This document shows, one piece after another, positions 1 through 64,000 of a stretch of 64,000 nt of DNA (position 1 is its first letter; every line of letters starts with the position of its first letter). Source of the DNA: Vitrella brassicaformis CCMP3155. Its lineage: Eukaryota > Protista > Chromerida. The DNA lies in contig CDMY01000013.1 of the NCBI GenBank assembly GCA_001179505.1, positions 124,001 to 188,000 of the forward strand, written 5' to 3'. The notes below the pieces were generated by a model, which did not search any database, was not told where the DNA came from, and saw nothing but the letters and a program-made list of their open reading frames with translations. Both the position numbers and the translations under genes were made by a program.

Positions 1-3000
1 AGCGCTTCGAGGCCGAGGTGGCTTCGGTGCTGCAGAGCTTCGAGAAGGCCAAGGAATGGGCAGATCTCAGCAACTGCCTTCAAAAACTCCACAAAGTAAG
101 TACGCTCGGCCAAGCCGAGAGGAAAATGACTTGCCTCTTCCGCACAACCAAACCAGCACGTGTCGTGTGTGTGTGTGTCGTGTTCTGCTCTGCCTCGTGT
201 GCCGTGCGTGTGTCTTTGGGTATTCTATTTATTCTGTCTGCAGGCGTTCCAACGTCCCAGCAAGTTGACGGTGGTGCCGCTGAAAGAAGTCGTGTCAAAG
301 CGGCTGGCGCAGTGCCTCAACCCTGCGCTGCCCAGCGGCGTACACACCAAGACACTCGAGACCTACGCATGCATATTTGACCGAATTAAGGTAGGGAGCA
401 TAGCAGGGGAGGGAGGGAGGGAAGACGGCTCCTGGCAAGGGGGGCAAGCCGACCGTGTGTGTGTGTGTGTTGTGATGTGTCTGTCTGTCAGACCGACGGG
501 CTGTGTGCCGATTTGGCCATGTACAGCAGCGGCCTCTTCCCATTTTTTCAAAATGCAGCCACACACGTGAGTCACCCACCGATGGTGCCTGGCCTGGCTG
601 GTCTCGTGTGTGCGTCGGTGGAGTGCATCATATCTGCGCTGTGTGTGTGTGTGCACCCCTTCAGGTGAAGCCTTTGTTCCTTGACGTGTTGGAGCGGCAC
701 TACATCCCTCTGGGTCGGTGCAGTGCAGCACAGCACACTCACGCGCATCGCATACGCACCACGTGTGCTGTGCACTGCCATGAGCGCCAGTCAAATGCTG
801 GTCTGGTCTGTCTGTAGGTCACCGGCTGTTGCCCTGCCTGACGGGTCTGCTGGTGTGTCTGCTGCCCGGCGTGGAGGACGAAAAGACCGACTCGTACGAC
901 AGGTACGGTACGTAGCTGAGGCCATGGATGTACCCTCCCTTCCCTGGTGAGCAAGCAAATCTGGTGTGCTGTCCCTGCCCTGCGCCACCAGGGTGTTTTC
1001 GACGATATTGCGTATCGGTGAGTGTGTGGGCGAGGGCAACTTCATGTGTGCCCTGTGGCTGATCCTGCTGCGCACCTCGCGCACCCGGCTGCCGGCGCTG
1101 ACTGTGCTGTCGTCCAAGATGGCCCCCTCCCTGCCGGACATGGCCCCCGACCGCATCGACCTCCTGCTGCCTGAGCGGGGCGTGCTTGTGCTGCGCAGCT
1201 TCGAGACGGTGTTCGAGGACACCAACGTGCTGGTGAAGCGGTCGCTGCTCGACCTGCTCATCAAACACTTCCCCTTCTCGTCACACATATTCGCTTACGA
1301 CCAGAAGGTGCGGCTGTTGAGGAGTGCGCTCAAGCTCTTCACGCAGAGAGAGTGGTCGCTGACCAGGTGAGCGAGAGAGGTGTGTGATATCTGGTGTGGT
1401 GGATGCGATCAATGCCATTGCACTGCACGTCAGGATGTCATAATTAATGTGTGTATCTTAATATGTGTGGGCGGGCCGTCCCGTGCGTGTGTATGTGTGT
1501 TATGTGTGTTAGGCGTTTGATCCAGTGGTTGACGCACCAGACGGACTCAATGGACACGATCGACCTGTCCTACTTCAAGACACAAGTGCGGTCAGAGCTC
1601 TGCATGGCCATGAGGGAAGAACTCAGGTCTGTATACACCACCCCACGAACCCACACACAAAGCCATGCATTGCATACCGGGCGGGTACTACGGTCCACTC
1701 ACTCCACAGGTGTCAGCCCAAGACGGAGTCAGCGGCAGTGCTGCCATTGCACGTCTTGGAGATATTCCTAACAGAGGTGGAGGGGGTCAGCGGGGTCGTC
1801 ATGAGAGACCTTAACGTCGCCGTACTCGTATACACCAAACGGTAGGTACCGGGGGACGACAGACAGACAGCACAGCACGGGTGTGTACCAGTTATCCAAT
1901 GTGTGTGTGTGTGTGTGTGTGTGTCAGTGAGTCGTCGGGTGCGTCATGGAGCAAGGCCGTGTTGGAGGAGGCCCAGGCACTGTTCCACCCCCGCACCACA
2001 GACCCCATGTGGGTGTGGGAATCGCTCGATAAACTACTCCAGGTAGGTCAGCAGACAGACCTGCACACACACACACAACCATCCATCCATCCATCCATGT
2101 GTGTGGCGGCCTTTTGCTTTGTAGGATCAGCTGCACTCGGAGGAGCCCAAGAGCTGCATCGAGGCGTTGCATCTGAGCGCCCTGTACATGGACAAGGTCC
2201 TCACCGAAGCCGACCAGCCCACATACGACTGGAACCTCTTCAACCTACTCACTCGAGCCATCAAGTGAGTGCCATGCGATGCGATGCGATGCGATGCGAT
2301 TGACCTCAACGCACCCACCCAATCCACCAGCCACATAACATACATGTCTGTCTATGTCTTCCTCCCTCCCGTGTGTTGTGTTGTGTTGTGTTGTGTGTCG
2401 TGACAGGGCGTTGCGTCTGATATCCCCGTCGTACGAGCACCTGTCGCAGCTGTACGACACGCTGACCTTCTCCATGAACCTCCTCACCCGGCTGCAGCAC
2501 ATCCGCACCGCCCCCGTGGACCCCAACCACCCCGCCATCCCCACCATGCCCCCGTCGCTGGTCTCCCCGGGCGCTCTGTACGTCTCGCCGCCATCGGCTC
2601 TCGTGCAGGTCGAAAAGGAGTTCCTCGAGGGCATCGACAGGTACCTCACGTCGGTGGAGAGAGGCCCTCACCACAGCTGATGTGGTCTGTGCGTGAGGGA
2701 GGGAGGGAACTGTGTGCATGTTCGTTGGGTTTGTGTTACGTTTCGTTCAGCTTTCTGGAGTACTTCGAGGTCGTGGTGCGTGGTCTGCACGCCAGCCCGG
2801 CGCAGGCCACAGAGACCATTCTCCAGTCGTACGAGCTGCTCAGCAACCTACTGGTGTGACTGACTCACTCCCAGATACACACGACCAAGCAAGGGGACGT
2901 GGAACATACACATACATGGATGCGCTCTCTCTGCGGCTGGCCTGGTGCGGTGCCTCTCAGGTTGGCTTGTGCAAGGTCGAGAACTGCCTGGCGACACAGG

Positions 3001-6000
3001 CCCCGCGAGGTCAGACGCCATGGACAGAGCTGCCCAGATGGCTCATGGCCATACTTGCGTGCTGCCAGGTACGGAACGGATTGTGTGCCTGCCTGCCTGC
3101 CTGCTTGAGTGTCTTTGGGATGTGTGTGTGTGTGTGTGTTAGGTGTCTGAGGTGGCGATCTGCTGCCGTGCGATCCGTACGTTTGTGGATCTGCTGCAGG
3201 AGGGGCTCAGTGAGGTCCGCGTCAACTACATCATACTCGAAACCGCACACTGCGACGTAAGCCACACAGCCCCCCCCCAGCCACCCCACCTGAGACATAT
3301 AGCAACCAACCGCATACATGCCATGCCATGTACGTCACGCATGCCATGTCGGTGTGCGTTGCGTTTGTGTGTGGATGTCATCCATTCATCCATCCATCCA
3401 TCTCTGCCTCTCTTCTCTCTCTCAGGATGTGGTGTCCCACCTGTGGGAGTGTCTCGGCGAGGCCTTTGAGGGCTCCCACTCAGAGGTGGTCACGCTGCTG
3501 CTCGACCTCCACAGGCTCACCGAACCACTCAGACCGGTCTGTCAGTCAGTCAGTCCGCACCCGTGGACTCGTGGACAGACAGGACACACCGATAGATAGG
3601 ATACACCAACCATACCGTATCCATGCCAACAATCCGTCCGTTATGTGTGTGGTTTACGTTACGTTGTTGGCATGGCAGGATGTGGTGGGGAAGGTGCTGG
3701 CAGCGTCGCTGACGGACCCCTCGCCCGAGACGCGGCTGCACAGCGTCAACCGATACGCCACTCTGTGGAAGTACTCACACATACAGCAGCCAGAGCAAGA
3801 GGTGGGTATGAGCAGAAAAAACCACACCTCAACCTCACGCACAGCACAGGGGGATGGGATCGTCACGGCCGTGTGTGTGTGTTATGTGTGTGTGTTGTGT
3901 ATGCTGTCTGTCGTCAGGTGTTCCCTGCGGCCATGAAGCTGGTGTTGGACTGTCTGGACGCCACCGAGCCTGGACTCAGACACGCCAGCAGGTCGTGGGT
4001 GTCCCACGCGACGCACCACCTGCCCCATTTGTTGGACCCCCTGTTTGAGGAGCTGCTGGCCAAGGACACCGCCCGCACACAGCCGCCCGCCCGCACCTAC
4101 ATCGCACAGTACGACACAGCGCGCATCCTTTACGTATTCGAGAAACTCAGCGCCGTGCTCAGGTGAGGCGAGTCGTCTCGTCAGACACCATTGAAACACT
4201 CACAATAAGGGCACTGACTGCTCCTGTGTGGTGTGGTGTGGTGTGGTTCATGTATGTCAGGTCCGAGCAGCACCTGTTGCTAGAGCAGATGCACACCAAC
4301 TACGTGTCATACCACATCTTGTGGCACAACGCACATCAGACCGTCTGCCTCCCCGCCGACGCCTCCCCGTCTTCACAGCCCCCCAACAACCGACTCAGCC
4401 CATCCTTCGCCTCACAGGGGTCACTCCCACTCCTCGCTGAGGAGGGCGGGCCGTCAGCTACTGTCATGGTTCGAGGTGGGGGAGATAAGGGTGATGAGAT
4501 GGAGCTGCAGTGTGGCGAGCTGGCGGTTGTTGACTACGTCGATTTGTCTGTTGTGACGGCGCTGAGGTAGGGAGGTCAGCTCAGCGAGGGAGGAGGAAAG
4601 TGTATGTGATGTGATGTGCTGTGCGCATGGTTTGCTCTGCTGTCTGTGTGTGTGTGTGGTGCAGGTTTGTGCAGGGTGAGTGCGGCGAGGATGCGGACGA
4701 GACGTTTGTGCAGCAGAACGCCGCCATACGCGCCATGGCCACGGAGTTCCTCAAGAGCTTCCTCTCCTATGTGCAGGGACACCAGGCAATGGAGGTAGGT
4801 AGGTACCTACCTGACTGACCTGCACCAGATGACCCAATCCGATCCACCCACATCATATTGCCACCATATCAGCTACTGATGGTTGTGTGTGGTGTCTGTC
4901 TGTCTGTCTGTCATTCAGGTGTCGTGCATGATGGCTGAGCCTCTGTTGGAGATCCTGTCCAAGGTGATCCGCAGCCACAACACGGTGATGCAGGTGCAGC
5001 TGCTGGGATTGCTGCGCATCGTCATGAGCAAGTCACACGCACCCGGGCCCTCCACCCACGAGCTCGCCCAGCGCCTCGGCAAACGCGCTGACAACATCGA
5101 GAAGGAGGAGAGGGAAAAGGCCAAGGAAAAACCCAAGGAGCTCCCGCCACTACCCAGGCAAGGGAAGGGAAGCACACCTGACCTGCGCACCGCACACAGA
5201 GATAGAGAGAGATGGTCCTGCTCAGCTCACCATGCTTCCCACCCTCCCTGCCCTTCATTCATTCAGTGAGCTGTCAGAGCCGTCGACAACGTCCCAGCCC
5301 CCACACAAGCACAACCCCCCCTCCTACCCCGCCTCTACCCTCTCACCCCCCATCCACCAGCACCAACAGACCCCAGGCGGCCCCCCGTCTGCATCCAGCG
5401 CTTCAGCCACCTCAGGTCTGTCCCCCCCAACCAGTCCGGGCATCCCTGGCGCGTCGTCCTCCGCATTCGGTGGCGGTGGGAACGGCAACGGGAGTCTGGA
5501 CGAGCTGCGGGTCGGGAGGACCATCAGTGCCACAGCTGCCACGGAATTCGCTCTCCAGAGGGCAGAGAACATGGCCGCAAGGGTACGCTGGCTGTGATGC
5601 ATTGCATTCGTGAGACAGACAGACAAACAGTGGGGGTGTGTGGCTCATGTTCGGTGTGTGTGGGTGTGTGTCTATGTCGCATAGGGTGAGATGGGTGAAG
5701 GTTATGAGGGTGCAGAGGGATCGGGGAGGCTATCGCTGCCCCACCACGTGACGTCAGCACCAGGCGGCCGCAAGTCGAGGATTGGCGTGGCGCAGGACCT
5801 GCCGTCGCAGTCGGCCACACTGACGGCGTCGCTGAGGGCCAAGAAGGAGCAGCTGATGTCGGTCGGCCCTCTGGCGCGTTCGTCGATGGTGGTGCCGACA
5901 CTGCTCAAGGGGCTGTGGGTGGAGAGGGACCAGGCCGTCCATTCATCGCCATTGGGCCACTTTGTGGAGTTCGTCGTCTTCACCATCAGGTAGGTCGGGG

Positions 6001-9000
6001 CGGGTCGGTCGACACACCACACGGACACTCCACTCGGGCATCTCTCTGCATGTCTGTCTGTTCTGTGTAGGTACGTTCCTCCGAGCAGCTTCACGTCTGT
6101 CTGCACGGCCTTCATCCAGCCGCTGTGCGAACTCATCAGGAGGTAGGTACACTACACATCCACAGCACACAGCCAGTGCACTGACTGCACCTACTCAGCC
6201 CACAACCAACTACGCCACACACACACACACACCCGCGTGTGTGTGTGTGGTGTGTGGTCCGTGTCAGGTACACTCGCCGTGACAACATTGTGGCGGTGCT
6301 GCACTTCATGAGCGGCCTGCTCGGTGTGGTCGAGCACTTCATCGAGCACTGCGGCTCATCGGGCGCACAGCTCTTCGCCGGCACCGATAGCGAGCCATCC
6401 TCATTCACCCTTCTGGACCTTTTCACATGGGGCAGCGGCGAAACACAGGCCCACAAGGCCCTCAGCCAGCAGCCCCTCTCACCCGCCCTGCACAGCAGCG
6501 AGAAGGAGAGCCAGGAGAACACCGCCCGTGCGTTTGTCAAGCTGGTGCCGCTGCTCGTCATGTCGGCCGTGGAGGCCACCGGCACACCGGCCTTCAACCA
6601 GCTGGACAGGGAGAGGATGGGCGTCACGCCGCGGCCTGAGGGCGCTGTGGCCAGTGCTGCCCGCAGTGAGGACAACCCCGGGAATCTCGACACCAAGCGG
6701 AACCTGGAGGCCGTCCGCAAGCAAGTGGTCGACCTCGCCGACATGATCTTCGAACGGTAGGTATGCCCGGCCTGCAGGCAATCGAATTTCATCAAGGGAG
6801 GGAGGCGTGTGTGGGGTGGTGTGGGAGGGATCGATGGTACGGGGAGGGTATGTGTGATGGATGTGATGTTGTCTGTGTGTGCAGGTTCCCACGTGTGTTT
6901 CTGGAGGGGTGTCTACAAGTATGGCAGCTGACCCTGGCGAGCAACCGTGAGTCGTGCGCGCCGCTGCTGCGCATACTCAGGAGGATGGAGACAGCCACAC
7001 TCGAGTGAGCTTCCCAAGACAACTGACTCGACACCCCTACGTCTGTTTCCTTCTTGGTGTAGGGCGTTGGTGACGTCGTTGCATGACGTGATAGAGACGG
7101 TGCTGCGGCACGCGAGCAAGGGCGGGCCGGGCAGGAAGGATCCCCAGGCACTCACCGTACACACAGGTCCGATCCGGGGGCGAGGCGGGTTGGTAGGTGG
7201 GTAGCTTAGCTGGCACTGCACATACACACAAAAGGAGGGAGGGAGTGCACTCACCGCAGCGGTCCACCCACTCTGTCTGTCTGTGTGTCCGTCAGGCGGT
7301 CGTCTGAGCGAGAGCGTGATGTTCCACTTCGCCTACTGCATCATCCTCAAGTGTGGGAGGCCGCCACAGGAAGTCGACGTAAGCAAAGAAACAAACAAAC
7401 GGACGGACGGGAAACCCATAGTGCCTGTGCTTGTGTCTGTGGGTGTTGGTGTTGGTTCATTGTGTTCATTCAGGCGACTTGGTCTGTGGTCTTGCGGATC
7501 CTGAGTGTGTTGCTGTCGATGTCGCGGCAGCCCCTCAGCTACTTGTACCTGCTCTCCATCATCGAGTCACTCGACAGCCAACACCCCGCCAAGGACCACC
7601 TCCTCGTCACCAAAAAGGTCAAACAAAGGGCAATCAACACACACAACATAGATAGCATCCAGACACCACAACCATATGTACCTCCCTCATGTGCCTCATA
7701 TGTGTGTGTGGTTGTTGCCGTTGCTGCACTACAGGTCCGTAAGGACCTGACGGAGCTGATGAGCTCGTGTGTGTACATCGCCAGCCGGCAGTTCTACAGC
7801 AAGGTGACCAACGCCTCCCACCCGTCCACCTACGAGCTCACTCCCCCACTCCCCCCGAGTGTGGACGCCGTCGAGCGGTGCCTGCACCTGCGGACACGGC
7901 TGCCCAACACGCCACCGGGCATGCAGCCATCGCAGGACCCGGGCGACATTTCGGCGCTACAGGCGCTCGGCGCTATCACCATTTGCTGTGCAAGGGTGAG
8001 TGATGGGGTGGGTGGGAGCAATGGTGTGTGTATGGTATGGTGTGTGTATGGGTGTGGTGTGGTGTGGTGTGCAGATTGGTGCGATAAACCGTCGGACGGG
8101 CATCACGACCATCTTTCTCGCGGCGCTGTGCGAGACGCTGCCATCGTGGCTGCTCCCACTCCTGCACAACCACTCAACACAGGCATGCCATGCATGCGCA
8201 GCGCAGCGCACACACTCATGTCGACCGACGTCCTGGACTGGAGCTCCAGTCCGTGCAGTGCAACGCACACCGCTCTCTCTTTTGTGTATCTGTCTGTCAT
8301 ATCACCACACAGGGGTTGCATCACCGGTACCTGATCATGACGCTGCTGTCCTACCTGCCCTACTCGCTGTACCCGCCCTGTCTGCCCGCCATCAAGAAGA
8401 CCGTCTTGGACGTACTCGCCACCCCGACCTTCTTCCAGATGGACCGACGCACCCTCCGCTGCTGGACGGGCATACTGCAGCGGGTCGTGGCCGACGACTT
8501 CCAGAAGATCGATGGCTATGTCGCTTTCCCACATAGCGGGGTGGGTGAGAGGATCTCCCTTGTTTCAGTGCAGTGCACCATGTGTGTCTGGAGGGGATGG
8601 ATGTATTGTTGTGTGTTTAAATGGCATGTAGGTGTTCACGAGCCGTGAGGCGGACGTGCAGGCGCGCGCCCGTTGGCTCAAGAGGATATCGTTCATAGTC
8701 TACTCGTGCCCCACCGACACGTTCCAGATACAGCTGCCTTTCATCCTCGAGAGGCTGGTGGAGAACCTCCGCATGACCGGCGCAAACACGCTGCACGAAC
8801 AGGTGGGCGGGGCGGGGAGGCGGCTGGTTGCTCAAATGGATGGACCGACTCTATTGGCGTATGCGCGTGTGTGTGTGTGTGTNNNNNNNNNNNNNNNNNN
8901 NNNNNNNNNNNNNNNNNNNNNNNNNNNNNNNNNNNNNNNNNNNNNNNNNNNNNNNNNNNNNNNNNNNNNNNNNNNNNNNNNNNNNNNNNNNNNNNNNNNN

Positions 9001-10401
9001 NNNNNNNNNNNNNNNNNNNNNNNNNNNNNNNNNNNNNNNNNNNNNNNNNNNNNNNNNNNNNNNNNNNNNNNNNNNNNNNNNNNNNNNNNNNNNNNNNNNN
9101 NNNNNNNNNNNNNNNNNNNNNNNNNNNNNNNNNNNNNNNNNNNNNNNNNNNNNNNNNNNNNNNNNNNNNNNNNNNNNNNNNNGGAACGTCTGGTCTGCAG
9201 GTGTTTCTGTGTATGCGTGTGTTGCTGGTGAGCATCTCGCCGCACTTCCTGACGCCGGTCTGGCCGGTGCTGCTGACGGAGCTGATCAAGGTCCTCTCAC
9301 AGCCGCCAGCATCTCCCAAAGACGCCCCGCTCACACTGGCCGCACTCAAGGTCAGTCAGGGGGAAATGAGATAGATGAGAGAAGCAGGCAGCCGTCGTGG
9401 TGAAATCCATCCATCGCTGATTGGATTGCAGGTGGTGGATTTGGCGTCTTTGCTGGAGCTGCCTGAGTTCCATCTCCACCAGTGGATGTTCCTCAACGAC
9501 CTCGTCAGGTAGGCATGGCATGTCAGAGCGCAACGCACCCCTCCCCACCCCCCCCACTCTGTGCGTTTGCATGTGTGTGTGTGTGTCCTGCCTGACAGGA
9601 ACAACGTGCACAGCCCCGCGAGCGGTAGTGGTAGTGGGTCGGGCACCCGTGCGTCGCCCAGTGACGCATCGGACGCCGACGAGAACACCTCCGACTGGTT
9701 CAGACCCTTCTCTTCCCTCCTCATCGACACCTGCTCTACAAAAAAGGTACGAGCCTGTCCACTCCACTCCACAGCACTCCAACCATATGGCCACACATGG
9801 ATACATGCCTGTCTGCAGAGCCGTCCCCCACCCCCCTCAACCCCTCCCCCATCCGCGCAGGCGGCCTCCCCGGCTCACAGTCACCCTCACCCTCATCCCC
9901 CCGGCACGACCCACGGAGTGGACCTGTCTGAGCGGCTGCGTGTGCTCAAGAACCAGAAGATGGCATACGACGACCAGATGGGGGGCGAGGAGGAAATAGA
10001 GTCCACAAGGACGCCACTCATCACGGCCAGAGACGCTAAGGTACACACGTGGGGCGGGCGGGAATGCATGCCCTGCCTGCCTGAGCGGATCATGCATGTG
10101 TGTCTTGTGTTGTGTTGTGTTGTGTTGTGTTGTGTCGCGTCGTGTCGTGTCGTGTCGTGTGATGTCTGTCTGTGTGCGTCAGTCGTTGGACGTGGTGGCC
10201 GGTGCAGCGACGGCGCTGGACGACAATTCAGTGGTCAACACGATCTGCAAGCTCAAGATCGACACGGAGGCGCTGACCCGCTCGATAGAGGACGACTTCC
10301 TGGAGCTGCCGGACGTCTTTCTCGACTTTGGCAGCCCGCTGCAGCCAAGGCACCTCCTCGCACGCCTGTGGGACGACTACCGATCGGGGTTCGACATATG
10401 A
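1..10401 (+). CDS. DOP1: Dopey/DOP1 family Golgi-endosome trafficking protein; several dozen exons, 5' end outside the window, one gap inside an intron
   Basis: Exons 1-95 and 244-390 splice to FEAEVASVLQSFEKAKEWADLSNCLQKLHK-AFQRPSKLTVVPLKEVVSKRLAQCLNPALPSGVHTKTLETY, the Dopey_N signature (RLAQCLNPALPSGVH). C-terminal exons give FTSREADVQARARWLKRISFIVYSCPTDTFQIQLPFILERLVENLR, typical of the Dopey C-terminus. Last exon ends RLWDDYRSGFDI* at 10401. Confidence 0.9.
8883..9182. other. Assembly gap (300 N)
   Basis: N run following a (GT)n tract inside a Dopey intron. Confidence 0.99.
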
Positions 10402-10455
10402 CCAGCAGGGGCACACGGGTGGACCCGTGGGGGTGCTCATCTTGTCTCTCGCTGC

Positions 10456-13400
10456 CTACCTTCTTGCGTCTCTCTGGCTGTCTCTGTCTGTGTGGTGTGG
10501 AGGGAGGGAGAGACAACACTTGTGCGTGTGCTGTAAGGTAATCGACAGTGCCGTGAATGGGTTGTGCGTCTGCGTCTGCGTCTGCGTGTCCATGTCCGTG
10601 TGCGGATGGTTGTAGAGTTTTGCTCCGGGCTGCTTGTCTGCCTGAGCTAGCTTTTTGAGACGACGGCTGCGTGTTGTCTGTCTGTTGAGAGGAAGGTCCG
10701 TCGGTCGGTCATGCAGGTGGGGGGTACATGTAGATTGTAGCATAGGCAAGGCAAGGCAAGGCAAGGCGGCGAGCCAGGCAGTGCAAACTGAGATGGGATC
10801 CGATGTGATGCGATGCGACTCAATTTGACTCTGTCGACAGACCTGTTGGTGCGTTGACTGACATGCGTTGCGTCCGTTCATCTGTAAGCCATTGCGGGTA
10901 TACATATATGACATACATCATCCATCCACTCGTACAGGCGATGCTGTCTTTCTGTCTGTTGGTCGTTTCGTGTGTGTCTGTTGCCCCTGTCCTCGGCATC
11001 GCTGGCCTCAGCACAATAACGACAGGAAAAGAAAACACACACACACACGCACACACGGACGCGTCGAATCGAGCCGTACTCAGTCAGTGGATCGTGGCAA
11101 ACTTCCGATACACGGAGCGGCCGATCCACAGCCACCGTCATCATGAAGGCAGGCAGGCTGCTGCAGGAGGGTGAAACAAACAGGTAGATAGTAGGCAGAA
11201 AAATAGGCAGATTTCTCCTGGTCTTTCTTGCCGACTGACTAAGATAGCTATGTGTGGCCCACAACATACATGCACAGCCAATCCATCCATCCATCCCTTG
11301 GGTGAAAAGAAACAGAGAGACAACCCAACACCCAGGGAGGTATGTGCATATGAGGCAGGCAGGCAGGCAGGCAGAGACAGGCAAGGAGCCACACAGAATA
11401 TCGAATGATCATACGAGTGGCGGCGGCATGCCATGCCAGCTGGTTGGCGGTTAGAGCATGTTAGTGTGTGTGTGTGTGTTTGTGGATGTGCGTGTGCGTC
11501 GCCTAGTCTACATGGCAGCCGGCAGCCAGCGAAAAATGGCTTCACGTAAAAGGCTTGTTCGCTGTCTGTGCATGACATGACATGAATGCATCAACCTGTC
11601 TGTACCAACAAGGCAAGGCATACATAGCAATCCATCTCAGCCACTAAATACACAGACAGGCAGACAGGCAGGCAGACAGGCTGAGAGGCATCGAAGAAGA
11701 CGACCCACTGGACTGAGAGGACACGGACGTGCACGGATATAAACAACGACAGAGAGGGGTGGAGAGACAGACGGAGGGAGGGGGGCCAGCACAGCAGCAA
11801 AGGCAAACACGCTGGCCATACAGACACACAGGCAGACAGACGGACAGACAGACAGAAAGAGAAAGAGAAAGAGAGAGTCTGTGTTCGTGTGCTGTGAAGT
11901 GGCGTGGCGGTGTGCGTGTGCATGTGGAGCGCTATTCAGCATCTAGAAAGAGATAGACGACGACGCACGCCAGGCAGCCACACCACACAGAGAGGGGAAG
12001 ACAAAGAGGAGGGGCCGTGTCTGTCAGATGGGAGAAAAAGAATCGAGTGTGGACACAGAAAGTGCCGCACACACGAACACTTCCAAGGAGCGATAAGGGC
12101 GTGAAACGAACCAAGATGAAGAAATCCATCCATCCATCCGTCCATCCATTGACTAGGGCCACACTTGTTCTTTCATTGGTTGGCTGCACGAATGGCTGGC
12201 TGCACGAATGGATACACGCAAAACATGCCATCTATGAAACGAAAAGGGCGTGTGGTTAGGTTGGCTGTGTGACGGACCTGCCTAGTGCCTAACAGTAGGA
12301 GGCCAGGGACACAGCCAACTTACGTACACACACACTGTACACAGACACGTACAGTAACAACACGTAACTGCTTGGGTGGTTGCTTGGGGGGTGCCTCCAG
12401 ATCTGGAGAGAGAGGGGCACGACAGGAGAGAGGCAGAGCCATCCAGCCATCCATCCATGTCTGTCATGTCATGTCATGCCATGCCATCCACCACTAAAAG
12501 CAGCCAGCGCCGTCCGTCGAGAGAGCATGGCATGGCAGCGGCGCTCAGCCATCCCATCCGTGCACAGCACATAGACACACAGATATACATACATACAGGC
12601 AGTGTCGTCCGTTGTGATATACAATACGCTATCCTAGGCCGTCAACTGTCTTAAACTAGAGAGAGCGCGAGAGGAATCCGCCGGTGGGGACGGTGCGGCC
12701 AGCCAGACGGAGTCATCTCCCCCCTCTCTCCCCCTCTCTCCTCCTTTCTATGTGTGTGAGTGTGTGTGAGTGTGTGTGAGTGTGTGTGTTGGCCCTGTGG
12801 CTCGCTGCCGTGCGAGCCATGTGCTGCTCATCTAGACACCCAGACAGAAGGCAGACCGACAGACACACAACACCACCCTATACGTCCATCCATCCATCCA
12901 TTCATCCGATCGTCCAGGCTCGTCGTCAGTCAGGTCAGCAACAGACCACAAAAAATACCTTACTTACCCGTCCTCTCTGTACGAAGATGTGCACGAAACG
13001 AGGTTAGGTGAGGAGAGGCGAAAAAAGCCACACACCATAGATAGCATCACTCACTCCCACGCAATCAATCCAACACATCATCACATGCATGTGCAGTGCA
13101 TTCGACAGCCGCCCCGGGTCGCGGTGCCTCCGTGCCGTCTCCATCCATCCCTCAACTAGCTTTCCCCTCTGTGCCTCTCTCTCTCTCTCTCTCTCACTAA
13201 CCGCCCGCACTGTCTGTCTGTCTGTCTGCGGCCCACTATCGTCCGTCACCGAAACACGGCTTTCTGTGTCGGTTTGTCGCTCCCTGCCCTCCCGTCCCTG
13301 CGTGCGTGGCGAGCCCCCACAATGCACAGCAGCCTACCAAGCTTGAAGGAATGCACCTGCAGCCAGCTGTGGAGTGAGTGGGAAAGGAAGAGACACGCAG

Positions 13401-15562
13401 TGGAAACGGGTCAGTCAGGCAGGCAGGGCAAAGCAAATCAGGTAGGATGGTGTTTATGAGTACCAAAACGAAGCTGAGGGCACTCAAAAAGACGAACCGC
13501 CAGCCAGTCACCATCCATCCATCCTCTCCTTTCAGTCCACTCCACCTGCACATAACATACATACATACATACGCGGACGGACACACCAATCAATGCACTC
13601 ACTGCACTCATGGCATGGATGCTATGCATCATCCATCCACCAACCGTCCCAGCCACAGTAAGCAATCCAAGCTCTCTCTCTCTCTCTCCCCTCTACACCC
13701 ATACATACACCCATTTACCCGATCAGCCACCCCACCCACCCCTTACTTGTTCAACAAACCAAGCCGGCCGGCCAGCCAAAAACAGCGGACGGACCCGGCC
13801 CAGCCAGACCCCCTCCCTCCCTCGCCCTTTCCAACCAAAACAATTCGTTTTCCGCTCTCTCTTCAATCAACATACATACGTTGACATACACACATAACGA
13901 ACGTACAGAGAGACAGACAACACACCTCTCTCTCTCTCGCAATTCATAGATCTCTCTCGCCATGCCATGCCATGCACACGTGCATCATCACAACACGACT
14001 TGCGCCACTTACTCTGTCGGCAAGGGTTTTGCCCGCCCGCCCGCCCGCTGTCTGCCACCGGGTGTGTGTGTTTTCTCAGTCAGTCCGCTAGCTCATGGAC
14101 ACTGCCTCAGATCGGGTGAGGAGTGCACGACAAGACAGGCACGACAACCAGTCCACACCCAGCCAAGCCAGCCAAGCCAAACGCACCAGTGCCTTTCGAC
14201 TGGTCAGCCCAGCCTGGCGTGGATGGACACTTGTGCACGACGAGAAAATTCACGCACGCGTAGGCAGGTCGGTCGGTCGGTAGGCCGGGTAGGCAGGCGG
14301 GCGGACAGACGGACAAGGCTGGGAATGTGCTTGCNNNNNNNNNNNNNNNNNNNNNNNNNNNNNNNNNNNNNNNNNNNNNNNNNNNNNNNNNNNNNNNNNN
14401 NNNNNNNNNNNNNNNNNNNNNNNNNNNNNNNNNNNNNNNNNNNNNNNNNNNNNNNNNNNNNNNNNNNNNNNNNNNNNNNNNNNNNNNNNNNNNNNNNNNN
14501 NNNNNNNNNNNNNNNNNNNNNNNNNNNNNNNNNNNNNNNNNNNNNNNNNNNNNNNNNNNNNNNNNNNNNNNNNNNNNNNNNNNNNNNNNNNNNNNNNNNN
14601 NNNNNNNNNNNNNNNNNNNNNNNNNNNNNNNNNNGGGGGGGGGGGGGGGGGGGGACGTATGTATGGTGTCACTCAATTGTATCTATCGTATGTGTATCCA
14701 ATCCGGTGTGTGTATGGTGTGGTACTGTATGGTGTGGTGGGCTCGGCTCGGCTCGGCTCGGCTCATTGCCCCCCTCTGGCCATGTTCATGGCCGCGCGCC
14801 TCTTCAGAATGGTCGACTCCCACACAGATGACAACCTACATGACATGACATGCATCAATCAGCGCACAGCACACACAAAACACAACAGCAGACCAGACGC
14901 TCTGGTTCGTCTGTTTGTATCCTCCCGTCCCTCCCTCTCTCCCTCCCGCCCTCTCGCGTGTCATACGTACGTGATGTCCCTCCTCAGCGATGGCCGCAGC
15001 TCGGACATGCCGGGCAGGTAGGGCGTGTCGGGCTCGCTAACATCGCACCCGCCACTGCCGCCACCATACCCTCCCAGCACCAGCTCACCCCCGCCGCCGC
15101 CCATGCCCCCGTCGCACCCGTCCACCACACCAACGCGCGGCCCCTCGACGGCCGGTAGGTCGCCCGAGCAGACCGAGTTGGAGTTGACACGGTCGAGTGA
15201 GCAGGGCGTCTCCGGGAGGGAGGTGGAGAGCGTGGAGCGGTCGGCGGGCTGGCTCAGCATCGGCTGCGACGCGCCTGCGTCCTGCGTGCTGTTGAACTGA
15301 GAACCCGCACGAGTAGCCTCACCCTCCAACCCGCTGCAGAGGGTGCACCAACGCAACAAACAGCGCAAACAAACACTCGCGATAAACAAACCACCGCGGT
15401 GCTTTCACTCATCTCATTCTGTGCACGCGTCGCTGGCGGCTGACCAGGGAGAGAAGGGTAGGCTGTTCCGCTTGCACACGCATGCCTTGCCTAGGCCGCC
15501 GAAGGGGACCAGACTCTCCGCCTCATCTCCAGCACCAAGCGCACTCTGCGACGGCAACATGA
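10456..15562 (-). CDS. Hypothetical multi-exon gene, convergent with Dopey; structure uncertain and interrupted by a gap
   Basis: Two exons splice in frame: ~15298-14970 (FNSTQDAGASQPMLSQ...PGMSELRPSLRRDIT) and ~14836-14763 (LSSVWESTILKRRAAMNMARG). Further AG/GT-bounded candidates lie at ~13385-13355, 12976-12968, ~11722-11690 (VQWVVFFDASQP) and ~11160-11060 (SLPAFMMTVAVDRPLRVSEVCHDPLTEYGSIRR). Start, end and linkage of these exons are not established. Confidence 0.35.
14335..14634. other. Assembly gap (300 N) followed by poly-G
   Basis: N run, then about 20 G. Confidence 0.99.
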
Positions 15563-15950
15563 TGGGTGGGTGTTGCCCTCCTTGCGAAGGTACCGAGTAA
15601 TCAAGCCGACAATTCCCTAGCGTTCCTTCGTCACGACTGTGGTGTGGTGGTCCGTCTGCCGCCCCCACACACGAGCGATGGTTTGGATTACTTCACATTA
15701 GAAGCCGACGCCGCCGAGAGAGGGCAGGCGTCAGTGGGCGCCCGCCGCAGTCACAATGGCGCCTGCTGCACGCAAAAATAGCAGCGAAGCAGCGTCGTGA
15801 AGATCGGGAGAGGTCGGCTTTTGCAATTGGGCCTTTGAGCTCGCGGCAAAAGATTCTTGGGATTGCGTTATTTGCCCCCTATCAACATGCATTCATGTTT
15901 TCTCCCGCCCCAAGTTGAAGAATCCAGTCTGTCTGTCTGTCTGTGGACTG

Positions 15951-17567
15951 TCAGTGCTTGTATCCTGTCACGTTGGCGGAATCGAAGTAGTTGGCGTTCT
16001 CCCTTGCCATGGCCTCCCTGTGCCGCGCCACCTCGGCCTCACCCATCAGCTCATCAGGCCTCACCTAAACGCATCATGACATGCAGCCAGGCAGGCAACA
16101 GATCCATCCATCCATTCATTGGAGAGGAGAGATGGCCGACTGATTCGATGAATGAATGAATGGATTGGGTGCGTGTGCTGTCTGTCTTACGTCAAGGTCA
16201 AAGTTGCCTTCCTCCGGCGCGTACACACCTCTGCACAGCGTGATGCTCTCGCGAACCCTGAACAGATCCCATGCGGACAGCCAGTGAAAACATACGTGCA
16301 GTGAGTGCAGTGTGTCATAGAGAGAGGATCCATCAATCGGTCGTTGAGAGCGACTCACTCACTTGCGTTGTGTGGTGAGGGCGACACGTTTGCTGATGAA
16401 TCGGATCGTGTACCCTGGCAGTGCAGTGCAAGCAGCAAAGGAAGGCACAGACACACATGGGACGGCCACACGCAGATAGATGGACGGACACTCACGCTTG
16501 ACGTGTGTGTCTGCTCTGTCTGCTTGGCCCCTCACCGACCGATTCGCCGGTCGTCTGTCTTGTTGGGTCCGCTCCGGTGGACCAGACGAAAATGGTGAAG
16601 CGACATCTCACCCGCCTTCAGCACCACATTCACAGCACTGCTCTCGTCCACAACGTTGGGGATTGTCTGGCCTGCAGACACACATACGGCACGGCACGGC
16701 ACCACTGTCTGTCTGTCTGTGTGCTGTCTCTCCGTGGTGCCGTGCATTCATTTTGGTGTATGGTTTGACCTCTGCTGAGCATGTTGTTGTGGTCGTTGGT
16801 CTCGACGTGCGGCAGTTGCTTGTGGTGTGTGCCGGGGATGTACTGCATACACCCGTTGGCCTCGTTCACATCCACAAGGGCAATCCAGGCCGTCAACACC
16901 TGCTCTAGACAGACAGACAACAGACAGATGGATCGACACACAGGACACAACACACATTCGCACCCCACTCACTATGTGAACCCCGCCCTCCCCCTTATGG
17001 ACACACATCGTCTGACGGCTCCAGGCCGGCGTAGGTGCTGTCTTGATGCCACGAGAAGAAAGAGTCTGTGTGCGGCTCCTGACCAAACAGGCAGATCGAC
17101 TTGTACTCTGTGTGATTGCGTGTGAATGAATGAGTGTGTCGCCTTCCTCTTGCGCACCTTGATGTTGAATTCTGATGACCACGCCAGAACATCAGGCCCC
17201 AGGACGGCCTCGACGGCGTCCAACACCTGCAGACACAAAGGCCGCCTGCACCCGTCCGTCCCCCCAGCCCCCCCGCCCTCACCTCTGGCTTCATAACGAG
17301 ATCCCACAACCATGGTAGCAGCAGGTGAGGGCGGAATCGCATGTCCTTAGAGGCCTGCAGAGGGAGGGAGATCTCGCCGCCAGTCGATGGATGTGCAGAG
17401 ATGAATGAATGCAGTCGTGACTGCATGACTCAACTCACCTTGCCTCCTTCCAGCATGCCTTCCCATTGCTCCAGGTTGTGCCTGAGCGTGAACGCCTCCG
17501 CTGCACTGCATACGCGGATCGGGCAATAATAGCCCTGCTTCTTGAAGGCACTGGCGATGTGATGCAT
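15951..17567 (-). CDS. Phytanoyl-CoA dioxygenase (PhyH) family 2OG/Fe(II) oxygenase, ~8-9 exons
   Basis: Spliced: MHHIASAFKKQGYYCPIRVCSAAEA...RPHLLLPWLWDLVMKPE-VLDAVEAVLGPDVLAWSSEFNIK...FSWHQDSTYAGLEP...VLTAWIALVDVNEANGCMQYIPGTH...VVLKAGEMSLHHFRLVHRSGPNKTDDRRIG...NYFDSANVTGYKH*. The HxD iron ligands (HQD), distal His (VHRS) and 2OG-binding Arg are present. Confidence 0.88.
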
Positions 17568-17645
17568 GGCAAGGAAGTTCAAATTGGCTTCAAGCTCGCA
17601 AAAAAGCAAGGTCCCGATCGCTGGCCTTCCCAGTTCCTTTCCACG
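17568..17645. promoter_or_regulatory. Putative ultra-compact bidirectional promoter / overlapping 5' UTRs
   Basis: Only 78 nt separate the inferred PhyH ATG (17567, -) and KH-protein ATG (17646, +). Confidence 0.5.
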
Positions 17646-20573
17646 ATGCCTAGAGATTACGACGACCGCGATGATGATCGCAACGGGTGAGATGCCACCC
17701 CACAGACTTTGAGCAGAGAAGCCAAGAGCTCAGAGACTCGTGTCCGTCTCACGTGCGGTCTCCCTGCCTGCCTTTGCCTGTGTGTCTGTCCGTCTCTCTC
17801 TTTCTCAGTGAGCGTCTGTCCAAGGATGTGCAGTTCATCAACAACGGCGAGGCTGCCTTCCTCATCGGCAAGCAGGGCCGCACCAAGCGCAAACTCATGT
17901 ACGCCAGTGGCTCAGAGATAGAAATCCACGACCCAGACAAGGGCGGCGGCGAGAGCAGCAGAGGTCAGCAACGCACACCACAGCAACAAAGGACACAGAT
18001 GTCATTCCATGCTGGTGTCGTTCAGATCTGACGTTGGAGATTCGTGGCAAGCGCGAGGATCTGGAGCGGGCCAAGATGTACATCAAACTTGTCCTCACTC
18101 AGCGCCAAGGTGAGTGAGGTGACTGACCTCGATGGATGACCACGCGAATGTTTCGCACATACGCTCAATCTGATCTGGGCTTCGTCTGTCCACCTGTGCA
18201 GGTCCGGTGTATTTGGATTTTGACGAGATGGCCGAGCGTGACGACCTGACGCTGCTGGACGTACCGGCCGAGTGTGCGGGCTACGTCACGGGCGCCCGTG
18301 GTGTGGTGCTGCGGGCCATTGAGGACGAGTGGGGCACCATCATGCTCTTCGTGCGCAATATGGCCGAGAGGGACCTCGACACAGGCAGCAAACCCAGAGA
18401 GACACTCGCCATATTCGGCAAAGAGTGAGACAGGCACAAAGACACAGACGATAGACGACGGACGGCACGGTATGTATGTATGTATGTCGTGTGTGTGTGT
18501 ACTCAGTATGCGTGGTCGTCGCGGGAGTGAGTTGCGTGTGATGAGTGCGGTTGAGGAGAAGGTGGAGGGCTACTACTCGAGCAAGGCCACCGAGTACTTC
18601 TCGGACAGAGAGGGGTTCGACACCGGTAGGCATGCAGAGCTCATGGCATCCACAACCACACACGTGTTTATTACGCTGTGTGTGAGCGTGTGTTTCTGTG
18701 TGTGTGTGTGTGTGCAGACACGATGAAGATTCACTCGGACGACTACTCGTATGCGTTGGGGAAGCGCGGCAATACGAGGCGCAAACTGGCCAAGGCGTCA
18801 GGGTGCATCCTTGAGTACATTGGGGGTATCGCATACATGGCCGGTACACCACACACACTTGCTTACGCACACAGACGCTCAGCTCACACAGGAGAGGAGA
18901 TGTGTGTGTGTGTGTGTGTGTGATGTGTGTGTAGGTACCAAGAAGGAGCGTCGTCGCGTCAAGGACTATCTGGGTTGGCTGTGCGAGCAGCGCACCTCTC
19001 GGGTGATCGTCGATGTCAAAGGACGGTAACTACCACCACACGCAGGCACGACACGAAGACATAGAGAGACGTAGAGAGAAGGGGCACGCGAGAGCCTCTC
19101 CATCTGTCTGTGTGCGTGTCTGTGTGTATACCAGTGATGACGTGACGACGCTCAACGTTCCCCGTGACTGCATCTCGTACATCACGGGCCAGAAGGGCCG
19201 TTCGCTGCGGGAGGTCGAGGAGAAGACAGACACCTTCTGCTTCATGGACGGAGACTCGTAATCATCCACAATACCCTCCCTCCCATCTACCACACAGACA
19301 GACACATGGGAGGCACTTGTGTGTTGGTGTGCAGGACTGACCGCGACACGGAGCGTTTGTTGATCTTTGGTGTTGAGGAGGAGAAGCGCGACGACGCCCG
19401 GCGGATGATAGATGACCGCATCGACGACAAACTGAGCGGCCGGGCCAACCAGCGGGGATACGACAGGGGCTATGACGACCGCGACTATGGCAGATACGAT
19501 AACAGAGAGTACGCATGACACACACCACACCCCCAGACAGACAGACAGAAATGTGTATGCGTGCATGTCATGTCATGTGTGTTGTCTTGTCCATCAGCCG
19601 TCGCCGCGGTGGTCGCGATGACGACAGGTCGGTCTGTGGGCTCGGCAGCAGTGACTGACAGATGCGCACCGCACCCAAGTTGTTATTCATATCGGTGGGC
19701 ACTGCACTTGTGTGTGTGTGTCAGGTATCGCTCGCGATCCCGTTCTCCGCCCCCGTCGCGTTCCAAATACGATGACCGATACCATGACGAGTGAGCGAGG
19801 GCGGAGGGGGCTGCTGCGCACATACATGTCCGCTGCCTCTGCCCTCATCGGTCGGGGGCGTTTATGGTTTTCGTTGCACATGTGTTCGTAAATGAAGATA
19901 GACACACTTACACTTACGTACGCACACATATACGTCGGCACGTCACGTGGCTGTGTTCAGTGTCGGTTGTCGGTCATGGGTGTCGTGCCCTCACCAAAGG
20001 CATCCATCGTTTTGGGGGCAAGGCCAGCTGCCCGCTGTCTCTGCCCTGTGACGTGACCGCCATGAGCAAAGCCACTCTACCATCCCACCCACTACTCTGC
20101 TCTGTTATCTACGCTGCGCCATCGCCCCTGCCCTCCTTGCCTTGCTCGCTAGTTGATGGACGCCGTGCTGCCGTACACAATGCCTCAGTCCGTCGGTCGG
20201 TACTGCATCGACGCACCCCCCCATGTGCACTGCACACACTGACACTGACAATGGCAAACACCAGAGGCACGGCGGTAACGGGACGGGATGGATCGATGTG
20301 GGCTGGGCACCGGGTGGATATGCAATAGACAGACAGACAGACAGACATGTGTGTGCCATTGCGATATGTGTGCCTGCGTACGTGCTTGCAATCTATCGGG
20401 GTGGCTGCTTCATGCACACGATCGGCAGCCACATCCATCACACCTCTGCGTCTGTGTGTGTGTTGTGTGTGTGTGTGTTTTGATGCAGTTCCCCCCGCGG
20501 CCGCGGCCGGCGCAGCCCCTCGTACGACAGATACGACGACTACCAGCGCCGCGACCGCGACCACTACCGATGA
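17646..20573 (+). CDS. Multi-KH-domain RNA-binding protein (4 KH) with RD/RS-rich termini, ~12 exons
   Basis: Four GxxG KH loops: FLIGKQGRTK, YVTGARGVVL, YALGKRGNTR, YITGQKGRSL. N-terminus MPRDYDDRDDDR. C-terminus RYRSRSRSPPPSRSKYDDRYHD-DSPRGRGRRSPSYDRYDDYQRRDRDHYR* with last exon 20489-20573. Confidence 0.85.
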
Positions 20574-21123
20574 CCACGCCCACACACATACAGTCGCACG
20601 CAACAGGTCAGCAGCAGCTGTCTTTATGGATGCGAGCAACTTCCAGAGACAGTTCTCTTCATTACTGCTATGCAGAGAGTTTTGAAGGGTGGCTTGTGTC
20701 AGACAACTGCGAGACCGTAGTGGTAGAGAGAGCTGACAGATTGAGGCCGGAGGATGGAAAAAGGCAAGACGCAACCACAAGCGTTCATGCCGAAAGCGTG
20801 CGTGAGCTGCAGAGAGTGGCTGGCTGTGTGTTATGATCTGAGTGAGTCGTCTGGCTGGTAATTTGCCCTCTGCATGCGTGGACCCCCGTGGGCCGAGTGC
20901 GTCTGAGCGGAAGTGACTTTGGACTTGATGCAAATTCGACTCTTTGCCTTTCTGGCCGCAGAATAAGCGCAACAATTCTATCCACTGGCATATTCGGGCC
21001 ACAGGCGGTATGTCAGGGCATTTTTCATGTCTCTCTGGTGCTCGGTTGCTGGCAACAGACATCGTCGGGAGTAGGGAGCCGAGAGGGACGCTTGGAGGGC
21101 GAAACAGACAGCGATCGTGGAAG

Positions 21124-23157
21124 ATGCCCCCGAAGCGCGCAATGGGGGCCAATTTCTCTCCTCTCTTCCCTTCGCCGGGAAGGATGGTGTGCTCGTGCCT
21201 TGCCTTCCTGTGTCGGGGTGCACAGAGGACAACGCAGGTCATGGAGGTGAAACAACCGGGCAACACCCTGAGGGGCGAAACCATGGAGCTCGATGCCCCG
21301 GGTGACACAACAGCTGAGGCGGCGCCGATGAGTGCTGTGGTGCCCGTTGCAAAGCCCTTGCTCAGGAGCTACACCACGACATCAATGACAAGTTCGCCCT
21401 TGCGCCTCGTGCCGCCGGCCCCACGGCGTGGACGGCGGATCTATCCTGTGTGTGTTTGCAATGGCTGCAGTGCATCACGAGATGGCCGTCCACCAGCAGA
21501 TGTCGGACGGTGCCGGAAAGTTGTTCAGAAGCCTCAGCCGCAAAGGTGACAGACACGGCCGGCAGAGACACAAGAGACACAAGACAGCGCTCTGTGTGTG
21601 TGCGCGCGTGCGTCCGTCTCAGGTAGCACGGCGACGGGCGAGGCGGTGAAGAAGCTGTCATGCTTTGCGTTCGATCCGCTGACCTTGAGGCAGATTGAGG
21701 TCAGTCACCGCTGTCTGCACAGAATACCATACGCACCGAGACTCTCCTTCTCCCTTTTGCCTTCCTGCCTGCCTGATTGCAGTTGGAGATGGCGCCGGCA
21801 GTGAGGAAGAAGTGGATGGTCTTCTCTGTCAAAATTATCAAGTATGTAAGTAACGACTATAAGTAACTAACGACAATAAAGACCAATTCGCGGCAGACAA
21901 GTCACGGTGGTTGCCTGCAGGGTCGTCTTGAGCACGGACCAATACAGTCTCTATCTCATGGAGTGAGTGAGTGAGTGAGTGAGGGAGACATGCATGGCAC
22001 GGCATTGTGTGAGGGAGATGCGCTGCGCATGTCTGTCTGCCTGTGTGCACACATGCTACAGGAAGCCCACTGGATGGGTCTCAGGCTCAAGACCGACAAG
22101 GAGAAAGACAACCGGGACTTCGTCTTCCATAACATCGCCACAAAAGACAAGTAGGCATCCATACCGGGAGACACATTTTATTTGATGACGTACACCCATG
22201 ACCGCCTGCCTTTCTTGGAAGACAGCAGTGGTGCACAGAACCCCAATGTCGCCATCTGCTCAACCCTGAAAAGCGAAGTCTATGGCTGCACGACCCTGAC
22301 GGCCTCAGCGGCAGACTGGCTCGCCAATAATGAGCTCACTGAGGACGACCTGCCCAGCAAAGTCAAAGCTGTCAAGAGGAAGGCAGAGGAGCAGAGAAAC
22401 GAGGTCAATGTGTCCATTGCAGGTATGTAGGGCTGCAAGTGCGACGCATTCATTCATTGTGCGTATGGGTGCTGTGCTGTGCTGTGCTGTGCATGTGTGT
22501 GTCACATCTGTGCAGCTACCGATGAGGTGCAGTACTATGCGGACAGCACCAGCAGCCGCACATCCAGCACCGCCGGCCTGCCGCACCAGCCGACCCACAC
22601 CCGCCCTAGCAGCAACAGCAGGAGACAGCTGGTTGGTATGCACACGCAGACCACAGACGACCTCGGCAGCGCAATCGCCACACAGGCAACTGCTGGGCTG
22701 CTGGGCTGCTGGATGGATGGATGCCCTCTCTCTCTCTCTCCTTCGCTCCCCTTTTATCCGCCCCTCTGCAGATACGCAGGAGTCTCTCTCGCACGTCAAA
22801 CGGGGAAGCCGACGAGGGGGCACAGAGCGATGAGCCACCGTGCAACTTGAGCATCGATAGGGAGAGGGCAGAGACACCGGCGGCCCTCAAGTCGTCATTG
22901 AAGCAGCTGGAGAGGGGCTTGATTAAGAGGCCTTTTCTGCCGTGGGTGGATGACCCGCCCGAGTTTCCCAGGATGGCCGAATCGTCAGGCTTCAAACGGG
23001 TCTTCAACACCTCTGACACAAGTAAGGGTGTGGTGCGTGCGTGTTTGCTCATGTAGGTAGGAGATGTCTGGCCCCCAACATTTGTGTGTGTGGGTGGATG
23101 TATGTATGTGGTTATGCAGGCGAGGTGAAGAAGCAGGCGCAGTCTGCCCCCGCCTGA
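21124..23157 (+). CDS. Hypothetical protein, multi-exon; 5' end uncertain
   Basis: Consecutive exons keep frame: STATGEAVKKLSCFAFDPLTLRQIE-LEMAPAVRKKWMVFSVKIIK-VVLSTDQYSLYLME-LKTDKEKDNRDFVFHNIATKD-SGAQNPNVAICSTLKSEVYG...KQLERGLIKRPFLPWVDDPPEFP...EVKKQAQSAPA*. Family not recognised. Confidence 0.55.
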
Positions 23158-23554
23158 CGGAGAGGCAGCACCAACGCCGCAAAACAACAGCACTGAAAGA
23201 CAGACAGACAGACAGACCTACTTGGCTGGACTGGACGTGTGTATGGGTGTGCGCCGCTCTGCACTGGTGCGTAGCAATCAGAATGTACAGCGTGCAGTAG
23301 ACGGGTTTTAAAGGGGATGCAGCGTCGGGCATGTATGGCCTGCAGGTAGATCGACGGAGAGGCAGGCAACCGTGGAAGGTACATACCATTTGCTTTGCTG
23401 CGTAGAACAGAGTAGCCAGACTGCGTGTGTTGTGTGAGAGATACAATGTGGGGTGATCACATTTATTCACGTCTGTCTGTGTCCGATCGATCAAGTTAAC
23501 CAAGCCAGCCAGGGTCTACTTCATTCATCGCTCATCCAGCCGGCATGCACACAG

Positions 23555-26500
23555 TCAGTCGGCCATCGGCAGAACCCCATTGCTCTTGAGCTGCTGCGAT
23601 GCTTGCTGCCTGTTGCGGGCAGTCACCTGTGCGCCCCACCGACAGTGAACCTGACGCACACACCAACACCAAACAGGTCCAAGATAGATGGGTATTGATT
23701 GGGTGGATTTGCCCACCTGGTCAGTGGCCCGCACAGCGCTCCGCCATGCACCAGTGGCCGTCTGGAAGCCCCGCGGCTCAGTAGCATCGCCGGCGAAGAA
23801 GAGGCGGCCGTCGAAGGACGCCTCGGGCTCTGCCAGGGCACGCACGTCGGCAAAGCTGCTGCCTTCACGCAGATAGGGGTAGCTGCCTGCAGGCACCACC
23901 CACCATAACAACACACACACCGCATAGCATACGTGGAAGGCATGTGTGTGTCGCCAGGCGTATGTGTGTGTGTGTGTTGGCCTTTGTACCCTGTGCGAAT
24001 GGGTCTTGTTTCCATCTGGTGATGTGGTACCCCACCAGCCAGTGTCTACGCATCCGCTCGACGGCCGCCCACTCCTCCCGCCCCCTGGCGTCCTCGTTCC
24101 TCTCCCACTCGCGCCACGTCGCCCACTTGTTGTCCTCCGCCTCGCCCGGCAGCTCCCGCATCCCCGGCCAGTCGATGTCGCCGATATCTGCGGCCGCCCC
24201 CAAGACATCGTCCTCCATCTGCGCTGCCGCATTGCTGTTGGCCGTGGCGACGGCGGCTGCATCGGGGGTCTTGCTGCGGTTCTTGTTGCGTGTCTTCTTC
24301 TTGCGTTTTTCGATCTCTGCTCGCTGTCTGTCTGGGTCGAGGATGGCCGGGATGGGTGGGGCGGGGAGGGAGAGGAGGGCGTGTATGCGGGGCTTGAACA
24401 TCTTATAAAGGCACGTGAGGATGTCGGTCAGCACCTGCTCGTCGGGCTGGGTCGGGAGGGTCTCGGTCGAGTAGGGCGGGTACAGGTGCGCAACCAACAC
24501 GCCGTGCTTGCCTGCACACACAACACAATACAATACAACATATGACGGACGGCATCTGTGTGTGGGGGTCTGTCTGTCGGTCTGAATGATGAGAGTAGGT
24601 GAGGTGCCTCCAAACGAACCGTATGCGTGCATGTTTGTGAACTGGAATCGTGGGTCGGTGGTGTTGATCTGGGAGGTGGTCGACGGCCAGAAGATGTGGT
24701 GCGCCCCGCCGCCCTTGTCACACGCGAAACGCAAAACAACCTTCTCGTGACAGCCCATACCAAGATGACCAATCGCCCTTTTAGAACAAACAAACGAAAC
24801 ACACACACACACACAGTGTGTATCCACCCAGACAGACACAGCTACGACACTGACCTCTGTTTGTCCTGCGAGAGTGGTGGTTGGAAGTCGACGGCAGCCC
24901 CCTGGCTGCCTTGCAGCACCCCGACGGGAACGGTGCACACCACACCCCGGCTGCGATACTCAAAGCCCTCGCGCGTCGTCACCTCACAGTGCACGCCACC
25001 ACTCGCCGCACCGGACGTCCGCAACGTCACACGACTCACAGTCTGCATGGGCACATCACATACACACACACAGAGAGATGTGCCCATGTAATTTGCATGT
25101 CGTGCCGTGCCTTGGCGTGTTTGTGGGTGGCTGCTTACCCGGTTGCAGTGGATGTATGGTTTGACGGTGTCGAATCGCTGCTCGATGAATGGTGTGAGTC
25201 CACTGACGGCCAGGCGGCAGGGCATGTCGTCGGTCAAGAGGCCGCCCTTGATGCGCTGGCGGCTGCTCGTGATCTTGTCCAGGTCACGCATCCGCCGATC
25301 CAAGTTCTGACGACGCCTGCAGTGCAGAGGGGCCAGAAACATAGCGACACGGCTGACTCCATTAACGTTCCCCCTGTCCAGTCCCCGCATCTCAAGGTTC
25401 CTCACCTCTCGACAGCGTCTCGGAGTCCGGCTGCATAAGGGTCGTCAGCGCTGCGTGGTGCGAGTGGCTGCTGGGGCAGGTAGTCGTCATCGATGGCGCG
25501 GTACCGCTCGTGGGACTCGAGCATCAGATCTCCCAGGCCAGGGTCGAACCACGACGCATGCTGAGGGAGGGACCATGGATGGATGGCAGAGACGTACACA
25601 GAGACGTACACATCACATATATTATGGGCGAATGTGTGTGTGTGTGGAGGGACTGGACTGACCTCTGTGGCGAGGGACTGCTGGTCGAGCGTGGCGCAGG
25701 TGCCCCACCACCGCATCCTGATCTTGTCCAACACAGCTGAACCAACAGCACAGACAGATGTCACTGTGGCTGTGTCCCCATTGCCTGTCACCTTGTCTGT
25801 CTCTCGTGTCAGTCACCTTTCTGTATGTCAGTGAGGCCATCGATCCCTAACCGCTCCAACACCACCATCAACGCATCCTCGTACGCACCAGACAGCGGCT
25901 GACACAACACAACACAACCACCATGCAAATCAAGTGGACCGACCACTCTATCCATCCATCCATCCAGGTCTCTCTCTCTCCCCATCGCCCATTGCCCCAC
26001 TCACGATGCTGGCAGCGCCGGTCTCGCGCATCCTCTGCTTGTACATGTGTAATGGCGAGTCGATGTGCCGCCCCTCCACCAGCACCAGCTTGCCCAGGCC
26101 GTCGTGCTCACGCCGCTCCCACACAGGGGGGTCCTCGCGGCATCTCGACAGGTCGGTGGTGGACGTGGGCAGCTGATGAAGGGGGGGATGGGTGATATGT
26201 GAGTTGGCCGATCAGTGGCTCGCGTGTGCGTGTGCGTGTGTGTGGGTGGTTACCATGTCGTCTCTGTGCAGGTCTTCAGCCCACTCGTGCAGCTCGGCGG
26301 CGACTTTCTGCAAGCGAATAGGGAACACACAGTGAGACTCCCATATGCGGGTGGGTGCGTGGCCTGCGCGTGTATCCCGCACCTCTGCAATGATGCTCAT
26401 TTTGACGTTTGTTGAGAAGGGCAGAGCGACGTTGTACTTGGTGTCGTAGTAGCGACAGTAGTCCGTCGGCTCGTTGTAGCCATTACCTACAACACACACA

Positions 26501-29500
26501 CAGACACACAGACACACAGACACAGAAAGAGAGAGAGAGAGAGAGAGACAACGACCGCAAGTGCTGCTTTTGCCACCGCGGTATATATCGTTTTCCATCC
26601 ATGGTGGTGTCTGCCCTTACTTACCGGCGATGAAGCCGAACTGCATTCGATGCTCGAGGGCCTCACTGCAAGCAACGAGCCGGAACAGGCCCCATGGTGG
26701 TTCATTCTCCTCTCTCTCTGCGTGTCTGCGCGTCTTACGTGTAAAGTGGGTTGTCTCTGTTAGCCTCGTAGATGTAGTCGGCGCCGACCTCGACTGTTCG
26801 CTCCTCGTCATCGGCAGCGCCGCCCTTCTTGCCGCCGCCCTCGAGCCTCACATGGCTGATGCGACCACCCATCCTGCAATACGCACAGACAGACAGACAT
26901 GTGTGACATCACCATGGCCGCGTGTCTCAGTGTGTTGGCCTACCTGTCGCGTGCTTCGAGGATGATGACTTTGAATCCCTTCTTGACCAGCCTCTTGGCG
27001 CACAGCAGCCCCGCAATACCCGCACCGATCACAATCACGTCAAACTGCACACGTCGCGTGACATCACCACACGCACACGCACACACACACCTGCTGGCTA
27101 TTCATTCCTCCCTCCCTCCGTCCGTCCCAGCTTTCTTACTGACCGCGTTGGTGTCCCTGTCCATGTAACTGTCCCACACCTCGCCGCCCAGCAGCCCCTC
27201 AGACATCGGGAGGGAGGGCTTGGGCACGTGGGGGCCGCCGCCCTTGAGGTACTTGATGAACCGGCGCGCACCTTGGTGGCCCAGCCAGCGGATCGCCTCC
27301 TCGTCCCACCTACAATCGACGACCATAGACAACGAGTGCTGTCTCTGTGTGTGTGTGTGTGTGTGTGTGTGCTCCGAACCGCATGGCGGCCTTGTCGAAG
27401 GAAGGGTATTCGCCCAGCAGCCGCTCTTTGCCGTTGAGGTGGAAGCGGGGGACGTACATGTTGCTGGTTGGGTCGAAGGTGATCCTCTGGGCATAGTGGT
27501 AGGCGGCAGAGGGACCCACCACTGACTCCCACGACCGACGCAGCAACTCATCTGCACAACACACACATATACACAACACACACAATTCCGTTGCCAGCGT
27601 TGTCCCGTTTTAATCACTCCTACCCTCTCTCGCTCACCATCGTGTGGGATGGCGTCCGCCCTGTTGCCCTTTTCGCGGTGCATGCCCATGGCCTCCTCAA
27701 CCGCCTTCTCCCGCCCGTACCAGAAGCCATACTTCCTGGCGCTGAGCCCCGAGACCTTGTAGTTGGTCCGCACCTCCCAGCACTTGCCCTCGTACTTGAC
27801 GGTGAACTTGCCCCCGTATTCAACCGACGGCAGCACCGGCAGCGACCCGCCCAGCTCGTCCCAGCGGTCGGCCGGCGGGTCCTCCGTGTAGCACTTGCCG
27901 ATCTCCTGCGGGCAGAAGTTGCCGTAGTGCGCGGCTGTCAGGGACCTGGCCACTCGGGTGGGCACGCTCTGGGAGGAACGCTCACGCGGAGGGAAGGGGA
28001 GCGGGGGCGACGGGAGGTCGATGTGGAGCTGTTTGGATCGCACCCGGGGCCTCTCCTCGCCCACGGCGGCCATCTCCACATCAGCAACACCCTTCTTGCC
28101 TGCTTTTGCACGAGCCGGCAAGGCCTCGCTGAGGGGCATGTTGTCGTCTGGGGAGCTGGGGGCGCGGAAGAGGTCGGTGAAAATGGGGTTGATGCCCGCG
28201 TCGGCGAATGGCGTGTCTCCGCCTCCGAGCCCGGGCGGCGCCGCAGCCTTCTTGGCCTTGCTCTTGGTCTTCTTGGGTTCGCTCTTGCCCTCTGCGGCCT
28301 TCTTCCTCGAGGCAGGTGCCCTCTTGGCAGCGCCCCCGGCCTTCTCGTGGCACCAGGTGGGGACGGGGATGTCAAGGGGGTTGATGGCTCCGGTGCGGAT
28401 GGCGTTGAGTCGGTCCTCGACGACCTGCCGGACGTTCTTGAGGTGGTCGATAGCGAACTGCCTGGCGCGGAGGTAGCCGTACTTGCGGGCGGCGAAGCCC
28501 TTCATGCGGCTGAGCTGTCTGCTGGTATCGGGGTCGATCGGGGGAGGGTACTCACAGTCAACTGAATCATCGATGGATGGATGACACAGTCAGTCAAATA
28601 TGAGGACACGTAGACGCGCATCTGTATGGTAAGGTATGTGTGATGTATGTCAGTCAGTTTGCTCACTGAATGCCTTCTTCCAGTAGACGCTGTCGATGAC
28701 GGCCACCCATGAGGTGTCCCGCACGTTCCACCGGATGCCCACCACCTTGAGGGCGCCACTCTGCGCCACCAGATCCCACGCGTCCGGGTGAATGTCCATG
28801 TACTTGATCACTAGCGTCGGGTCGTTCGCACGAGCAGCTACACACACCACACCCACCCAACAGGAAAAAATCAACAGAGGTAAGTTAGTTAGTGAGATGT
28901 CAATCCATGTGCTGGGCGTGTGTTGGCTGGGCTGGGTACCAAGATCTTTGGATTTGCTCTGCGACGCCTCGATGGCCAGCTCACGCGCCTTGAGGAAGCC
29001 GAAGCGTCTGGCATGGAACTCTCTGGCGTGTCGTGGCCGGCCGGCGTATCGGTAGGCGCACCACACCATCCGCCATGGATGCCACTTCACCTTGGGCAGC
29101 TCGGGCAGCTTCTCGGCCGCCTCGTCCCATGCGGACGGGTGAAGGTCGATCTCGGGCACTGACGACCACACCAACAGATGAGCAGATAATAGGAGTACAT
29201 TTCTTTGGTACATCCATGCGATCGGTGCGGTGCGCACCCACCAGCGTCCGAGAAGTCTTCAACCGGTGAGGTGGGGCTGGCCAGGTCTTCACTGCCCTCA
29301 TTGGACACCGTCCTGCCAAACCCACCAGCGCCCTTCTTGCCAGCGGCACTCTTCCTCTTGGCCGATGGTGGGGCGGACGACAGGCCGCCCCTGCTGCCGC
29401 CCCTCTTGCTGCCGTTGCCGTTCCTCCTCTGGCGTGCGAGGGCGGGGTCGCTGCCGCTCTCGGATGGAATCTCCTCCATGTGCTCATCCTCATCTGACCA

Positions 29501-30300
29501 GCCGTACCGCTGGCCGGTGATGGGCTTGAGGCGCATACGCTTGGCCGGCAGCGAACCCATACCCTCCTCTATACCTGATCAATGAATGCACGACGGAATG
29601 ATGGTCATAACATAATGCCATCCAATGTGGCCCAAATGCACTCCCCTCCATGACCTTGGTGGCCGACTGACTGACCTTCATTGTCGTCTTGGTCTTCGCT
29701 CTCCTCGTCCTCCATTCTCCCGCCGACAGTCGCCAAGTCCTCCAGCACCCGACCGCCACGACCCGAGCCGTTTCGAGCCCTCTTCTTGCTCGACGCCCCC
29801 GCAGCCGAGGCAGCCCGGCCGCCTCGACCCCGCCCTCCCCTCCCACCCCTCTTGGGAGCCGGAGGTCGAGGGGCCATGCCTCTGGCAACCGCGCCTGCAT
29901 CCCAGAAGGGCATAGGGCGCGACGGCAGGCCTCCCACCATCGGATGGGAGGGCGGACGAGGCAGCCTTGGGTCGGGCAGGAAGCGGGGATGCGTCACAAG
30001 GAGAGGTGGGAAGGGGAACGGCGCTCGGAGAGAGGGCGCACGAAGGGGCTGCTGGCCGGTGACCGGCGGCCATCGCATTTGGAAGAGAGGTCCCGGCAGC
30101 GGATGTTGGGTGGGCACAGTTGCACCCCGCCCTGCGGCCTGGCCAGCCTGTTGCTGCTGCTGTGATGACTCGGGCGGTGAGCCAGGGAGGCGGAATTGAA
30201 GCAGCTGTGGCAGGGGCGGTAGGCTGGGAGCTCGCGGGCGTGTAGGACTGGTGCTGCTTGCCGCAGCCGCAAAGGTAGGACTGGACTGCGATGGCTGCAT
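23555..30300 (-). CDS. Four AP2-like domains fused to a C-terminal flavin-containing amine oxidase (LSD1/polyamine-oxidase-like), ~20 exons
   Basis: Exons 30300-29676, ~29575-29245, 29158-28940, 28837-28667, 28561-27638, 27551-27380, 27309-27144 and 27044-26944 splice in one frame from a P/Q/RGG-rich N-terminus through four AP2-like units into [38 protein letters not shown]. Later exons give [54 protein letters not shown] and [27 protein letters not shown]. One mid-oxidase junction (~26170-26010) is ambiguous. Confidence 0.85.
23725..27044 (-). other. Flavin amine oxidase domain (Amino_oxidase, PF01593-like) of the fusion protein
   Basis: GxGxxG plus EARDRxGGR FAD-binding motifs, the GxGxxxKVxLxF motif, WxxDPFxxGSY and LFFAG[E/D]AT...TxxGA. 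Confidence 0.9.
27270..27551 (-). other. AP2-like domain 4 (plant ERF / HNH-AP2-like C-terminal signature)
   Basis: [38 protein letters not shown]|[10 protein letters not shown] across the 27380/27309 splice matches xLGxFxTxEEAAxAYDxAA. Confidence 0.7.
27680..27890 (-). other. AP2-like domain 3 (divergent ApiAP2 type)
   Basis: [65 protein letters not shown]. Confidence 0.55.
28437..28837 (-). other. AP2-like domain 2 (ApiAP2 type, with insertion)
   Basis: MDIHPDAWD...[26 protein letters not shown]-(insert)[21 protein letters not shown]. Confidence 0.7.
28940..29158 (-). other. AP2-like domain 1 (ApiAP2 type)
   Basis: [45 protein letters not shown] matches the ApiAP2 pattern (V-x-[WF]...W-x-A...F-x-x-x-[KR]-[YF]-G-x-x-x-A-R-x-x-A-I). 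Confidence 0.8.
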
Positions 30301-30689
30301 CCGTCGCCTCGTCGGTAGGGTAGATTCACTCACCCAAGATGAATAACTCGACCTGTGGATGCTCCTGCTCGCCTAAACGCCTCTGACTGCCGCGCCTCAG
30401 AGGCAATCGGCGGCCTTTCCGGTCGCGAGTCTCTCTGGCAGCAAGATCGTCAGGCACCGCAGGAGCGGACAGCGCTCAAGCTAGGCATCTCCAGCATCAT
30501 CTCGGGAACGCGCACTGTCCGTCTGCTTGTCCAAGAAGAACTGCAGCTCGCACTTCCCCCAGCGGTTTCAGCTCGCACTTCAATGACAACGAAGGAGAAG
30601 CCTACGAGGAGGCAGAAGGATGCACGTGGCGCTTAGCTGCACGTTTCCAAAGAGATCTTCGCAGAATCGTAGGAGATCAAGTAGCCTGA

Positions 30690-33089
30690 ATGGTTGGCGA
30701 TGAATCAGCTGCTATGAGGAGCCATTCATCAAGCGGCGGCGAGCATATTCATCGGCCAGCACGCCTTCCGCCACTCTGTCGGCGCCGCCCGCCTTCTTCA
30801 GCATGTCCATGTGGCTACACACGCGTCGAGGATACGAGCGGGTGGACGTGTTCTGCATCATCCATCTTGCCCTTTGTTGGGAGCACCAGGCGCCAGCGCC
30901 TTTGCCCTCTGTCCCTTCTATTCGCCCTCCTGCCCTGGCTCTTCTTTTTCAGTGCTTCCAGCTTCACCCCGCCAACCCGTCTCTACTCACGGCACAATGT
31001 CAGGCCACACCATGCCCACGTCAACGGTCCACCTGATCGGCCTCACGCTGCGACATCTCCAACGCTCCCACCGGTGCGGCAGCGGCTGACGAGTCATGAC
31101 GTGTGCGACTATCTTTTCCTGGTGCCGGGGGGGCTAGAGGGCGTGGCAGCCGACTACATATCGTCACGGCTCGGTGTGCCTCGAGAGGCGATAGTGATCT
31201 TGCCGAGGGAAGATAGTGGGTGGGCTGGTGGCGGCAAGCTGGTGGTGTCGGTGAATGCGGCACAGGTGTCTATCGACAGGCTCAGGGCGCTCGGCCTCAC
31301 CCCGCTGTACGCCTACGTCCTGGCGACCAGCGGTGTCCCGATCCGCGACAGGCGGCACGCCAGCCACCAGATTCAGCGGGTGCTGCATGAAGCCGTGCCT
31401 GCGATGGAGAAGGCCCTCGTCACATGGGCAGAGTGGCAGGGAGCCGTGCAGGGCGACCAGACCGTGTGGGAACGGATACGCGACCGGTCACTCAAGATGA
31501 GGGGGTGCTGCGTGCGCAGCGGGAGGCACAAGTATGACGCCATGGCCGTCATCCGTATGATGAACCGGGCTTTGGCCAATGAGGGGTGGAGCGTGGAATT
31601 GCACGACGCCGAGTGCACCCTCGTGGGCTTCCTCGACGGCAGCCGACTCACGATCGCCATCCCCTTTGCCCCGATGTCCTCCTCACCGTCCTCTTTGCGG
31701 CGGGAGGAAGTGCCTTATCGGGTGGGTATGTGTGCTGTGCATGTCAGAAGCAAGGCAACCATCCTCAGCCCGTCAGTTGTTTCTTCGTTGATGCGTGTGT
31801 GCGGATGGATCCTCAGGCCGTGTCGATGCATTTCCAGTTCCACGATCTGCATCGCTCGCTAGCCGTGCTCATGGCCCATCTGGCGCTCGACGGCGTGCGG
31901 TCGGGTGCTGTCGTGATGGACCCCGTGAGCAGCTCGGGGACCCTGGCCATCGAAGCCGCTGCCATGGCGCCCAACGTGACAGTGCTGTGCTCCCATCCAA
32001 GGCCCATGGGCAGTGTGCTCACCAGGGCAAACTCTCTCAAGGCCAAACGAATGGGACACTTCAGGTCAGCCTGCCTGCCCGATGCGGTCGGTCGGTACCT
32101 TCTGTCTGATAGCGATACTCTTCCTTCCTGATGTGTGTGTCTTTATTCTCCATCCATCCGTTGATGCCTGCAGTGAGGGGAGCCGTGTGGAGGTGGTGGG
32201 TGCGTTCCCTCCCGTCCCCCTCCCGCCCCACCTGCTGGACGCCATCGTCATGTGCCTCGCCCCATCCGAAGAGAGCGAGGAGTTCCGGCACGCTGGAGAC
32301 GCCATCGGCTTCCTCGCCGACTTCTGCAGCAGGGAGGCCATCAGGCTACTCCGGCCCGGTGGGCGGCTCGTGTGCGCGCTTCGAGACTGCCGCAACCCCT
32401 ACCCCGTGCTGTCAGCCCTCAACGTCACGGCGGCCGACCGCATCACAGTCACAGAGGGGCCGGCAATCGTGCGTCCAAGGCCCACCACACTTCCTTCTTG
32501 TCGTCAGCAGCCATCTGTTGGTGTATCGCAGCGGCCCTTTCCTTCTTCAGTGCGCCGGCAGCCTGGCTGGGGCGGCGGGGGTGTAGTGGGCAGTGGAGGA
32601 CTGCTCAGAGACACGGGGCTATCCCGGCGGCCGACAGTGGTGGCTGCATCGCCAGACAACGATGGCCTCGAGCACCACTCGGTGCTCGACTCGCAGATGC
32701 AGCAGCACGGAGAGGGAGGGGGAGAGGGGGGCGACATGTGGGCGTCGGCGACGGTGTATCGCGTCTTGTGTCGCAACGACCGGTATCGGCTGTTCGTGCT
32801 GACCAAGCGGGGTGGCCATGATGAAGCAGACAGGACCGAGGAGGAGGATGGCTCGGCCAGCCGGCGCACGGAGCTGTCGAGGCTGCTGGAATCGATCATC
32901 GACGGGCGATGGGCCGACGCCCCCGAGCTTGAAGACAATGACCATGGACATGATGATGACGAGGATGCTTCCGATGCAGCTGAGGATGGACGTGTGTCTG
33001 CGCTGCCCATGCGTGCCCTGCATCGTTGGCCGGTGCGCAGGAGGCTGAGGACGGCATTTGACCAGGGATGGCAGGCGGTGAGACAATGA
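30690..33089 (+). CDS. THUMP domain plus UPF0020-type (THUMPD2/3, Trm14/RlmL-like) RNA methyltransferase-like protein with degenerate motifs; start codon uncertain
   Basis: DYLFLVPGGLEGVAADYISSRLG (N-terminal domain), LKMRGCCVRSGRHKY...GWSVELHDAECTLVGFLDGSRLTIAIPF (THUMP), LHRSLAVLMAHLA...VVMDPVSSSGTLAIEAA (SAM motif I region), RLLRPGGRLV. Stop at 33089. Confidence 0.7.
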
Positions 33090-33266
33090 GGGAGTCAGAG
33101 AGGGAGGGATGGAGGGGGGAGGGGCTGTCTGCGAATGAAGTGCATACGTGAAGAGAGAGACACGAACCAGAGGAGCGAGGGAGGGAGGGAAAGGTACGCC
33201 GGACGGACATTTTTGGGGATTCACTCGGACATCAGATCTGTGACTGAAGGGGGGGGGGGGGGGGGG

Positions 33267-33566
33267 NNNNNNNNNNNNNNNNNNNNNNNNNNNNNNNNNN
33301 NNNNNNNNNNNNNNNNNNNNNNNNNNNNNNNNNNNNNNNNNNNNNNNNNNNNNNNNNNNNNNNNNNNNNNNNNNNNNNNNNNNNNNNNNNNNNNNNNNNN
33401 NNNNNNNNNNNNNNNNNNNNNNNNNNNNNNNNNNNNNNNNNNNNNNNNNNNNNNNNNNNNNNNNNNNNNNNNNNNNNNNNNNNNNNNNNNNNNNNNNNNN
33501 NNNNNNNNNNNNNNNNNNNNNNNNNNNNNNNNNNNNNNNNNNNNNNNNNNNNNNNNNNNNNNNNNN
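33267..33566. other. Assembly gap (300 N) preceded by poly-G
   Basis: About 18 G, then an N run. Confidence 0.99.
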
Positions 33567-34559
33567 GGGCGTTGGTTTTTCTCTTGAGTGAATCTGAGGG
33601 GGTGAGCCCCTGGGGATCACACGGATCGCTCCTCGTTAGTTAACAGACCCGACCTAACTGTCTCCAACTCATTCGTCGCATGTGGGAAATTTCTTTCATT
33701 CAGAGCGCCTAGGCAAAAGGTCCGACCGTCATATCACTGTCCGTGTGAAGTCTTATCAGCTCATGCTCTCACCATGCACCATTTGCGATGAGAACACATC
33801 AAAGCTCATGCATGCATTGCATCAATCAACACGTGCGCACATGCCATGGATGCAGACAGACATACATGTCCCTTTCACCCGCAAGAATGTGTGTGTGTGC
33901 TCGTTTGTTTATCTACAAAGGCAGGCAGGCAGGCAGGCAAACTGGCAGGCCGGGGGCTGGAGGAGGGGAGGGGCCAATGCTCCTAGTGAGCGAGTCAAAA
34001 CTAGCCAGATAGATACATGAACGTTCATGTGAGGAAGGATGCTATGCTACACGGCCGCCTCCATCCATCCATCCATCTCCATCTCTCTCTTCGGGTGTCT
34101 GTCGATAAGTCGTCCATCTCTCTCTCTCTCTCTCTGTATCTACACGTGTGGCTACATCGTCTGACTGCCTGTTCCCTGCATCCATCCATCCCTGCCTGCC
34201 TGCCTGCCTGATCCGATCCATCGTCAGTCAGTCAGTCAGTGTGTCTGGCTTTCGTGTGGTACGGTACAGCATCGCCGATCGTTCCGCCCGCCACGTGTGT
34301 GGCTGCTCCAGCACCAAGACCCTCGTGCATCCGACGGTATCCGAAGGCCATGAGAGAATGGCCGTCAGATAGCATCGACAGCACCGAGTGTAGACGCTGG
34401 AGCAAGCCACACACTGTCGTAGCCAGCAGGCCAGCCAATTGAGCTAATCAATCTACACCCTCCATGAAATAGTCAGAACCATCCCGCCCCGCCGCACCCA
34501 TGGCATGCCCGTGTGTATGCATCTGCTGCTACCTGCTACAAGGCCATCTGGGATGCGGC

Positions 34560-37500
34560 TCAGATAGGCATGTCTGTCTGTTGTGGTGTGTATGTGGGTG
34601 ACGGCTCTGGCTCCTGCGGGGTGGGTGGTGTGTACGTCCAGTGGAAGTTGGACACGCGCCGGATGTCCGGCACAGACAAGGCACGGTGCCACTGAGAGAG
34701 AGGACCAACACACACACACACACACACAAAAGGCACAAACAGGGCGAATGCACACGTGCAGTGCAACAGACAGACAGACTGGATGGATGCGTGTCGATGA
34801 CTCACAATGCGGAACGAAGCGATCGGCGCACAGAGTGCCTGGCCCCCCTTGATGTAGTTGCCTGCAGGACAGGAAACGACACATACACAACATACATAAA
34901 CCACAAAAGACGTATCATCACATCACATGCATGACACATGTCCGCCCCCCTCTCTCTCGGCCCTGTCCTGCCCGTGAGGATGCGTACCGATGGTGAAGGC
35001 ATATGTCTTGGACTGCACACAGGTGCTGCCGACCAGTTGCCCGTCGACGTAGTAGCGCTGTCGGCCGCCCTCCCCCACCACCACCAACCTGCACACACAG
35101 CACACCACAGCACACATCAACCAGTGCAACATCTGTCTGTGTTGTGTGGCCGTGTGGGCGGCGTACGCGTGCCATCCCTGGAAGTCGTTGAACATGTCTG
35201 CGTTGCCGGACATCTTGAAGAAGAACTCGAGCGGCGGCTGCCTGCCCTTCTTGGGCGGACCGTAGGCATTCTCGCTGCCGTCCAGCAACTGATGCAATGC
35301 ACAGAGGAAAGGACGGTCTCTCTTCCTTTCCAGTCGGTCCCTCTCTCTCCCAGCTGACTGACCTTCTGACACGCCCTACAGTGGGAACGGGCGGAGCACT
35401 GCCGGGCGTGCTGCTCGGCCGCTTGTTTGTTGCTGACACACACACACACACACACATATATATACCCAGGTCACAACACGCCTCAGGCTCCCTGGCTCAC
35501 TTGAGGTAGCAGCCCAGCGTGAATGAGCCAGGGCGGCGCTTGAACAATATCTGACACACGCCACAGTCCACACACAGGGGCTGCATTGCTGTGGTGTTGG
35601 TGACACCCATGTACCTACCTGATGGTCTCCATTGATGTTGGCTCCGTTCGGTAGTGGGTCGCAGCCGCGCACCAGCGTGCGCCAGGGTGGAGTCGTCCTG
35701 CGAGACTCGGCCTGCATCCATCCATCCATCCATCGATCCATCCCTTCTCTCCCTATGTTTGTGTATGTGTGTGTGAGGGAGGGAGAGCTGACCGGGGGGT
35801 CGCCGAGCGGCGGCTTGATGAACACTGCGATAGTCCACGCCTCGCCTGAACACACACCGCCCAGAAGGAGGGATGGACAAACGCAAGATGTAGATGTATG
35901 TGCGTGTCGGGTGGGTGCCTACTTACCCAGAGGGACAGGCGGATCGAGAGCAACGATATCATGTGCGTGTGACTGCAACACGGCCGTGGCGTGTCGCACC
36001 AACGGGGGCCCATTCACCGGGGCCGTGGGACCTACACACACCCGATTGATCAACATACACGTGCATGCGCCTCAGTCAGTGTGGATGCTGTGCTGTACTG
36101 TGCTGGCTGATTATATGTGTGTCTGCATCTCTCCTCTCCACTGAGTTACCGATGACGATGCGCGTCTGTCCGAGGCAGAGGACCTTCTTCTTTATGTCAG
36201 GGGGCATGGCGGGGCACCCATCGAAGCGATACAACCACGTGTGGGGGTCCGATGACTCTGCAGCAGCACGACTATCCACCTAGGGAGTACAGACACACAT
36301 GACATGACATGACATGGCGGGGGGGGGGGGGGGGGGGNNNNNNNNNNNNNNNNNNNNNNNNNNNNNNNNNNNNNNNNNNNNNNNNNNNNNNNNNNNNNNN
36401 NNNNNNNNNNNNNNNNNNNNNNNNNNNNNNNNNNNNNNNNNNNNNNNNNNNNNNNNNNNNNNNNNNNNNNNNNNNNNNNNNNNNNNNNNNNNNNNNNNNN
36501 NNNNNNNNNNNNNNNNNNNNNNNNNNNNNNNNNNNNNNNNNNNNNNNNNNNNNNNNNNNNNNNNNNNNNNNNNNNNNNNNNNNNNNNNNNNNNNNNNNNN
36601 NNNNNNNNNNNNNNNNNNNNNNNNNNNNNNNNNNNNNGGACGACGGATGGACAGAAATCGCCTTGCCTTTGCTTGGGCCTCACCCTGAGTTCGCAGCAGG
36701 GAGTGAGGTCATTGTCTGGTCGGCAGCAGGCGGTGCCGAAGCACGAGTGCACACGAGGGTCCGGCTGCTTGCCTGCACACGCGGGGGTGCCTGGGAAAAG
36801 AGAACATACGGTGAGTGCATTCCTCGAACGTCTCTCTCCCGGTCCGTCCGTGTGTAGTGAGTGCATGTCTGTGTGTGCGCATACCTGTGAGCGGCTCGGC
36901 GGCTTTTTCGCCCCGCTGCATGCCATTGATGTCTTCATTGATCGTCGCCACCTGTGCTTGAGGGTCCTGCAGACAGACACACGACGGACGGACACAACAT
37001 ACATACCGCAAGCCACACATACAGCGACCACCACACACGCACCCGTCCCTCCCTCCCCCCTCCCTGCCCCTCTGCCCTGCCCTGCCCACCTGGTGGGGCC
37101 ACAAATCGGTCTCTCGGATGGACCACTGACGCGTCCGCCCTCGGGTGCTGCCATCGTCATGGGCACTCTGACCGCCAGCTGCTGCTGCTGCTGCCGGAGC
37201 AGGGCCCGACGGAGGAACGTAGTCCGAAGCAGCACAACGCGACTCGTACTCGGCAGCCTGACATAGTGCCAGGCAGGGAGAAGACAGAGGCGCGTGAAGG
37301 CTTGCCTGTCTTGTCTGTCCGTCCGTCCGTCACGTGGCTGAGTCCTAGCTGCCTGTCCTGACCTCTGTGTTGTGCTGAGTGTGCTCCGTGTGGGTGTTGG
37401 TGTTGGTGTGTCGCTGCTCGTCTTGGTAGAGGGGGAACTCGTTGGGCGTGTCGTCGAGCATGTCCAGGCCGACACGTACAGGCGGGCCATCCAACGACGT

Positions 37501-39732
37501 CGGCCACCCACCATTGATGGCCTGTTTGTTGTGCACAAGGGCAAAAGGGAAACAAACAAGTCCTGGATGGATGGTGGAAGGATTGGTGCTGATCTCTTCA
37601 CTCACCTCCTCAGTGTGGGCGGACGGGACGGGGCTGCCGGGGGCACGGCGACTCAACAACACACTCGGCTCTGGACACACACACACAACACATGACAGAC
37701 AGACAGACAGACAGAACACACAAGAGGGAACACATGATGGTTGCTGCTTCTCGTCCAGTTTTGCCATGTGTGGCGTGTTTGTGCGTGTTTGTGTGTGTTG
37801 GTGAGGATGCAAAGACGTACGTACCTGCAGACGGCTCCTGCACGATAGATGGGGGCGACATCTCAACTGCCCCGCCCCCACCATACCCGCCGCCAACAAA
37901 CACACCGCCACCTCCATGTCCATGTCCGCCATACCCGATGCCCTCTTCCCCTGCCCCCTCCTCTCGCTCAGCCACAGACCCCATCTGACGCACCCATCCG
38001 CTCGGCCGCCCCCCGCCCAACCGATGCGACACCTCAGAGCGGCGGTCGTCGAACCGAGATGAAATGACCGTCCCCGCGCCGTCGTCATCCTCATCCTCAT
38101 CCCCGTGGCCCAAGTGGCGATGGGCAACGCGTCGGTGGCGGTTTACCTCATCCTCGGGGCGCCGGTCCGCCAACTCCTCCATGCGATGGCCGCCACTAAT
38201 GCGACGACTGCCCAAGGGCGCCCCGCGGGACTCCGACAGACGCTCACGACGACGGTCACGGTCACCTCCTCGCTCCAGTCGCGGCTGACGGTCATGGGTG
38301 TCGTGCTGCTGGTGGTGGTCGGGGAAGTGGTAGTCGTGCACCATGTGGGTGCGGGAACGAGTGCTCTCGTTGTCGTTCCAGTCGGCGAACTGGTTCTCGT
38401 CCATGGGGGTGCGGTTGCGGTGCAGCGAGCGTGGATGCTCATCGTCGGGCGGCTCGCGCACACGGGTGTGAGTGGGGTTGCGGCTGCGGAAGGCCGGGTC
38501 ATGTGTGGGTGTGGTGCGTCGGGGTGGGTGGGGTGGGGGTGGGGAGCGGGCAGCGGATGACAAGCTCTGACGGCTGGTGCGGTACTGAGACTTGAATCGG
38601 CGTATCTCGGTTTCGACCACTCTGATTGTGTGCCACAGACGTGTCCAATGTCTGGGCATATTTGTGTATGTGTGTGTGTGTGGCATCTGTGGCTGGCTTA
38701 CGTGAGTATGTCTGTGTAGTACTGGAAGTCGGCGTCGCGCACCGCACGGCCGTAGTTGCCTGTGGAGCAACGCAAGAGAGAGAATGAAGTATCTCCAACA
38801 CTGTGGCGCCATCCATCTCCCCTCCCGTCGTCACTTACGCAGCAGTGTATCGATTTCGCTGACGTATGTGGTAGCGGGTGTGTAGTCGGCCTGCACGCAC
38901 AACACACACACATGGAGTCGAGATGTGCTGTGAAGCGTGCGTGTGTCGGCCCCCGTGTGTGTGTGTGTCCTGACATTGGCGACCGCAATTGGGTCCTCCA
39001 TCCGCCAGCAGTCATACAACTTCAAAACCAGCCTGATTTACACACAACACAAACCACACACGACACACTTCACAACAAGGACATACCCAACCCGGCATGA
39101 CATGACCCCCACTCCCCTCCCACCACTTGAGACGCCGTGTGACTCTCGTCGACTCCGCATAGTTGTCACTGTCGTAGCGCTCCAGCTTCTGCTCGCCCTC
39201 GGCGCTCAAAGCCACTACCACCAACACACACATCCACACCACACCACACCACATCCACACCACACTCCCCTGCACACCTACACACCTCCCCCAGCCCACC
39301 CAGCCCCTTGCTGACGTTGTAGGTTATCGAGTATGGCCATGTGCCGTTCCCCTGCAGGCGCATCGTGGCAGTACCGCACGCGTGTGTGTGTGCCCCGAAC
39401 GGTCCTGTAGCGGTCATGGCGGTCCCGCATCCCTCCTCTGTCGTCCTCCCGCCCGCCACCCCGGTGGCCACTTGAAACCATGGTCTGTGTGTGAAACACA
39501 CCACACCCGGAGGGGTGCGCTCTTGCGAAGGAGCCTGGCTGCCTGAGCGCATGTGTACCTCTCGTGAGTAGCCGTATGGACCGTGCTCGTCCCGATGCCG
39601 GCTGCCCATGCCAGATCTGCCGCGGCGCCCTGCTGACCCACTCAGGCCGTCGCTAGGGCTCAGGTCGTCATGTCTGCGCCGGTGGCCGCCGCCGCCGCTG
39701 GGCTCATAGAGGTAGCTGCCGTCGTGCAGCAT
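34560..39732 (-). CDS. Hypothetical protein: disordered R/D/H/G-rich N-half with a short helical block, C-terminal ConA-like/LamG (Laminin_G_3-type) domain; ~20 exons, one gap
   Basis: Start MLHDGSYLYEPSGGG. C-terminal exons: EAWTIAVFIKPP, PPWRTLVRGCDP...GDHQ-ILFKRRPGSFTLGCYL, FNDFQGWH, VVVGEGGRQRYYVDGQLVG...FTIG-NYIKGGQALCAPIASFRIV...RALSVPDI. This follows the LamG pattern (WHH..V...LYVDG...IG...F.G.I.E.RI..RAL). Confidence 0.65.
36338..36637. other. Assembly gap (300 N) preceded by poly-G
   Basis: About 19 G, then an N run. Confidence 0.99.
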
Positions 39733-40003
39733 CACTCAGTTACTAGCCAAGGAACGAGAAGAGTTGCGGCCAAAAGTGAGCTCTCTCCTTCCGAAGGAAG
39801 CGTGCATTCAGCTCTTTTCCACAGGTCGCCTGACGTCGCCCTTCGCGCGAATTGTTTTACGGGAATTCGTGACAAACAATTTTGCGAGCTAAATTGGTTC
39901 CGACGTGTCTGTGCAGGAGAGAGCCTAAACGAATGGTGGACTTCAGCTTTATGACGGTGTGTCAGTCCTAGCTCGGCTCCCTTCAAGCGTGAAGCAACCA
40001 ACG
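39733..40003. promoter_or_regulatory. Putative bidirectional promoter between the LamG-domain gene and TMEM131
   Basis: 271 nt between divergent ATGs; relatively AT-rich, lacks intron-type repeats, contains an imperfect palindrome at 39843-39887. Confidence 0.45.
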
Positions 40004-43000
40004 ATGAGGAGCCACACACTCGCCGTCGCTGTGGGAGTGCCTCGTTCTCTGTTGCTTGTCTGTGTCCTGCTGTGCCTGGCCAAAGGTACCGAAAGACGCC
40101 CAGATGCAAGCACTGTGCAAGCCACACGTGTGTTTTCCTATCACCCTCTGCTTGCCTGCTTCACTGCCTGCAGGCGCCCTCTGTGCCGATGCTGCCAACC
40201 CTGACCATGTGAGCGCCACGACACACCCACACGCCACAAAGATCAGGCTCGGAAACGAGTGTCTGTGTTCGAGACTTGGACTGACGGTGACACACACCTC
40301 TCTCTTTGCCCTTCTCTGTCTGTCTGTGCGAATCAATCAGGGTATTCCTCGTTGTGTGCATGGTGTTGTGAGTGGCGTGTGTCTTGACAACGACGAGCGG
40401 ACGTATGGTGAGGTCTATGAGGCGTCCGAGGGCGACCCCTCCGATGTGGTCTTTGCCGCCACATCCGTCACTACCGACGACCGCTACCTCAGTCCCGCCA
40501 GCGTGGCTTTCGACCCTCCTACTCTCGTCCTCATGGAGAGGTCAGTCAGTGAGTGAAGGAAGGGCACACCGAGAGCGCGACTGCAAACGCAAAACGGGAT
40601 TCTGTGTGTGTTCGTGTGTGACAGGCCGATTTGTATCCCGGTGTGGGAGACTGTTCGCTTGACCAATCGGCTCGAGGAGGACCTACACATATTCTCTGTA
40701 GAGGTGCGCAACCCACACACACACACAGAGGACATCACCTAGACAGACCCACGAGGTAAAACTCTCCCTTCCTTGCTCGTTGTCTGTCTCAGGCCGACGA
40801 TCCGGCGGTTCATCCGTCTGTGATGAAGCTGGAGGTGTTGGGGCCTGGCGACAGCACCACTGTGCAGGTGCTGGTGGTGCCGCTGCAAGTGGGGAGGATC
40901 GACGCCACACTCACTTTCAGGACAAACGCGGGACCGCTCGTCTACCATCTGACTGCAGAGGTGACTTACACGGGGAGGGAGGGAGGGAGGGAGGGAGGCG
41001 GGTGTGTGGTTTGACGTCGGTGTGAGTGTGTCCCACCCACCACCACCATGTGTGTGTTCCCCTCTCTCTGCCTGGCCTGCAGGCGATAGAGAATGCGTAT
41101 TGGGTTGAGCCGATTGTGGCTGAGAGGGTGCCTGTCGGGGTGGCGTTCAGGCCGAGAGTCCAGATATACAACCCTTATGATGAAGTAAGGCGAGTCGCCT
41201 CAGCCAACACACACACAAGCCTTGATTCATGGCAACCTTGTGCTTATGTTATGCTCTGTTGTGTGTCCCCTCCATCCATCCTTGAATATGTCAGCCCATG
41301 CGAGTGCAGGAGATTTTCACGACAGAGGGCTTTCTCCAGCTGGTCTTGCCCGAGCAGGTTGTGGGCTCACTGGGTCTCTCATCGCGGCAGCTGGACTCCC
41401 TCAACATGCTGAGCGAGCCGCCGCCGCCATCCAACGGCCACAAACCGCCATCGCACCCGCTCACGCCGCCCACACAAACGCTCGAGAGCATCGGCAACCC
41501 GGCATACCCCACGGGGTTCGCCTCTCTTGAGAACTCCTTGGCGTCTCTCGCGTCCTTCTCGCCCTTTGTGGACGGCAGCAGCGACCCGCGTTCGTCGCCC
41601 GCCATTGCTGCCCACCCGATTGGTGACGGGTCGCAGCAAATCGGGGACAGCGAGCCACTCGAGACATTAGAAGAGGCCAGGGCAAGGACAGAGGGCCAGC
41701 AAAGGCATGAAGGCAGGAGACGGGCAGATGAGGAGAGTGGTGTGGGTAAGGGAGAGGGGGAGAGGGAGAGGGAGGGGGAGAGGGAGGGGGGCGGGTTGGG
41801 GGAGTCAACAGCAGCAGCAGAGGGCAGCAGCGGCAATGGCAGTGGTGCCAACGTGGTGTACCAGTCGCTCCGTGTGAGTGACCGGGGAGGGGGGGACGTC
41901 AACGGGGAGTGGGGCAGGCTGGCCGAGAAGAGCTGGACCATTCCCGGGCACGGCAATCGCACCGTCATCCAGCTCAACTTTGTCGGACAAAAGGCCGGAC
42001 ATTACAAAGGTGCCTTAGGCAAGGCAACACACCAGCCGCAACACACTCAGCACATCTATTGTCCGTCTGTCTCTCTGTCTGTCTGCACAGGTTTTGTGCA
42101 TGTCAAGACGGATCGCGAGACGATGCTGGTGCCGGTGAGCATCGAGTGCGTGCAGGAGGAGGGCGGGGGGCTGCAGATTTCCCCCGAAGAGCTCGACTTC
42201 CAGACGCTCGTCTCAAGGCAACAGGCCAGGGTCATGTCGCTCTTCGTTGCCAACGCTTCGCCATACCGTGAGCAACGAAGCCCCATATATATGCACCCCT
42301 GTGTGTGGACGTATGTTATGTGGGGTGTGTGTTCGGCAGCTGTGTCGTTGACCAAGCTGACTCAGCCAGCCTACCAGAACGATTCGCGGCTGATTTTTCA
42401 CTTTGATCAGAATGTGATGGTGCCGCCGGGACAGACAATAAGGTATGGTATGCCACACGCACACAAGCCAACGACACGACGCCCCGCCCCGCACACACAC
42501 TCCACGCTGTGCTTGTGTGCGCGTGTCATGTGTGCAGGTACGCGAAGGTGACGTACATGGCGAGCGAGGAGGGTGACTTCAGCGGCACTGTGCTGCTGCA
42601 CACCAACGCCACATCGGCCGTCTTCGCAGCCAAGAACGCCACTACCCCCACAGTCGCAGTGGCCTCAGCAGGAGGAGGCAGCAAAGGCGGCAAGAAGACC
42701 ACCAAGAGCTCAGGCATATTCGAGATACCATACAGGGTCAGAAATAAGAAAGGCATAGAGGAGACATGTGTTGTGTGGATGAGTGGGATGGGGATTGGGT
42801 TGTGTTGGCTGCACTGCAGGCGCGTGTGGTGTTTGGCTCCCTGGGTTTCTACAACGAGCAGACCAAGTTCACCTGTCCGGCGCACTGGCTGCCGCCGCAC
42901 TGCAACGTGACGCGCCAGATCTCCATCAGCAACTTCTTCCACCTGCCCGTCAAGATCCTGGGGGCGCGCATCACCGACCCCTCCTTCGAGATATTCGACT

Positions 43001-46000
43001 TCAAGAAGGACACCACGCTCATCTCTCGGGAGTCCTTCGAGATTCTGCAGCTGCGGTTTAGGCCACAGACGCGGCGGCAGCTGTATAAGACCGACCTCGA
43101 GCTCATCACCAATATCACCAACGTCAAAATACCCATCAAGGTGGGTGTGATGTGATGCGGACACATGGACACAGATGCGATGCGTGGATGGGATGGATAC
43201 GCCGTTTGCCATGCTGTCTTGCTGTATGTGGTGTGTTGATTGATGTGGTGTAGGTCTACCACGGTTTGTTGTATTGCCAGACGGCCGACGAGGCGATGCA
43301 GGAGTGCTGCTTCAACGACAGGAGCAGGCACATTGACCTGGGCACCATCGGGGCCGGCGAGCGCACCAAACAGACCTTCAACCTGTCCAACCCCAACCCC
43401 AGCAACGTCACCATCGAACGAATCACATCAGAAGACCCTTCAGTGTCACTCACCTTCGAGGTCAGTCAGCAGTGAGGGAGAAAAGAAAGGAGCCTCCAAA
43501 TAGATAGAAACCCATACAGACCCGTTCGCCACATGTCTTAATGTTGTTCAGGGGCTGCTGGGCAACGGCTGGTCTCCGTTGCGTGCGGTGTTCGGTCAGC
43601 CGCTGTCAGAGCTTCTGCCGCTGACTCTAGGCCCCGGCACTCGCATGCTCATCAACGTTCACGCACAGGCGCCATACGGCATATCGCACCCACCGAGAGA
43701 CTTTGCTGTCAACCTCACCACCGACGCCGCAGAAATCATCACGGTAAGGCCGGCTGGGCCTTGTAGGGACGCGTGTGTCTCTCTGTTGGTGTGTGGTGTC
43801 TGCAGCTGAATGTGCGCTATGAGAGCGTGTCTGGTGCTCTGTCTGCGATGCCGTCGCTGCTGAGGTTCGAGGCATCGTTCCCTGGGAGAGTCCAGAGCAA
43901 GGTGAGCAAACAAACTCCCGGACAGCGTAGCGTCAGATTACACTGCACCTCTTCTGTGTGTCGACCGATCGCTGCATCGCATCGCCTCAGGTGTTGGCTG
44001 CCCGGTCGACATTTGAGCGTCCGCTGCAGATCCACGCCATCCGCTCGACGGACCCGCGCATCGTGGTGGAGCCCCTCAATCGCACCGTCACCCTCAAACC
44101 TCTCGCAAAGACAGATCTTGCTAGGGTTTACTTTGACCCCGCACAAGTCAATGCTGAAGGTACGCCCCGCCCCGTCCCGCCCCGCAACATAAACGATGGA
44201 TGGAAAATATCATCAGCTCATGGACGTGGGATGTCGTGTTTGTTGTGTGTGTGACTGCAGCAAACTATTTATTTGATCCCACGTTCAATCTGGATTGGTC
44301 GCAGCCGCTGGACGGCCGAGTCGTGGCGTCGTACAACCAGCGGCAGCGGATGTGGGAAGATCTGGGGGCCGCGGGTGCGACCGACATCAAGGCGCAGCTG
44401 CAGTTCGACGCCACGCCCGCCCTCTCGTCCACGGTGCAGGTGCGTGCCTTCCTCAACAAGCCGTCCATCATCGCATCGCATGCGACGGGCATGACGCGAG
44501 ACTACAAGCTCGAGTTTGGCCTGGGCGACATCGGCGGCAAGGCAACCAGCAAGTTTCTGACGGTGCAGAATCCATCGGATCAGCCGCTTGCTGTGCAGCT
44601 TGTACTGCCGCCAAGATCGCCCTCCCCTGATGTGCCCCTGGACAGGGGAGGCGTCAACACGCTGGCGCAGCAGACGGCATGTGGGCCGTGGAAGCTGCCC
44701 TCTGAGGCGACGAATGTGGTGTTCCTCAAGCCGCAGGAGGAGAGGAGGGTGGGGCCCATCCTGTTCGACCCCCACAACATCAAAACCTACTCGGCCGTGC
44801 TCTACGTCCGCAACAATCTCACAATGGTGTGCCCCGTGACACTCACGGGCACAGGAGGCGCCTCGCGGGTCGTCTTCGAGGGGCCGAATAAGGTCAAGGT
44901 CGATGTGCGGTCGGCGGAGTCGTTCTCGCTCATGAGTTCAAAGCCCATCGCCAAAAAGGCCCAGGTGTTTGTCAACGACCAGAAGCTGCCGGCGGAGGTC
45001 AGCCGGGTGGAGCTGAGGGGCAAGATCAATTGCCGCCCCGTGGGGGCGTCACACGTCCTCTGCGCCCCCCTCACAGCGGCGGAGAAGACGGACCAGAAAA
45101 AAATGGACAGAGAGGCCGGGCAGGACGCCAACGACCTGTTGATCCGTCTCTACACCACCAACCAGGGGACGCTGGACGTGCCACTCGAGTCTGATCTGCC
45201 GCCGGCCGTCATCGCACTCATCCGATCGGTCCCCTTCAACCCTGCCCACGCCCTCACCTGTGGCTGCACCGTCCTTGCCGTGGTTGTGGGCACTCTCCTG
45301 GCAGTCCACCGATACGCCAGGCCGGCAGTAGTGTGGCTCGTCAAGGTCCTGCCGTATGCCAAGACCATCGAGCTCATCCCATTTCCGTGGCTGCGTGCAT
45401 GGTTTGAGGAGGCCCTGCAGCCATACCTGCATCCGCCGCCAAAGGAGAGGCGCGGTGGGGCCGGCCGCAAGAAGAACGGCAAGAAGAGTGAGAAGCTCGT
45501 CGCGTCAGAGGAGGAGTCTCCCGTCGCCCTCCCCGCCGACACTTACAGGAGATGGCTGCCCGCTCGTCTGTGGTCTCGCCTGGTGTGGCGGAGGAGTGGC
45601 GACTCGAGCCCCTCGCGCGTCCCCCCGCCAGCACCACAGCCGACACCACCAGTCGCTGCACCTGCAGTGGCCCAGCCGCAGACGGCCCCAGTCGAGGAGA
45701 CACCAGCACAGGCGATCTCTCAGACGGCGACTGACGACGTGGCCAAGAAGCCCGCTGACACCAAGAAGGACACCAAGGGCCGCAAGCGGCATGCGAACAA
45801 ACAGCAGACGGCGCGCCCGGTCTCTGGGGGTAGCAGCTCTAGCACAAGCGCCACGACCACGCCGACCAGCGTTACCACGACTCCGAGCGGCATGCGCGAC
45901 GAGGAAGAGATCCCCGCGTCGCCCACACCCGATCCAGAGGTGCCCCCGAGGACGGCAGAGGTGGCAACAACCGAGGCCTCAAAGGTGGTCAAGGGCAAGA

Positions 46001-47922
46001 AGGACGAGAGGCACAAGGGCGGCAAAGGCAAGGATGGGACCAACAAGAGACCCGCTGCCACCATGGGCGGCACGCATACCTCCAAGTCGCCCAAGGAGAA
46101 GAAAGGCCGCGAGGAGGACGCGGGTAACGATGCTGACGACGAGGGATGGGCCAAAGTGGAGTCGAATCGCAAGACGACGGGTCGGGCGGCACCACCACCA
46201 ACCCCCACGCCCACCCCGCCCCCCTCTGTACCGACCACCACACAGCTCAAGGCGGCGAAGATCGAGGTGCAAACACGACCGGCGCGGCCCAAGCAAGACG
46301 ATGGCAAGAAGAAACAGCAACCGGTTACCGCAGCTACCGCCCCTCCAGTGACCGTGACTACAGCAGAGCCGCCCCGTCTGCCGCTGCCGTCAACCAACAC
46401 GCCGCCGACCACGGGCATCCGGAAGCCTTCTTATCCCTACTATCCATCCCTGTCACCGCAGACGCGCTCCGTGGCCACGCCCACGTCCACTGGCGGCAAT
46501 GCGACCCCATCACGCACACCCACACACCAGCAGCAGCAGCAGCAGCAGGCAGCCAGGAGGGGCGGAGTGGTGCCACAACAACAGGCCACACCAACACAGA
46601 CGACGCCACCAGAGGAGGAAGCAGCAACACGACACATCAAGATCCTCCAGCGGCCCAAGAACGCCCCTCCGCCCCCCCAGCAGCGGCCAATTCACACCGC
46701 CAACCTGTCACCCGTTTTCCCGGCCATCGTGCCCAGCAGCAGCGGGTCAATCGCAAAGGTTGGCGACACCACCATGCCCGCAATACCGCCGCGACCACAA
46801 GGCCCGCCGGCCCCGCAGCAGCACCCTAAAGCTGCCGGCAAGGTGGCGACTGACAAGGCACCTGCGGCAAGGCGCGTGACGCTCTCCGTGTGGGACACGC
46901 CAGTGGTCCAGCAACGAAAGCAGGAGGAGAGGACGGTGGCCACAAGGCCCGTGCAGCACCTATCGCTGGAGCAGCAGCACCGAGGCATCCTGGACGATCT
47001 CCGCACCGCCACGGAGCAGCAGCACGCCGCTCTCGGCCCCATCGGTCCGTCTGCCAACGTGAAGCGCCCCAGTGTGGGGGTCATCGGGGCGACTCCAGGT
47101 CGAGCTGTCGATGAGCCTGTCCCGCCCTCTGGTGGCGCCCACGTCGACGCTGGCCTTCGTGGCACCTTCCTGCCGCCGGCTTACCCCTCTGGCCCGTCGC
47201 TTTTTTCCGAGGCCAGCCAGGACCTCCTGCCGCAAGTCAAGCCATTTCCAGGGCTGGGACTGGCCACACACACTAACACCAACACCACCAGCTGGGGGGC
47301 GGCCAAGCAGCCAGAGCGGACCACCATGCACCAGACGTATCCGTCGAGATCGCCGTCTACATCTCCGCTACTGGCCAAGATGGGCGGCAACGGGCCCTCG
47401 GCCTCGCCCCAGGGCTCGCCGGAGAGGCGCGCGTCGTCGGTGGCGCCCATCCCGATGTCGCTGCTCGATTTCATGGACAACGACAACGAGACAGAGACCG
47501 GCACAGGATACGGCAGGAAGGACACACTCCTCTCTGATGCATCGTCCGCCAACGGACAGGGGCAGCCGACGGTACCCGGCACCTCCCAGTCGATCGGCTC
47601 TGACGGCAGCAACAACAAGACCGACTCCGAGTCGTGGAACTTCCGCACCCGCCCCTCCGGCCCGTCGCTCTTCTCTGGCTCGCTGTTCATGTCGCTCAAC
47701 TCGGGCCCCAGGCCGCAGCCAGCACCAGTGGACATGGGTGGTGAGGTGCTCGCTGGCGAAGTGTCCCACACGTCGCCCGACACCCGCACACCTTTCGCCG
47801 CCCACTTCCCCTCGGCCATGGCGGCACCCTTCCACCCGCGCCAGCAGCCATTGGCTGAGGACGAGATGCCTGAATGGGCGAGGAGCGATGTGACGCCGCA
47901 GCAGTGGGAGTGGGGGGCATAG
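40004..47922 (+). CDS. TMEM131: TMEM131-like type I membrane protein (signal peptide, PapD/Ig-like repeats, one TM helix, long low-complexity tail)
   Basis: N-terminus MRSHTLAVAVGVPRSLLLVCVLLCLAKG. TMEM131_like block: PICIPVWETVRLTN...LGPGDSTTVQVLVVPLQVGRIDATLTFRTNAG...ERVPVGVAFRPRVQIYNPYDE..VQEIFTTEGFLQLVLP. Later IDLGTIGAGERTKQTFNLSNPNPSNVTI and FLTVQNPSDQPLAVQL...LYVRNNLT. TM ALTCGCTVLAVVVGTLLAV. Terminal exon of about 3.66 kb ends at 47922. Confidence 0.85.
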
Positions 47923-49239
47923 TGATGGAAATGCTACGTGGGGAGTGGTGGGAGGGGGAGCGGTGAGCGTGTAAGCTACGTAAGGTCCCTTGTGCCGGGA
48001 CAGTACTGAGAGGGGCGGGGAGGGGAGGGGCGGCGCTGGGCAGAGAGGAGATGAGGGTTGGGGTGCCATGCCGTGACTGCAGTGTCGTGAGCGAGGTTTG
48101 AATGAATGGAGGCACGGCTCGAGTTGTCATTCTGATTTGATTTATACGTCTCGCCGCTGGCTGGCACTGGTGTCTCGGGTCTTTGCCGTCTTGCGTCTGA
48201 AGGTCAAGGATGCTCCCGTTGTTTCCGGTGGGTGTCATTTTCCTTTGGACGGGCGACTGGAAAGGCCAGAGGCATCCAGTGCATCGCAACGCGGCTACAG
48301 AATGCAAATTCGCTACTTGCCTGAGGGAACGTAATTGTCTGAGCATGAAGACAATGACAACACACAGCACGGCCTGACCTGTGTAGGTCCAAGGGCGTGG
48401 CGTAGCGACTGAGAATAATGCGTGTCCGTGACTCTGCGTGTGTCCGTGTGCATGTGTCTGCGGTGCGGTTGGCTGTCTGGGTGGGGCTTTCGGTGGCTGG
48501 GTGGCTGCGGGATGGTATGGTAATGCATGTATGTGTTGACATTGATGTGTCTCGTCGGTCGTGATGGGACACTGACTGACTGCAAATGGGAGAGAAAGAA
48601 AGCTGCGGCTTTTTAGCGTTAAGACAAGGCCGGCGGACACTCGGGCAGACGCGGGCAAGCGCCGGCAACGCGACATACACACACCACACACCTAGGCAAT
48701 TTGCACCCTGCTCGTGGTGATACGTTCGGTGTTGGGGGGTCGATCTTTGTCTGTGAGAGTGCATTGGGGAACTGAGACCGCAGAGAGAGAGAGAGAGAGA
48801 GAGCGGGAGAGCGAGCAGCAGGGTGCACAAAGGGATGCGCGAGGGGGAAGAGACCAACAGGTATTTCTTGTGCTTGGTTGTCCCTTGTTGAAACTCTTGA
48901 AACCGGCAGACAGACATGAATGAAGTCCATTGTTGTTCTGAATCACACGCACCCATGCACGAACCAACCATGGATGCAGTCCCACGCACAGAGAGAGAGG
49001 CAGCCCGGCCCGCCCACCGCACCGCCACAAATCATACCATCACACCCTATCAAGTGGGTGGGAGTGACTCACTCACGCCCCTTGCTACGATCGATTCATC
49101 CCTCTACGTGCTAACTATCTGTCCACCTCTCTCTCACACCGCAGCGACACACCGGCCGACCAGCCCCATGTGTGTGACCGGCACATCACACACATGACGC
49201 CACACGGCAAGCAGATGGCCGTGCCGACAAACCAACCCA

Positions 49240-49384
49240 CTACCTGCTCATCGACAACAACTACCTACTCATCGACAACTCCAACCTACTGATCAGAAAA
49301 CCAACCAAATACCTACTCATCGACAACAACTCCCTCCTACTCATCGACAACAACTACCTACTCATCGACAACAACTACCTACTG
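49240..49384. repeat. Minisatellite, ~21-nt unit CTACCTACTCATCGACAACAA, 5 imperfect copies
   Basis: Core CTACTCATCGACAAC, or a one-base variant, recurs five times directly 3' of the stop of paralogue A. Confidence 0.9.
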
Positions 49385-50459
49385 AGGGTGCCCCATGTTG
49401 GCCTCCACCTCCCTCACCGTGTCTGACAGCCCCAGCCGCCCCAGCTGACACCGCCGCCGATGTGTGTGGCACACCTCGATGGCATGCTCGATGAGGTCAT
49501 CGTCCGGGCCAGCACGTGGTTCAGCTGGTTGTTGCTGAAGTCCAGGGGGTGGGCAGGCACTGTCAGTGGGGTTGGGGAGGGGGATGTGGCGGCGGAGGCC
49601 GAACAGGAAGCACTGCAGCCCTATGCAGAGACGGGGGTGCGTGAACAGGTAGGCCACATCGACCACCTGCTGGTTGTGCTGCCCCGGTGCTGGCAGCCGT
49701 TGATGATCTGGTGCATCAGCTGCTGGTACCCAGCCATAGCCGTCGACTTGGCTATCTTGTGGTGGGCCAGCTGCTGGCGTGTTTGGGCGTTTGGCTGCGG
49801 TGGGTAGGCCGCCACAGCACCCGGTGCAGCACGCACCCCGTTCTGCGCTATGTGGCTCAGCTGCCAGTGCATTCCTGGTTGGTACACACAACATACACAG
49901 CGCACACAAAATACAAACAGAGACCAGTGCCTTGCCTTGCCTTGTCTTTTGTGTGTGTACCTTATCGCTTCGGTATGAGCACATCCGGGCCGCCCACCAT
50001 GCCCACCCACCAGCGACCCGCAGCTCTGTACAGGTCCATGTTGCCGGTAGGCAGGATGATGGGCTGGCCCAGCGACGCGCGGATCTGGAGGGCGATCGGC
50101 ACGGCTACGCACCTAAACCACACATACAGACGGACCCGCATACAGACGGACCCGCAGCTCGAGGCAGGGCTGCGGGGTCCATATCGTCACCAACTCCCGT
50201 ATGAAGATCCATCTGCAGACAGGCAGGAATGGGAGACACACCAGACACACCCATCATGCCATGCATTCACACACGTATGGATGTGTGGAGGCATCTGCTC
50301 ACTCGTAGTTGTAGTCGGCGCGTGTGTGGATGACGTCACCCGTGAAGTTAAGATAGTCTATGATATGCGGCAGGTAGTAGTCCAGACGGAGGGTCTGCAG
50401 GGACCAAGAGACACAACAAACACATCCATTACGCGTCGATGGCTGCACGTACTCGTCTG
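49379..50459 (-). pseudogene. Paralogue A: 3' half of an uncharacterised gene, disrupted
   Basis: Exons TLRLDYYLPHIIDYLNFTGDVIHTCADYNYE, WIFIRELVTIW, ...VVDVAYLFTHPRLCIGLQCFLFG...DDDLIEHAIEVCH. Relative to A' it has a 16-nt tandem duplication (50124-50155), a 118-nt deletion and a 28-nt deletion. Confidence 0.75.
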
Positions 50460-50544
50460 TGCATATTGGATGGATGGATGCACTGCTATCTGCTCATTCA
50501 CAACTTATCACGTGTGTGTTGCTGTAATGGTGGCGGGCTGAGAA

Positions 50545-51180
50545 ATGAATGACCCACCCATAATACTCCCTATGGTCCCGGAACCGCAGCCCCGCCATCG
50601 TATAGCCCGTCCTCACCGCGATGGCGTTTTTGGGGACGGGCATGGTGCCAGGGTGGAGTTGGTGCCGCAACTCCACCCTGTTGGCTATTCGGAAGCCATC
50701 TGAGGGCGGCATGGCGCCTCAGCACTCCTGCCGGCGGCTTCGGACCGGCGGATGTTGGTTTTCTGTGAGGGAGGGGCGAGGGGGACGGGGGAGTGGGAAT
50801 ACGGGGATGCGCGGGCGTCAGCTGGACGCAAAATTCGTCAGACCAGGCGAAGATTACGCTGATTTGACGAGGATGGCGAATGCGGGGCCTCAGACACTGC
50901 CAGTCCTCCTGCCTGACCGCCATCTCCAGCACCTCCTGCAGCGTCAACCCCCTTTCCCGCTCCGCACAATGGCCGGCAACGAATCCAAAGCGCATCTTAA
51001 ACACATCACGCTCCCTGGCGGCTGCTGCGGTGGTCCTCTCGAGGGCTGTCGTGATGAAGAGGCGGATGATCTGGCTGATGGGTGCCGGAGAGGGGCGAGC
51101 AGGTAGGGCGGAATGGCGTTGCACATGTAGCCGGCGATTTCCATCTTGATCTCCCTCAGAATCCCGTCGTCGGTGGCCGC
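50545..51180 (-). pseudogene. Degraded coding fragment of a different lineage-specific family, upstream of A
   Basis: Protein-like blocks in shifting frames (ILREIKMEIAGYMCNAIPPYLL / ISQIIRLFITTALER...LTLQEVLEMAVRQEDWQCLRP / FRIANRVELRHQL...LRFRDHREYY). No counterpart is visible in A'. Confidence 0.4.
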
Positions 51181-51367
51181 ACGGATGGACCAAAGTGGCC
51201 GCAGGGTCAGAGAGCGGAGCCAGGGGGGGGGGGGTTGGAGAGAGTTTACAAGGAATGCCTTTTGACGCGCGGCTGCCTTTTTTGCACAAAAAGAAATGAG
51301 TGGAGTCGCACCGAAACGGCCGAGAACGGCGGCGGTGCGGGGCGATAGTTTTGGCGAGGAGGCGGGG

Positions 51368-53992
51368 ATGGATGCTGGCCAGACGACGTCTGGTCAGGTG
51401 GAGAGTGCATCGCACAGCGTCGATGTCGGCGCCTTTGCTCAGCGCTTCAGCCAGATCGTACGATGAAAGATGCACTCACGTCAAAGCTCCCCACAAGCAC
51501 ACTCGTATGCATCATTGCCTTGTTGTGTGTGTTGTTCGTGCAGCCTGTCATCATTGGTTGTGTGTTCTCATTCCTGTCGCTCCATTTGGTGGCGGCGCTG
51601 CCCCAGCGGCTCTGGCGGCACGTCTGCGCACAGATCACCCATTTGGTGATGGACACCTACAACACGGCCGAGTGACCAGCGGCCGAGCGGCGCTTCTGGT
51701 GCGGCCTGTCGTTCAGCGATGCCTTCGAGTGGGGCCGGCGGCTGACGCAGCTCAAATCCGTCGTCGCCCGATACCCCATTTCCGGAAATTTGTATGACTA
51801 CGGAAAGGGGCTGCAGCGTGCGGTGAACGACAAAGTGACGGCAGTGGTGGAGGGGCATGCAGAGGGACGCAGGGCGGCGCAGGCCGGGGGAGGCACACTC
51901 GAGTCCATCGAATTCGACGGCTTTTACCTACGATTAGAGACTTCGATGGGAGAAGATGGTACGTCCATGAGAAGAGAACGACTAGAGATGTCTGTACACA
52001 TTTGCGTGAATGGACATTCAGGTGATGTTTATCAAGATGATTTCGTACGAGACATCGACACGGACGAGGCCAGAGAAGTGGCAGCCATTGCAGAGAACCC
52101 ACCCACCCTCCCCCCTCCCCTCGACNNNNNNNNNNNNNNNNNNNNNNNNNNNNNNNNNNNNNNNNNNNNNNNNNNNNNNNNNNNNNNNNNNNNNNNNNNN
52201 NNNNNNNNNNNNNNNNNNNNNNNNNNNNNNNNNNNNNNNNNNNNNNNNNNNNNNNNNNNNNNNNNNNNNNNNNNNNNNNNNNNNNNNNNNNNNNNNNNNN
52301 NNNNNNNNNNNNNNNNNNNNNNNNNNNNNNNNNNNNNNNNNNNNNNNNNNNNNNNNNNNNNNNNNNNNNNNNNNNNNNNNNNNNNNNNNNNNNNNNNNNN
52401 NNNNNNNNNNNNNNNNNNNNNNNNNCCTCCCCTCGACCCTCCCCCCACCCTCTCATCCCTCACATCCATCAGCGGCCTCGAGAGCCAGCGTTTCCTTCGC
52501 CATGATAGACTCTGGCAGCTGCCGTCACTCGGCACGGTGCAGGCGACCGACGATCACTTCGACTCTGCCGAGGTGTTGGGGCGTCTCGTGCGGACGGCAC
52601 AGTACCTGAAGGGCCTCGACATGGAGATACGGCCCGACATCCTGGCTGAGTCGTTGACGGCCATCCCCGTGACAGCAGGAGGTGGGCAGCCCGGCCCCCT
52701 CTCACAGCTGGAGCTCGTCGGCACACTCGGCGTCTTGGGGCGGTCAGATCAGATCAGTATCAACCAATGGCGCAACGGACTCGAGCGGCTACAGGTAGGT
52801 GCACACAACACACACACGTCGGGGTGAGTGGTGCACCGTACCGTCGGTGTCATTCCTCTCAGGCCGTGCTTGTTGAGCGTGGGTGTCATTCCATCAAGCA
52901 GCTCGATGTGGACTTCATCGATGGACCCGTTGACGAGGACATCTTCGCGGCGCTGTCGGTCATGGAGGCCTTCACACGCACCGTGTGTGTCAAGCCCGAC
53001 ATCCCCGTCAGCATCAATGTCTACGACGCGATGTCGGAGCGGGCCGTCCCGATCTTCGACCTCTCTCTCCTGTGTGAGGTCCCCACCCGCCCCGCCCCCT
53101 CCTTCTTCGTGCAGAAGCACATCCAGCAGCTGGCCGCCGACACACCGACGGCATGCTTCGTCATCGCCCCCCACCACTTCACCACCCCCCTCGACACACC
53201 CAGCCCATCTGCCGTGGCCCTCGCCCGATGCATGACCTTCCTCAAGGCAGACCAAGTGGAGGTCTTCGAGCAGGGGCGCTTCTTGGGGGCCCAGTGGGAG
53301 CCTGACGCTGACGCCGAGCCGCCCAACCCCACGGTGATCGACCAGCTTCCCGCCAGCGCATTTCCCACCGCATCGCGCCTCTACATCTACAGCACTAAGG
53401 GGTATGCGATCGGCAAAAAGCTGGCGTCGAAGATGCCGGCGGTCAGAGATATCGAGCTGTATGAGACGATGGAGGCGGATGCGGTGGGCGTGCTGGAGGC
53501 AGTGGGCGGCGGCGGCAGCCCGATGCGGTGTGAGATCAGGCACATGACGGCTGTGAGTGAGGAGGGGCTTCGGTGGGGAGACAAGGCGGACGAGCTGCCG
53601 AGCATCGAGCAGCAGCATGTTTGCGTGGAGGGTAAATTCCAGAGAATGTCTATCATCTCGGCTTGCTGTCCTCGCTGAACGTCGCTGTGTGTGTGTGTGT
53701 GTGTGTGTGTGCAGTGCCCGAGGATTTGGGCCATGGTGATGCCGCCGGCGAGTTCGGCGTTTCGTGTGTGTCGTCGCTGCTCAAGATCCGCGGCATCGAA
53801 GAGCTCAAGCTCCGGCTGGAGCCTCCGGCTGCCTTCCAATCCTTCAAGCGGCTGGTGAGGGAGCGGAGACACGGCGACACCATCGAGGGCCTTCCTGGAC
53901 GCTTCGACAGTATCGGGTGGACGACACACATGGGAATTCATATCTGGCGACCTGTTGGGGCATGCTTTCTGCTGAAGCCAAAGTCCATCTAG
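51368..53992 (+). pseudogene. Paralogue B of a lineage-expanded uncharacterised family (~650 aa if intact), with an in-frame stop
   Basis: MDAGQTTSGQVESASHSVDVGAFAQRFSQ-PVIIGCVFSFLSLHLVAALPQRLWRHV... through ...GDAAGEFGVSCVSSLLKIRGI...KPKSI*. Four exons at the same positions as in B'. TGA at 51673-51675 lies within a 15-nt insertion. Confidence 0.8.
52126..52425. other. Assembly gap (300 N), probably spurious
   Basis: The 12 nt before the gap (CCTCCCCTCGAC) equal the 12 nt after it. Confidence 0.95.
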
Positions 53993-54606
53993 GTACGGGG
54001 CACCCTGAGACCTTTGTGTGGCGCCGCGTCATGTCATTTCCTGTGCGTCGACAGATTGCGTCCGTCGTATCGATGAGTGAGAGTCGCCCGTCCATCCGAT
54101 GGTGAAGATTGATGACAGACAGATGACTATCGAACAGTGACCACAGACCGACAGACCGACCCCATTCATGTGTGCATCTGTGTGCGTATGCATACCGCAT
54201 CAATCCATTGCATGTGTGTGCAAGAAATGAATTCACTGCAAGCACGGCCATCAATGTCACTGCTAAATCAGTCTTTGCCCGCCCAGCCAGCATCCATCGT
54301 CTGTCGTCACCTCAATGCACCAAAGTCGGAGACACGTAGGCAACGATTGTCAGCCATGCAACGGGAGAGGCGACACAACCGACGAATATAAAATGTAAGT
54401 AGTGATCTTTCCTTAACAGCCGATTGCGTCGAGGAGAAATGCACCCTCGCCGCGTGTCTGATCGCACACACCACAGACAAAACAATGGATGTACCTTCAC
54501 GCAGTGACGTGTCAGGCCCCCTCCATCTCTCTCTCTCTCTCTCTGTGTATGTGTGTGTGTGTGCATATGTATGTGTGGTATGTCATAGCGTCAATACAGT
54601 AGATAT

Positions 54607-54660
54607 CGACTGTTGGAGACGTGTCTAATACTCCAACAGTCGGTCGTCATGGCCGACGAC
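54607..54660. repeat. Two adjacent inverted repeats (12-bp and 6-bp stems)
   Basis: CGACTGTTGGAG-N12-CTCCAACAGTCG, then GTCGTC-N6-GACGAC. Confidence 0.85.
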
Positions 54661-55403
54661 GGTTGGCTCCCCCCCCCTCTCTCTCTCTCTGGAGGAATGG
54701 CTGAGATCGGTCGCTTTCTCCTCTGTGTGTAGTCCACAATGTGTGTGTACCGGCCTGTCTGCCTGGCTGTGTTGATGGACTGACTGACGGACGTGTGTGT
54801 GTGAGCATTGATTGCATCGTATTGCTCATGTCCGTGTGGTGAATATATAGTGCACATCGACTCGATGCACAGAAATGAATCCACATGCAGTCACTCACTC
54901 AAAACTCCATCACTCTCTCTTCAAGCCAGACAACACCACCCTCCGATTCATCAACACCGATATAGACACGGCAGCCGTTGTCCGCGAGCCGTCAACTTTT
55001 CCGAATCATCAGACGGCCAGGCAGGCAGCGAGAGAGAGAGACAGACATATATTATATATAAGCACACAGGCTCAATTCCAGCCGGCCATGCAATTAAGGA
55101 GCCGTTCACATTTCTACGCAGCCCTCATCCAGAGAGGCAGACAGACACGTGTGCACAGCCACGGGGGGGCCGTCATGTCATGTAGCTGTCTATCAAGACC
55201 CATTCACTGCTGCCGTCTCCACACATGACAGCAGCCCTCCATGATCGTGGCACGGCACCCATCCCTCCCTCTCTCCCTCTCTCTGCAACTCATTCTACAC
55301 ATCAGCTATTGATGGGCCGACCTGACATACAAACATGATACCAACACTGCAGGACATCACATCGACGCAGGATAGCCATACCGTACCTGTTGGTAATCTT
55401 CTG

Positions 55404-57579
55404 TCAGGCGTCAAGCCGCTGGAGAGTGAGTTCATCATCATCATATTCCCCCGTCCAGCTAATGTCAAACCGGCCCTCAATCCCCTCGATCGTGTCACCG
55501 TGTGTCCGCTCCTCCACCAACCGCTGGAAGGCGTCGCTGGGCACCGGCTCGAAGGTAAGCTTCTTGATGCCGCGGATCTTGAGCAGCGACTTGACACACG
55601 CGATGCCGAACTCGCCGGCGGCATCGCCATCACGCAGATCCTCAGGCACTGCACACAGACAAAGGGGCAGCAGTCACCACAACGGTCAGCAGGCTGGTCC
55701 AAGCGATTATTTGCAGCTCACCTTCTACACTAATACGCAGTTCTGAAATGGCCGGCAGCCGCCACGTCCCCCCACGTGAGACCCCCTTCACCCACACCCT
55801 TCTCGTAGCCGGCATGGAAGGACTCCAACTCCCTCTCCCCACCCAATGCCTGCAGCACCGCCACCGCTTGCTCTGTCGGCCCCCACAGCTTGATCCTCTT
55901 CAAGACGGGCATCTTAGTCACTAGCCTGCGGCCAATCTCGAGCCCCTTGCTGCTGTCGACGAACAGCAACGATGCAGCCGGGAATGCGTTGGGGGGCATG
56001 CTGTCGAACACAACTGGGTCGGGCTGGTCTGCATCGGGATTGGGCTCACACCCCTCCATGTCCTTGACGACCACACTCTCCGCTCTGGAGAATGTCAGGC
56101 ACTGTGCGAGGGACCGGCCAGCGGGGCTGGGCGTGTCGAGAGGGCCGGGGATGGTGAGATAGTGGGCGCGGACGATGAAGCAGACACTATGTGATGCGGC
56201 GGCCAGCTGCTGGAGGCGGTTCTGCACGAAGGGGGAGGGGGCGGGGCGGGTGGGGACCTTACACAGGAGGCCAAGGTCGAAGCCGTCGTCGTCCTCAAAT
56301 TCACTGACGACGAGGATGTCGACGGGGATGTCGGGCCTCACACACACGGTGCGGGTCAAGGCCTCGATGGCCGACAGGGTCTTGAAGATGCGGCTGTCGA
56401 TGCAGGAACCGATGTCGATGCAGGACTCCTCGATCTTGATGCTGAGCTTCTTGATGGAGCGGCAGCCACGGTCGACAAGTACGGCCTGCACACAGACACA
56501 CGCACATCACAAGCAAGCTCTCGCCCACCCTCTCTGGCCTTGTGTATCTTGTGTGCCTCGTCGCATACCTGAAGGCGCTGCAGACCCGCAGCGCGTATTT
56601 TCGGCATGGTGAGGGTGCCGATGTCCTCCAGCTGCGACAGCAGCCCCGGCTGGCCCGCAGCTGCTGTGGGGATCTGCGCCAGCGACTCAGCCATGGCGTC
56701 AGGGTGGCAGTCCACGTGCAGCTCCTTGAGGCGCCGTGCCGTGGCCACCAGCCCCCCCAACGTCTCCCGCCCCACCATCCCGACTATATGCAGCCTCTCC
56801 AGTGACGGCAGCCGCCAGTGCCGCCCGCCGCCGGGATAAGAGAGCCGATATCGCCTGATGGTCATGGATGTGAGGGCTGTGAGGGTGGGGGGCGGGTTGA
56901 GGGGAGGGGGGAATGACGCCGGCCGCTGCTCAGCAGCCATGATCATTTGATCCTCCTCCTCGTCAACGTGAATTCTCGATCCGCTCTTGCTGTACTCGAT
57001 CGACTCCAACGTGCTCCCCGCCTGCTGCCCGGTTGCTGTGGCCGCAGCGGCTCTCCGCCCCATGCTTTGCCCTCCACCAATGCCGTGAGGATCTTCTCAC
57101 CTATCCGCTCTAAATATCCATAGTGAGTGTATCCCAAGTTTGAGCGGAAGCCAGAGGGACACCGGACGACGATGGACTCGAGCCCCGTGAGCCGCCGGCC
57201 CCACTCGAAGGCGTCATTGAACGACAGGCCCCACCAGAAGCGCCGCTCCGCCGTGTCGTGGGTGTCCATCACCAGCCGTGTGATCTGGGAGCCGACGTGG
57301 CGCCACAGCCGCTGGGGCAGCGCTGCCACCAAATGGAGCGACAGGAATGAGAAGACGTAGGCAACGACAGCAGGCTGAGTGGACAACCACACACCACACA
57401 GACACACACAGCGGACATAATGAAGATCTGTGTGCTTGTCAGTGGTGTGTTTTGGTGCATCTTACGACTTGGCCGAAGCGCTGTGCGAAGGCCTCCAAAT
57501 CTATGCTGTGCGATGGCGTGGCCTGCTGCTGCTGCTGCTGCTGCTGATGCTGTTGCTGCGGGTTGTCGGTGTCCATCAT
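55404..57579 (-). pseudogene. Paralogue B' (same family as B) with N-terminal polyQ and two apparent frameshifts
   Basis: MMDTDNPQQQHQQQQQQQQATPSHSIDLEAFAQRFGQ-PAVVAYVFSFLSLHLVAALPQRLWRH... Frame changes at ~57065 (VEGKA/ versus VEGHAEGRRAA in B) and ~55760 (WGDVA/LPAISELRI). Last exon ...GDAAGEFGIACVKSLLKIRGI...LQRLDA*. Confidence 0.78.
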
Positions 57580-58239
57580 CGTGCCGTCTAACTGATCCTC
57601 CTCTCTCCGCCGCCCGCCTCTTTCGCTTCGGTGCCGACTCACTTACCAATTGTCACCAATGAATCAGTGACCATAGATTTTGCGATCTCAAGCGCCCCAA
57701 ACGAGGGGCAGGGGCGTCTCAGACGCCCTGCGGAACAACAGCGCTGATGCGATACTCTGGACTCATCACCTCTTGGAGTATTGTCGAGATTTTGCTTTTC
57801 TCGCGGAGACGGGTCGCGACGAGGTGGCGATTCGGAACAAAAAGCGTAGCGGCTCACTCCCGCGGGTTTTGCCGAGTTTTCTTCGCCTTCGGCACGCCTA
57901 TACACGCCAAGATGCCCATGAGGAGGACCTTCCGGCAGCCGGCGGCAGGTCTGCGCACCCGTAAGGGTTGATTATGATTTTGGATGTCTTCGCCCTTCAT
58001 TCTCTTTGTGTGGCAGACTCCCGCCGCTATTCGCGACGAGAAGGCGGATGAGTGGAGCCGGCCTCTTGAAGCGGCTCTCCTGCGATGACGGTGCGACATT
58101 TGAGGGAAATCATCGATCCTCTGCACATTCCGTTCGGCCGCGTGGTGAGGTGCGCACGTCACCGTGCCGTGTAGTTATTCATGTCCATCCCCGTGTGTAT
58201 GTAGCCCTCTATCCGAAGGAGCCACCTGCAACACCAACC

Positions 58240-61200
58240 ATGACGTCATCGTACAGATTGCTGGAGAAAGGTAAGTGTCTTTCGTACGCGTGTCCTCAGC
58301 CTTTTGCGCACAGAACGACAGAAACACGCAATCTGACTTAGGCCGTTCGTTCTGCCGCTGTCCGCCTTCTATTGCCTCGTGCTGTCCGCAGAAAGCAGGG
58401 CACGGCGAGATTTTCGCGCGACGAGACGGGGACAAACCCGCAAACCCTGATTTTAAAGCTTCAAGCAGTTTTTCACATTTTTCATCCGTTTTCGGCTTTT
58501 CAACCTTCTTCAGGCCATATCTCCTCCATTTTCTCTTCCGGCTGTTTGTTGGCTGATCTTGTCCGCCTCATCTACCTCTTACTTCCCAGCTCGTCCAGAT
58601 GTCATCCGCCACTGTTTCCTCCACCGCCGTGCACCAGGGCAAGGCCCCGCCTGGTGGTGCCCCGCGTCTGCGGAGCGGCTTGAAACAGAAGGTGAGAAAT
58701 ATACGCACACACACACATCCACATGTGTGGTCCTCCTTCTCTCTCCTTGTGTTGTGCAGGTGACAGTTGGTGTTGGTCGTGGCAAGACCGCCGGCAACAA
58801 CAAGAGGGCGGCGGACACTGAGCCCGACGAGGGAGGCCAGCGAGGCGGCAAGGCGCGAAAGAAGAACTACCAGGCGGGCGCCGGCAAGAAGCGGCCGAGG
58901 GTGACGGCAGCTGTCGAGATAAGCTACCGACCACACACCATTGACACACAAGGGCACCGCATACACCCTTGTGTGTTTGCCGCTGTCCATGGGTGGTGCC
59001 TTGCCTTTATCAGGCTGAGGAGCGGCGGGGTGGCCGCACCTTCCACCGGGCCATCCGGGCGCTGTGCGAAGAGTTCTTTCAGGACTGGAAGCAGCAACAA
59101 CCTGCCGACGCCTCAAAGGGTCAGCAGCCACACACACAACAGACACACGGTGCTTGCGCCTTTCTCTCACGTGTGTCTGTGTGTGTGTGTGATGTGTGCA
59201 ATGCAGCTACGTATGCAGCTGCGGGGGCCGGTGCGGCCGTGACGACCACGCGCAAGGCCAACAGCAACGCCTTCGACGTGAAGGATGTGGCGGGCGTGGT
59301 CCTCGACAAGTGGCTCAAGTATGCCACATCCACACCACACACACATGGACAGATGGCTATACGGATGCCTTATTGTTGTTGCCGTGGTGTGTGCGGCGCC
59401 CCACATCCCCACCGGCCNNNNNNNNNNNNNNNNNNNNNNNNNNNNNNNNNNNNNNNNNNNNNNNNNNNNNNNNNNNNNNNNNNNNNNNNNNNNNNNNNNN
59501 NNNNNNNNNNNNNNNNNNNNNNNNNNNNNNNNNNNNNNNNNNNNNNNNNNNNNNNNNNNNNNNNNNNNNNNNNNNNNNNNNNNNNNNNNNNNNNNNNNNN
59601 NNNNNNNNNNNNNNNNNNNNNNNNNNNNNNNNNNNNNNNNNNNNNNNNNNNNNNNNNNNNNNNNNNNNNNNNNNNNNNNNNNNNNNNNNNNNNNNNNNNN
59701 NNNNNNNNNNNNNNNNNCAGACGAGTACGTGCAGCCATCGACGCGTAATGGATGTGTTTGTTGTGTCTCTTGGTCCCTGCAGACCCTCCGACTGGACTAC
59801 TACCTGCCGCATATCATAGACTATCTTAACTTCACGGGTGACGTCATCCACACATGCGCCGACTACAACTACGAGTGAGCAGATGCCTCCACACATCCAT
59901 ACGTGTGTGAATGCATGGCATGATGGGTGTGTCTGGTGTGTCTCCCCTTCCTGTCTGTCTGCAGGTGGATATTCATACGGGAGTTGGTGACGATATGGGA
60001 CCCGCAGCCCTGCCCCGAGCTGCGGGTCCGTCTGTACGTGGTCACGATCGCTGTCTGCGTTTTATATCCATCGGCTCGTGGACTACATCGATGTCGCTGT
60101 GCAAGTATCAGTGATAATCTCGCGCTGCGGGCACCCACCCCCAGACCAGCTGTTCAAGATCATCCGGGCAAGTGCAACACGACATGACACTTATCTACAT
60201 ATGGTATATATATATATATGTTTCCAGATCGACTGCACGCATCCTGGACAGGCTGAAGCTCTTCGTAGAGGCGCTCGACCGTCACGGGACGCTTCCCTGC
60301 CCTTGACAACCCCGCACCAGACCCCAGAGAGCGTGTCGCTGTTTGTTCGATGCGCTCACATTCGCCGCCTGCCTGCAAGCCCCTGTCCGGAACTAAAGAT
60401 GGGGCTGGGCTGAAGGAGGTGATGAAGATGGCCATGAGTGAGGCACTATTGGTGCAGCTGCCGTGAAGGGACCTAGGAGTCGTTCTTTCAAATTGGTCAG
60501 CACACATGAGGGAAGGAGGATTGATACAAGTAGAGCATGAGGACGCCTTCGTTCAAGAAACAGCGGCCCAAGGGTCGCGAGGTCACCCGTTCGCTGAAGG
60601 CCCTCAAGAGAGTGTTCTTCCACCCCTGTGAGTCGGTAGAGGATGCGTCGATTTGGTCCATATACGGGCTGACTTCGAGGCCCGGAAACTTCTCGACGAC
60701 ATCCGACGAGCGTGTCGAGGTGAGTGTGATGGACCAGCACACACAGCTACAGCACGATGATATGTGTCTCTTCAAATCGGTTTGCAGCTTGGGCGGCCCA
60801 CAGACGGTGGAGAACAGCACTCGCTGCCTACGTTTTATATGTGTAAGTTTGGTGTCTCAAACGAGATGCAGCATGGACCTGTACTTCGCTGCGGGTCGCT
60901 GGTGGGTGGGCATGGTGGGCGGCCCGAATGTGCTCATACCGAAGCGATAAGGTACACACACAAAGGACAAGGCACTGGTGTCTGTTTGTATTTTGTGTGC
61001 GCTGTGTATGTTGTGTGTACCAATCAGGCATGCACTGGCAGCTGAGCCAGATAGCGCAGAACGGGGTGCGTGCTGCACCGGGTGCTGTGGCGGCCTACCC
61101 ACGGCAGCCCAGCGCCCAAACACGCCAGCAGCTGGCCCGCCACAAGAAAGCCGAGGAGTTTTGGCCTCTACGCAACGACCTGATGGTCTCTTATCTCGAC

Positions 61201-61664
61201 AACGCCATCAGCAAGTCTCAGAGGGAGGATGCACTCAGAGATGATGTGCGTGCATGCTTTAACAGAGCGCAACTCGACGGCTGTGGCTGGGTACTGGCAG
61301 CTGATGCACCAGATCATCAACGCCTGCGAGCACCCGGGGCAGCACAACCAGCAGGTGGTCGATGTGGCCTACCTGTTCACGCACCCCCGTCTCTGCATAG
61401 GGCTGCAGTGCTTCCTGTTCGGCCTCCGCCGCCACATCCCCCTCCCCAGCCCCATTGACAGTGCCGGCCTACCCCCTGGACTTCAGCAACAACCAGCTGA
61501 ACCACGTGCTGGCCCGGCTGCTCCAGCAACACCCGCTGCCGCCGGACGATGACCTCATCGAGCACGCCATTGAGGTGTGCCATACCCATCGGCGGTGTGA
61601 GCTGGGGCGGCTGAGGCTGTCAGACACGGTGAGGGAGGTGGAGGCGAACATGGGGTACCACTGA
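58240..61664 (+). pseudogene. Paralogue A': longer copy of the uncharacterised gene, frameshifted; 5' end uncertain, contains a gap
   Basis: Exons RTFHRAIRALCEEFFQDWK, FDVKDVAGVVLDKWLK, TLRLDYYLPHIIDY..., EFWPLRNDLMVSYLDNAISK..., ...LDFSNNQLNHVLARLLQQHPLPPDDDLIEHAIEVCH...MGYH*. There is a +1 shift near 61335 (CCCGGGG versus CCGGGG in A) and a second shift near 61450. Confidence 0.65.
59418..59717. other. Assembly gap (300 N)
   Basis: N run inside A'. Confidence 0.99.
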
Positions 61665-61986
61665 GAAACATGGGGTACCACTGAGAAAGGTTGGAGTTGT
61701 CGATGAGTAGGTAGTTGGTTGTGTTGGTCGGTTGGTTGTGTTGTCGGCACGACCACCAGCCTGCCGTGTGGCGTCATGTGTGTGATGTGCCGGTCACACA
61801 CATGAGGCTGGTAGGCCGGTGTGTCGCTGCGGTGTGAGAGAGAGGCGGACTTAGCACCTAGAGGTGGATCAAAGGATCATCGATCGTAGCAAGGGGCGTG
61901 AGTGAGTGACATCCACCCACTTGATAGGGTGTGATGGTGTGATTTGTGGCGGTGTGGTGGGCGGGCCGGGCTGCCTCTCTCTCTCT
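59718..61986 (+). repeat. Inverted segmental duplication, copy 2 (partner 48990-50459)
   Basis: See copy 1. This copy has about 0.8 kb at ~60050-60870 with no match in copy 1. Confidence 0.92.
61647..61688 (+). repeat. 20-nt perfect tandem duplication spanning the A' stop codon
   Basis: AACATGGGGTACCACTGAGA x2. Confidence 0.9.
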
Positions 61987-62178
61987 GGGAGGGAAATAGG
62001 TTGAAGAAAAAGAAGGGCAATCGTTGCCTGCATTTTATATCTGTATCTTGGTTTCCATCAAGTATGTCTGTGTGTGAATACTGAGGGCGAAACCTTGACC
62101 AGTGACTTAACTGTTGCGTCACAAATCAGCGAGAGAACACACATACACATACACATACACATACACAGACAGAGTTGG

Positions 62179-64000
62179 TCACCAGAAGGCCTCACGTTCC
62201 TCCACGTCCCTCAAGTCCCTCGCAATCTCGCTCGGGTTGTTCTCATACATATGCACATATATCAACAGATGGGGCAGCCTCTTGAGCACCCAGTCCACTC
62301 GTGTGCTGTTCCTCGCCTCTATCAGCAGCCACCACACAACCAACATCCACACCAAAGGAATCACCGTCTCGAGGACGAGCAGCGACAGCACAAAGCGGAA
62401 CCACCTGTCGGCGGCCGACGGGTTGGCGGAGAATTGAAGGAAGAAGGCAAGGAAGGCCAGTGAAGTGATCAGGAAGCATATCCACAAGATACGGATGACA
62501 CGGTCCCGACACATCCACGCGCGATGGACGGAGTCCTACAGGGGAGACACGTGCACGTATGTCCATGTCTGTGCTCCGCGGTTGTTTCTTCTCGTCTTTT
62601 CTCACCTTGAGCTTTTCGTCTGTGTCTGCGTCAGGCGCGTATGTTGGCACTTTGACTGCCCACCACTTGACAAACAGCTTAAGAACTTCCGCGATCATCG
62701 ACGCCACGAGGAGGAAGCACAGGTCTGACATAGTAACACGGAAGCCCCACAAGACACCTGCGAGACACGACAGCGAGACATGAGCATGCATATATATATC
62801 CATCAAGTCGTGCGCTACCCTCCTTACCTGCGTCTTCCGTCAAGAAGGCAAGGCTTTCCCCCAGAGTTCCCTTGTACACCTCGACAAACAGCCCGATGTC
62901 GAGAGTTAGGAGGAACTTGAACACCAGGAGCAGATCGTGCAGCACGTGTGGGGCCTGCAGCGAGGGGATGAAGCACTGGCCCCATGGGTGATGCTTGCAG
63001 ACGACACTGCAAAACAGCCAGAAAGAGTGCAGACCCAACACCCTGGGAACCACCGAGACAAAAGACAGACACGAAGATGAGACACATACATTGCACAGTG
63101 TCTGCCTTCCAGCCGGACACCTACCTGAATCGGCAAATGAGCCGATTGAGCTCCATTTTCTTCATCTCCACGAAAAACTGCTGCTTGGCGTCCTTCTTGG
63201 CCACCGTCACATTATCCGTCTCAATGGTCACCCCCGTTCGCATTGACGGCTGCTTCGCCGACGCTCGTCCAGCCATCTGCTCGGCACCTACAAGCTGCCT
63301 GAGTGTCTTGAGCATCTGCACCCGAGGGCGTGCCTTAAGCGATGTGGCCAGGGAATGGGTGAGGTAGCCGCGACGAGAGAGAAAACACCGGAGGTTGCGC
63401 TCTTCATGCAGGTCGGCCACTGGACAGTAGGCAAGGTGTGAGATGGACAGAGCAATGATGAGAGCGAAGGAAGGCAAATCGATTGGTCTTACCAAATCTT
63501 TGTGCTGCGTCAAGGTCACTGATACAGAATCGAACCGTCTGGCAGCCGAAGGCCTCCGTCTCGACAACTCCCGCGTCTGCCTCCATCTCCTCTTCCCCGA
63601 CTCGTAAGAGCCTTGTGCGCTTCTGTTCTGCCGACTCACGAATGTTCCGCGCAAGAGGCGGGTCATTCCACTGGTTCATCACACGCATCCTCTCGGTCTT
63701 ATAGTGCACGTCCAGGATGATGTGTGCAGGCAGCCGGAGGATCGGCGCCTGCAGGTCCACTGCTATGTCGCTCTCCTCAATCACCTCGGCCTCCACTATA
63801 TCACTCCAGCGGATGTAGCCCACTACCAGAAGCTGTGACTGCATTGCTACAGCCATTTGCTGGCGGACGGGTGACGGTTTCGGGCCATTGTCCTCATCGA
63901 ACTCCTCAAAGCCCTCGAGCACTCTCTCTCGTCCCTCCTCGCTTTCATCCCGGTCTGACATCGACTGTGTCTCTTGTTCGTCTGCGGATGCCCGCCTTGA
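62179..64000 (-). CDS. Hypothetical multi-pass membrane protein; 5' end probably beyond the window
   Basis: The frame is open to the window edge. Acidic N-region (SDRDESEEGRERVLEGFEEFDED). Exons splice to hydrophobic segments LHDLLLVFKFLLTLDIGLF, LCFLLVASMIAEVLKLFV, VIRILWICFLITSLAFLAFFLQF and WFRFVLSLLVLETVIPLVWMLVVWWLLI. Stop ...EEREAFW* at 62179. Confidence 0.7.

What the first reader, a model, noticed from the sequence alone, without database searches (positions are those of the whole stretch)
23555..30300. AP2 transcription-factor domains fused to an LSD1/PAO-type flavin amine oxidase: candidate self-targeting histone demethylase
Seen: one continuous spliced frame links four AP2-like DNA-binding domains to a complete FAD amine-oxidase domain. 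The junction exons (27309-27144, 27044-26944) are phase-compatible with no stop or intergenic space. There are several basic NLS-like patches ([30 protein letters not shown]). Known: ApiAP2s are the main sequence-specific TFs of apicomplexans and chromerids and normally recruit chromatin enzymes in trans. LSD1/KDM1 demethylases are flavin amine oxidases that usually use a SWIRM domain and partner TFs. The Lys of the GxGxxxKV motif, equivalent to LSD1 K661, is retained ([12 protein letters not shown]). No SWIRM is visible. Inference: AP2 domains replace SWIRM and partners, giving a sequence-specific chromatin eraser, or a DNA-tethered polyamine/amine oxidase. I know of no described AP2 plus amine-oxidase architecture, but could not search.
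Basis: partly seen in the sequence, partly recalled or inferred. Interest (0 to 1): 0.88.

Follow-up and report, generated by a model that had tools for sequence, protein, structure and literature searches.

The report
AP2 domains fused to amine oxidase
In the alga Vitrella brassicaformis, a free-living relative of malaria parasites, one expressed gene joins three (perhaps four) AP2-type DNA-binding domains to an intact flavin amine oxidase of the histone-demethylase/polyamine-oxidase group; I found no paper describing this combination, and it could be a chromatin enzyme that finds its own DNA targets, but its substrate is unproven.

Summary
Spliced RNA contigs from three studies join the exon 27309-27144 directly to the FAD-binding exon 27044-26944 (GT..AG, in frame). 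One 6.7-kb RNA contig matches, to the base, a 22-exon, 1611-codon open frame on the minus strand (30300 to 23555). The public Vitrella brassicaformis protein for this gene (1525 aa, uncharacterised) is also fused.

The oxidase domain is solid: Pfam Amino_oxidase E 1e-39, with the GxGxxG, GGR, catalytic Lys and FAGDAT motifs intact. The AP2 claim is weaker.
- Domains 1 and 2 give significant but sub-threshold Pfam AP2 hits, and their best PDB matches are apicomplexan AP2 domains.
- Domain 3 is clearly similar to domains 1 and 2.
- Domain 4 rests only on language-model features.

The "LSD1-type" label is not established. There is no SWIRM domain. Only 7 of 49 LSD-signature columns match, and the tree is unresolved. 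LSD1/2 lead polyamine oxidases only narrowly in sequence and fold searches, and SWIRM-less control oxidases show the same ordering.

Best reading: a nuclear, DNA-tethered amine oxidase, probably a lysine demethylase. A polyamine oxidase is the main rival. No homologue with this architecture and no paper describing it was found. Unchecked first-stage notes flag about seven similar loci in the same genome.

The parts
23555..30300 (-). Whole coding region: 22 exons, 21 GT..AG introns of 66-142 nt, 1611 codons. ATG at 30300, stop at 23555-23557.
   Evidence: Introns come from RNA contig joints, checked for GT..AG. The frame is open from end to end. The public protein P0001 is the same gene with two small differences.
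29676..30300 (-). Exon 1: low-complexity Pro/Gly/Arg-rich N-terminus with an RGG run (29815-29853).
   Evidence: Translation. Linked to exon 2 by the inferred intron 29575-29675, which P0001 also uses. Not covered by the laid reads.
29525..29548 (-). Basic patch PAKRMRLK (NLS-like). Other patches: 29333-29359 (KRKSAAGKK), 28248-28307 (Lys-rich linker), 24270-24308 ([13 protein letters not shown]).
   Evidence: Spliced translation and coordinate mapping. NLS function is inferred from composition only.
28953..29099 (-). AP2-like domain 1 (aa 340-388), ApiAP2 type.
   Evidence: Pfam PF00847 E 3.1e-6, 27.8 bits, gathering score 33.3. The best PDB matches are Plasmodium PF14_0633 AP2 (3igm, E 0.01) and Toxoplasma AP2VIIb-2 (E 0.013).
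28431..28757 (-). AP2-like domain 2 (aa 420-493). Split by intron 28562-28666 and carries a ~25-aa internal insert.
   Evidence: Pfam PF00847 E 1e-3, 19.8 bits, covering profile positions 2-52 of 54. Similar to domain 1 at z 7.3.
27675..27842 (-). AP2-like domain 3 (aa 690-745).
   Evidence: No Pfam hit. Similar to domains 1 and 2 at z 5.7 and 6.8, with 0 of 2000 shuffles reaching the score. Atlas features: 68 of 100 named hits are AP2 clusters, score 0.84.
27264..27489 (-). Putative AP2-like domain 4 (aa 779-830). Split by intron 27310-27379. Unverified.
   Evidence: No Pfam hit and no similarity to domains 1-3. Atlas features: 64 of 100 named hits are AP2 clusters, score 0.89, a lead only. 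By eye it resembles the canonical AP2 pattern; this is inference.
27045..27143 (-). The junction intron (99 nt, GTCAGT...TGCAG) between the last AP2-region exon (27309-27144) and the first oxidase exon (27044-26944).
   Evidence: Joint 27044|27144 in X1, X6 and X7. Sequence read directly. The oxidase exon has no Met of its own.
23648..27044 (-). FAD amine-oxidase domain (aa 871-1581) in 15 exons, with three lineage-specific inserts.
   Evidence: Pfam Amino_oxidase E 1.1e-39 and NAD_binding_8 E 3.8e-12. In the AF2 model the core has pLDDT 75-95 and the inserts are below 50. VIA Z is 32 to LSD1, 31 to LSD2 and 30 to maize PAO.
27009..27026 (-). GxGxxG dinucleotide-binding motif (GAGIAG), followed by ILEARDRMGGR.
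   Evidence: Invariant columns G12, G14, G17, E35, G41, G42 and R43 in alignment A3.
24726..24767 (-). [14 protein letters not shown]: the conserved active-site Lys (aa 1309), aligned with the Lys of LSD2 'GAGIIEKIALQF'.
   Evidence: HMMER alignment to LSD2. The Lys column is invariant in all 15 aligned oxidases.
24036..24392 (-). Charged ~110-aa insert inside the oxidase (aa 1390-1508), containing [13 protein letters not shown] and an acidic/Trp-rich stretch.
   Evidence: Absent from all other aligned oxidases. pLDDT is below 50. It has no relatives in 1.84 billion representative proteins.
23780..24020 (-). C-terminal FAD-contact motifs [15 protein letters not shown] and LFFAGDAT.
   Evidence: Aligned to LSD2 residues 706-772. 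W651, G659 and G691 are conserved columns.

Best explanation
This is a single nuclear protein of about 1600 aa in Vitrella brassicaformis.

**Shown.** One mRNA and one open frame encode, in order:
- a disordered N-terminus rich in RGG and basic patches;
- three ApiAP2-type DNA-binding domains, plus a possible fourth;
- with no SWIRM domain in between, a complete FAD-dependent amine oxidase of the LSD/polyamine-oxidase group, whose cofactor-binding motifs and active-site Lys are intact.

**Inferred.** The AP2 domains bind specific DNA motifs and so hold the oxidase on chromatin at those sites. There the flavin most probably oxidises the methyl-amine of mono- or di-methylated lysines on histone tails (LSD-type chemistry, releasing formaldehyde and H2O2). 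This would erase a methyl mark locally without a separate recruiting transcription factor. The three lineage-specific inserts in the oxidase, and the AP2 array itself, may stand in for the SWIRM and Tower surfaces that canonical LSD enzymes use to engage nucleosomes and partners.
For: **The fusion is real.**
- The joint 27044|27144 is seen in three RNA runs, and single spliced contigs span all the AP2 and oxidase exons.
- The frame stays open for 1611 codons.
- The oxidase's first exon has no Met and lies only 99 nt from the previous exon.
- The public model is also fused.

**The oxidase looks intact.**
- Pfam Amino_oxidase E 1e-39.
- The invariant FAD and Lys columns are kept.
- The core of the AF2 model is confident.

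**AP2 nature.**
- Pfam AP2 E 3e-6 and 1e-3 for domains 1 and 2.
- The top PDB hits are apicomplexan AP2 domains.
- Domains 1-3 are mutually similar at z 5.7-7.3.
- Atlas features point to AP2 clusters.

**Leaning towards LSD.**
- PDB phmmer: LSD2 1.7e-26 and LSD1 7e-20, against SMOX 5e-16.
- VIA: Z 32.2 at 28% identity to LSD1, against Z 30.3 at 22% to maize PAO.
- The ten best Swiss-Prot fold matches are all LSD/LDL proteins.

**Context.** Several basic NLS-like patches are present. S. pombe Lsd1/2 carry a DNA-binding HMG box, so a DNA-binding domain on an LSD enzyme has precedent (PMC7226997).
Against: - There is no SWIRM domain, which every characterised KDM1 enzyme has.
- Only 7 of 49 columns that distinguish the SWIRM-LSD sequences match, no better than the SWIRM-less oxidases P0007 and P0008.
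- The ML tree puts the domain outside the LSD clade (100/99 support) in a polytomy. Forcing it to be sister to LSD costs 11.5 lnL, with AU p 0.085.
- SWIRM-less 509-aa control oxidases also score LSD1/2 first in the PDB, so that ordering is not diagnostic.
- Atlas features place the domain nearest to spermine oxidase and PAOX clusters.
- The AP2 Pfam scores are below the gathering threshold, and the AP2-region structure prediction failed (pLDDT 36).
- Nothing here tests DNA binding, localisation or activity.
Confidence: 0.5

Rival explanations
1. DNA-tethered or nuclear polyamine (or other small-amine) oxidase. The oxidase acts on spermine, spermidine, their acetyl derivatives or another free amine, and the AP2 domains only place or regulate it. 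For example, it could locally remove chromatin-bound polyamines or produce H2O2 as a signal.
For: - No SWIRM domain.
- The LSD signature is not kept.
- The tree does not place the domain in the LSD clade.
- Atlas features are nearest to spermine oxidase and PAOX clusters, score 0.98.
- Fold scores to maize PAO, PAOX and Fms1 lie within 2-3 Z units of LSD1.
Against: - Known PAO/SMOX enzymes are stand-alone proteins of ~450-560 aa without DNA-binding domains (lengths).
- In alignment A2 the query has Tyr-Glu where three of five SWIRM-less oxidases have the His-Gly of 'IHG'.
- Structure-based identity is lower to PAOs (22-25%) than to LSD1/2 (28-29%).
- Making H2O2 and aldehydes right on DNA looks costly. 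This last point is inference.
Confidence: 0.25
2. An ordinary ApiAP2 transcription factor whose oxidase domain no longer catalyses. The domain would serve as a scaffold or reader module, as the non-catalytic roles reported for LSD proteins suggest.
For: - The oxidase is highly divergent: its end branch is 1.46, and no close homologue appears in two word-index searches.
- It carries about 300 aa of low-confidence inserts.
- In S. pombe the catalytic mutants of Lsd1/2 have mild phenotypes compared with domain deletions (PMC7226997).
Against: All family-invariant FAD-binding and active-site columns are retained, including the Lys, GxGxxG, GGR, TRW..GSY and FAGDAT motifs. Relaxed selection on catalysis would be expected to erode them.
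Confidence: 0.12
3. Two products from one locus. Alternative transcription starts, intron retention (the junction intron holds an in-frame stop at 27102-27104) or proteolysis would give a separate AP2 factor and a separate oxidase, starting for example at Met 850 or 863 in exon 27309-27144. On this reading the fused mRNA is a minor form.
For: - Assembled contigs cannot exclude minor isoforms.
- In the low-depth runs X1 and X2, coverage is present over the oxidase exons but nearly absent over 27140-28500.
- In-frame Mets exist just upstream of the junction.
Against: - The spliced junction is the form assembled in three runs from three studies, at the same depth as the rest of the contig.
- No pile-up of molecule starts or ends was reported (table 6).
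- The oxidase exon has no start codon of its own.
Confidence: 0.08
4. Assembly or annotation artefact that joins two neighbouring genes.
For: None found. It was considered only because the genome is a draft with gaps, such as the N run at 33268-33566.
Against: Independent RNA assemblies from 2013 and 2015 reproduce every exon junction on this DNA with 0-1 mismatches. The gap between the two parts is a canonical 99-nt intron.
Confidence: 0.02

Closest known systems
KDM1 family histone demethylases (human LSD1/KDM1A, LSD2/KDM1B, plant LDL1-3/FLD)
   Same: Same FAD amine-oxidase fold: VIA Z 31-32 with 28-29% identity over ~375 aligned residues. They are the best PDB sequence matches. The same FAD motifs and active-site Lys are present. 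Extra sequence sits roughly where LSD1 carries its Tower.
   Different: No SWIRM domain. Only 7 of 49 LSD-signature columns are kept. The domain is not placed inside the SWIRM-LSD clade. It has AP2 domains in place of LSD2's zinc fingers. It has three lineage-specific inserts.
Schizosaccharomyces pombe Lsd1/Lsd2 (SWIRM + amine oxidase + C-terminal HMG box)
   Same: An LSD-group oxidase carrying its own DNA-binding domain in the same polypeptide (PMC7226997).
   Different: The HMG box recognises DNA or nucleosomes without strong sequence specificity and lies C-terminal to the oxidase, and SWIRM is present. Here the DNA-binding part is an N-terminal array of AP2 domains, a sequence-specific class in apicomplexans by established knowledge, and SWIRM is missing.
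ApiAP2 transcription factors of apicomplexans and chromerids
   Same: Domains 1-3 are of the ApiAP2 type. The best PDB matches are Plasmodium PF14_0633 and Toxoplasma AP2VIIb-2. Multi-AP2 proteins with long disordered linkers are typical of the family. Chromerids have a large, duplicated apiAP2 repertoire (PMC4501334).
   Different: In the literature I could search, described ApiAP2 proteins are not reported with an amine-oxidase domain. Here the Pfam scores fall below the gathering score.
Polyamine oxidases (maize PAO, yeast Fms1, mammalian PAOX/SMOX)
   Same: Same fold at nearly the same score: Z 29.7-30.3. Like them it has no SWIRM. Atlas features are nearest to the SMOX and PAOX clusters.
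   Different: Those are stand-alone enzymes of ~450-560 aa with no DNA-binding domains. Identity is lower, at 22-25%, and PDB sequence scores are weaker, at 37-61 bits against 74-96 for LSD1/2.

Membership tests
KDM1/LSD histone demethylases | FAD amine-oxidase domain with intact dinucleotide-binding motif and active-site Lys | tested here: met
   Pfam PF01593 E 1.1e-39. GxGxxG, E, GGR and Lys are invariant columns in A3. The Lys aligns with the LSD2 Lys. The feature is shared with all flavin amine oxidases, so it is necessary but not specific.
KDM1/LSD histone demethylases | SWIRM domain directly N-terminal to the oxidase | tested here: not met
   No PF04433 hit anywhere in P0001 at E up to 1 or in residues 745-790 at E up to 10. 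Only ~40 residues lie between putative AP2-4 and the GxGxxG motif. The real LSD hits P0003, P0004 and P0010 all carry PF04433.
KDM1/LSD histone demethylases | Phylogenetic placement within the SWIRM-LSD clade | tested here: inconclusive
   In a 15-sequence ML tree the LSD clade has 100/99 support and excludes the query, which sits in a polytomy. The AU test does not reject query+LSD (p 0.085, lnL difference 11.5). Sampling was poor because the word-index searches returned few relatives.
KDM1/LSD histone demethylases | Residues shared by LSD sequences and absent from other amine oxidases | tested here: not met
   7 of 49 signature columns match. The SWIRM-less oxidases P0007 and P0008 match 6 each. 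The signature was derived from only three LSD sequences.
KDM1/LSD histone demethylases | Demethylation of H3K4me1/2 (or H3K9me1/2) | not testable with these tools
   Needs an enzyme assay.
LSD1 (KDM1A) subfamily | Tower coiled-coil inserted in the oxidase, binding CoREST | tested here: inconclusive
   About 55 extra residues lie at roughly the Tower position and a further ~60 just after it. They are predicted helical, but at pLDDT 30-50.
AP2 / ApiAP2 DNA-binding domain (PF00847) | Match to the Pfam AP2 model at or above the gathering score | tested here: not met
   AP2-1 scores 27.8 bits (E 3.1e-6) and AP2-2 scores 19.8 bits (E 1e-3), against a cut-off of 33.3. AP2-3 and AP2-4 give no hit. The E-values for AP2-1 and AP2-2 are nevertheless significant for a one-protein scan.
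AP2 / ApiAP2 DNA-binding domain (PF00847) | Nearest characterised relatives are AP2 domains | tested here: met
   The two best PDB matches for residues 200-780 are Plasmodium PF14_0633 AP2 (E 0.01) and Toxoplasma AP2VIIb-2 (E 0.013), and nothing else scores below E 0.3. Domains 1-3 are mutually similar at z 5.7-7.3. Atlas hits are AP2 clusters in 64-68 of 100 cases for domains 3 and 4.
AP2 / ApiAP2 DNA-binding domain (PF00847) | Three-stranded sheet packed on a helix | tested here: inconclusive
   Single-sequence AF2 of P0001:205-775 gave mean pLDDT 35.6. The strand-strand-helix pattern at domains 2-4 is therefore not reliable.
AP2 / ApiAP2 DNA-binding domain (PF00847) | Sequence-specific DNA binding | not testable with these tools
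   Needs PBM, DAP-seq or EMSA.
Polyamine oxidase / spermine oxidase | Stand-alone oxidase of ~450-560 aa without chromatin or DNA-binding domains | tested here: not met
   The oxidase is the C-terminal 740 aa of a 1611-aa protein with AP2 domains.
Polyamine oxidase / spermine oxidase | Closer in sequence and fold to PAO/SMOX than to LSD | tested here: inconclusive
   PDB phmmer and fold searches put LSD1/2 slightly first, while Atlas features put SMOX/PAOX first. The controls show that the PDB ordering does not discriminate.

The most novel reading that the evidence does not exclude
Vitrella may carry a whole family of chromatin erasers that are hard-wired to their own AP2 DNA-binding arrays. 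The family would include this flavin oxidase, about seven further AP2-plus-amine-oxidase loci, and a JmjC/KDM4-plus-AP2 gene, all flagged elsewhere in this genome by unchecked first-stage notes. On this reading, the ApiAP2-chromatin enzyme partnership that apicomplexan parasites run in trans existed, or still exists, as single polypeptides in their free-living relatives. This gene would then be a SWIRM-less, sequence-targeted lysine demethylase, a natural counterpart of engineered DNA-binding-domain-LSD1 epigenome editors.
Probability: 0.3. Interest if true: 0.8.

Novelty: new variant of a known kind. Interest (0 to 1): 0.6.

Why it matters
ApiAP2 proteins are the main sequence-specific regulators in malaria parasites and their relatives. 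How they bring chromatin enzymes to their targets is an active question. A natural single-chain AP2-oxidase in a free-living relative offers a simple system to ask three things:
- whether AP2 domains can aim an eraser directly;
- what an LSD-group oxidase needs in place of SWIRM and CoREST to work on chromatin;
- whether such fusions came before the trans-acting complexes of parasites.

If the enzyme proves to be a polyamine oxidase instead, a DNA-tethered polyamine oxidase would itself be without precedent. The protein sits in public databases only as an uncharacterised 'amine oxidase domain-containing protein'. Its AP2 domains fall below Pfam's cut-off, so domain-architecture catalogues would not list the combination.

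Tried and rejected
1. **Searches for homologues with the same architecture.**
   - Two word-index searches with the oxidase region, one for candidates of 839-2669 aa and one for 397-1262 aa, and one profile search returned only generic oxidases and plant or animal SWIRM-LSDs. The candidate lists were saturated by FAD-motif words, so these blanks are weak evidence.
It found only that protein plus one spurious repeat protein.
   - A metagenome scan found nothing.
2. **AF2 of the AP2 region** without an alignment failed (pLDDT 36) and cannot be used either way.
3. **Profile comparison of AP2-4** against AP2-1 to AP2-3 (hhalign probability 0.1) and Pfam at E up to 10 gave no support for the fourth domain.
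4. **A hidden SWIRM.** I considered that the stretch '[20 protein letters not shown]' before the oxidase might be the tail of a SWIRM, by eye against the 'L..HG.INFG' pattern visible in P0003. I rejected this. Pfam SWIRM gives no hit, and the segment continues a strand-strand-helix unit that looks AP2-like.
5. **A transposon-borne gene or tandem family.** I rejected this for the locus. It has 21 spliced introns, ordinary neighbouring genes and no second copy in the window.
6. **The low-GC island at 33000-33500** is only an assembly gap.
7. **Fold searches** (Foldseek, VIA, AFDB Swiss-Prot) do not separate LSD from PAO.

Full report
**What is in the sequence.**
The region is GC-rich (about 0.6) and full of short ORF fragments on the minus strand, separated by stretches rich in (CA)n/(TG)n. 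Stop-to-stop pieces on the minus strand gave Pfam hits to Amino_oxidase in three separate pieces (26943-27101, 24845-25444, 23558-24427) and to AP2 in 28653-29258. So both halves of the claim have a basis in the raw frames.

**Is it one transcript?**
Runs holding this DNA were found, and four of them were laid on 23540-29539.
- Two runs of unknown type (X6, X7) and two guessed RNA runs (X1, X2) carry contigs in which every intron is removed, so they are RNA assemblies.
- X6 record 11 (6686 nt, depth 100) and X7 record 12 (4063 nt) run on the minus strand across the whole stretch.
- The critical joint 27044|27144 skips 99 nt with CT..AC ends, which is GT..AG on the minus strand. It is present in X1, X6 and X7.

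Reading the DNA directly, exon 27309-27144 ends ...DRDTNA before GTCAGT. The intron ends ...GTGCAG, and exon 27044-26944 begins [12 protein letters not shown], in phase. That oxidase exon contains no Met, and the intron carries an in-frame stop, so the oxidase cannot start on its own there.

I inferred three introns that are absent from the shortened table: 27310-27379, 26487-26624 and 29575-29675. The first two are confirmed indirectly, because the contig positions of the flanking pieces leave exactly the summed length of my exons (1252+1 nt between 27638 and 25315, and likewise 171 nt and 158 nt elsewhere).

With all 21 introns removed, the frame is open for 1611 codons from ATG 30300 to the stop at 23555-23557.

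**Public record.**
An exhaustive phmmer search with one oxidase exon retrieved a 1525-aa protein, 100% identical, with the match at residues 1265-1437. It is from Vitrella brassicaformis CCMP3155, labelled 'unnamed protein product' / 'Amine oxidase domain-containing protein'. It lies on contig CDMY01000013.1 among ordinary genes: Laminin_G_3, KH and PhyH.

It is the same fused gene with two differences. It starts at Met121 of my model, and it reads intron 28838-28939 through as 34 residues, although RNA contigs in X1, X6 and X7 splice that intron out. The fusion was therefore already predicted by the annotators, but the precomputed Pfam list for this protein contains no AP2.

**The oxidase.**
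- On the public protein, Amino_oxidase scores E 1.1e-39 and NAD_binding_8 scores E 3.8e-12.
- In alignments with 8 and 14 other oxidases, the query keeps all the invariant columns: GxGxxG, the Glu and GGR of ILEARDRMGGR, the active-site Lys of HLGMGCHEK, the Trp of TRW, and the Gly of GSY and FAGDAT.
- It also carries three inserts absent from all the others: about 55 aa near the position of the LSD1 Tower, about 60 aa just after it, and a charged stretch of about 110 aa before TRW.
- An AF2 model built on the 15-row alignment has a confident core (pLDDT 75-95) and unreliable inserts.

**LSD or polyamine oxidase?**
Some results lean towards LSD.
- PDB phmmer ranks LSD2 (1.7e-26), LSD1 (7e-20), SMOX (5e-16), PAOX (2e-14) and Fms1 (3e-12) in that order.
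- Foldseek puts LSD1 and LSD2 at about 5e-23 and Fms1 at 7e-22.
- VIA gives Z 32.2 (28% identity) to LSD1, 31.3 (29%) to LSD2, 30.3 (22%) to maize PAO, 30.0 to PAOX and 29.7 to Fms1.
- The ten best Swiss-Prot models are all LSD/LDL proteins, with PAO5 at rank 11.

This lead is small, and the following checks weaken it.
- Two SWIRM-less 509-aa oxidases (P0005, P0008) show the same LSD-first ordering in the PDB, so the ordering is not evidence of demethylase function.
- The Atlas feature search puts spermine oxidase and PAOX clusters first.
- In a 15-sequence ML tree the three SWIRM-bearing LSDs form a 100/99 clade without the query, which sits unresolved on a long branch. Forcing it next to them is not rejected (AU p 0.085).
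- Of 49 columns that separate those LSDs from the other oxidases, the query matches 7, about the same as two SWIRM-less oxidases.
- No SWIRM is detectable.

I therefore place the domain in the LSD/PAO group of flavin amine oxidases and leave its substrate open.

**The AP2 units.**
- Unit 1 (aa 340-388) matches Pfam AP2 at E 3e-6, and unit 2 (aa 420-493, with an internal insert) at E 1e-3. Both are under the gathering score of 33.3 bits.
- For the whole N-terminal half, the only PDB matches better than E 0.3 are two apicomplexan AP2 domains, 3igm and Toxoplasma AP2VIIb-2.
- Units 1, 2 and 3 resemble each other far beyond shuffled controls (z 5.7-7.3, 0 of 2000 shuffles), mainly through the shared F/L-x-A-R-K/R-Y/F-G-F/Y...A-I/V-E helix region. 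Unit 3 is therefore the same kind of domain, although Pfam does not see it.
- Unit 4 (aa 779-830) is different. It has no similarity to units 1-3 and no Pfam hit at E up to 10. It has only a language-model lead, with 64 of 100 named hits in AP2 clusters at score 0.89, and a by-eye likeness to the canonical AP2 pattern.
- The single-sequence structure prediction of this half failed (pLDDT 36).

My count is three ApiAP2-type domains plus one unverified.

**Relatives and literature.**
No protein with this architecture was recovered. The word-index searches were swamped by FAD-motif words, so absence is not shown.

Full-text searches for ApiAP2 or AP2 domain together with amine oxidase, LSD1, demethylase, Vitrella or Chromera found nothing describing such a fusion. 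The chromerid genome paper does not mention amine oxidase or demethylase in its text or held supplements. It does report a heavily duplicated apiAP2 repertoire, including one cluster of 50 homologous genes in Vitrella (PMC4501334).

The nearest described precedent for a DNA-binding domain on an LSD-group oxidase is S. pombe Lsd1/2, which have SWIRM + oxidase + HMG box (PMC7226997).

Earlier first-stage notes of this scan list about seven other loci in the same genome read as AP2-like domains plus an amine oxidase. A followed-up note describes a KDM4-type JmjC demethylase fused to an AP2 array. I could not fetch or test those loci, and they are leads only. This same stretch was also noted once before from an overlapping window (s1-226948).

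**Mechanism and verdict.**
Shown: one mRNA, one frame, intact oxidase motifs, at least two or three AP2-type domains, several basic patches, and no SWIRM.

Inferred: nuclear location, sequence-specific DNA binding, and action of the flavin on chromatin.

The fusion logic and the slight LSD lean make a self-targeting lysine demethylase the single most likely reading. A DNA-tethered polyamine or small-amine oxidase is a serious rival, and a non-catalytic scaffold role a lesser one.

I rate this a new variant of a known kind. Both parts are known families, and DNA-binding domains on LSD enzymes have precedent. The AP2-plus-oxidase combination without SWIRM appears undescribed and would be missed by threshold-based domain catalogues.

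Noticed in passing
window 28838-28939 and 29940-30300: The public gene model (P0001) reads intron 28838-28939 through as 34 residues (GTQPSQ...VVCV), although RNA contigs in X1, X6 and X7 splice it out. It also starts at an internal Met (MVGGLPS...), leaving out 120 upstream in-frame codons that follow the first ATG at 30300.
   Followed up: yes
window ~21945-23540: The X6 RNA contig continues 1595 nt past the stop codon. The next annotated gene (383 aa) is convergent and begins ~400 nt downstream (L001 16784-18700, minus). Either the 3' UTR is very long, or the two convergent transcripts overlap and were assembled together.
   Followed up: partly
window 23940-24139, 25940-26339, 26740-27139: Word depth jumps about tenfold in all four runs at introns rich in (CA)n/(TG)n, with many loose ends. 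These are unrelated contigs sharing the simple repeat, not higher expression. Such CA/TG tracts sit in most introns of this gene.
   Followed up: partly
window 33268-33566: The apparent low-GC, high-skew island in the composition profile is an assembly gap (a run of N) preceded by a poly-G tract.
   Followed up: yes
other contigs of the same genome (scan notes s1-215900, s1-221679, s1-226993, s1-242753, s1-201728, s1-201773, s1-252819, s1-226915): First-stage notes flag about seven further AP2-like plus amine-oxidase loci. One is said to carry the AP2 repeats inside the oxidase at the Tower position. A followed-up note describes a JmjC/KDM4 plus AP2 array. If real, AP2-eraser fusions are a family trait of Vitrella.
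   Followed up: no
proteins P0005 and P0008 (fetched homologues): Stand-alone SWIRM-less oxidases of 509 aa score human LSD2/LSD1 above all polyamine oxidases in the PDB (E 5e-48 and 7e-31). 'Best hit is LSD' is therefore not a safe criterion for calling a histone demethylase.
   Followed up: partly
PDB entry 9g6k chain Lk (hit of window 28953-29099): The second-best PDB match of AP2-1 is the Toxoplasma 'AP2 domain transcription factor AP2VIIb-2'. The two-letter chain id (Lk) suggested to me that it was solved as part of a large assembly, possibly a ribosome. I did not check this.
   Followed up: no
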